From assembly GCA_045863235.1 (NCBI GenBank), contig BTUM01000077.1, positions 1-38,427 of the forward strand: 38,427 bases of DNA, written 5' to 3'. The position numbers and the translations under genes were made by a program. The DNA comes from Candidatus Xenobia bacterium. GTDB lineage: Bacteria > Vulcanimicrobiota > Xenobia > Xenobiales > QWHO01. Shown one piece after another: positions 1 through 38,427 of the stretch (position 1 is its first letter; each line of letters begins with the position of its first letter). The notes below the pieces were generated by a model. That model saw only the letters and a program-made list of their open reading frames with translations, was not told the DNA's origin and did no database searches.

Positions 1-26
1 CCGTAGCATCCCGCCTCCACCCGTTC

Positions 27-262
27 CAAGCGCGCTTGCCGAAAGCTCACGGCGCTGCGGCTGCGGGCTGCGGAGGGGGGCCCGACTCTGGACGCGCGAG
101 GGGGTTGCTAGACGCCCTCGCAGGCGGCGTGGGCGCCGCACTCGATCTTTCATGCTGCGCGGGGCCCGCAGCCCGCAGCCCGCAGCAGCCGCCTGCCACC
201 CGACGATGCTTTCCCCCGAGGCCTGCGGGAAGACTTGTCGCGGGCCTCGGGCGACGGAGCTT
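27..262. repeat. Nested inverted-repeat, highly structured non-coding element (REP/MITE-like or structured RNA)
   Basis: Perfect 15-bp IR at 59-73/166-180, enclosing hairpins 96-102/115-121 and 124-129/134-139. Further hairpin at 215-227/239-251, palindrome CAAGCGCGCTTG at 27-38, and CCCGCAG x3 at 165-185. Confidence 0.55.
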
Positions 263-375
263 CCTCTTCGACGATACCCAAAAAATGAGGCCGCGCCGTA
301 AAGCGTCAGAAGACCAGGACCACTGGCGCCATACTCTGCAATCACCACTCGCGCAAGACTATGAGGCTCTTTCTT

Positions 376-825
376 CTACACCCATTTAATTTTGTCGAAT
401 GCTATTTTGTCGCCAGATATCCAGCCTGCTCCTCTAGCGCTTAGCCAAGTTACCGAATCACGGAAATAGCATTCGAGCGACCAATCAGGTGCGGCAGCCC
501 AATACGTAATGTCGCCGAACTTCAGTATTGTCGAGCCGTCAATGCAGGGCCAATTTCCAAGTTTAAGGTGGACTTCGATGACAGCACGAAACACCAGAGT
601 TACCGTGGTTGTTTCTTTCCGGGATCCGTTCTGTAACTCATGGCGCAACAGTATCAAACAGGCAGAGAGTTGTTCTGGATCTGCGCCTGATAAGGGCCCT
701 TCTTGTAGATACCCAATATCGGAAATGTATTGCAGATTAACAAGATGGTAGTTTCTCAGGTTTTGGTATTTACGATCTAGATTTTCCCAATTCTCGGAGG
801 CGCCTGTTCCTGCTAGATAGTTCAC
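376..825 (-). CDS. Putative immunity protein of the upstream Rhs toxin (149 aa)
   Basis: AT-richer ORF directly downstream of the Rhs tip. GTG start preceded by AGGAG and overlapping (GTGA) the TGA that closes the extended toxin frame. Confidence 0.7.
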   Translation of the reverse strand: MNYLAGTGASENWENLDRKYQNLRNYHLVNLQYISDIGYLQEGPLSGADPEQLSACLILLRHELQNGSRKETTTVTLVFRAVIEVHLKLGNWPCIDGSTILKFGDITYWAAAPDWSLECYFRDSVTWLSARGAGWISGDKIAFDKIKWV

Positions 826-1922
826 CTAAACTCTCCTAGAATATATGTTGTTGAGTCTCCACGCGAGGCTGGCTGCCCAACGAATCGGGAATCAATTCCA
901 TGTTATTCAATGATAGTGTCTTCCTTTACACCGTGGAGATTCTTATAGTAATCGTTCGGAAGAAACTGGCGGCGAGTAGAGTAAGAGTCGTAGGCATCGT
1001 GCGGACAAGGGATATTTTGGTTGGAGAGCCTTGGATTGATATCGAAGTCGAACATCCGTTGGAATCTCGTTGCCGCTGCAGCGCTGACGAACGGAAGAGC
1101 TAATCCTGCTATTATAAGCGCTCCACTGCCCCAACCAGCGTCACCATTGTAAATGTCGTAACCTGTCACAGCCCAATCAAACGGCTCAAACAGTGTGGCA
1201 CCCATAGCTACCAACGCAGGCACCGAGGTTTGTTCTCTAAATGCATCATACTCCGCCCGCTCGGCCGCTGTAGACGGACCCCACGATCTGCTGTCCCATG
1301 TCTCTTCTGGCCTCAGTCCATCGACATCCACCCCGTTCACCGGGTTGCCGTAACAGTAATCGTACCGGTTTATCCCGCCCAGCACGTCCCTGCTCAAGAA
1401 CCGCTGCAACCCCGTCGGGTCGAACCAGCGATGCCGCATCCAGATCAGCCCGGTGGCCGCGTCCATGCGCACCCCCAGCGAGCCCACGTAGCCGAACGAG
1501 AATCCCCCCGAAAAGGGCGAGCTGGAGCCAAGCTGCGCCCCCCGTGCGTCGAATTCGTAGTGGGCCACCACGGCGCCGGTGGCGTCCGTGATGGCGCGCA
1601 CGCTGCCGTTGTGTCCGTCGGAGTGCACCTGGTAGACCTGGCCCCCGCGCTCGAAGCTGTGCAGCTGCCCCTGCGGCGCGATGTAGCGGGTCACCACCGA
1701 CCCGGTGGTCTCCTTGACCAGGGTCCAGCCGTCCCACTCGAAGTTCGTGGTTACGCCCCCGGAAACACGGGTCAGCATGCGTCCCAACGAGTCATACTGG
1801 TAGCTCACGTCCACGCCACCGGGCCCCTGCACGCGGGTCAGGCGAGGCTCGTCGGGGTCCCAGGTGTATTTGGGAGACCATGGAGCCGCGCACGCATGAT
1901 GCACATCTGGGAACGCGGTCAT
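822..1922 (-). pseudogene. Orphan Rhs-repeat core fragment with C-terminal polymorphic toxin; in-frame TAA at 903-905
   Basis: YD-type repeats (YQYDSLGRM, YEFDARG), core motifs TGLIWMRHRWFDP..RFLSRD and NPVNGVDVDGL, then a lower-GC tip. ORF 903..1922 stays open for 26 more codons, to TGA at 822-824. Confidence 0.8.
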
Positions 1923-1965
1923 GGAGAGAGAGTTCCGCGCCGCCGGGATGGACCCTCGTGGGAAG

Positions 1966-2273
1966 TCAGAGCCTGATCTTGTCGGGGTCCTGGCGAGTGT
2001 GAAAGAACAGCGAGATGCGGGCCTCGTTGGTCTCGGGAAGCAGTCGATACATCATTCGGTATCGCCCGGCCAGACGATCAGCTCGCGCACTAGCGGGTCC
2101 TCAAGTTCGGGAACCACACGGCCGATCTCGGGAAAGGCCGCGATGGAGCGGGCCGCCTTCTTCGCTTCCTCGCGCAGTGCCGAGCCAATCTGGGGGTCGT
2201 CGGGGCGCAGAAGCCTGGCTGCCTCCCGAAGCTGCTCGCGAGCTGTCCTGGTCCAGGTTACCCGGGCAGCCAC
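1966..2273 (-). pseudogene. RelE/ParE-family toxin, frameshifted near 2070
   Basis: N-terminal part RVTWTRTA...FPEIGRVVPELEDPLVRELIV. The shifted frame continues AGRYRMMYRLLPETNEARISLFFHTRQDPDKIRL* (TGA 1966-1968), a typical ParE C-terminus. Confidence 0.8.
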
Positions 2274-2442
2274 TGGTCGAGGTCTTCTTCGACCTGCTCC
2301 AGCGTGAAAAGCTCGCCCCGGTCGCCTTCAGCGAAGCTCTCCTGGAGCTTGGCGAAGAGCGTGAGGCGATACTGGAGGTCTTCGATCGAGTAGTCCCCTT
2401 CCGGCAGACGGCTCACGAAGTTCTGCACTCTTGCTTGGTCAT
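2258..2442 (-). pseudogene. Cognate antitoxin (about 61 aa), apparent 1-nt deletion after codon 5
   Basis: GGAGG then ATG at 2442 gives MTKQE; adding one G joins it to VQNFVSRLPEGDYSIEDLQYRL...FTLEQVEEDLDQW. Overlaps the toxin start by 16 nt. An in-frame GTG at 2428 is an alternative start. Confidence 0.7.
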
Positions 2443-2758
2443 CAGGCCTCCAGATTCGGCGAGCCAGGCAGCGATATTGCGCCCACACAAAGAAGTTCGG
2501 GGTACAAAGCAATGCCCCTGTCTCGGCGAAATCCCGGAGCGCCTGGATCGCGTCACTGGGCAGCGCTCGGGAAACTCTCTTACGATGGGGTCAACCAGGT
2601 CGGGCGTCGTAGATCGCGGACTCATAGGTGTCCGAGCTGCCGCCCGAGACGGCTTGAACTGCCAGAGAGCGAGTTCCGCCGCGCCTGGCGCAAAGAATGC
2701 GAAGCGTTCATAACTCCTCAATGGTGCCGGGGGGGCCGATTCGGTTAGCATCCCGGTC

Positions 2759-3775
2759 ATGAGCGTCCTCAGCTGGGTCCGTCACAACGTCGGTTCGAGC
2801 AGCGACTACCGCCCTGCCAATTCGATGGTCAACAACCTGCGCCGCGACGGTCTGGGAGGGGCCGCCGCCGGAGCCGGGATCGGGGCCGCCGTGGGCGGCA
2901 CGGGCGGCTTTCTGTGGGGTCTGAGCAACCTGGCCAACGACCGGGTGGAGGTGGTCAATACCACTTACCAGGTGACCCGGCCGGTGCTGGTGGGAGCAGA
3001 CTTCGACTCGGGCAGCAGCTACTGGGTCTCCACCGACGACAAGGGCGGAGGATACTGGCACACCGACCCGGACGACTGGGATCCCATCATCCGCCACGAT
3101 CCTACCGGAGCGACCTACGAGCGGCAGAGCTTCAAGCACACGATGCTGTTCGGCCCGGTGACGGGTGCCCTGGTGGGGCTGGGAGCTGGCGCCGTGCTGG
3201 GCGGCATCGCCGGCGCCATCACTCAGTGCGTGCTCAATCGCGACAAGGACCCCTATCAGTGGCCTCCGCCTCCCCAGAAGGTGCCCACCACGCCCGAGAA
3301 ACAGCGTCTGGCCCGACTGGCCGACCGCGCCCCGCTCCTGGGCACTGCCGCCGGCGGTGCGCTGGGTCTGGGAGCCGGCATCCTGTTGGGCTCCATCAGC
3401 CAGGGCAAGGCGCAGAGCCTGACCCAGACCCTGTCCGAACCGGTTTTCCAGCGCGAGCAGATCGGTTGGATACCCTACAACCGCGACACCTCCAGCACCC
3501 GGCCCTTCATGGAGCCGGGAGGGCGCATTTACTATGACAATCTGCCCCGCGACCGTTTCGGCGAAGTGCCTTTCGCCGGGCGCGAGGCGGTCTACCGTGA
3601 CGTGCCCACAGGCGAATTCACCCAGCGCACGGTGACCGAGCAGAGTCACAAGCTTTCGCCCCTGACAGGCGGCCTGATCGGGCTGGGTCTTGGGCTGGCC
3701 GGTGGCTTCCTGGCCGGCGTGGCCAGCGGAGTCTTGCTGAAGGCGGCGGCAGGGGAGGACCCGCCGCGCTACTGA
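2759..3775 (+). CDS. Glycine-zipper membrane protein with internal duplication (338 aa)
   Basis: Four GxxxG-rich hydrophobic segments arranged as two similar modules; codon usage typical of the window. Confidence 0.8.
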   Translation: MSVLSWVRHNVGSSSDYRPANSMVNNLRRDGLGGAAAGAGIGAAVGGTGGFLWGLSNLANDRVEVVNTTYQVTRPVLVGADFDSGSSYWVSTDDKGGGYWHTDPDDWDPIIRHDPTGATYERQSFKHTMLFGPVTGALVGLGAGAVLGGIAGAITQCVLNRDKDPYQWPPPPQKVPTTPEKQRLARLADRAPLLGTAAGGALGLGAGILLGSISQGKAQSLTQTLSEPVFQREQIGWIPYNRDTSSTRPFMEPGGRIYYDNLPRDRFGEVPFAGREAVYRDVPTGEFTQRTVTEQSHKLSPLTGGLIGLGLGLAGGFLAGVASGVLLKAAAGEDPPRY

Positions 3776-3802
3776 GCGCCTCCCGGGCGCCCGGACTCAG
3801 CC

Positions 3803-4822
3803 TCAACAGCCCTTTCGCGTTCGCCGCACCCCGGCCGGCGCCAGGTAGAGGTCGGCCTCCAGCGGTACAGCCACCGTCCCCAGTCGTGCGCAGCGCCGGC
3901 CTTCCTCCAGAGCGTCGTTGAAGCTCGCGAATTCCTGGCGGGGGGTCCCCGACCCGGGCACGGCACCCTTCCGCAGTATGTCCATCTCCTCGATGAGCAT
4001 CTCCGCGGGGAGCTTGTCGTGCACGACCACCAGGTCCCCTTCGTCGAGACGGGCGCGCTCTGGCCCGGGTAGCGTTCCCAGGTAGCGATCGATGAGCCCC
4101 TCGCGCAGGCCCTCCATCGCCTGGCGGCGCTGCATTTGCAGAGTCTGCTCCAGCGACTCCGGGGTCAACGTCTGTCCCGAGAGCTCGGCCACCCGGACGA
4201 CCTCCTCGCGGGACGGGCCGCCCCGTGCGTTGCGCCAGTCGATTTCGTCGGCATAAGACTGCTCCAGGTCGGTGACGAAGCTGGCCTGGCTGAGGGAGAT
4301 CAGTCCGACTTGCCTTCGCTCACGAAAGAAGGCCTCTGCCAGCTCTCGGGGGCTGCCTGGTCGATAGCTCTTGGTGTGGCCCTCGCGACCATCGAGCCCG
4401 GTGGGCTTGAGGTTGGCAAAGGTGAGAAGGGCGCCGTCCTCGTACTTGCAGACCAGGTCTACCCAGACCCCCGCTTTGTCGTGTTCCCAGACCACCGCGT
4501 AAGCCGTGTTGTCCCGGGAGAGGAAGCCCTGCAGCCGGACAAAGCCCATCTCCTCGATGGTAAAGGTGCCCAGGCTCTCGAAGCCCGCCTGGGTCACCTC
4601 CCGCACCGCCTGCTGAACGTCCTGGGCGTCTTTCCACTCGACCGCACTCGAAGGTTGCAGATGGATGCGCACCGGAACATAGCTCAGGGCCAGATCCTCG
4701 AGCTGTCCGGCCAGCTTGCTCAGGAAACGGCGCAAGAAGAGCTTGATGCCGACCACCAGCAGCATCAGCATCAAGAGACCCCCAACCACCGCTCCCAGGC
4801 CTATCTGGACCCATAAAGGCAT
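3803..4822 (-). CDS. Hypothetical protein with N-terminal membrane anchor
   Basis: ATG at 4822 after a GGGGGTGA SD-like motif; hydrophobic N-terminus (WVQIGLGAVVGGLLMLMLLVVGI) followed by a globular region. Confidence 0.75.
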   Translation of the reverse strand: MPLWVQIGLGAVVGGLLMLMLLVVGIKLFLRRFLSKLAGQLEDLALSYVPVRIHLQPSSAVEWKDAQDVQQAVREVTQAGFESLGTFTIEEMGFVRLQGFLSRDNTAYAVVWEHDKAGVWVDLVCKYEDGALLTFANLKPTGLDGREGHTKSYRPGSPRELAEAFFRERRQVGLISLSQASFVTDLEQSYADEIDWRNARGGPSREEVVRVAELSGQTLTPESLEQTLQMQRRQAMEGLREGLIDRYLGTLPGPERARLDEGDLVVVHDKLPAEMLIEEMDILRKGAVPGSGTPRQEFASFNDALEEGRRCARLGTVAVPLEADLYLAPAGVRRTRKGC

Positions 4823-4910
4823 GTGATTCACCCCCATCGCGCTTCTTGAGCGGGTTCTCCAGGAGTCCCCCTTCGCCCTTGCGAATGCCGGCTTCCCGGG
4901 GAGGTGCAGC

Positions 4911-5741
4911 GTGTTCGGAATGTTCAAGCCCAAGGGGGCCCAGGCCGTGGCCCGGGCGGGTCAACTCTACCAGGCTGGCAAGAAGGCCGAGGCGCTGCAG
5001 ATGGCCCTGTCCGGGGGCAAGGCCGACCCCACCGGCTGGACCCTGGCGGCGACCATCGCCCTGGAGCTCGAGCGCTATCCCGAGGCCCTGGAAGCGGCCG
5101 ACCGGGCCCTGGAGAGCTCGCTGAGCGATGCCAGTAAGGCAGGGGCCTGGAACCTCAAGGGCCAGGCCCTGGCGGGGATGGACCGCATGGCCGAGGCGCG
5201 CGCCTGCTTTGGACCGGCCCAGGCTCAGCCGATGCAGGCGCTCACCCTGGCCACCGTGCTGGCCCTTCGGCCCCCCAGCGACGCTCCCCCTCGCAGGGCG
5301 CCGGTGGTGCTTTCGCCCAGCGGCATCAAGTGCTGGTTTCCCGGTGCCACCGAGCGTCAGCAACACGGAGGCCAGAGCACATTCTCGCAGTCGACCCCGG
5401 GGATGGACTTCAAGCTGGTCTGCAAGTACCTCCCCGCTGACCAGACCGAGTTCCTGCGCACCCTCGAACCCGAGAAGCTCCTCTCGAGCGAATTGGAGAA
5501 GTGCCGACCCTCCCCCCCGTGTCAACTGCTCAGGTCCGAGCTCCAGCCCGAGCGGTCTTGCGTGGGTTACGGGATCTTCGACCCGCAGTTGAGGAAGCTG
5601 CAGATCGAGCGAGTCTGGTTCGACCTGGGCAATTCGCGCCAGGTGCAGGCCAGCGTCATCATCGCCGACTTGAAGCGGGCGGCTGAGCCAGAGCCGGGTT
5701 ACTTTCTCAATCTGATCGATCTTTCCGGGCCGGTGAGCTAA
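4911..5741 (+). CDS. TPR-containing protein
   Basis: GGAGG then GTG; TPR-like helices (LERYPEALEAADRALE; AWNLKGQALAGMDRMAEARACF). Confidence 0.75.
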   Translation: MFGMFKPKGAQAVARAGQLYQAGKKAEALQMALSGGKADPTGWTLAATIALELERYPEALEAADRALESSLSDASKAGAWNLKGQALAGMDRMAEARACFGPAQAQPMQALTLATVLALRPPSDAPPRRAPVVLSPSGIKCWFPGATERQQHGGQSTFSQSTPGMDFKLVCKYLPADQTEFLRTLEPEKLLSSELEKCRPSPPCQLLRSELQPERSCVGYGIFDPQLRKLQIERVWFDLGNSRQVQASVIIADLKRAAEPEPGYFLNLIDLSGPVS

Positions 5742-5752
5742 AGGCGCGAGCT

Positions 5753-6597
5753 CTAAAGTTCTCTTGCCAGCTCGGTCAGGTGGCGGATATGGGCCTCGGG
5801 ACCTGCCAGCCCCTGGCCCATGGTGGCCAGGTAGAGATGGGTGGCTCCCAGTCGGCGCCAGGTTTCGGCCTGTTCGCGCCAACCCGGTTTTCCGTCCAAT
5901 CGGGCCTCGATGCCGTAGCCGTCCCAGCTCAGCCCGGCCTGCTCGCGCCAGCCGCGCATCCGCTCGAAGGTGGCCTCCCAGCCGCCCTCCAGCGCTCGCA
6001 GGGGGAAGAAGCCATCCCCCAGCAGTGCTGCTCTCTTGAGAGCTGGCTCCGCCTTGCCTCCGAACCAGATCGGGATGGGCCGCGGGGGCGCGGGTTCAGC
6101 CCCAACCCCCGCAACTGGTGGAAACGGCCCTGGTAGTCCAGCTCCTGGCGGTTCCAGAGCAGGCGCAGCACTTCCACCTGCTCTTCCATGCGAGCAGCCC
6201 GGCTGGCGAAGTCGCAGCCGAGCCCTTCGAACTCGGCGAAGTTCCAGCCGATCCCGACTCCCAGCCGGAATTTGCCTCCGCTCTTGAGGAAGACGTCAGC
6301 GGCTTGCTTTGCCACCAGCGCAGTCTGGCGCTGGGGCAGCACCAGGATGCCGGTGGCAAAGGAAAGCTCTGGCGCCACCGCGGCCATGAAGCTGAACAGC
6401 GTGAACGGCTCGTGGAACTCATCCTTAAGCCCGTAAGGCGCGTAGTCCCTGGGGAGACGCTCGGGGATCGCGCCCAGCACATGCTCGTAGGTGACCACGT
6501 GGTCGAAGCCCGCTTCGGTCACCGCTCGGGCGTATTCGCGCAGGCCCCCCGGGTCGCTGCCGATCTCGGTCTGGGGAAAGAGCACCCCGATGTGCAT
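5753..6597 (-). pseudogene. LLM-class F420-dependent oxidoreductase (Rv2161c-like), frameshifted at the G5 run 6084-6088
   Basis: MHIGVLFPQTEIG...FHEPF...LVLPQRQTALVAKQAA...GRFHQL. Restoring one base gives NPRPPRPIPIWFGG...RAALLGDGFFP, which runs into ORF 5753..5959. Confidence 0.85.
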
Positions 6598-6765
6598 GGA
6601 AGGTCCTTTCTGAGTTCGCGGTATGGGCAGCGCGACCGCAGCCTGTCTCAGGCGCCATTTGCTGACCGGGCTCCACTCCCCCTGCCTGGGGGAGTTTCGG
6701 GCCTGGCTGAGGATGAGAGCCGGTGGCTGCCTCCAGGCTGATGAGATCTGTCCCTTTAGAGGGAT

Positions 6766-7302
6766 ATGAAGAGCAGGCCGAATGCTTCTGTCGACTTGAG
6801 AGCTTTCCACAACTGGAACGCGACCGCTGCGGAGGTGGCCGCCGGCTACCCCTGCGACGACTTTCTGGCCGAGCCACGGGAAGCCATGTGGCGGGCCGTG
6901 GACATTGGCGCCCCCGTCCCGGTGATCTTCCGCTGGCTCTGCCAACTGCGGGTGGCGCCTTACAGTTATGACCTGCTCGACAACCTCGGCCGCACCAGTC
7001 CTCGCAGCCTGACGCCTGGCCTGGAGCAGCTCGCGCCCGGCCAGACCGTCATGACCATCTTCGAGCTGGTGGCCTTCGAAACGGACTCTCACCTGACCCT
7101 GCGCCTGCGCGACCGCCTGGCGCGGGCTCTCTTCGGCCAGTTGGCCTGTACCTACCAGGTCACCCCGGGGCGTCTCACCGTCAAGCTCTTGGTATGCTAT
7201 CCGCGCTGGTCGCCCATGCGCTGGATCCTGCCGCTGGGCGACCTCATCATGATGCGCAAGCAGTTGCTGACGCTGAAGAGGCTGGCCGAACGGGGGCAGT
7301 AA
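6766..7302 (+). CDS. Conserved hypothetical protein (SRPBCC-like fold possible)
   Basis: GAGGG then ATG; motifs YPCD, WRAVDIGAP..VFRWLCQL-like, PYSYDLLDN.GR.SPR.L and DLIMMRKQL. Confidence 0.7.
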   Translation: MKSRPNASVDLRAFHNWNATAAEVAAGYPCDDFLAEPREAMWRAVDIGAPVPVIFRWLCQLRVAPYSYDLLDNLGRTSPRSLTPGLEQLAPGQTVMTIFELVAFETDSHLTLRLRDRLARALFGQLACTYQVTPGRLTVKLLVCYPRWSPMRWILPLGDLIMMRKQLLTLKRLAERGQ

Positions 7303-7381
7303 GGCGCCGCGCGTTCCAATTCTGAACAGGTCAACGCTCGAGGTCCGCGGTCAGCGTCGGGGAGGCGTCGAGACGGAAGGA

Positions 7382-7405
7382 AGGCAGGTCCCGTGGGACC
7401 TGCCT
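7382..7405. terminator. GC-rich hairpin between convergent genes, probable intrinsic terminator
   Basis: AGGCAGGTCCC-GT-GGGACCTGCCT perfect IR, followed by TCCTTCC on the minus strand. Confidence 0.65.
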
Positions 7406-7430
7406 CCCTGTTCGCGAGCCGGATCTCAGC

Positions 7431-7820
7431 CTACCGCATGTAGGCCCTCTGGTCGGAGCCCAGCGTGACCACGCTGGCTTTCAGCAAGTTGATGCCGCTG
7501 AACTCGAGATAGCCGCCTTCGGAGTCCTCCACGCGAATGTCCCACAGGGCTGCGTCCGACTCAGCGTTGAAGCTGACGTTCAGCTGCTGGCCCTGTTTGA
7601 GGACTCGTCCGTCCAGAAGCTCATCCGAGTCGTCCCAGTCTTCGTTGCCGCTCTCACCCACGTAAACGGCGTGGATCTCCACTCCGGTCTGATTCACCAG
7701 GGCGAAGTCCTGGGCTCCGGCGCGGGCTACCCGGAAGCTGCAGAACACCAGAGCCAGCAGCATCAATCCCATTGCCAGAGCCCGTTTGCCCGTTCCAAAC
7801 GCCATCTTGTCCGTTTTCAT
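7431..7820 (-). CDS. Small secreted beta-rich protein
   Basis: GAGGAGG then ATG at 7820; signal peptide ending ARA/AGA; mature domain QDFALVNQTGVEIHAVYV...W...LWDIRVEDSEG. Confidence 0.8.
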   Translation of the reverse strand: MKTDKMAFGTGKRALAMGLMLLALVFCSFRVARAGAQDFALVNQTGVEIHAVYVGESGNEDWDDSDELLDGRVLKQGQQLNVSFNAESDAALWDIRVEDSEGGYLEFSGINLLKASVVTLGSDQRAYMR

Positions 7821-8005
7821 CGACAACCTCCTCACCGTGATGGGACCAGTCTACCCGGAGAGCGGCCAGGCGAACCGGACGCAACAGGGGCGCCAGGGGA
7901 GCGCCAGGAAAAAAGTTTTCGTCCCCCCTTTACTCCAGGGGGATTTGTCGGTATACGTGATTGGCTCTGGTTCGGAGCTCAGCTTGCAGATTGGCGGGAG
8001 ACAAC

Positions 8006-8656
8006 ATGGGTGGAGTCGTCCGAGGAATCGGCAGGGCTATTGGCGGTGTTGCCAGAGGTATCGGCAGCACAGTAGGCGGCGTCGTCAAGGGCGCCGGCCA
8101 GATCTTGAGCGGGCATCCCATCAAGGGACTCGGAACCATCGCCAAGGGCGTGGTTCAGGGCGCGGGGCACGTCATCAAAGGTGGCCTGGGCGCCGTCAAA
8201 GAGGTGCTCGGTGACCCCATTGTTGGAGTTCTGGGAGGTGCCGCCGCAGGTTTCTTGATCGGCGGACCGATCGGAGCGGTGCTCGGTGGCGTCTTCGGAC
8301 CCGCCATCGGCAAAGCTGGCGCCAGCGTCTTTGGCGCCCTCGAGAACGGCGTGGGGAACCTGTTTGGAATCAACAAGCCGGCCCAGGGCGTCGGTTCCCA
8401 GGAGAACGCCTATGCCTTCGGACCGTTTAACGGGCACGGATCCTACTATCCCGGCGGAGGTTTCTATCCTCAGGTGATGCCCGGGGGCTCACCGATGCAG
8501 ATGGGCGGTATGCCCATGGGCCCGGGGATGGACCCCATGACCCTCTTCATGGCGGGCATGATGTTGGGACGGATGATGAGTCAGGGTGGTCAGGCCCCGG
8601 CCTATCCTCCCCAGATGGGTCAATGCTGCCGGTGTCAATGTCAGTTTAGTTGCTGA
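8006..8656 (+). CDS. Gly-rich protein: 11-residue amphipathic repeats, glycine zipper, Pro/Met/Gly low-complexity region and Cys-rich tail (216 aa)
   Basis: GGGAG then ATG at 8006; repeats GGVVRGIGRAI/GGVARGIGSTV/GGVVKGAGQIL; ends in CCRCQCQFSC. Confidence 0.8.
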   Translation: MGGVVRGIGRAIGGVARGIGSTVGGVVKGAGQILSGHPIKGLGTIAKGVVQGAGHVIKGGLGAVKEVLGDPIVGVLGGAAAGFLIGGPIGAVLGGVFGPAIGKAGASVFGALENGVGNLFGINKPAQGVGSQENAYAFGPFNGHGSYYPGGGFYPQVMPGGSPMQMGGMPMGPGMDPMTLFMAGMMLGRMMSQGGQAPAYPPQMGQCCRCQCQFSC

Positions 8657-8668
8657 CGACCTGCGAAT

Positions 8669-10033
8669 TTGTCCTTGGGGCCTGAGCGCGCGGGAGCCCC
8701 CGCCCTCTTGATGGAGGACCATCGAGAGGCCTACTTTTTCTGGAGGAAGCTGGGCGTTCTCGAGGCGAGCTGCGTCCACGTGGACGCCCACCTGGATACC
8801 TGCGAGTTCCAGTTGCCGGGAACCACCGGAATCCATCGGCCGGATATCAACTGCGGCAACTACCTGCTCCAGGCCATGGCCGAGGGAATCGTCCAGACGC
8901 TGGTCTGGGTCGTGCCCTCCCACCTGCTGCAACCCGACCCGCTGGCCTGGGTGCGCCAGGAAGTGCCGGCCTGGCTGCACCCCAGCCTTTCGGAGTATCT
9001 CTCCTGGCATCAGGTCGGCTCGCGCGTGGAGGGCCAGCTGAGGGGTTGCCGTTTCATCGTCTGCCGGTCGGACCAGCTGCCGGCTCTTGAGGGCCCCGTG
9101 CTCCTGGACATCGATGTCGACTATTTCCTGGGACCTGGTGACGAGGTCTGGCAAAGTCCCCTGGAGCTGGCCGGCCACCTGGGTCGTCTTTCGCCCGTCG
9201 CGCTCACGGTGGCTTACTCCATCGAGGGTGGCTACACCCCTTTGTGGCTGCGCTACCTGGGCGATCTCACCCTGCTCGCCTGGCAGCAGCCGGAGGAGGC
9301 TGCCCGGGCTGCGATCCAGCTGCAAGAGGGAGCGACTGATGCCCCCGGGTGGGTGCGGGCCGCCCGCCTGGTCGCCCGGGCGCGAGACAACTTTGCTGAC
9401 CCGGCCTACCTTCGGGCCGCCGAGAGCGAACCGGGATACCATCTCTCGGCTCTGGATGCAGCATGCTTTCACCTGCAGCGAAAGAAGTTCGATGCCTCGT
9501 TGTCCTGGCTGGTGCGGGCCGGCCTGGAGGATCCGAAGGCGGCCGCCTATCTGCGCGCTTTCGTCCATTTCTCGCAGCAGGATCATTGCGGCGCCTGCGC
9601 TCTCTGGCAGAGCCTCCTGGACGAGTTCAGCGACGACGGGAGCGGTCGACAGGGATCGACCCGACGCCATCTGCTGGAGATGCAGGGCCGCTCCCTGGCC
9701 GCGCTGGGTCGGCCGGAGGACGCGGTTGAGTCCTTCACAGAGGCGGCCCGATTGTCCCCGCGCGAGGTCAACCTGTGGCTCGAGCTGGCCCGCGCCCAGG
9801 TTGCAGCCGGGCAATGCGAGGCGGCGGCTCGAAGCTATCGACGAGGGATCTCTCTGGGGCCGGACCTGATGATCAGCCTGCAGGCTCAACTCGAGCTGGT
9901 GCAGCTCTATTTCCAACTGGGGCAGCCTTCTCTGGCCCAGGCTCAGAAGCAACGCCTCCTGCAGAAGCGGCTCCCGCCGGCTCTCCGCCTGCAGGCCTTC
10001 GGGTTGGGGCTGAGGGCCGCTCGGGCTCGATGA
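8669..10033 (+). CDS. UPF0489 (arginase-fold, peptide-arginase-type) domain fused to TPR repeats
   Basis: Motifs EDHxEA..W, VHVDAHLD, INCGNY and LLDIDVDYF; C-terminal TPRs (GRSLAALGRPEDAVESFTEAARLSP). Start could be ATG 8711. Confidence 0.8.
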   Translation: MSLGPERAGAPALLMEDHREAYFFWRKLGVLEASCVHVDAHLDTCEFQLPGTTGIHRPDINCGNYLLQAMAEGIVQTLVWVVPSHLLQPDPLAWVRQEVPAWLHPSLSEYLSWHQVGSRVEGQLRGCRFIVCRSDQLPALEGPVLLDIDVDYFLGPGDEVWQSPLELAGHLGRLSPVALTVAYSIEGGYTPLWLRYLGDLTLLAWQQPEEAARAAIQLQEGATDAPGWVRAARLVARARDNFADPAYLRAAESEPGYHLSALDAACFHLQRKKFDASLSWLVRAGLEDPKAAAYLRAFVHFSQQDHCGACALWQSLLDEFSDDGSGRQGSTRRHLLEMQGRSLAALGRPEDAVESFTEAARLSPREVNLWLELARAQVAAGQCEAAARSYRRGISLGPDLMISLQAQLELVQLYFQLGQPSLAQAQKQRLLQKRLPPALRLQAFGLGLRAARAR

Positions 10034-10602
10034 TCGTCCGCCGAGCTCAGAGCAGCGACCTGCCCTTCATCTCCCGGCTGACTCTTCAGACCTGCGATCA
10101 GAGCATTCCCGAGGGCAGGGACATTCCCAACGATGTCGTACGAGCCCGGGCCGGTCAGCAGCTCGAGTCCGAGTTGGAGGACATGTTGCGGCGCAAAAGG
10201 GAGGTTGCCGTTCTGGTCGCCACCGAATCAGACGAGCCGGTGGGCTTTCTCATCCTGGAGCTGAACCTGGTCGAGGAGACCACCGGGGAAAGACAAACGC
10301 ACATCTACAACATGGCCGTGAGGTCCGACTTCCTGGGGAAACGGGTCGATCGGGCCCTGGTCAAGGAGGCAGCCCAGATCACGCACCGTCGAGGCTGTCG
10401 ATACATGACCGGGCGCATCACCGCCAGCAATGAAAGGGCTTTGCAGGCTGCTTTGAGACAGGGTTTCGAGATCGAGCGCCATCAGGTCGTGATGGCCTGT
10501 GGGCCCGAGGGCCCTACCCGCATGCCGGGGCGTCCCGAGCACGAGAGAGGGCACCGGAGCAGCCGCTTGCAGAGAAAGAGGAGGGCGCTTGAAACAGACT
10601 GA
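10030..10602 (+). CDS. GNAT-family N-acyltransferase
   Basis: ATGA overlap with the upstream gene; MIVRRAQSSDL, IYNMAVRSDFLGKRV and SNERAL...QGF. Confidence 0.85.
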   Translation: MIVRRAQSSDLPFISRLTLQTCDQSIPEGRDIPNDVVRARAGQQLESELEDMLRRKREVAVLVATESDEPVGFLILELNLVEETTGERQTHIYNMAVRSDFLGKRVDRALVKEAAQITHRRGCRYMTGRITASNERALQAALRQGFEIERHQVVMACGPEGPTRMPGRPEHERGHRSSRLQRKRRALETD

Positions 10603-12271
10603 GCTCGTCTCCGCCTCACCCGAGACCCAGCAGCTCCTGGACCTTTGCGTCGCCATCGTCAAGGGCGAGAGAAACTACCTCAGCGTGCTGCGCGAGCGGG
10701 TCTCGTTCCGCCTGCAGGAGTTGAACCGTGCGGTGGACGATTTCTTCGGCCAGGTCGACCGTCAGGGTGAGGAATACAGCGCCCAGTTTCGCACCGAACT
10801 CGACGAGGTCGCCACGCGCTTTCGCGACTACGAAGCCGTTCTCCAGACGATCCAGGCCTGCGTCGATGCAGGTGGGCCGGCTGAGCCCCTTTTCGCGCAC
10901 GCCTCCGCCCTGGCCGAGGCGTCGCACTTCCTGCGGGTGGCGGTCGGGCGCTACGAGCAGGCCGATCTCTCCGTCGGACCGAGCAAGTTTCCGCTGATCA
11001 ACATCCTCGACAATCTCGGGCGGAGCCTGCGGGAAGGCCGGGCGGCCGAGGTGTGGCAGGCGACCTGCAGCCAGTATCTGCAATACTACGCCAGGATGCT
11101 GGAGGAGATTCAAAAGAGCGAGCAGCGCACGGGGCCAGGGGTGGCCGAGAGAGAGCGAGCCGTGGGTTGGATCGTGGCCCTCTTCGGCCAGCTCGGGCAA
11201 CTCGGCTCGAGCGATCCTGAGCAGAGGTTCTCCGCTCTGCTCGCCGAGCTGACCACGGCTCACCTCGACCTGGAGCAGTCCTTCAATACCTACAACGAGG
11301 CGATCCTGACCCGCGAGCCCACCCGCTCTCCGCAGGTGAACCTGGTTCTCAATACGGTGGCCGGCTTTCAATCCGGCAAGTATACCGTGGACGCGATGAG
11401 ACAGGTGGTGGAGGGGTATCTGGAGATCGTTCGGACCGGCATGCGCGAGCTGCAACCCGCCCTGCATGCTCCCTCCGATTCGGCCCTTCTCAGCGAGAGC
11501 GCGGCTCAGATGCTGGAGGCCATGGAAGGGGTGGAGGATGCGCTCCTGGTCCTGCTCGAGCTGGCCTACAACCCGAACCTGGATCCCCAGCGCGTCCAGG
11601 AGGCCCTGGTCCGGCTCAGAGAGTCGGGGGACAAGGGCGCGGCGGCCGCGGCCGACGTGCGCGATTTCAACGAGACGGCCGGCAAGGTCGCCTGCATCCA
11701 TTGCTCCACCCTCAATCCTCTGGACGCTCGCGTTTGCTCCCTGTGCGCCCGCCCGATGCCGCTGGCCAGGTTCGGCAGCCAGGCCACCATGGAGGTGCGA
11801 GAGGGCGGAGGATCCAGGTCGGACGTGGACTTCACCCAGGAAACGGTGATGACGGACTCGATCAAGACGCTCTTTGATCAGTGCGAGGCCTACGAGAAGG
11901 GGGAGATCGAGGCCCAGATGCTGGTCCAGACGCTGGACGCCCGCGAAGCGCAGATCCGCCGGGCCGAAGAGAAGCTGAGCGCCCTTGCGTCGCCGGAGAT
12001 TCCCGAGGACCTGCCGGCCGAGGACATGGAGGTGAGCGAGCAGTTCGTCCGGCTCGCCGATGACGCCCTGGATCTGCTCCAACTCGGGCTCGGACAGTGC
12101 CAGGAGGGCCTGGACAAGATTCGCCAGGGGATGGAGACGGGCAATTTCGACCTCATGGATGAGGGCCGGGAATTCTACCACGACGGCTGCCAGAAGATGT
12201 GGGAGGTCTGGCGGCTGGATCACGCTCTGGATAACTACCTGGCCGAGGACGAGGGCGGGGCCAGCGGCTGA
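10589..12271 (+). CDS. Helical-repeat protein with zinc ribbon (560 aa)
   Basis: GAGGAGG then TTG at 10589, overlapping the GNAT end; CIHC-x10-CSLC; four similar helical units. Confidence 0.8.
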   Translation: MKQTELVSASPETQQLLDLCVAIVKGERNYLSVLRERVSFRLQELNRAVDDFFGQVDRQGEEYSAQFRTELDEVATRFRDYEAVLQTIQACVDAGGPAEPLFAHASALAEASHFLRVAVGRYEQADLSVGPSKFPLINILDNLGRSLREGRAAEVWQATCSQYLQYYARMLEEIQKSEQRTGPGVAERERAVGWIVALFGQLGQLGSSDPEQRFSALLAELTTAHLDLEQSFNTYNEAILTREPTRSPQVNLVLNTVAGFQSGKYTVDAMRQVVEGYLEIVRTGMRELQPALHAPSDSALLSESAAQMLEAMEGVEDALLVLLELAYNPNLDPQRVQEALVRLRESGDKGAAAAADVRDFNETAGKVACIHCSTLNPLDARVCSLCARPMPLARFGSQATMEVREGGGSRSDVDFTQETVMTDSIKTLFDQCEAYEKGEIEAQMLVQTLDAREAQIRRAEEKLSALASPEIPEDLPAEDMEVSEQFVRLADDALDLLQLGLGQCQEGLDKIRQGMETGNFDLMDEGREFYHDGCQKMWEVWRLDHALDNYLAEDEGGASG

Positions 12272-12275
12272 GAGC

Positions 12276-13547
12276 TCATTCGAGCATCAGATCGTGCTCG
12301 CGGCACAGGGCGATCATGCGGTCCCAGCAACGCTGGGAGTCTTCCTTTCGGGCCTCGTCGTCATAGAGATCGGCCCCCTTCTTGAGGGTTCTCAGCGTCT
12401 CGCGCCACAGCTCCTGGCTGGCCAGCAGGTCGGCCTGGAGCTCACAGAGCTCTCCTGTCACCACGCGCAGGGACTCCAATCGGGCGAAGACCAGCCAGGC
12501 ATCCTTGAATTCGCCTGCGGCCACGTGCGCCCGGAACAGAGCCTCGAGAGTGACACCATCCTTGAGCTGGGAGGAGTCGGAGCGGAGCAGTTGTCTGAGC
12601 GCCTCGACCGCCTCATGGGGCCGGCCTTCGGCCAGCAGCGCGCCCGCCTTCTGGCGGCACTCGTCGGCCGATAGGGGCTCCGGCCGGGGAGGCGGAGGAG
12701 GGGGAGGAGGGGGCGGCGGCGGGGCCGGGAACTCGAGTCGATCCCGGCGGACGCCATCCTGATCGTGCACCTCGCAGGCATCCGGCTGAACCACCAGCCG
12801 GGCGCTCACCCACTCGCCCTGATGCCAGAGACATCCCCCGCACGCCTCGAAACGCTCGGCCAGATACGTCAGGTAGCTTTCCAATTCGTCCCGGCGATAG
12901 GGGAGCCGGACCACCAGGCTGCTCTGTTCCTCGTCGGGCAACACCTCACCCTCGTAAGGCTCGGCCAGAAGTCGATAGTCATTCCAGGCTGTCGCAACGT
13001 CCACCGAAAAGCGGCTCACCACGCCGGCCAGGTCTGTCCGCAGCCACGGAATGCGCGCGGGAGGAACCTCGAGGCGGACGAAGCGGTTTCGAACTGCGCT
13101 CCACGGTTGCAGAAAGCGTTGATACTCCAGCCCTTCCTTCCCCACGATCGCCTCGACCCAGGACAGGGTTTCGGCTTGCCCGCCCATGGGCCAGAGCCTG
13201 CCTGCCAGCACCGCCGTCCCTGCAACGAGCGTGCGCGCGTGCACCAGTTCTCCCACCTCCGGGTCGGGCATTCGCATGGAAAAGTGGTTCTGGGTGGTCA
13301 GGCCGAGCCGGGGCTCTGCACAGCTCGGGCAGGGAAACATCGGTCCGGGCAACCGGCTGAAGAAGAAGGCCTCCGGCGCCAGGATGACCTGACAGGCCGG
13401 GCAGCACACGGGATCGAGCGGCCGAAAGGGTGAGTAGACTGGATTGACCACGGCCCGGCAGTGGCCACAGGCCGCGATGTCGTGGCGGGCGTCGCCCACG
13501 AGCAGGCCGGCCGCGCTGTAGCCACAGGCCAGGCAGGTGGCTTGCAT
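12276..13547 (-). CDS. Protein with N-terminal 4xCxxC zinc-binding region, poly-Pro linker and TPR-like C-terminus
   Basis: CLAC, CGHC, CPAC, CPSC; a long poly-Pro run; helical tail (AGALLAEGRPHEAVEALRQLL). Start ATG 13547 or GTG 13559. Confidence 0.75.
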   Translation of the reverse strand: MQATCLACGYSAAGLLVGDARHDIAACGHCRAVVNPVYSPFRPLDPVCCPACQVILAPEAFFFSRLPGPMFPCPSCAEPRLGLTTQNHFSMRMPDPEVGELVHARTLVAGTAVLAGRLWPMGGQAETLSWVEAIVGKEGLEYQRFLQPWSAVRNRFVRLEVPPARIPWLRTDLAGVVSRFSVDVATAWNDYRLLAEPYEGEVLPDEEQSSLVVRLPYRRDELESYLTYLAERFEACGGCLWHQGEWVSARLVVQPDACEVHDQDGVRRDRLEFPAPPPPPPPPPPPPRPEPLSADECRQKAGALLAEGRPHEAVEALRQLLRSDSSQLKDGVTLEALFRAHVAAGEFKDAWLVFARLESLRVVTGELCELQADLLASQELWRETLRTLKKGADLYDDEARKEDSQRCWDRMIALCREHDLMLE

Positions 13548-13636
13548 GGTGAATCCCACCGGCTGGTGTTCGGCAGGTCACAGGGATTTGCCTCGAAACG
13601 CCCTCGCATGGTCGATTCTCGGCGGTCTGCCCGGGT

Positions 13637-13936
13637 TCAGTTGCCTGGTGGCCGAATTCTTTCCCTCTCCGGAGTGAACCGCTTCACCGACCGCTCTCGT
13701 GCCTTACGCTCTTCCTCTCCCCTGTCCCGCGGCGGGGCCTGCGTGACCATCCGCTCGAGCAACCGCTCCACCGATGCGGCGATCTCCTCCACCGCGAGCT
13801 CGAACGGCTCCTGGTTCAGTTTGGACGGCCGGGTCGTCCCGCTCACCTTGCGCACGAACTGCAGGGCGGCGGCGCGCACCTCCTCGGGTGTGGCCGGGGG
13901 CGCGAAGTTGTGCAGGGGCTTGATATTGCGACACAT
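13637..13936 (-). CDS. DUF2277-family protein
   Basis: Characteristic N-terminus MCRNIKPLHNFAPPATPEEVRAAALQFVRKVSG. Confidence 0.9.
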   Translation of the reverse strand: MCRNIKPLHNFAPPATPEEVRAAALQFVRKVSGTTRPSKLNQEPFELAVEEIAASVERLLERMVTQAPPRDRGEEERKARERSVKRFTPERERIRPPGN

Positions 13937-13989
13937 CCCCGAGGGTTCGATGCAACTTTCTTTCAGCCCCCCCGGTTAATCTCGACGAT

Positions 13990-15417
13990 GTGATCCAGGT
14001 GGCCCGAACCGATCTGACCCGGGCCCTGCGCCGCCTCGAGAAAGGGGGCGCTGAGCTGTTGCGTCCGCTCGGTCGCGACCGGCTCGAGCCGGCCAGCCTG
14101 GCCGATCTCGAGAGCGGCCAGCCCCTCTACCTTCGCATGCCGGGTGAGGCCAGGCCCACCCGGCTGGGGGAGCCGGCCGAGATCGCCACGCTCGACGACT
14201 ACCTCAACGGCCCGCCCACGCCCCTCAAGGAGGCCATCGCCAGCCTGGTGGAGCGAGGCCTGGTGCAGGACGGACCCGACGCTTACAAGACGCTGCTCCA
14301 CAAGGAGGTGCTCTGGGCCACCGATCGCACCCTCAAGGAGCTGAGCCGTTCGGCTTCCACGCCCGACCACGTCCTGGCCATGGACTTCTTCGGAGGCAGC
14401 GGGGTCGACCGCGGACTGGCCCAGGGTGAGCGGGCCCGCAGCCTGAAAGCGACCGCCGAAGCCGGACTGGTCAGCCGCTGGGAAGCTTACGACCAGTATG
14501 CCCGTCCCCGCCCGCGCCTGCCGGTGGGCTCGGGAGCCAGCGTGCCGCGCCTGCTGGTGCCCGAAAGCCACCTGGAGGATCCCGACCAGGTGGTGCAGGC
14601 TGAGAGCGAGTGGCGCAGCGCCTTCTATCGCCATCTGGCTCCGGTGCTTTCCGAGTTGGGGCCTCTGGACAAGTCGGTCTACGTGCCCGACTCGTTCCGC
14701 AGCCTGGACGGACCCTTCCCCCTGGAGACCCGGCTGCAGAGCGCCGCGGTGCTCTTGTCGGCGGTGGCTCCCACCTCCAAGAAGCCCTGGCAGGACGCCT
14801 TCAACCTCTACGCGACCGCGGCCCAGGCCAGCCAGAGCTCGCTCGAGCTCTTGCGCAACTGCGAGCTGCTGGCCGGCTCGGTCAGCCTGGGGATGGCTCC
14901 CAGTTTGGCCCAGAACCCCAGAGGTCCGCACGCTGATGTCAAGGACCGCATCTTCGAGCAGTTGACCGTGGCCACTGGCTCGCCCTCCGTGGCGGCGGGC
15001 GCGGTGGAGACCCTGCGCATCCGGGTGGGCGAGGAGAGCCAGCAAGAGCGGCTCGAGCTCTTCGCCCAGATCGCCAGCCGCTTGAGCCCGGAGCAGCGCC
15101 AGCACGCGCCGGCACTGTATCAGGAGATTCTGGCCAACCGCCTGCCCCAGGAGAGCCTGAGCGTGACGGGCCAGCGCTACCTGCAGGTGCTCTCGGCCTG
15201 CGTTCAGATGGGTCAGCCTCTGCTGGCCGGACCGGTCTTCGAGCACCTGCAGCTGGGGATTTCCGAGGGGCGCATCCAGCCTGACCAGATTCCCGGCTTG
15301 CTGGCGGGCGGGGTGATGTCGGGCCGCTTCGACCGCCTGCCCGGACAGGGCGGGGTGCGCCTCGAGCCCGACTACGCCCTGGTCGGCGGGGTGCGGGTGA
15401 AAGGCCGGCAGGCGTGA
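13990..15417 (+). CDS. Hypothetical protein (475 aa) with C-terminal LVGGVRVKGR motif
   Basis: Long ORF with typical codon bias; GTGA overlap with the next gene. Confidence 0.75.
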   Translation: MIQVARTDLTRALRRLEKGGAELLRPLGRDRLEPASLADLESGQPLYLRMPGEARPTRLGEPAEIATLDDYLNGPPTPLKEAIASLVERGLVQDGPDAYKTLLHKEVLWATDRTLKELSRSASTPDHVLAMDFFGGSGVDRGLAQGERARSLKATAEAGLVSRWEAYDQYARPRPRLPVGSGASVPRLLVPESHLEDPDQVVQAESEWRSAFYRHLAPVLSELGPLDKSVYVPDSFRSLDGPFPLETRLQSAAVLLSAVAPTSKKPWQDAFNLYATAAQASQSSLELLRNCELLAGSVSLGMAPSLAQNPRGPHADVKDRIFEQLTVATGSPSVAAGAVETLRIRVGEESQQERLELFAQIASRLSPEQRQHAPALYQEILANRLPQESLSVTGQRYLQVLSACVQMGQPLLAGPVFEHLQLGISEGRIQPDQIPGLLAGGVMSGRFDRLPGQGGVRLEPDYALVGGVRVKGRQA

Positions 15418-16082
15418 GATCGCTCGGGCCGAACCTCTGGGTGCTGGATCAACCCTTCAAAGCGGGGTTCTTGCACCTGGGAACGCGCACCACCATCGTC
15501 AAGCAGTCCGACGGCAGTCTCTGGATCCACTCTCCAGGGCCCCACGTGCGTCCCCTGCGGGAGAAGGTCGAGGCCCTGGGACCGGTGGGAGCCCTGGTGG
15601 CTCCAAACACCATGCACCACCTCTTCCTGGGCGAGGCCATGGAGCTTTTTCCGCAAGCCCGCGCGCTGGCTTCTCCCGGGGTGGATCGCAAGAACCCGCA
15701 CCTCAACCTGGAGAACCTGTCCGGCCAGAAGTGGGATGACCTGGAGCAGCTGCTGGTGCAGGGGATGCACACTCTGCGTGAGTTCGTGTTCTTCCACCCG
15801 GCCAGCGGCACGTTGATTTTGACCGACCTGGCCTTCAACATGACGGTCAGCGAGCATTTCCTGACCCGGGTGGCCATGCAGCTGAACGCGGCCTACGGGC
15901 GGTTCGGGCCCAGCCGGCTGTTCGGGATGCTGGTGTCGGATCGGGCCCAGCTCAAGAGGTCGCTCGAGCAGATCATGGAGTGGCCCTTCCGGCGCGTCAT
16001 CCTGGCTCACGGCCAGGTGGTGGAAGAGGATGCCGCGGCCGTGTTTCGCGAGGGGTTCGAGCGCAAGGGCTGGCTGCGCTGA
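15414..16082 (+). CDS. DUF4336-family protein (metallo-beta-lactamase-like fold)
   Basis: GTRTTIV...LWIHSP, LVAPNTMHHLF, EFVFFHPASGTLILTDL and W.F.RVILAHG. Confidence 0.85.
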   Translation: MRSLGPNLWVLDQPFKAGFLHLGTRTTIVKQSDGSLWIHSPGPHVRPLREKVEALGPVGALVAPNTMHHLFLGEAMELFPQARALASPGVDRKNPHLNLENLSGQKWDDLEQLLVQGMHTLREFVFFHPASGTLILTDLAFNMTVSEHFLTRVAMQLNAAYGRFGPSRLFGMLVSDRAQLKRSLEQIMEWPFRRVILAHGQVVEEDAAAVFREGFERKGWLR

Positions 16083-17068
16083 CCCATCTTGGAGGTGCGC
16101 AACATCAGGCTGCGCCCCTCCACACGCTCCACCTCGCGCCATCCGAATCGCTCGTAGAGCGCCATCGCATCGCGCGTGTCCAGGAAGATGCGCTCCTGAT
16201 CCACCAGCTCGAGCAGCCGGGCGATGAGCTCGGTGCCCAGCCCGCGACCCCGGTGCGATGGGGCCACCACCACATCGTAGAGCCAGGCCGTGCCCGGGTG
16301 CACCAGGTTCACCCGGGCATAGGCCAGCAGGCGCCCTTCCTGGTAGCGGGCCAGGTTGACCAGCGCCTGCTCCAGGTTCGAGGCCACCAGCGCGGGACTG
16401 CGCTTGTGAGCCCAGTAGGTCGAGCGTAGCAGCTCCCACACTTCCTCAGGCGCGATCCGGGCCGGGTCGCTCACCCAACCGTCGTTCACCACGGACAGGT
16501 CGGGGTTGGCCCGCAGCATGGCCCGAGCCACCTCCACGTCGCCGCGCCCGACCAGCCCTTCGTAGACCCGCTGGCGGGCCTGGGGGCGCAGGTGCTGGCC
16601 CAGCTTCACCTTGCAGCTGGCCTCCTGCAGGCCCAGGCGCAAGACGGTCAGGGCTTTCAGAGGGCCGGCGTAGCGGGGGTCAGAGAAGGGCGCGTAGCCT
16701 CCTTCCGGCTGGTACTTCTGCATGAAGGCCTCCAGGACGCGGGCCTTCTCGCTCAGCGACTCTACCCGCTCCAGCTCCCCTCGGGCCACGGCCGAGCGGT
16801 AGTAGGTGGTGGCCGGGCAGGCCAGCTCGGGGTCGCGCCAGTAGCTCGGTAGCCAGCTCGCCAGGGACAGGCACGAGAAGACGGCCCGCTCTCCGGCACG
16901 GGCGGCCAGCGAGCCCGGGCCGGCGGTGTGGAAGAACAGCTCCTCACCCCGCAGCACGAAGTTCATGGGGCGAAGCTCCAACCCTTCCGTGCCCAGAAAG
17001 CCGTAGCGGCTTTCTTGCAGCACCTCGAGCAGGAGCGAGTTGTCGGTGAATTCCTTGCGTCGAATCAT
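16007..17068 (-). CDS. Pyridoxamine-5'-phosphate-oxidase-like (NimA-type flavin-binding) domain fused to a GNAT domain
   Basis: N-terminal PMNFV...FFHT, LPSYW...ACPATTYYRS and KYQPEGGY; C-terminal STYWA, LYDVVVAPSHRGRGLG and TRDAMALYERFGW. Confidence 0.85.
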   Translation of the reverse strand: MIRRKEFTDNSLLLEVLQESRYGFLGTEGLELRPMNFVLRGEELFFHTAGPGSLAARAGERAVFSCLSLASWLPSYWRDPELACPATTYYRSAVARGELERVESLSEKARVLEAFMQKYQPEGGYAPFSDPRYAGPLKALTVLRLGLQEASCKVKLGQHLRPQARQRVYEGLVGRGDVEVARAMLRANPDLSVVNDGWVSDPARIAPEEVWELLRSTYWAHKRSPALVASNLEQALVNLARYQEGRLLAYARVNLVHPGTAWLYDVVVAPSHRGRGLGTELIARLLELVDQERIFLDTRDAMALYERFGWREVERVEGRSLMLRTSKMGQRSQPLRSNPSRNTAAASSSTTWP

Positions 17069-17134
17069 GGTCTGAGCCTAGTTCACTACTGGTCGAGGAG
17101 AAAGGACCAGTTTCGAGAAAGTGTATCGACCAGT
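17068..17134. promoter_or_regulatory. Probable MocR-family operator in the divergent promoter
   Basis: ACTGGTC (17088-94)-N10-GACCAGT (17105-11), a second GACCAGT (17128-34) and TGGTC (17068-72). Confidence 0.6.
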
Positions 17135-18569
17135 GCGCGAAGACCTTCCCCTCGTCCTGCCCGAAACCAGCCAGCCGGTCTACCTGCGCCTGGCCCAGGC
17201 CATCCGAGCCGCCCTGAGCCAGGGTCAGCTCCAGCCCGGCGAGCTGCTCCCTTCCACCCGGGGCCTGGCCCAGCGTTTCCAGTTGCATCGCCACACCGTC
17301 ATGAACGCCCTGGACGAGCTGGTGGCCGAGGGCTGGCTGCGCTCAGAGCCCGGGCGCGGCTACCGGGCCGCTGCCGTTCCGCCCAGCCGCTTTCTCGAGG
17401 TCCGGCAGGAAACGCCCACCACTGCCAAGGAGCCGGGTTTCCGGCTGGTGCGAACGGTCGCCGGGCGCGAGAGCCTGCCCGAGCTGGAGTATCGCTTCCC
17501 CAGCGGCCAGCCCGACCTGCGCCTTTTCCCCTGGAGCGAGTTCTACCGCCACGCCCGCGAAGTGCTGCGGCGGCGCAGCCCCGAGCGACTGCTGGGTTAC
17601 GGCGATCCCACCGGGCGCGCAGCCCTCAAGGAGCAGCTCTGGGCCCACCTTCGCCGGTTGCGCGGCCTCACCGAGGGCGAGCTGGTCATCACCCACGGCT
17701 CTCAGGAGGCGATCTACATCCTGGGCCAGCTGCTCGTCGAGAAGGGAGAGACGGTGGCGGTGGAGGAGCTGGGCTATCCGCCCGCCTGGCAGGCCCTGCG
17801 AGCGGCCGGGGCGCGCCTGGAGGGTTTGACTCTGGACGCTCAGGGCCTCGACCCCGAGGCCTTCCGTAAGCTGTGCCGGCGGGGCAAGGTCAGGCTGCTC
17901 TATCTGACCCCGCTGCACCAGTACCCGACCACCGTCACCCTGCCCCGGGACCGCCGTCAGGCCCTCTACGAGCTGGCCGACCGCTATGGCGTGCCCATCC
18001 TCGAGGACGATTACGATCACGAGTTTCACTACCGCTGCCAGCCCGTGGCTCCCCTCAAGGCCAGCGACCCCACGGGATTGGTGCTCTACTGCTCCACCTT
18101 CTCCAAAGTGCTCTTTCCGGCTGCCCGACTGGGCTTTGCCGTCGTGCCACCCCGGCTGGCTCGGGAGATGGGTCAGCTCAAGCGGGTGATCTCGCGCCAG
18201 AACGATCACCTCATGCAGGAGACGGTGGCCCTCTGGATGCGCACCCAGGGCTTCGAACGCCACCTGCGCCGCATGCGGCGCGTCTACCACGCTCGCATGC
18301 TGAGCATGCTGCAAGCTCTGCAGGACTACGCTCCCGCCCGCCCCGACGGGGGAATGTGCCTCTGGGTCAACCTCGGCGTCGATGCCGACGCTCTGGCCGA
18401 GGCGGCCGCCCGCCGCCAGGTGGCCGTCATGCCCGAGTCGGCCTTCCGCCTCGATCACGGGCCTTCGCGCCATCTGCGGCTTGGTTTTGCCTCCTCCTCC
18501 CCGGAGGAGATCGCCCAGGGCATGGCCAGGCTCATTTCAGCCTCCTTTGAGTGCCCCCGGCTATCCTGA
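17121..18569 (+). CDS. MocR/GabR-family regulator (GntR wHTH plus PLP-dependent aminotransferase domain)
   Basis: LPSTRGLA...HRHTV...LVAEGWL, ITHGSQEA, LTPLHQYPT, ILEDDYD and STFSKVLFPAARLG. Confidence 0.95.
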   Translation: MYRPVREDLPLVLPETSQPVYLRLAQAIRAALSQGQLQPGELLPSTRGLAQRFQLHRHTVMNALDELVAEGWLRSEPGRGYRAAAVPPSRFLEVRQETPTTAKEPGFRLVRTVAGRESLPELEYRFPSGQPDLRLFPWSEFYRHAREVLRRRSPERLLGYGDPTGRAALKEQLWAHLRRLRGLTEGELVITHGSQEAIYILGQLLVEKGETVAVEELGYPPAWQALRAAGARLEGLTLDAQGLDPEAFRKLCRRGKVRLLYLTPLHQYPTTVTLPRDRRQALYELADRYGVPILEDDYDHEFHYRCQPVAPLKASDPTGLVLYCSTFSKVLFPAARLGFAVVPPRLAREMGQLKRVISRQNDHLMQETVALWMRTQGFERHLRRMRRVYHARMLSMLQALQDYAPARPDGGMCLWVNLGVDADALAEAAARRQVAVMPESAFRLDHGPSRHLRLGFASSSPEEIAQGMARLISASFECPRLS

Positions 18570-18637
18570 TCCACAACCAGAGGTGTCCGAGGCCCCCTCC
18601 CCGAGGGGGGGCTCGATCGAGGTATGGAGGTCGGCTC

Positions 18638-19369
18638 GTGCAGGTGCAACAACTGTCCAGCCGGTCGTCGGGGCATTCGGCGGCGCCAGCGCGCGCGACC
18701 GTGAACCAGGACGTCAGTCCCGACGACCTGTTCAAACCCACGCCGCCATCACGGCCGGAGGCCCCTGAGGAGCCGGGTGGCCCGGGTTGGGGCCAAACGG
18801 CTGCCTTCAGTACTGCCGGGTTGCTGGCCGGGGGGATCGCCGGCTTCTGCACCGGGGCCAACATGGGGGGAATCTGGGGTGGTATCGTCGGGGGAGCCCT
18901 GACCCTGCTGCCCGCCGCCGCCCTGGGCGTGCTGGCGGCGATTCCCCTGTCCGAGAGCGATGCCCCCACCGTGGTTGCGGCTGGACTCCCCATCGGCATC
19001 TTTGGCGGGGGTGTCGCCATGGGGGCTTACTGGGGCGCAACCGGCAACCTGGGCGGTCCCATTGGGCTGGCGATCACGGGCGCGATTACGGGTGGAGTCT
19101 TGATCGGCATCTGGGGCTTTTTTCACTCCGAGCGGAGTCACGAGAAGAAGATGGATGCGTACTATCAGCAGATGGAAGCCTTTCGTGGCGCCGAGCAACG
19201 TTACGAGTCGGACAAAAAGGAGTACGACCGTGAGCTCAAGGCCTGGGCCCAGCGCAAAGACGAAAAGCGCTCCTCCAGCGTGATCGAGGATGCCAGGAGG
19301 CTGCTCGTCAACGGGGTTCAGCTCAAAAAGCGCCCCCCGAAGCCCCAGAAGCCGAACCCTACTCGGTAG
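18638..19369 (+). CDS. Glycine-zipper membrane protein with coiled coil and C-terminal LVNGVQLKKR motif
   Basis: GGAGG then GTG at 18638 (7-nt spacer); Ser/Pro-rich N-terminus, GxxxG segments and a charged helix. Confidence 0.75.
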   Translation: MQVQQLSSRSSGHSAAPARATVNQDVSPDDLFKPTPPSRPEAPEEPGGPGWGQTAAFSTAGLLAGGIAGFCTGANMGGIWGGIVGGALTLLPAAALGVLAAIPLSESDAPTVVAAGLPIGIFGGGVAMGAYWGATGNLGGPIGLAITGAITGGVLIGIWGFFHSERSHEKKMDAYYQQMEAFRGAEQRYESDKKEYDRELKAWAQRKDEKRSSSVIEDARRLLVNGVQLKKRPPKPQKPNPTR

Positions 19370-21008
19370 CGATGTCGCTGAACTCGATGGTGACCATGCC
19401 CTGCTCGGGGGGGGCCAGCAGGACCGTCATATCCTGCACCGGCCCGAGCGGCGAGCTCCCGAAGCGAACCGATTGGGTCCCTACCGTCAGAGTGTACTGG
19501 CCTTCCTCGGTCCAGGTCAGCTCGTAGGTGCCGTCCCGTCCCTCGATCTCGGTTTGGAGCAGAAGGTCGGAGTTGCCGCCCCCGGTGCCCAGCAGCTGCA
19601 CGCCATACTGATTGTTGGCCTGATCGTAGCGCGACAGAATGGCCAGGCTGCCCATCATGACCTGAAAATCACACGGCTGCAAGCGTCGGACCCGCAGCGA
19701 GAGGTGCCGAGGCTTGGCGTCGGCCACCCGCTCGAACCAGGCTCCCGCGGCCTCGCCCGGCTCGGCCATCATACTGCCGGTCGGGTCGAGTCGGTTGGCG
19801 GCCGCCAGCCTCCAGGCGCTCCCACTCCGGCCTGCAAACCAGTTGGGGGCATTGGCTACCACGGCAGGCGGGGGTTGCTGCAACTGGACCGGGGTATCGG
19901 TGGTGGTGCGGGGGCGGAATTGGGGCTGCAACTTGGGGGTGGGAACGGTGAGCTTGATCGGGTTCTCGATCGTACCCAGTTCCGGCGTGGCCCGCAGAGG
20001 CGTGGGGCTCTGGCTGGCGCTGGCCTGGGTCTGAGGTCTCTGCTTCATGGCCGCCAGGCTGAGCACGATAGCCAGCCCTCCCACCACCAGCACCAGAGTC
20101 ATGAAGGCAAACAGGCTGGTGGGCATAGGCCCCTCGGGTGGCTTGATCAACGCGTCGGCAGCGGCCGGGGTCAGGGTCAGGTCTTCGTAGATGCCCGTCA
20201 TCTCGCCCAGCGCCTTCTTGAGGGCGGCCTTGAGCGTCTGGATGTTGGCAAAGCGCCGATCGGGCTTCTCCTGACAACAGCGGTCGACGACCGCAGCCAG
20301 GGCCGGATGGGCCCTGGGAAACTCCTCTTGCAGCGGGGGGATCTGGAACGGCTGGGGCGCCTTGCCCGAGATCAGGTGGTGCATCGTGGCGCCCAGGCCG
20401 TACAGGTCGGAGCGAGTCTCGGGCATGCCTTTGAACTGCTCGAGCGGGGCGTAACCGAGCGTGCCCACCAGGGTCTTGGTGCCGCCTGAGCTGGAGGTGT
20501 TGCGGGCCAGGCCGAAGTCGACCAGCACCACCTCCTGGGTGTTCTCACGAACCAGGATGTTCTGGGGCTTGATATCCCGGTGGATGATGGGGGGATTTTG
20601 CTCGTGCAGGTAGCCGATCACTTCGCAGATCTTGAGGGCCAGGTCGATCACCATCTCTTGCGGCATGGGCCCGCCCAGCTCCATGAAATGGTCGAGCAAC
20701 TTGTCCAGGCTGGTGCCCTCGACGAACTCCATGACGATGTAGTTGGAGTTGTCCTCGCGGAAGGCATCCATCACCTGGGGAATGCCCGGATGGCGGAGCT
20801 TCTCGAGGGTCTGGGACTCGAGCTTGAGGCGCTCTTCCGCGAACTCGCGCGAGACCTCTTCCTCGTCGAGCACCTGCTTGACGGCGACCACCTTCTCGGA
20901 AAGACGCAGGTCGCGGGCCCGATACACCGCCCCCATGCCGCCTTTCCCCACCAGCTCGAGAATCCGATAACGGTTGTCGAGCATGGTCCCGGGCTCGTGA
21001 ATGTGCAT
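19359..21008 (-). CDS. Hanks-type Ser/Thr protein kinase with TM helix and extracellular domain
   Basis: GKGGMGAVY, VAVK, HRDIKPQN, DFG, GTLGYAPLEQ and SDLYGLG; TM LFAFMTLVLVVGGLAIVLSL. Confidence 0.95.
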   Translation of the reverse strand: MHIHEPGTMLDNRYRILELVGKGGMGAVYRARDLRLSEKVVAVKQVLDEEEVSREFAEERLKLESQTLEKLRHPGIPQVMDAFREDNSNYIVMEFVEGTSLDKLLDHFMELGGPMPQEMVIDLALKICEVIGYLHEQNPPIIHRDIKPQNILVRENTQEVVLVDFGLARNTSSSGGTKTLVGTLGYAPLEQFKGMPETRSDLYGLGATMHHLISGKAPQPFQIPPLQEEFPRAHPALAAVVDRCCQEKPDRRFANIQTLKAALKKALGEMTGIYEDLTLTPAAADALIKPPEGPMPTSLFAFMTLVLVVGGLAIVLSLAAMKQRPQTQASASQSPTPLRATPELGTIENPIKLTVPTPKLQPQFRPRTTTDTPVQLQQPPPAVVANAPNWFAGRSGSAWRLAAANRLDPTGSMMAEPGEAAGAWFERVADAKPRHLSLRVRRLQPCDFQVMMGSLAILSRYDQANNQYGVQLLGTGGGNSDLLLQTEIEGRDGTYELTWTEEGQYTLTVGTQSVRFGSSPLGPVQDMTVLLAPPEQGMVTIEFSDIATE

Positions 21009-21187
21009 CAGCAGCCTTGATTCGGTTTCAGGAGAGACTCCCCTTTCCGGGGGGGGATTTCCCCGTCAGCTCCCAGAAGATGCGCACCGTGAGGTTCTTA
21101 TGCTGGTGACAGCAGTGCTGGCACGCGAGTATCCTCGTTACACCTCGGTTCAGGGGCTCATCGAGCGGCCCTGAAGAGAGCAGGCCG

Positions 21188-22657
21188 ATGGCAGCCTATC
21201 GCTACCGCTCCACTCCTCAGCCCCGTCTGGAGGGGCCTGCGACCTGCCTGCTGGATCGAGCCTGGGTATCGCTGGGCACCGACCCGGCCTGCGATCTCGT
21301 GCTCGACCAGGGCGAGGCGTTTCACGCTCGGGTCGAGCTGACCCCCAAGGGGGCCTACCTGGTCGATCTGGACACTCCCACCGGCACCTGGCTCAACGGC
21401 CGGCGCATCTCCCGGGCTCTCTTGCGCGACGGCGATCAGCTCTGCTTCGTTCCCCCCACCACCAGGCGCGGATCCGAGTTGGGAGTGCAACTCTCCCAGG
21501 AGACGCTGCCCGAGGGAGAGGTCACAAGGGCCGGCCATCTGCAGGTGCTGCTCGAGGTCGCCACCGAGCTGAGCCGTCCCGAGCAGCTCGAGGTGCGCCT
21601 GGACCAGATCCTGCGCCTGCTGCTCGAGCTCTTGCCCTTCGACCGGGCGGCCCTGCGCATCCTCAGGCAGCCCCACCAGGGCGAGCCCGTCTTCGAACGC
21701 CAGGCGTGGCGCACGCGCTATGGTCAAGACAGCGGGGAGGAGAGCCCTCAGCTGAGCGGCACGGTGATCGGCAAGGTGCTCGGCACCCAGCAGGGCGTGC
21801 GCATTCAAGATGCGCTCTATGACTCGGAGTTTGGCAAAGCCAGCAGCGTCAAGAGCCATCAGATTCGAACCTGTCTCTGCTTCCCGCTCAAGACGGCCCA
21901 CAGCCTCCTGGGGGTGCTCTACGCCGACGCCCAGAGCCAGCTCAAAGGTTTCAACGACGAGGATATGACCTTCTTCTCCGCCTTCGCTTCGCATGCGGCC
22001 GTGGCGGTGGAGAATGCCCTTTTGTCCGAGCGCATCCAGCACGAGGCGGTGGCCCGCTCACGGCTGCAGCGCTTCTTGCCGCCCAGCACGGTGGAGGAGA
22101 TGCTGGCCCGCCCTGAGGCCGCCTCCCTGGGCGGCAGCGAGCGGGAAGTCACCATCTTGTTTTGCGACATCCGCAACTTTACCGAGCTGTCCTGCCGGAT
22201 GCCCCCGGGGGAAGTGGCCGCCCTTCTGAACGGTTACTTTCCCGATATGGTGCGCATCGTGTTCAGTCACGGGGGCACGCTGGAGAAGTACATCGGAGAT
22301 GCCTTGATGGCGGTCTGGGGCGCTCCCCTGGCCATGGAGGGGCGTGCCCAGGTGGAAAAGGCCCTGGCGGCCGCCCGGGCCATGCGGCGAACCGTCCTGC
22401 AGTCTCAGCTCCCCTTCGAGGTGGGAATCGGCATCAACACCGGCCGCGCCTTCGTGGGCAACATCGGAGACGATTCCTTCATGCAGTATGCCGCCATCGG
22501 GGCGGCCACCAACCTGGCCGCCCGTCTCTGCTCCCAGGCCGGCCCGGGCGAGATTGTGCTCAGCCAGTCGAGTCAGGCGCTGCTCGGCTGCTCGGGGGAG
22601 GCCTCCGAGGAGCTGGTCAAGGGCTTCGCCGAGCCGGTCCGGGTTTTTCGAATCTGA
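21188..22657 (+). CDS. FHA-like, GAF and class III nucleotidyl cyclase protein
   Basis: TILFCDIRNFT, EKYIGDA, GIGINTG and NLAARL; GAF segment CFPL...LGVLYAD...FNDED. Confidence 0.9.
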   Translation: MAAYRYRSTPQPRLEGPATCLLDRAWVSLGTDPACDLVLDQGEAFHARVELTPKGAYLVDLDTPTGTWLNGRRISRALLRDGDQLCFVPPTTRRGSELGVQLSQETLPEGEVTRAGHLQVLLEVATELSRPEQLEVRLDQILRLLLELLPFDRAALRILRQPHQGEPVFERQAWRTRYGQDSGEESPQLSGTVIGKVLGTQQGVRIQDALYDSEFGKASSVKSHQIRTCLCFPLKTAHSLLGVLYADAQSQLKGFNDEDMTFFSAFASHAAVAVENALLSERIQHEAVARSRLQRFLPPSTVEEMLARPEAASLGGSEREVTILFCDIRNFTELSCRMPPGEVAALLNGYFPDMVRIVFSHGGTLEKYIGDALMAVWGAPLAMEGRAQVEKALAAARAMRRTVLQSQLPFEVGIGINTGRAFVGNIGDDSFMQYAAIGAATNLAARLCSQAGPGEIVLSQSSQALLGCSGEASEELVKGFAEPVRVFRI

Positions 22658-23573
22658 CCGTGGCCCGGCGCAGCCGGTCGCGCACCGCGGTCCAGAGCTC
22701 GTCTTCTCCCTGCGGGGCCAGCACGGCGATCAGCTCCATCCCGGCGTCGTCTGCCTCTCGCAAGCCGGCGTAAAGCCGCTCGGCGTAGCCTACGGGGTCG
22801 TCTGGCATGGCCAGAAATACTTCCGCAGACGGCTCCAGCTCCTGGCAGGCGAGCAGGGCGATTCGCTCCGCACTCGCCCTTACGGCCGGCCAGTCTTCCG
22901 CCTGCACCAGCACGGCCGGAGTGTGGGGAGCGTAGTGGCGCTCGAGCTGCCCCGGCGAGGCAGCCTGAGGACCGATGGCCAGCTCCACTTCCCGGTCCAG
23001 CACCTCGGCCAGCTGGCGGGCGGTGATCAGCCCGGGCCGCAGGATGCGAGGCGGGTCCAGGGCCAGCACGGTGGACTCGATGCCGCCCCGACAGGGCCCG
23101 CCATCCAGCACCAGCACCTGGTCGGGAGGAAAGTCGACGTGGGCTGCCGTGGTGGGGGAGATCTGGCCGCTGCGGTTGGCCGAGGGGCCCACCAGGGGCC
23201 GGCCGAAGCGGCGGAGCAGCTCCAGAGTGAGAGGATGGTCGGGGCAGCGCACCGCCACCAGCTCGCCCCCGGCGGTCACCTCGGCGGGCAGCTCCGGCCG
23301 GCGCGGCAAGACGAGCGTCAGCGGGCCGGGCCAGAAGGCCCGGGCCAGGCGCTCGGCCTCCTCGGGCCAATCGGCCACCACCTGGCGCGCCATGGCCGTG
23401 TCGGCCACGTGCACGATCAGGGGGTTCGTGGCCGGTCGGCCCTTCACTTGAAACACGCTGCGCACGGCGGCGGCGTTCAGCGCGTCGGCTCCCAGGCCGT
23501 AGACGGTCTCGGTGGGGAAGGCCACCAACGAGCCGGCGGCCAGGCGGTCCACGGCCGCTGCCAGGTCGATCAC
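22617..23573 (-). CDS. sua5: L-threonylcarbamoyladenylate synthase (Sua5/TsaC with SUA5 domain)
   Basis: VAFPTETVYGLGADA, KGRPATNPLIVHV, FWPGPLTLV, PSANRSG and SPGQLERHYAP. Confidence 0.95.
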   Translation of the reverse strand: MIDLAAAVDRLAAGSLVAFPTETVYGLGADALNAAAVRSVFQVKGRPATNPLIVHVADTAMARQVVADWPEEAERLARAFWPGPLTLVLPRRPELPAEVTAGGELVAVRCPDHPLTLELLRRFGRPLVGPSANRSGQISPTTAAHVDFPPDQVLVLDGGPCRGGIESTVLALDPPRILRPGLITARQLAEVLDREVELAIGPQAASPGQLERHYAPHTPAVLVQAEDWPAVRASAERIALLACQELEPSAEVFLAMPDDPVGYAERLYAGLREADDAGMELIAVLAPQGEDELWTAVRDRLRRATVRFEKPGPARRSP

Positions 23574-24343
23574 TCTGGATGGAGAGCCCGGATGGCGTCC
23601 AGCACCGTTTCGGAGATCTGCTTGTAGTAGTCCAGCTTGGGCTCGAGACCGTCGGGCAGGGGAGCGTCCAGCAGGCTGGAGAGGTCCAGAGGCTGACCGA
23701 TGATGATGCGCACGGTCTGGAACATGCCCGGGATGAAGCGGCCAACCCCCATGACCTCGCGCATGCCCAGCATGCGTACCGGCACCACGGTGGGCCGGGC
23801 CTGGTAGATCAGCTTGCCCACCCCGGCTTTCCCCTTGCCGATCTGGCCGGTGCGGGTGCGGGTGCCCTCGGGGAAGACGACCACGATGTTGTTCTTGACC
23901 AGCTCGGCCCAGTGGTCGACCTGACCCAGGTCGCCCTTCTTGCGGTCCACCGGCACGGCCCTGAGGTGACGCAGGAAGTGTTTGCCCAGAAGGTGCAGCA
24001 CGCGGTCTTTCAGCTTGCGCGAGCCGGGCTCGCCGAAGAAGGTCTTGCGGTCCGCGAGCTGCACCGGCAGGTACTGGGGCTTGAAGAACAGCTTGGGCAC
24101 GTAGACCGCTGTCTCGAAGGCGAAGTTGTCCAGGATGGAGTTGTGGTTGAGGCAGTAGAGAACGTTCTGGTGACTGTCGGGGATGTTCTCCAGTCCTTCC
24201 ACCCGGGTGCGGTTGAGAAAACGGAACAGGAAGAACGACGCCGCGGCCGCCGCCCCGGCGGCCAGGGCGAAGGCCAGCTTGTTCTTGTGACAGCTGGTGT
24301 CGGGCGGGTGCTCGTGCTGGGGTTCGGTCTCCACGGTCTCCAC
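23570..24343 (-). CDS. plsC: 1-acyl-sn-glycerol-3-phosphate (lysophospholipid) acyltransferase
   Basis: NHNSILD (NHxxxxD) and VFPEGTRT motifs; GTGA overlap with sua5. Confidence 0.85.
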   Translation of the reverse strand: METVETEPQHEHPPDTSCHKNKLAFALAAGAAAAASFFLFRFLNRTRVEGLENIPDSHQNVLYCLNHNSILDNFAFETAVYVPKLFFKPQYLPVQLADRKTFFGEPGSRKLKDRVLHLLGKHFLRHLRAVPVDRKKGDLGQVDHWAELVKNNIVVVFPEGTRTRTGQIGKGKAGVGKLIYQARPTVVPVRMLGMREVMGVGRFIPGMFQTVRIIIGQPLDLSSLLDAPLPDGLEPKLDYYKQISETVLDAIRALHPE

Positions 24344-24371
24344 GGCCCGCCCATTCCAGGCCCGGGGGAGG

Positions 24372-25070
24372 CTATCCTCCGCAGCCGGGACGAGGTTTGA
24401 TCTGTCGCAAGTACTGTTGGGCTTTCTCGCTCAGCCCGAGGCGGGCCAGGTCGAGTTGGGGCCCGTAGCCGCCCACATAGCCGTTGGCCCGAGCCACTGC
24501 GGTGGAGAGCACGAATTCCTGCTCTTTTGGGTAGATGGCTTTGAACTCGCGGTAGAGGGCCTGGGTGTTGCGCAGGTAGTACTTCTGGTGGTAGTCCTCG
24601 GCCAGCGTGAAGGTGCCCAGCGGCTCGATCGCGGTGTGGATTTTGCCGCGCTTTTGCTCCTCTTGCTCCCGGGTCTTCAGTGCCAGCTCCCGCTGGGCCT
24701 CGTCTTGCCACAGGATGGCCGAGCGGTACTGGCGTGCGTAGGCTGGCCGGGTGGGGTGAGTACCCTCCCAGAACAGGGCCAGCAGGTCGGCATAGCTGAT
24801 CTTCGCCGGATCGTAGCTGATGCGGATGCTCTCGGAATGATCGAAAAGGTCGTCGTAGGTCGGGTTGGCGGCCCGGCCGCCGGCATAGCCCACCTCGGTG
24901 CGAACCACTCCGGGGAGACTCCCGAACCGGGAGTCGGGGCCCCAGAATCAGCCCATGGAGAAGACGGCCACCTCGATTCGGGAGGGCTTTTCCAGGTCCA
25001 GCGCCGGCCGCGGGGTGTGACCCCCGGCCTCTAAGAACAGGATCGATAGCAGCACGATGATCCACCTCAT
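24372..25070 (-). CDS. msrA: Selenocysteine-containing peptide methionine sulfoxide reductase A with signal peptide (232 aa, U41)
   Basis: Frame from ATG 25070 reads MRWIIVLLSILFLEAGG...AVFSMG-TGA-FWGPDSRFG...VGYAGG...HSE...AEDYHQKY. TGA (24948-24950) occupies the Cys position of GCFWG. Confidence 0.9.
24909..24947 (-). promoter_or_regulatory. Bacterial SECIS-like hairpin
   Basis: mRNA after UGA: U UCUGGGG CCCC GACUCCCG GUU CGGGAGUC U CCCCGGA. Lower 7-bp stem, perfect 8-bp upper stem, and a G-initiated apical loop about 20 nt from UGA. Confidence 0.75.
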
Positions 25071-25126
25071 ATCCGGTGCAACGGTCCTCCGAGGGAAAAA
25101 GTTCCCGCCTGAGAGAAGTTGGCGCG

Positions 25127-28100
25127 ATGGCCTGCCCCAAGTGTGGTTTTGCCAGCCCCGCTGGTTTCAAGTTCTGCGGCCAGTGCGGCAGCCCTGTTCC
25201 CGAAGGTCCCGAGAGCGTCCGGCCTGCTGCCGAGCGGCGCCAGATCACGGTCATGTTCTGCGACCTGGTTGGCAGTACCTCGCTCTCGGAGAAGCTGGAC
25301 CCCGAGGAGTTGCGCGAGCTGGTGCAGAGCTACCAGGGCGTCTGCGCCGACCAGATCGAAGGCCACGGAGGCACCATCGCGCAGTACCTGGGCGACGGGG
25401 TGCTGGCTTATTTCGGCTATCCTCAGGCCCACCCCGACGACGCTCTGCGGGCGGTGCGGGCGGCTCGCGGCATCGTGGCCCGCATGCAGGCCCGAGACCT
25501 GGCCGTGCGGGTAGGTCTTCACACCGGCATGGTGGTGGTGGGCGAGATGGGGGCCGGCGAGCGCCGCGAGAACCTGGCCATGGGCGAGACTCCCAACGTG
25601 GCCGCCCGCCTGCAGTCGGCCGCCGAGCCCAACACGGTGGTGGCCAGCCGGGCCACCTGGACGCTGGCCGAGGATCGGGTGGAGTGGGAAGACCTGGGCG
25701 TGCTTGCGCTGAAGGGGCTCTCGCGCCCCTTTCGGGCCTACCGGGCGGTGCGCGAGCTGCAGCCGGCGGAATGGCGCTCGGCTGTGCGCCAGCGTCGCTC
25801 GCGCCTGCCCCTGGTAGGCCGGCAGAGCGAGCAGGAGCGGTTGCTCGAGCTGTGGCAGCAGGGCGCTCGCTCGGTGGGCATCACGGGCGGACCGGGAGTG
25901 GGCAAGACGCGTCTGGTGCAGTGGCTCAAGGACCACCTGGTGGGGCGCGAGAACTACGTGCTCTCGTTGTACTGCTCGCCCGAGTTCTCCACCAGCTCGT
26001 TCGCACCCGTGATCGACCTGCTCGAGCGCGAGTTCCGCCTGGCTCGACTGTCCGAGGAGGAGCGCTTCCCGCGTTTGCTGGAGGGCCTGGCTCGCAAGGC
26101 GCCCGGATTGGACCAGCGGACCGCCGCCCTGCTCGCTCGCCTGCTCGACTTGAAGCTTCCGGCCGGGGTCAGCCTGCCCAACCTGCAACCGCAGGCTCTG
26201 CGCCTGCTGACGCTGCAGGCACTGATCGACCTGTTCCGCCGCATGGGCAGCCAGCGACCTACCCTGTTCGTGGTGGAGGACCTGTTCCTGGCCGACCCGT
26301 CCACGCGCGAGTTCCTGCGCTTGCTTTCGGCCTCGCTGGACGAGACCCGCATCCTGCTGGTGGCCGTGGGCGACTGCCAGGACTGGCACAATCCGCTCGG
26401 CCTGGAGCTCAAGCGCCTGACTCGCGAGCAGTCCCAGGAGCTGGTGGCGGCCCTGACCGACAAGCCCCTGCCCGGCGAGGTCGTCGAGCGCCTGATCGAC
26501 CGCTGCGAGGGGATTCCCCTCTTCTTGCAAGAGTGCGCCCACCTGGCCCTGGAGTCCAGTGTTCTGGTGGAAGAGGAGGACTGCTGGAGTCTCACCGGTT
26601 CGCTCGATGAGCTGGGGATCCCGGTCACGCTGCAGGACTTCCTGACCTCCCACCTGGACCGGGCCGGGCCCTCCAAGGAGCTGGCCCAGAAGGCCTCGGT
26701 GGTGGGCCCTTACTTTGCCGCCGAGCTGCTCGAGCGCTACACGGGCTTGAGCCGCTCCACCCTGGAGGCCCACCTCGAGCGTCTCGTGCGCGAGGAGGTG
26801 CTGCTCCAGCTGGAGCTTGCTTTCGCGTTCTGCCACGGCATGCTGCAGCAGGCGGCCTACGGCTCGCTCCTCAAGTCGGTGCGCCAGGAGTGCCACCTGA
26901 AGCTGGCCGATACGTTGGAGGCCTACTTTCCTGAACTGGCCGAGAGCCAGCCCGAGGTGCTGGCCTACCACTACACGCGTGGCGCGCAGTTGGAAAGGGC
27001 CCTGGAGTGCTGGAGCCGGGCCGGGCAGCGGGCCCTGCAGGCCTCGGCCAACCAGGAGGCCATCGCGCACTTTCGCCAGGCCCTGGGCTTGCTCGAGACC
27101 ATGCCCCGACGCTACGAGGTCGAGCTGGGTGCCCTGGTGGGTCTGGCCTCGGCCCACATCCCCCTGCGCGGCTATGCCGCTCCCGAGGTGGCTGAGAACT
27201 ACTCCCGGGCGCGCGAGCTGTGTCGTCGCATGGGTGACGGGCCCGGGCTCTTCGAGGTGCTGGGCGGGTTGTGGGTCTACTACCTGGTTCGGGCCGAGCT
27301 CGACCAGGCCAGCGAGCTCTCGGGCCAGTTGCTGCGACTGGCCGCGGGGACGGGAGATGACCGGCTGGCCATCGTGGCCCACGCCGCCGCTGGCCAGACG
27401 TCCTTCTACCTGGGAGAGCTCGAGAGCTGCCGCAAGCACCTCGAGGAGGCGGTGGGCCGCTATCGTCCCGAGCAGCACCGCGGCCTGGCCTACGAGTACT
27501 TTCAGTCTGATCCCGCCGCCTGCTCTCTGTCTTATCTGGCCATGGCCCTCTGGCTGCAGGGCGAAGGCGAGCAGGCCCAGGAACGAGCCGAGCAAGCCCT
27601 GACCCTGGCTCGCCAGCAGAACCACCCCCACACCCTGGCCCACGTGCTGTTCTTCGACGTCTGGCTGCAGTACCACCGGGGCGACCTGGAGCGGGCCCGG
27701 CGGCTGGTGAGCGAGCTGGCCGCGCTGGCCGGCGAGCAAGCCTTTCCCTTCTGGCATGGCCTGGCCGTGGCGATGGAAGGCTGCTTCGATCTCCTGGGCC
27801 CCGACCCGGCAGCGGCCGCCGCCCGGATCGGACAGGGCCTTCAGGTGGTGTCCGCCACCGGCGCCAAGCTCGGCCACACGTGGTTTGTGGGCGTGCTGGC
27901 CCAGCTTCAGGCCGTGGGCGGCAATCCGGCTGCCGGTCTGGAGGTGCTGGCCGGCGGTCTGGCCGCCTGCAGTCAGGAGCGCTGGTGGGAGAGCGAGCTC
28001 TACCGCCTGCAGGGCGACCTGCTGGCTCGGAGCGGCGCCAGCACTACCCGGGTGGAAGCGGCCTATGACCGGGCCCTGCAGGTGGCCCGCGAGCTGGGCG

Positions 28101-28261
28101 AGCGGAATCTCGAGCTGCGTGCCGCCTGCTCGCTGGGCGAGCTCTGGCGGCAGGCGGGTGGCCACGCGGTGGCGCGCGACCTGGTGCAGAGCGTGCTGGC
28201 CGGCCTCAAGGACGAGGCCAGTCCCGATCAGCAGCGGGCCCGGGAGCTCCTGGCTGGATGA
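25127..28261 (+). CDS. Zinc ribbon, class III cyclase, AAA/STAND ATPase and TPR protein
   Basis: CPKC..CGQC, ERRQITVMFCDLVGST, YLGDG, NVAARL, Walker A GGPGVGKT, Walker B-like FVVEDL and a TPR-like C-terminal half. Confidence 0.92.
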   Translation: MACPKCGFASPAGFKFCGQCGSPVPEGPESVRPAAERRQITVMFCDLVGSTSLSEKLDPEELRELVQSYQGVCADQIEGHGGTIAQYLGDGVLAYFGYPQAHPDDALRAVRAARGIVARMQARDLAVRVGLHTGMVVVGEMGAGERRENLAMGETPNVAARLQSAAEPNTVVASRATWTLAEDRVEWEDLGVLALKGLSRPFRAYRAVRELQPAEWRSAVRQRRSRLPLVGRQSEQERLLELWQQGARSVGITGGPGVGKTRLVQWLKDHLVGRENYVLSLYCSPEFSTSSFAPVIDLLEREFRLARLSEEERFPRLLEGLARKAPGLDQRTAALLARLLDLKLPAGVSLPNLQPQALRLLTLQALIDLFRRMGSQRPTLFVVEDLFLADPSTREFLRLLSASLDETRILLVAVGDCQDWHNPLGLELKRLTREQSQELVAALTDKPLPGEVVERLIDRCEGIPLFLQECAHLALESSVLVEEEDCWSLTGSLDELGIPVTLQDFLTSHLDRAGPSKELAQKASVVGPYFAAELLERYTGLSRSTLEAHLERLVREEVLLQLELAFAFCHGMLQQAAYGSLLKSVRQECHLKLADTLEAYFPELAESQPEVLAYHYTRGAQLERALECWSRAGQRALQASANQEAIAHFRQALGLLETMPRRYEVELGALVGLASAHIPLRGYAAPEVAENYSRARELCRRMGDGPGLFEVLGGLWVYYLVRAELDQASELSGQLLRLAAGTGDDRLAIVAHAAAGQTSFYLGELESCRKHLEEAVGRYRPEQHRGLAYEYFQSDPAACSLSYLAMALWLQGEGEQAQERAEQALTLARQQNHPHTLAHVLFFDVWLQYHRGDLERARRLVSELAALAGEQAFPFWHGLAVAMEGCFDLLGPDPAAAAARIGQGLQVVSATGAKLGHTWFVGVLAQLQAVGGNPAAGLEVLAGGLAACSQERWWESELYRLQGDLLARSGASTTRVEAAYDRALQVARELGERNLELRAACSLGELWRQAGGHAVARDLVQSVLAGLKDEASPDQQRARELLAG

Positions 28262-29298
28262 CCGTCACCACCTCGACCGCTCCGCGCTGGTGGTTGTTCT
28301 CGCCCCGAGTCGACGTGGCTGCCTTCCTGGGCAGCGCCCTGCTCGCTTTTCTGGCCCTGGCGGTGGGTTGGAAGCTGGGTCTGCTGGAGCAGGGCGACAC
28401 TCCCGATTGGGCCTGGATCAGCGCCGTACTGCTGGTGGACGTGGCCCACGTCTGGGCCACCGGCTTTCGCACCTACTTCGATCCGCGCGAGCTCTCGCGC
28501 CGTCCCATCCTCTACCTGGCCACGCCGCTGGGTTGCCTGCTGGGCGGGGTGGTGCTCTACTCCTTCGGACCAGCCATCTTCTGGCGCACCATGGCCTACC
28601 TGGCCGTCTACCACTTCGTGCGCCAGCAGTACGGCTGGGTGGCCCTTTACCGGCGCAAGCTTCACGAAGGCGATGGCTGGCCGCGCTGGCTGGACACCCT
28701 GACCATCTACGCCGCCACCGTTTATCCGCTGATCTACTGGCACTGCCATTTGCCGCGCGGTTTCTGGTGGTTCATCCCGGGCGACTTCGGCTCGCTTCCA
28801 GGCGCGATCATGGCTCTGGCCACCCCGCTCTACTGGCTGTTGATGGCGGCCTACTGGACTCGCTCGGCCAGCCTGTGGCTGACTGGTCATCCCAATCCCG
28901 GCAAGGACATGGTCGTGCTCACCACGGCTGCCTGCTGGTATGTGGGCATCATCACCTTCAACTCCGACTACGCCTTCACGGTCACCAACGTTCTGATCCA
29001 CGGAATTCCCTACTTCGTGCTGGTGTTCTGGCACAGCCCTCCGCGCCGCTGGCCGCTGTGGCGGGCGCTGCCGGTCTTCGTCTTGAGCCTGTGGGCTCTG
29101 GCCTACGCCGAGGAGATGTTCTGGGATCGGGCTGTCTGGCACGAGCGCGGCTGGCTCTTCGGGGGGGCCTGGACGGGCCTCCCGGCTGAGCTCCTGGTGC
29201 CTTTGCTGGCGGTGCCTCAGCTGACCCACTACCTGCTGGACGGCTTCATCTGGAAGCGCAGAAGCAACGCCCAACTGAAGGAGATGGTCGATGGATGA
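28258..29298 (+). CDS. Multi-pass membrane protein with four His motifs
   Basis: DVAHVWAT, YHFVRQQYG, LIHGIPY and THYLLDGFIW; many hydrophobic segments; ATGA coupling to the upstream gene. Confidence 0.8.
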   Translation: MTVTTSTAPRWWLFSPRVDVAAFLGSALLAFLALAVGWKLGLLEQGDTPDWAWISAVLLVDVAHVWATGFRTYFDPRELSRRPILYLATPLGCLLGGVVLYSFGPAIFWRTMAYLAVYHFVRQQYGWVALYRRKLHEGDGWPRWLDTLTIYAATVYPLIYWHCHLPRGFWWFIPGDFGSLPGAIMALATPLYWLLMAAYWTRSASLWLTGHPNPGKDMVVLTTAACWYVGIITFNSDYAFTVTNVLIHGIPYFVLVFWHSPPRRWPLWRALPVFVLSLWALAYAEEMFWDRAVWHERGWLFGGAWTGLPAELLVPLLAVPQLTHYLLDGFIWKRRSNAQLKEMVDG

Positions 29299-30061
29299 GG
29301 TGATGCGCCTCTTGATCATGGCCCGGTCCAACCGCCCGGCGGCCGAGCGTTTGCTGGAGAAGAGCCCTGAATGCCTTTCCTGGCACTCCTCGAGCAACAA
29401 CACGGCCCTGCACCTGGCCTGCTGGTTCGGCTATCGGGACGTGGTGGAGTTTTTGCTCGAGCGCGGGGCCGAGCTGGAAGCCCGCAACCTGGCAGAGGAG
29501 ACCCCGCTGGCGGTGGCCTGCTCGCGGGGGCGACCGGAGACGGTGGATCTCTTGCTGGGTTGGGGAGCCGACCCGACCGTGCTCGACCGCCAGCAGCGCA
29601 GCCTGCTCCACCTTGCCTGCGGGGCCGGCTGCGCGGCCACGGCGCGCAGGCTCCTTGCGGCCGGGCTCAAGGTGGATGCCCGCGACGACCTCGGGTTCAC
29701 CCCGCTCTTTCACGCCCTGCAGGTCGTCTCACCCCACTTTGCCACCATCTCGCGCTCCTGGGCCGAGCAGCAGCTTGCGGGCGCCAGCCCGCCTGCCATC
29801 GACTACCCCCGCGAGCAGGAGCGCCGCCTGGAGGTGCTGACCGTCTTGCTCGAGGCGGGGGCTGACCTCGAGCACGTGGGGGCCTGCGACCAGCGTCCGC
29901 TGCACCGGGCCGCCGAGGTAGCCGACCTGTGCCCCGAGCTGGCCCTGTTGCTGCTCTCGCGGGGAGCCGACCCGAGCTGTCGCGATTCTAACGGCGATCG
30001 GGCCGTCGACCGGCTGCCTCCAGGAGCCGTCGCGGTGCGAGCGGCTTTTGGCACCACCTAG
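29291..30061 (+). CDS. Ankyrin-repeat protein
   Basis: TALHLA, TPLAVA, SLLHLA, TPLFHA and RPLHRA, with LLxxGAD/E caps. Confidence 0.92.
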   Translation: MDEVMRLLIMARSNRPAAERLLEKSPECLSWHSSSNNTALHLACWFGYRDVVEFLLERGAELEARNLAEETPLAVACSRGRPETVDLLLGWGADPTVLDRQQRSLLHLACGAGCAATARRLLAAGLKVDARDDLGFTPLFHALQVVSPHFATISRSWAEQQLAGASPPAIDYPREQERRLEVLTVLLEAGADLEHVGACDQRPLHRAAEVADLCPELALLLLSRGADPSCRDSNGDRAVDRLPPGAVAVRAAFGTT

Positions 30062-30144
30062 CCCTTTGTGGTGGCGGAGGAGCACCACAAGCTGCTGAGC
30101 GGACGAGGGAGGGCACGGCCCCACCCGGGCGAACCAGGCTTCTC

Positions 30145-31053
30145 GTGGACCTCCTCAGTCGGCTCGAGCAAGACCACCCCGGCCTGGAGGCCTTCGTGCG
30201 GGTGATCAGCGTCTACTTCGCTATCCCCGAGCCGATCATGCGCCAGGCTTACCTGGACCACCTGGAGGGCTTTCCCGAGGCCGAGCTGCGCCAGGCGGCC
30301 CTCCAGTGGGAGTCTCATGGCATCCTTCCCGGCCTCAATCCCGACCGGGACGAGCAGACTGCGGCCATCTGGGCCAGCCCACTCTTTCCCATTTATGCTC
30401 TCGGCTTCTCGCCCCCAGAGAACACCGACCTGCGGCCCTTCTTGCTGCCTCCGGTGCGGACGCCCGCCGACCTGGCCGGGCGCATGGAGCTGCCCCTTCC
30501 CGGGGTGCGCCCCTACTGGCAGGTCTCGCTGCGGCGCACGTTTCCCGAGCTCTACCTGATGCCCGAGCTGACCCTGCCGGCCCGTGGCTGCGACCTGGCC
30601 TGCGGTTGGGGGCGGGCCACCCTCTCCCTGCGCCAGGACCTGGAGGTGCACGGCTGCGACCTCACCGAGGGCGGTCTGGCCCGGTTGGCCAATCTCGCCC
30701 GGGCCTCGGGGCGAGAGAACGTGCACACCACCCGGGCCGACGTGACGGCCCTGCCGTATGCCGAGAACACCTTCGACTTCCTGCTCGCCTTCGACATCTT
30801 CGAGCACCTCACCGACCCGACTCTGGATCGAGCTCTGGCCGAGGTGCTGCGAGTGGGACGAGCGGGAGCCCTGCTCTACACCGAGGTTCCCCCCGACAGC
30901 TACTGCCCCCCCGTGACCCACCTGCAGAAGTTCTCCCTGTGGGAGATCTTCGAGCGCTTCCGGGGCTTTCAGGCCCACGGCAAGACCTTCGTGCTGGCCC
31001 GCTACGCCGAGGAGGTCAGCGACCAGTTCACCTTCCGCGTCCAGGCCGTCTGA
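30145..31053 (+). CDS. Class I SAM-dependent methyltransferase with N-terminal extension
   Basis: CDLACGWG, GCDLT, ADVTALPYAENTFD and FEHL; start uncertain. Confidence 0.85.
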   Translation: MDLLSRLEQDHPGLEAFVRVISVYFAIPEPIMRQAYLDHLEGFPEAELRQAALQWESHGILPGLNPDRDEQTAAIWASPLFPIYALGFSPPENTDLRPFLLPPVRTPADLAGRMELPLPGVRPYWQVSLRRTFPELYLMPELTLPARGCDLACGWGRATLSLRQDLEVHGCDLTEGGLARLANLARASGRENVHTTRADVTALPYAENTFDFLLAFDIFEHLTDPTLDRALAEVLRVGRAGALLYTEVPPDSYCPPVTHLQKFSLWEIFERFRGFQAHGKTFVLARYAEEVSDQFTFRVQAV

Positions 31054-31056
31054 CAG

Positions 31057-32775
31057 GTGGAGAAAGGCTGCACGGCGCTGGGTTGCCTGGTGCTGCTGGT
31101 GGTCGGTATGTTCGTGCTGCGCGGCTGGTGGAGCGAGCCTGCTCCGCCCGAGCCCTCGCGGACGCTCGCGACCCTCGATCCTTCGAGGTCACCTTCAGAG
31201 CCTTCAGGGAGAACGCCCGAGCTCGTCAGCTCGCCCTCCGGGCCGACCAGTCCGGCGAGCGACGACCCGTTCAGCGCCAGGCCTGAATCTGACGCCGACC
31301 CGTTCGCGCCCTCGAGCCCCGTCCGGCCTCTCGAGCTGCCCGGCCCTGACCGTTTGAATCAGGCCCTGCCTGAGCGTCTGGTCCGCCTCCAGGCCGCCGC
31401 CCGGGCCTCCAACACCGCTTACGACTGGCGCCAGTTGGCCGACGCAGCCGTCCAGGCCGAGCATTTTGCTCTGGCCAGTCAGGCCTACCGCCAGGAAGCC
31501 GACATCTACCGCCGGACCGGCGACCCCCATGCGGCCCGGGCCGAGGAGCTGAAATCGGCTCGTTACGCCACCGAGATCGAGCTCTACGTCGAGCAACGGG
31601 CGCCCGAAGGGCAAGCCAGCGCCCGTCTCGAGCCGACCAGCGGCTGCTACCTCGGAGCCTTCATCGACCGCGACGACAATCTGCCTTCGGTCGTGCTGCA
31701 GAGTCAGCGGCACGGCGATATCCCGCGTTTCAACCAGCTGACCGGCAAGAATCACTCCAGCTTCTTCATGTACCGGTCCTATGGTCAGCCCTTTCCTTTC
31801 CAGTGGGCGGAACGGGTGAAAGCCAGTGGGGCCATCCCCCAGATCGCCTGGGAGCCGCGCAGCCTGGACCAGGTACAGGATGATGCCTATTTGCAGAGTT
31901 TCGTGGCCGAGGTGGCCCGGCTCGACTGGCCGGTCTTCATCCGCTTCGCGGGCGAGATGAACGGAGAGTGGACCCCCTATCACGGCGATCCTCCGGCCTA
32001 TCGGCGTGCCTTTCGAACCGTCTACCAGGCCTTTCGCAAGGCTCCCCGGGCGGCCTTGATCTGGTGTCCCAACAGCGTGCCGGTGACCGGCCTGGAGGAG
32101 TACTACCCGGGTGACGACGCTGTCGACTGGGTGGGAGTGAACCTCTACAGCGTGCTGTTTCTAGACAATGATCCCGCTCGCCCGGGGGAAGCGGTCAACC
32201 CCATCGACCTGCTCGACCCGGTCTATCGCAAGTTCTCGGCTCGCAAGCCCATCGCCATCGGTGAATACGCGGCCAGCCATCAGTCCGCCCTCAGTCCGGC
32301 CACTCGCTCGGATTTTGCGGTGGACAAGATGCGCCAGTTGTATGAGAGCCTGCCCACCCGCTATCCGCGGGTGAAGCTGGTGAGCTGGTATGACTGCAAT
32401 AACCTGGTCCACGCCCGGCCGGGCCGGCAGCTGAACAACTACCTGGTGACCGAGCCCCGCGAGGTGCTGGAGGCCTATCGAGCGACCATCCGCCAGCCCC
32501 ACTTCCTGGCCGCAGGCCAGCAGGCGAGCGCGGTGGTGGCGGTCAGGCTCGAGTCGGGCCATCCGGTCAAGGCCGGCCAGGCGGTGTTGATCTGGGCCCG
32601 CAGCTACGTCTCGCGCCCACGCGTCTTCTTGCGGGTGGACGGCAAGCTGGTGAGCGACCGCTTGCGCTGGAAGCTGACCGGCCTCAAGCCGGGCAGGCAC
32701 AAGCTGGAGGTGCTGGTGTACGACGACCGGGGTCGTCTGGCCGGACGCCTGGAGCGTGCGGTGAAGCTCGAGTAA
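31057..32775 (+). CDS. Membrane-anchored GH26-like glycoside hydrolase
   Basis: N-terminal TM and Pro/Ser linker; IAWEP, IRFAGEMNG.W, WCPN, YYPGDDAVDWVG and KPIAIGEY; C-terminal beta domain. Confidence 0.85.
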   Translation: MEKGCTALGCLVLLVVGMFVLRGWWSEPAPPEPSRTLATLDPSRSPSEPSGRTPELVSSPSGPTSPASDDPFSARPESDADPFAPSSPVRPLELPGPDRLNQALPERLVRLQAAARASNTAYDWRQLADAAVQAEHFALASQAYRQEADIYRRTGDPHAARAEELKSARYATEIELYVEQRAPEGQASARLEPTSGCYLGAFIDRDDNLPSVVLQSQRHGDIPRFNQLTGKNHSSFFMYRSYGQPFPFQWAERVKASGAIPQIAWEPRSLDQVQDDAYLQSFVAEVARLDWPVFIRFAGEMNGEWTPYHGDPPAYRRAFRTVYQAFRKAPRAALIWCPNSVPVTGLEEYYPGDDAVDWVGVNLYSVLFLDNDPARPGEAVNPIDLLDPVYRKFSARKPIAIGEYAASHQSALSPATRSDFAVDKMRQLYESLPTRYPRVKLVSWYDCNNLVHARPGRQLNNYLVTEPREVLEAYRATIRQPHFLAAGQQASAVVAVRLESGHPVKAGQAVLIWARSYVSRPRVFLRVDGKLVSDRLRWKLTGLKPGRHKLEVLVYDDRGRLAGRLERAVKLE

Positions 32776-32839
32776 TGCTCGGACTCTGGTCTTGCACGGT
32801 TACGCGCCCGGTTCGTGATCCGAGGCGGAACCTTGTTCC

Positions 32840-33955
32840 TCAGGGTTTCATCACTCGGCCCGAGAAAAGCACTGTGTCGGTGGGGCGATGGACGAGGAAG
32901 AACAGGAAGGGCCGGTCGGCTCGGAACTGACTCTCGGCCCCGTTGCGCAGGTTGGCCACGGCAGCCGTGGCGGCGGCGGCCTCGGTGCCGGCCTCATCGA
33001 AGCGGATGACGGTTGCCTGAACCACCTTGCTGAGATAGACCTGGCCGCCTTCCGGGCTGAGCCGCGAGAAGTCGGAGCGCTGGCTGAACGCCAGCTTGAG
33101 CCCCATCTTCTCCAGGGGGGACTTGAGCTGTACCGAGTCGCTGCGCACTTCGATGCGGGGAAACAGAACGTGGACGCTCTCCTCTTCCTGCGGCTTGAGA
33201 CGGCTCATCCATCCTGCCAGCCGCTGAGCTGTCAGGTCCCTTTGGAGCTGGCCTATCCGCCCTGGCTCGGGAAGAGCCACGATCAAGCTCAGATCGCCCT
33301 GGTAGGGCATCTCCACAACCTTGAGGCCCGATTCCTCCAGGAACGGGAAGGCGGCGGTCCGGCTCATCAAGGTGACTTTGACGGGCTTGTCGGGCGTGCC
33401 CTCCGGGTAGAAATCGGCCTCCTGGCTCGAGGCGGGGTTGAAGGGGTGCTCCCACTTCGCCTTGAGGGTGGTGGCGTTGGTAAGCACCAGGACGGTGTTG
33501 GCTTCGACCGCGTCCTCGTTGAGAAGTCTATCGATCTTACCCTCGGTCTGCCGGGCGGCCCACGCGTTGATCTGATCGATCGCTTCAGCGGGCTGTCGGA
33601 AATCGACTTGCCCCGCCTGGGCGCCAAAGTTATTCTGGCAGAAGCTCTGGTAGGAGGGCAGGATGGGGAAGGCTTTGTCCACCCAGAGGCGGGTGGCGCT
33701 GACCACGGGCAGGCGCAGATTGCGGGCCTGAGCGGCCGGCCCGTCCAGCGGGCCGAGCAAGGCTTCGAACTCTTGCCTGGTAGCCCCCTCGGCGCCTTCC
33801 CCGACCATGAGGAGGGCATCGGCCAGGCTGTGGGGAGCCAGGCAGAGATTGTCCGAGCCGGTCAGGTGGCGCTGCAGATCGAGCGACAGGCGCCCCTCGG
33901 GAAGGGGAGCCGCGGCCAGAAGAAGCAGGGCCAGGAGCAGAATCCAGGGGCGCAT
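32840..33955 (-). CDS. Secreted serpin (serine protease inhibitor)
   Basis: Signal peptide MRPWILLLALLLLAAA; INAW...TEGKI, VLTNA..LKAKW, hinge EAGTEAAAAT and FRADRPFLF...LFSGRV. Confidence 0.95.
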   Translation of the reverse strand: MRPWILLLALLLLAAAPLPEGRLSLDLQRHLTGSDNLCLAPHSLADALLMVGEGAEGATRQEFEALLGPLDGPAAQARNLRLPVVSATRLWVDKAFPILPSYQSFCQNNFGAQAGQVDFRQPAEAIDQINAWAARQTEGKIDRLLNEDAVEANTVLVLTNATTLKAKWEHPFNPASSQEADFYPEGTPDKPVKVTLMSRTAAFPFLEESGLKVVEMPYQGDLSLIVALPEPGRIGQLQRDLTAQRLAGWMSRLKPQEEESVHVLFPRIEVRSDSVQLKSPLEKMGLKLAFSQRSDFSRLSPEGGQVYLSKVVQATVIRFDEAGTEAAAATAAVANLRNGAESQFRADRPFLFFLVHRPTDTVLFSGRVMKP

Positions 33956-34067
33956 GGGAGGGTGGTTTCGCCCCGGCGTCGTCGGTTTCCCGCGCTGGCG
34001 AAGGACTGAGCCCGAGCTTCGGGGAAGCCTAGCGTGGCGGGGAAACGGCAAAGGGAGCACAAACATC

Positions 34068-34436
34068 GTGGCTTTCGAAGACAAATATCACAGCCAGCTC
34101 TTGCGCATCAAGATTCGGCCCGGATGCACCGCCCAGGTGCTCGAATGGCTGAAGGGCCTGACCAAGCGGCCCGAGGCTCTGGCGGCCATGCGACGCGAGA
34201 CCATGGTCATCGAGTCGGCTTTCTTCGAGCGGGTGTATACCGACGACTACCTGCTCTTCTACACCAAGGCCGAGAGCATGGAGAAGGTGATGGAGCAAGC
34301 CTCTGCGGGCAGTGATCCTTTCACCCTCGAGCTCAATCAGTTCATTGCCGACAATTGGATGGAGGTCGTGCCCCTGGAGACCGTCTTCCACCTTGACCGC
34401 ATCGACGAGCTCAAGGGCACCGCCGTCAACCGCTGA
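34068..34436 (+). CDS. DUF6176-like small protein
   Basis: AGGGAG then GTG at 34068; RIKIRPG...EW...EA...M..E..VIESAF...DYL.FY. Confidence 0.65.
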   Translation: MAFEDKYHSQLLRIKIRPGCTAQVLEWLKGLTKRPEALAAMRRETMVIESAFFERVYTDDYLLFYTKAESMEKVMEQASAGSDPFTLELNQFIADNWMEVVPLETVFHLDRIDELKGTAVNR

Positions 34437-35883
34437 TGTAGTCCGTCCAGTTGCGGGCCAGCTCCACCAGGGTGCGCACTCCGACTCCGGTGGGCCCTTC
34501 CTGGAAGTATTTCCAGGGTTTTTCGCGCCAGAAGGTGCCGGCGATGTCGAGGTGGGCCCAGGCCACTTTCTCGGGCACGAACTCTTGCAAGAAGAGCCCG
34601 GCCGTGATGGCCCCGCCATATTGACCGCCCACGTTGTTCAGGTCGGCCACCGGGCACTTGAGCATCTCCTTGTACTCCATCGGCAGCGGGAGCTTCCAGT
34701 AGGACTCGCCGTGATTGCCCCCGGCCCGGGTGACGGCGTTGACCAGCTCGCGAGCATTGCCCATGAGCCCGGTGAAGGAGGGCCCCAGGGCCCGGGCACA
34801 GGCTCCCGTGAGAGTGGCCAGATCGAGCACGTGGGTGGCCTTGAGAGCTGCGCAGCGGATCAATCCGTCGGCCAGGATCAGCCGCCCCTCCGCATCGGTG
34901 TTCTCGACCTGCACGGACTTGCCGTTGGGATAGACCAGGATGTCTCCCGGACGCTGGGCTTTGCCGTCGAGCAGGTTCTCAGCCGTGCAGATCAGGGCTG
35001 TGACGCTGACGCTCGCGCCCAGCTTGCCCAGTGCCTCCATGGCGCCGAGCACCGCCGCGGCTCCGGACATGTCGCCTTTCATCACTTCCATGCCCGCAGC
35101 TGGCTTGATGGAAACGCCGCCCGAGTCGAAGGTGACCCCCTTGCCCACCAGCACCAGGTGGTGAGCCGAGCCCTCCACCGGGCGGTGCAGCCGGATCATG
35201 CGCGGGGGATGCTGAGACCCTGCCCCCACCGCGAGCAAGCCCGTGCAGCGCTGGTCGGCAAGTTCTTCCTCACGCCAGATTTCGCACTCCAGGCCGTGCC
35301 GCTCGGCGATCTCGCTGGCTCGCTGGGCAAGGGTCTCGGGTACCAGGGTGTTGGCCGGCTCGTTGGAGAGGTCGCGGGCCAGGTTGACCGCCTCAGCGAC
35401 GGTTCGGGCTGCTTCCAGGCGTCCCCCGAGGTCGTCGGCGGCGGGCACCATCAGCTCCAGGGTGAAATCCTCAAAGCGCTTCTTCGGCTCGCGACGGTAG
35501 TTCTCGAAGGCATAGGTTCCGAGCAAGGCCCCCTCCACCGCGCGGGCAGCCAGCTCGGAGCTGTTCAGGGCAACGGTGACCTTGCGGCGCCCGGTCTCGA
35601 CCGCCAGACGCAGCGCCCGGGCCGTAAAGGTCTTCAGGTTCTCCCACAGGCTGTATGCCTTCTCGGTGAGGGTGGAGAAGACCACCACCGCTCCCACGCC
35701 CTCGACCTCGAAGAGCACCTCGCGGCTGATGCGCTCCTGCTCGAAGCCCGATTGAATCTCGCTCAGGCGGCTTTCAAGCTGAGGGTGAGCGAGCTCAAAG
35801 AGCTTCTGGTTGGGATCGAGGACCAGCACGAGCAACTCGGTCTTGAGCTCGGACAGGGGTTGATGGAAGGTCGTGATCTGCAT
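34426..35883 (-). CDS. pepA: Leucyl aminopeptidase (M17)
   Basis: VGKGVTFDSGG.SIK, MKGDMSGAA, NTDAEGRLILAD, ATLTGA and WAHLDIAG. Confidence 0.95.
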   Translation of the reverse strand: MQITTFHQPLSELKTELLVLVLDPNQKLFELAHPQLESRLSEIQSGFEQERISREVLFEVEGVGAVVVFSTLTEKAYSLWENLKTFTARALRLAVETGRRKVTVALNSSELAARAVEGALLGTYAFENYRREPKKRFEDFTLELMVPAADDLGGRLEAARTVAEAVNLARDLSNEPANTLVPETLAQRASEIAERHGLECEIWREEELADQRCTGLLAVGAGSQHPPRMIRLHRPVEGSAHHLVLVGKGVTFDSGGVSIKPAAGMEVMKGDMSGAAAVLGAMEALGKLGASVSVTALICTAENLLDGKAQRPGDILVYPNGKSVQVENTDAEGRLILADGLIRCAALKATHVLDLATLTGACARALGPSFTGLMGNARELVNAVTRAGGNHGESYWKLPLPMEYKEMLKCPVADLNNVGGQYGGAITAGLFLQEFVPEKVAWAHLDIAGTFWREKPWKYFQEGPTGVGVRTLVELARNWTDYISG

Positions 35884-35941
35884 GGTCAGCCCTGCTTCTC
35901 AGCCGCCAGGACTCCTCCTGTCAGCCTGAGAAGCCCGGATT

Positions 35942-36529
35942 GTGTTCTATCTCAGCCTGGACGTGGAAGCCTCGGGTCCATTCCCCGGCCTCTTCAGCCT
36001 TGTCAGCGTGGGTGCGGTGGCGGTCGTGTGCCAGGGTCGCTGGAAACTGGCTGAGGACTCAGAGTTCTATGTCGAGCTCAAGCCTCTTCCGGAGGCGGCC
36101 GAGATGGCTGAAGCGACGGCCGTGCACGGTCTGACCAGCGACTATCTCTGCGAGCACGCCCTCGACCCGGCCCTGGCCATGGAGCGTTTTGCCGCCTATC
36201 ACGCGGGCCTCGAGAAGCGCTACGGGCGGGCCGTGGGGGCGGCCTGGCCGGCCAGTTTCGATCTGCCCTACGTCGGTTGGTATTGCCAGAAGTTCCTGGG
36301 TCGCAACCCGCTGGGCCATAGTGGCTTTGACATCGCCAGCTATGCTCTGGGACTGCTGCGCTGCTCGCGCAAGGATCTGAGCCGAGCCATGCGCCGAGCA
36401 GGCATTCCCAAGCCTCACAACGTGAATGCCCACAATGCCCTGGCCGATGCGGTGGAGCAGGGGACGCTGCTGACCAGCCTTTTGAACCACGCGCAGGGAG
36501 GCGGCCTGCCGGACGAGAAGGCTGATTGA
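35942..36529 (+). CDS. DEDDh 3'-5' exonuclease (DnaQ-like)
   Basis: SLDVEASGP, SFD and HNALADA motifs. Confidence 0.85.
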   Translation: MFYLSLDVEASGPFPGLFSLVSVGAVAVVCQGRWKLAEDSEFYVELKPLPEAAEMAEATAVHGLTSDYLCEHALDPALAMERFAAYHAGLEKRYGRAVGAAWPASFDLPYVGWYCQKFLGRNPLGHSGFDIASYALGLLRCSRKDLSRAMRRAGIPKPHNVNAHNALADAVEQGTLLTSLLNHAQGGGLPDEKAD

Positions 36530-36552
36530 GGTAAGTGGAGGAAAGACGACCT

Positions 36553-36945
36553 ATGTTGAAGACTCTGATCCTGTTGGCTCTGGTGGGGGGAGCGCGGGCC
36601 AGCGCTCCGGCGGGGGCACAGACCCAGCAGAACAAGACATCCCCGACATCCGCTCCCTCGCCCGCCACCGAGGTGGACCCCAGACTGAACGATGTTGAGA
36701 TGCAGTTTCTCAACGCTGAAGGTGCCATCTGGGTCAATCGCTCGGTCAACGATACCGTCTACTGGCCCGGCTACTCCCCGAACGCTGTCTATAACGAGCG
36801 CGACGCAGCTCGGGCCGAGGGCCAGGTGCGCAAAATCGCTTCCGGGACCAAGGTTTCCGACCTCACCGTGACTCCGTCCAAGAAGACGGAGGACTACCAG
36901 ATCAACATCAACGGCAAGGTGGTGCCGGTTCAAGCGCAGCCCTGA
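36553..36945 (+). CDS. Secreted hypothetical protein
   Basis: GGAGG upstream; signal peptide MLKTLILLALVGGARA. Alternative start GTG 36535. Confidence 0.7.
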   Translation: MLKTLILLALVGGARASAPAGAQTQQNKTSPTSAPSPATEVDPRLNDVEMQFLNAEGAIWVNRSVNDTVYWPGYSPNAVYNERDAARAEGQVRKIASGTKVSDLTVTPSKKTEDYQININGKVVPVQAQP

Positions 36946-36946
36946 G

Positions 36947-37402
36947 GTGTTGGCCCGCGACATCATGAGCCACCCGGTCGTCCGGGTGCGGCCCGACGCC
37001 TCGGTTGGCGAAGCCGTCCGACTGATGGCTGAGCACAATCTCGGCGCGGTCGTGGTGGTGGATGAGCAAGACACGCCCTGTGGCATTCTGACCGAGAGCG
37101 ACCTGTTGGTACGGGTCGCTCATCCCCATTATCCGCCTGTGTTGAGCATCCTGGGCGCGGTCATTCCTTTGCCGGGCGGCGAGTCGCTGGATGAGACCCT
37201 GAGGAAGATCACGGCCGTGCTGGTCAGCGAGCTGATGTCCTCCCCGGTGCACACCACTTCGGTGGACACGCCCGTGGCCAATGTGGCCGACCTGATGGTG
37301 GAGGAGAAGGTCCGCCATGTTCCGGTTCTGGAGGATGGCAGGCTGGTCGGCATGGTTTCGCGAGGCGACCTGGTGCGCCGCTACCTGGTGACACGGGAGT
37401 GA
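36947..37402 (+). CDS. CBS-domain pair protein
   Basis: ARDIMS.PVV...GILTESDL and VSELMSSPV...LVGMVSRGDL. Confidence 0.92.
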   Translation: MLARDIMSHPVVRVRPDASVGEAVRLMAEHNLGAVVVVDEQDTPCGILTESDLLVRVAHPHYPPVLSILGAVIPLPGGESLDETLRKITAVLVSELMSSPVHTTSVDTPVANVADLMVEEKVRHVPVLEDGRLVGMVSRGDLVRRYLVTRE

Positions 37403-37418
37403 GCCAGCGGCCGGACTT

Positions 37419-37940
37419 CTAGCCCCAGGCGTTGCGCGAGCGCTGAAGCCACCAGATAATCAGCCCCTCCAGTTGACGCACCCACTTCATCCACCACTGC
37501 TCCTTGAGGTGCAGGGGGATGACCAGGATGGTGTAGAGCCCCAGACGGTTGCCGGCCAGCACGTCGGTGAAAACCTGATCCCCCACCATGGCTGCCTGGC
37601 CAGGCTGGACTTCGAGCAGCCTGAGTGCTTTGCGCAGAGCCCTTCGGCGGGGCTTCTGGGCGGAGGGCACACAGGGGATGCCCAGCTCGCGCGACTGCAC
37701 TCCCAGCCGTTTGGGGGTGGCGTTGGAGACCAGACAGAGCTTGAAGCCCCGCCCGGTGGCCAGGTCGACCCACTCGCGCACTTCCTCGGTCAGCTCGTGC
37801 TGGTTCCAGGCCAGCAGGGTGTTGTCCAGATCCAGGAGCAGGGCCTTCACCCCCAGGCGATCGAGCAATTCCAGGTCGATCTCCATCACCGACTCGACCT
37901 GAGCGGCGGGTGTGAGCATACGGAGCCATACGCCTAGCAT
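37419..37940 (-). CDS. yqeG: YqeG-family HAD IIIA phosphatase
   Basis: LLDLDNTL, LVSN, AQKP and MVGDQVFTDVLAGNRLG. Start ATG 37940 or 37919. Confidence 0.9.
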   Translation of the reverse strand: MLGVWLRMLTPAAQVESVMEIDLELLDRLGVKALLLDLDNTLLAWNQHELTEEVREWVDLATGRGFKLCLVSNATPKRLGVQSRELGIPCVPSAQKPRRRALRKALRLLEVQPGQAAMVGDQVFTDVLAGNRLGLYTILVIPLHLKEQWWMKWVRQLEGLIIWWLQRSRNAWG

Positions 37941-38146
37941 CTGACTTCGACGCTTCCGGGCCGGGGGCGGCTGTCCTCCCCTCCGATCCGTGGAGGAAGG
38001 CCCCCTGTCCTGGCGTTTTTTCCGCCGGAAACGAAAACCTGCCGAACACAGAGCAGAAAAGCCCGTCAAATCGATCCGTGAAGGCTTTCACAGGAGGCGA
38101 AACTCCTGCCGAACGGAAGCGGCCATGGCCGTCCTGTGTCGGAGAG

Positions 38147-38184
38147 CAAAAGAAAGACGGCTCGCGCGATCGCGCGAGCCGTCT
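38147..38184 (-). terminator. Intrinsic terminator of the right-edge gene
   Basis: Perfect 30-bp palindrome at 38155-38184 followed by TTCTTTTG on the minus strand, about 20 nt after TAA 38204. Confidence 0.85.
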
Positions 38185-38203
38185 CGGTCAGTCCGTCAGG
38201 CCT

Positions 38204-38427
38204 TTAGTAGGCCGGAGGAGCGGGGGGAGGCGGAGGGGGAGGGGCCACCGGTGGGTAGCCCGGATAGCCGCCAGCGGGGTAAGAGCCAGCTCCGCCGCCG
38301 CCGCCGTAGGCGCCACCAGCGTTCCCGGCATTGCCAGCGTTCCCGGCGTTGCCAGCGTTGCCAGCGTTGCCAGCGTTGCCAGCGTTCCCGGCATTGCCAG
38401 CGTTCCCGGCATTGCCAGCGTTCCCGG
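38204..38427 (-). CDS. 3' end of a low-complexity protein: (GNA)12 then GGAYGGGGGAGSYPAGGYPGYPPVAPPPPPPPAPPAY*; 5' part outside the window
   Basis: In this frame all repeat variation is synonymous (GGG/GGC, AAC/AAT, GCT/GCC); it ends at TAA just before the terminator. Confidence 0.8.
   Translation of the reverse strand, partial: GNAGNAGNAGNAGNAGNAGNAGNAGNAGNAGNAGNAGGAYGGGGGAGSYPAGGYPGYPPVAPPPPPPPAPPAY
38318..38427. repeat. 9-bp tandem repeat, 12 complete units, running off the window edge
   Basis: Units agcgttccc, ggcattgcc, agcgttgcc and ggcgttgcc. Confidence 0.95.

Follow-up and report, generated by a model that had tools for sequence, protein, structure and literature searches.

Selenocysteine (Sec)-containing methionine sulfoxide reductase A (MsrA) constitutes a catalogued and experimentally verified selenoprotein family with a GUFWG/H motif (PMC13188914, Table 1 and text), in line with the remark in an earlier sequence-only reading of this DNA that Sec-MsrA is known from some bacteria. 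The mechanism of the family has been shown experimentally for the enzyme from Clostridium (Alkaliphilus) oremlandii OhILAs (CoMsrA; 4LWJ, 4LWK, 4LWL, 4LWM, 4U66), a 1-Cys-type protein of 209 residues that contains no Cys (PMC4333827, PMC4479559) and is reduced by glutaredoxin, not by thioredoxin (PMC4479559). Extracytoplasmic MsrA/MsrB systems are described as well, among them Neisseria PilB, Haemophilus influenzae MsrAB and Streptococcus pneumoniae MsrAB2 with Etrx and CcdA, and these receive electrons via DsbD or CcdA together with thioredoxin-fold proteins (PMC6210582, PMC9404787, PMC3914529). PilB, MsrAB and MsrAB2 are Cys enzymes in which a one-domain MsrA is fused to MsrB, to a thioredoxin domain or to both. 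In the main text of the paper that catalogues the Sec-MsrA family, signal peptides, periplasm and export have no occurrence (PMC13188914). Finally, cysteines that recycle the enzyme from its C-terminus are an established feature of MsrA of the E. coli type (PMC4479559).

The window, a 38,427-nucleotide stretch of Candidatus Xenobia DNA (contig BTUM01000077.1), contains what is very probably an intact two-domain methionine-S-sulfoxide reductase A gene with a catalytic in-frame UGA predicted to encode Sec (Table 1). The enzyme family is already known, and the gene departs from it only modestly, as an increment on what has been described. We find that the read-through product matches Pfam PF01625 (PMSR) with an E-value of 2.8e-40 and 138.5 bits (cut-off 23.7), and that a PDB sequence search ranks the entries for the selenoprotein MsrA of C. 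oremlandii first (E 2e-52). An AF2 model of the product (pLDDT 92.2) has helices up to residue 223 and gives 4LWJ as top Foldseek match, with a target-normalised TM of 0.87 and 46% identity in an alignment that takes in 199 columns of its 205-residue chain, while PF20939 scores 17.3 bits here, below its cut-off of 23.7, and 28.4 bits in an orthologue (G004). The likeness to CoMsrA extends to Sec in GUFWG, to the order of a PMSR catalytic domain and then a helical domain, and to the active site. CoMsrA active-site residues include Tyr47, Glu55, Gln89, Tyr90, His137 and Tyr140 (PMC4333827); in the PDB-search alignment their counterparts are Y72, E80, Q114, Y115, H161 and Y164, which are invariant or nearly so in a 40-sequence alignment. 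The two proteins differ at both ends, since the catalytic residue of CoMsrA is at position 16 with no leader before it, whereas in the window's protein a hydrophobic leader of 17 residues comes first and the tail carries one Cys. The recoding logic is that of the catalogued bacterial family, whose Sec forms are common, across many phyla, among the best genome matches.

Table 1. Features of the predicted Sec-msrA gene, in window coordinates
Feature	Positions	Strand	Basis or comment
Full Sec-msrA CDS, 232 codons + stop	24372..25070	minus	ATG 25070, TAG 24374-24372
N-terminal leader, codons 1-17 (M-R-W, 11-residue hydrophobic core, E-A-G-G)	25020..25070	minus	predicted Sec-type signal peptide
MsrA catalytic domain (PMSR), residues 35-173	24552..24968	minus	Pfam PF01625, active-site residues
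TGA, codon 41, predicted Sec in the catalytic place within G-x-FWG	24948..24950	minus	alignment to CoMsrA Cys16
bSECIS core hairpin, 8-bp stem + GUU loop	24917..24935	minus	fold -12.7 kcal/mol, covariation
Two-stem extended form, lower stem round the core	24907..24948	minus	fold -26.2 kcal/mol
GTG, start of the shortened 178-aa ORF in mechanical/automatic calling	24906..24908	minus	ORF list
Helical C-terminal domain as in two-domain MsrA, residues ~174-223	24402..24551	minus	Foldseek, AF2 model
TGC, Cys230, third from the C-terminal end, putative resolving residue	24381..24383	minus	only Cys

In a mechanical ORF list the gene appears in two parts, an MsrA of 178 aa that opens at GTG 24908, downstream of the active site, and a separate 40-aa ORF at 24948-25070. 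The sequence-only reading had remarked on this late start in the ORF track and had placed the real frame at ATG 25070, with TGA at the catalytic codon; the ORF list, the frame and the codon 41 context, S-M-G-(TGA)-F-W-G, all agree. A full-length frame with one TGA is likewise present in three genomes of the same genus (92, 91 and 70% identity), and 16 further genes of relatives (15 plus that of G109) have TGA at the same codon. Alternation between TGA and TGC/TGT in orthologues, which the sequence-only reading had named as a check, is found: a script locates the motif in 72 of the best 80 loci of a species-representative genome collection, and these classifiable loci, from other phyla, divide into 52 with TGA, 14 with TGT and 6 with TGC. 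The window's TGA aligns both with Cys16 of CoMsrA and with the TGC/TGT of the Cys-form genes, forming a Sec/Cys pair. Where that reading had seen a danger in reads with TGC or TGT, contigs from other runs have TGA, those of three independent runs from three studies bridging 24948-24950 with no base difference there; contigs from RNA libraries attest to the presence of the sequence rather than prove its transcription, and DNA run X3 leaves 24934-25031 uncovered and so is silent on the TGA.

These data bear on a competing account, that the TGA genuinely stops translation or results from a sequencing error and the locus is a pseudogene or two small ORFs, as the division of the gene by mechanical ORF calling and by public gene calls would have it. 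We regard this account as very improbable, given that the 16 genes of relatives and 52 loci from other phyla share the TGA, that reading-frame conservation is intact in both halves, that the base call is identical in three independent runs, and that the 178-aa product is without the catalytic residue; a Sec-specific hairpin with covariation and a complete Sec machinery, described below, argue in the same direction. Our prediction is that the catalytic in-frame UGA is read as Sec. For annotation, standard gene calling splits or shortens Sec-msrA. The shortened form is recorded for relatives too (e.g., P0002, 178 aa), and among the best 120 database homologues 7 start past the active site and 18 have Trp at the Sec position, where the TGA was most likely read as Trp in annotation.

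The hairpin that follows the TGA is as the sequence-only reading had described it, two-stemmed with a G-led loop: positions 24935-24928 pair with 24924-24917 around a GUU loop at 24927-24925, with the stem beginning 12 nt past the TGA. Published bSECIS criteria call for a loop of 3-9 nt with a G among its first two positions, a stem of 4-16 bp, a UGA-to-loop distance of 16-37 nt, and an MFE <= -7.5 kcal/mol (PMC13188914, Fig. 2 legend). A bSECIS check had been proposed from the sequence, and with a 3-nt loop starting G-U, 8 bp, 20 nt from UGA to loop and -12.7 kcal/mol, the hairpin falls within 4/4 of these constraints. On its own it is not beyond chance in GC-rich DNA, because the same geometry (stem of at least 8 bp, G-led loop, right distance) is passed by 36 of the 876 TGA triplets in the window and the z-score of the fold is only -2.1; the weight of the hairpin comes from its conservation and covariation. 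Across an alignment of 68 Sec forms from many phyla the loop G never changes, and three pairs covary in this set. Pair 23-27 is GC in 33 and AU in 20, pair 19-31 is UA in 29 and GC in 15, and pair 18-32 takes six standard pair types; pair 23-27 ties a codon for Arg/Gln to a synonymous codon for Phe. The covariation score of 0.247 compares with 0.124 +/- 0.013 in shuffled alignments, is reached by 0 of 500 shuffles, and falls to 0.034-0.128 in slid registers. Sec genes (n=69) retain a mean of 6.46 of the 8 pairs, with a GTT loop in 68/69, and in Cys genes (n=11, two of the same peptide class) the mean is 2.18 of 8 and the hairpin is missing. The lower helix of the extended form is paired in 84.7% of cells with no compensatory changes, and is kept only in part of the order. 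An Rfam search returned no family, with two matches far below gathering scores.

The sequence-only reading had also proposed looking in the genome for selA, selB, selD and tRNA-Sec, and all four are present. On contig C23, selA and selB form a cluster with selD, which contains a TGA of its own; each of the three scores above the curated profile cut-off, and aragorn places one tRNA-Sec, tRNA-SeC(tca) with anticodon UCA, on the same contig. The single tRNA-Trp gene has anticodon cca, and TGA ends 1924 of 3021 open frames of at least 500 codons, so that the codon, as the commonest stop, is not reassigned genome-wide. On the whole, the Sec-MsrA core of the sequence-only reading stands, all of its named tests that were run being in agreement, and two points need correction, the weight of the hairpin taken alone, discussed above, and the description of the tail motif, considered below.

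At the other end of the protein, the leader has the appearance of an export signal. Cleavage of signal peptides follows the -3/-1 rule, and the A-x-G before His18 fits. Compared with three genus relatives, codons 1-17 show 11 synonymous and 2 conservative changes, and divergence sets in upstream of the ATG; because the changes are almost only synonymous, these codons are translated, and the pattern points to purifying selection on the leader. In the model the leader is a helix over residues 2-13 with pLDDT 63-67. An N-terminal hydrophobic segment is present in 70 of 112 full-length database homologues, with a lipobox-like pattern in 29 of the 70, and a crude hydropathy test finds such a segment in 30 of 52 Sec forms of other phyla; Sec forms with a leader are thus no rarity in genomes. 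On this comparative evidence the leader probably exports the protein across the cytoplasmic membrane, with the chances evenly split between a cleaved signal and an anchor.

The hydrophobic N-terminus might instead be no export signal at all, with translation beginning later or the segment serving as a cytoplasm-facing anchor, and the enzyme would then be cytoplasmic. Two observations speak for this: both MsrA genes carry the segment, so that otherwise no MsrA would be left for the cytoplasm, and a GTG with a Shine-Dalgarno-like sequence before it occurs at codon 6. The nearly all-synonymous changes, which indicate translation of codons 1-17, argue against it, and a start at codon 6 would still leave the N-terminus hydrophobic. 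The next in-frame starts, a GTG and an ATG at codons 34 and 39 respectively, would leave only 7 and 2 residues before Sec, fewer than the 8-13 of the natural leaderless forms seen; they would cut the model strand 33-39, and no Shine-Dalgarno-like sequence is seen before either. Lipobox-like leaders are, in addition, common among homologues, and we judge a cytoplasmic enzyme to be unlikely.

Several further features weigh against export. A hydrophobic core of 11 residues is short. The alternative GTG start at codon 6, which comes after GAGGTG, would drop the n-region Arg. The 97.6%-complete genome yields two MsrA genes, each with an N-terminal hydrophobic segment, and if both proteins are exported the cytoplasm would be without an MsrA, which is odd.

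The protein's only Cys besides the Sec position is Cys230 in the terminal P-G-C-G-G, as the sequence-only reading had it, and the 1-Cys type, which has no Cys besides the catalytic residue, does not describe this enzyme. That reading gave the tail as GCGG. The C-terminal C-G-G indeed occurs in 8 of 8 close relatives, but it is preceded by different residues (G, K, R, S or T), and the motif is better written x-Cys-Gly-Gly. In the model, residues 224-232 are coil, with pLDDT down to 43. A Cys on a flexible C-terminal tail, which would resolve the catalytic residue once oxidised and pass the bond on to thioredoxin, is also found in the 3-Cys MsrA of E. coli and cattle and in the 2-Cys MsrA of M. 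tuberculosis (2IEM, 6YEV, 7OT4). The tail in those enzymes comes directly after the catalytic domain, whereas that of the window's protein comes after an extra helical domain, has one Cys rather than two, and would form a putative Se-S bond. Mammalian thioredoxin reductase has a mobile C-terminal Gly-Cys-Sec-Gly redox tail; it works alike without being a relative, its fold being unrelated, and has its Sec in the tail, whereas here Sec is in the active site and Cys in the tail.

From the model and the alignments, it is plausible that Cys230 is the resolving residue. The other possibility, to which we give somewhat less than an even chance, is a real exported or anchored Sec-MsrA in which Cys230 does not resolve and the enzyme works as a 1-Cys type like CoMsrA, with an external reductant or a transient dimer; the tail Cys would then serve in a mixed disulfide with a partner, in a metal contact, or for nothing. 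CoMsrA offers a precedent, as it is Cys-free and turns over with glutaredoxin or a Cys16-Cys16 dimer (PMC4479559). A tail Cys is, moreover, absent from 85 of 112 homologues and from 42 of 52 Sec forms, and the tail here comes after the helical domain and not after the catalytic domain as in the E. coli type. Evidence for a function in resolution comes from the invariance of C-G-G in 8/8 close relatives while its neighbours vary, from the reappearance of tail Cys motifs in several distant lineages, and from the location of Cys230 on a disordered tail, like recycling cysteines. A link between leader and tail Cys was considered as a rule and dropped: 12 of 17 leader-bearing versus 0 of 5 leaderless class-level relatives have the tail Cys, by a count made by eye on kin that are not independent, and the link fails in wide samples, with 18/70 versus 9/42 among full-length database homologues and 5/30 versus 5/22 among Sec forms of other phyla.

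With Cys230 as candidate resolving residue, the following scheme can be proposed. SelB and tRNA-Sec would decode the UGA at the conserved SECIS hairpin in the coding region, and the leader would, as is likely, carry the protein across the cytoplasmic membrane for repair of envelope proteins. Sec41 would attack the sulfoxide of Met-S-O to give a selenenic acid, which Cys230 on its flexible tail may attack in turn, with about equal chances either way, to form a Sec41-Cys230 selenenylsulfide. It is doubtful, but conceivable, that a thioredoxin-fold protein would in turn reduce this bond, the candidates being leader-bearing Sec-thioredoxins fed by a DsbD-type conduit. To our knowledge, the only bacterial Sec-MsrA to have been studied biochemically is cytoplasmic, Cys-free and not recyclable by thioredoxin, and a form with a leader and a tail Cys would provide a natural test of whether a resolving Cys makes the selenoenzyme thioredoxin-compatible and of whether selenoenzymes take part in envelope protein repair.

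Candidate partners for such a relay are encoded in the genome. Three thioredoxin-family matches each contain one TGA, two of them in W-U-G-P-C and one in W-U-A-S-C, with signal- or lipoprotein-type leaders on two of the three, the leader-bearing ones lying on contigs C4 and C45, and the genome also encodes a DsbD_TM protein and a leader-bearing MsrB. The presence of DsbD_TM, leader-bearing thioredoxin-family genes and MsrB resembles the extracytoplasmic MsrA/MsrB systems, although export is here a prediction, and unlike PilB, MsrAB and MsrAB2 the window's MsrA is standalone, two-domain and a Sec form, with no adjoining redox partner. The exported Sec-MsrA, exported W-U-G-P-C Sec-thioredoxins and DsbD might together form an envelope relay with Sec at two successive steps and a Sec41-Cys230 selenenylsulfide, a speculative arrangement that we think improbable as a whole. 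A promoter scan returned no promoter and two terminator-like sites, both within chance, and a Pfam search of 86 ORFs at 13 loci finds no thioredoxin, CcdA, DsbD or MsrB beside the gene. The sole common neighbour over these 13 loci is a downstream acyltransferase, which is shared within the genus only.

We find that msrA is a genuine selenoprotein gene hidden by ordinary annotation. The mechanical ORF list has a 40-aa ORF and a 178-aa ORF from GTG 24908 instead of one gene, in agreement with the sequence-only reading, which had noted that late start and proposed a frame from ATG 25070 with TGA at the catalytic position; the TGA is indeed seen at codon 41, in G-[TGA]-F-W-G, and Pfam PMSR matches the 232-residue read-through product (E 2.8e-40). 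A single TGA occupies the identical codon in three congeneric genomes (protein identity 92, 91 and 70%), 12 further genes from a sister family of the same order carry TGA at the codon 41 position, and one genome from another family of the class also has it at the msrA catalytic codon. Contigs from three runs, belonging to three different studies, bridge 24948-24950 with no base difference listed there, and hence no TGC or TGT, the listed differences lying at 24648, 24651, 24659, 24744, 24762, 24777, 24819 and 24969; the coverage of a fourth (DNA) run leaves out this site. TGA reassignment is absent in this genome, where TGA is the stop of 1924 out of 3021 open frames at least 500 codons long and a tRNA search finds the UCA anticodon in tRNA-Sec only, tRNA-Trp being CCA. 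The selenocysteine (Sec) machinery that the earlier reading asked for is all present in the assembly (8.36 Mb, 166 contigs, 97.6% complete), with every match exceeding its curated threshold: selD, selA and selB adjoin in that order on contig C23 (about 78.9-87.4 kb), selD also containing an in-frame TGA where Sec usually sits, and a single-copy tRNA-Sec(tca) lies 52 kb from this cluster (C23 26260-26351).

Features of the msrA locus, in window coordinates
Feature	Position	Strand	Description
Sec-msrA frame	ATG 25070 to TAG 24374-24372	minus	232-residue read-through product
TGA, codon 41	24950-24948	minus	inside S-M-G-[TGA]-F-W-G
Candidate SECIS core stem, 8 bp	24935-24928 with 24924-24917	minus	starts 12 nt past UGA; GUU loop; -12.7 kcal/mol
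Extended form with lower stem	24948-24907	minus	-26.2 kcal/mol
Leader, residues 1-17		minus	Met-Arg-Trp, 11-residue hydrophobic core, Glu-Ala-Gly-Gly
17-nt motif	about 25094-25110	minus	24-40 nt upstream of msrA ATG; short GGGAA/TTCCC inverted repeat
Divergent neighbour, 1061 aa	25076-28261	plus	zinc-ribbon, adenylate/guanylate cyclase, AAA_16 and TPR domains
Acyltransferase (PF01553) and Sua5/TsaC-type threonylcarbamoyl-AMP synthase	23570-24343 and 22617-23573	minus	downstream of msrA

The hairpin with a G-led loop previously noted just after the TGA fits the four-constraint bacterial SECIS model given in the Fig. 2 legend of PMC13188914 in every point, namely a 3-9 nt loop on a 4-16 bp stem, a G within the first two bases of the loop, a UGA-loop distance of 16-37 nt and an MFE of -7.5 kcal/mol or lower. 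Hairpin geometry alone is weak evidence here, because 36 of the 876 TGA triplets in the window pass a comparable test, and it is the comparative data that are decisive for the predicted element. Across the order's 16 Sec genes, 93.8% of upper-helix cells are paired and two pairs change on both sides. In one of these two, base 2 of a codon for Arg (CGG) or Gln (CAG) pairs with the synonymous third position of the Phe codon that follows (UUC/UUU). The lower stem is only partially conserved. When 52 Sec genes from other phyla are added (68 rows), the loop G is invariant, three pairs covary, and the covariation score of 0.247 is reached by none of 500 shuffles (0.124 +/- 0.013), with registers slid by 1-3 columns scoring 0.034-0.128. 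Sec genes (n=69), of which 68 have a GTT loop, form a mean of 6.46 of 8 pairs, compared to 2.18 of 8 in control Cys-form genes (n=11), two of which encode the same peptide class with other synonymous codons.

The best solved relatives are the selenoprotein MsrA entries of Clostridium oremlandii (E 2e-52, residues 30-202). An AlphaFold2 model from a 40-sequence alignment (pLDDT 92.2) superimposes on one of these, the two-domain 4LWJ, over 199 columns (TM 0.87 normalised to the target, 46% identity), which takes in the extra C-terminal helical domain that marks this subtype. The active-site residues named for the C. oremlandii enzyme in PMC4333827 map to Y72, E80, Q114, Y115, H161 and Y164, all conserved in the alignment. 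PMC13188914 lists GUFWG/H-motif MsrA among the bacterial selenoproteins verified by experiment; the family and its recoding are therefore already known. Sec forms of MsrA are common: in a scan that took a single genome for each prokaryote species, a script located the motif in 72 of the best 80 loci, and the catalytic codon alternates among TGA (52), TGT (14) and TGC (6), an alternation that the earlier reading had suggested looking for. The loci span Planctomycetota, Acidobacteriota, Chloroflexota, Desulfobacterota, Firmicutes, Actinobacteria and others. Within a 301-genome sample of the own phylum, TGA-containing matches occur only in the own order and one other family of the class, with one weaker match elsewhere that has TAG, not TGA.

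Eighteen of 112 full-length homologues in the protein collection read G-W-F-W-G (e.g., P0009, P0013, P0016, P0026, P0047, P0063 and P0077) and most likely represent Sec genes for which translation used a code with TGA as Trp, and seven further entries are truncated ORFs beginning past the active site. The two-domain type is also found in MsrB-MsrA fusions (P0021, P0033 and locus L073), with TGA at the MsrA catalytic codon in at least one. Another genome, G013, has three MsrA paralogues of this type (L017, L033 and L035), with TGA in two and TGC in the other; a pair of them have a Cys-x3-4-Cys motif right after the N-terminal hydrophobic segment, in place of a tail Cys.

We consider export of the Sec-MsrA likely from its N-terminal sequence, as the leader is translated and constrained, drifts as signal peptides do and has common counterparts among homologues. 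Relative to the three genus relatives, leader codons show 11 synonymous and two conservative changes, and the sequence immediately 5' of the ATG is divergent, so the leader is evidently both translated and constrained. The sequence of signal peptides varies while their basic N-terminus and hydrophobic stretch persist, and more distant relatives likewise keep these two features and not the sequence. A hydrophobic segment is found in 70 of 112 full-length homologues, 29 of these with a lipobox-like pattern, and, on a crude hydropathy test with crude start choice, in 30 of the 52 Sec forms of other phyla. The hydrophobic core is short, however, and translation may instead begin at a GTG at codon 6. 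Furthermore, both MsrA genes found have hydrophobic N-termini, so export would leave no plainly cytoplasmic MsrA, none being found in the 97.6%-complete assembly. The only other MsrA (C70:212-694, L038/L066) is of Cys type (GCFWC), with an N-terminal hydrophobic segment.

Besides the Sec position, the product has a single Cys, residue 230, third from the end, just as the sequence-only reading had it, and the model predicts that it sits in a disordered tail (residues 224-232 coil, pLDDT falling to 43). A C-terminal Cys-Gly-Gly is present in eight of eight close relatives, one of them a Cys-form homologue of 232 aa that shares the leader; the residue before the Cys varies. Comparable Cys motifs occur close to the C-terminus in other lineages. 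The C. oremlandii MsrA, to which our protein adds the N-terminal leader and the tail Cys, lacks Cys and is recycled by glutaredoxin or via a dimer and not reduced by thioredoxin (PMC4479559). In E. coli-type MsrA, recycling cysteines at the C-terminus are the norm, according to the same paper and to PDB titles. The simplest reading would be a 2-Cys-type cycle in which Sec41 and Cys230 form a selenenylsulfide reducible by a thioredoxin-fold protein. We give this cycle an even chance, because most homologues lack the tail Cys and the idea that leader-bearing forms need one is not borne out in wide samples.

No redox partner gene lies beside msrA in the 13 loci examined. Elsewhere, the genome encodes a 757-aa DsbD_TM protein, two MsrB genes, one with a signal-like leader (C16:106855-107202), and three thioredoxin-family matches with one in-frame TGA each (C4:132701-132910, C86:10310-10555 and C45:14007-14285), two reading W-U-G-P-C and one W-U-A-S-C. 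Two of the three have a leader of signal or lipoprotein type, and the remaining one makes up the C-terminal portion of a very long open frame; that these Sec-thioredoxins serve MsrA is speculation.

Among literature listings and the opening lines of abstracts, we find no description of an exported or tail-Cys Sec-MsrA under selenoprotein MsrA resolving or selenenylsulfide chemistry, nor under periplasmic or signal-peptide Msr selenoproteins with SECIS, and "signal peptide", "periplasm" and "exported" are absent from the main text of the 2026 review PMC13188914; "not described" thus holds within the literature searched. The protein belongs to a known, widespread family, its leader and invariant Cys-Gly-Gly making it a modest variant of a characterised enzyme, one that merits a biochemical test and will not surprise specialists.

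In the genus, msrA is followed by the acyltransferase at each of three examined loci (the window and two relatives), which is not so at the loci from outside it. On the other side, no more than 6 nt separate the listed GTG of the cyclase-type gene from the msrA ATG, and that gene therefore probably starts at an ATG about 50 nt further in. The 17-nt motif is identical in four of four genus members amid diverging upstream DNA, and is a possible regulatory site in the short divergent stretch that msrA and the cyclase-type gene have in common.
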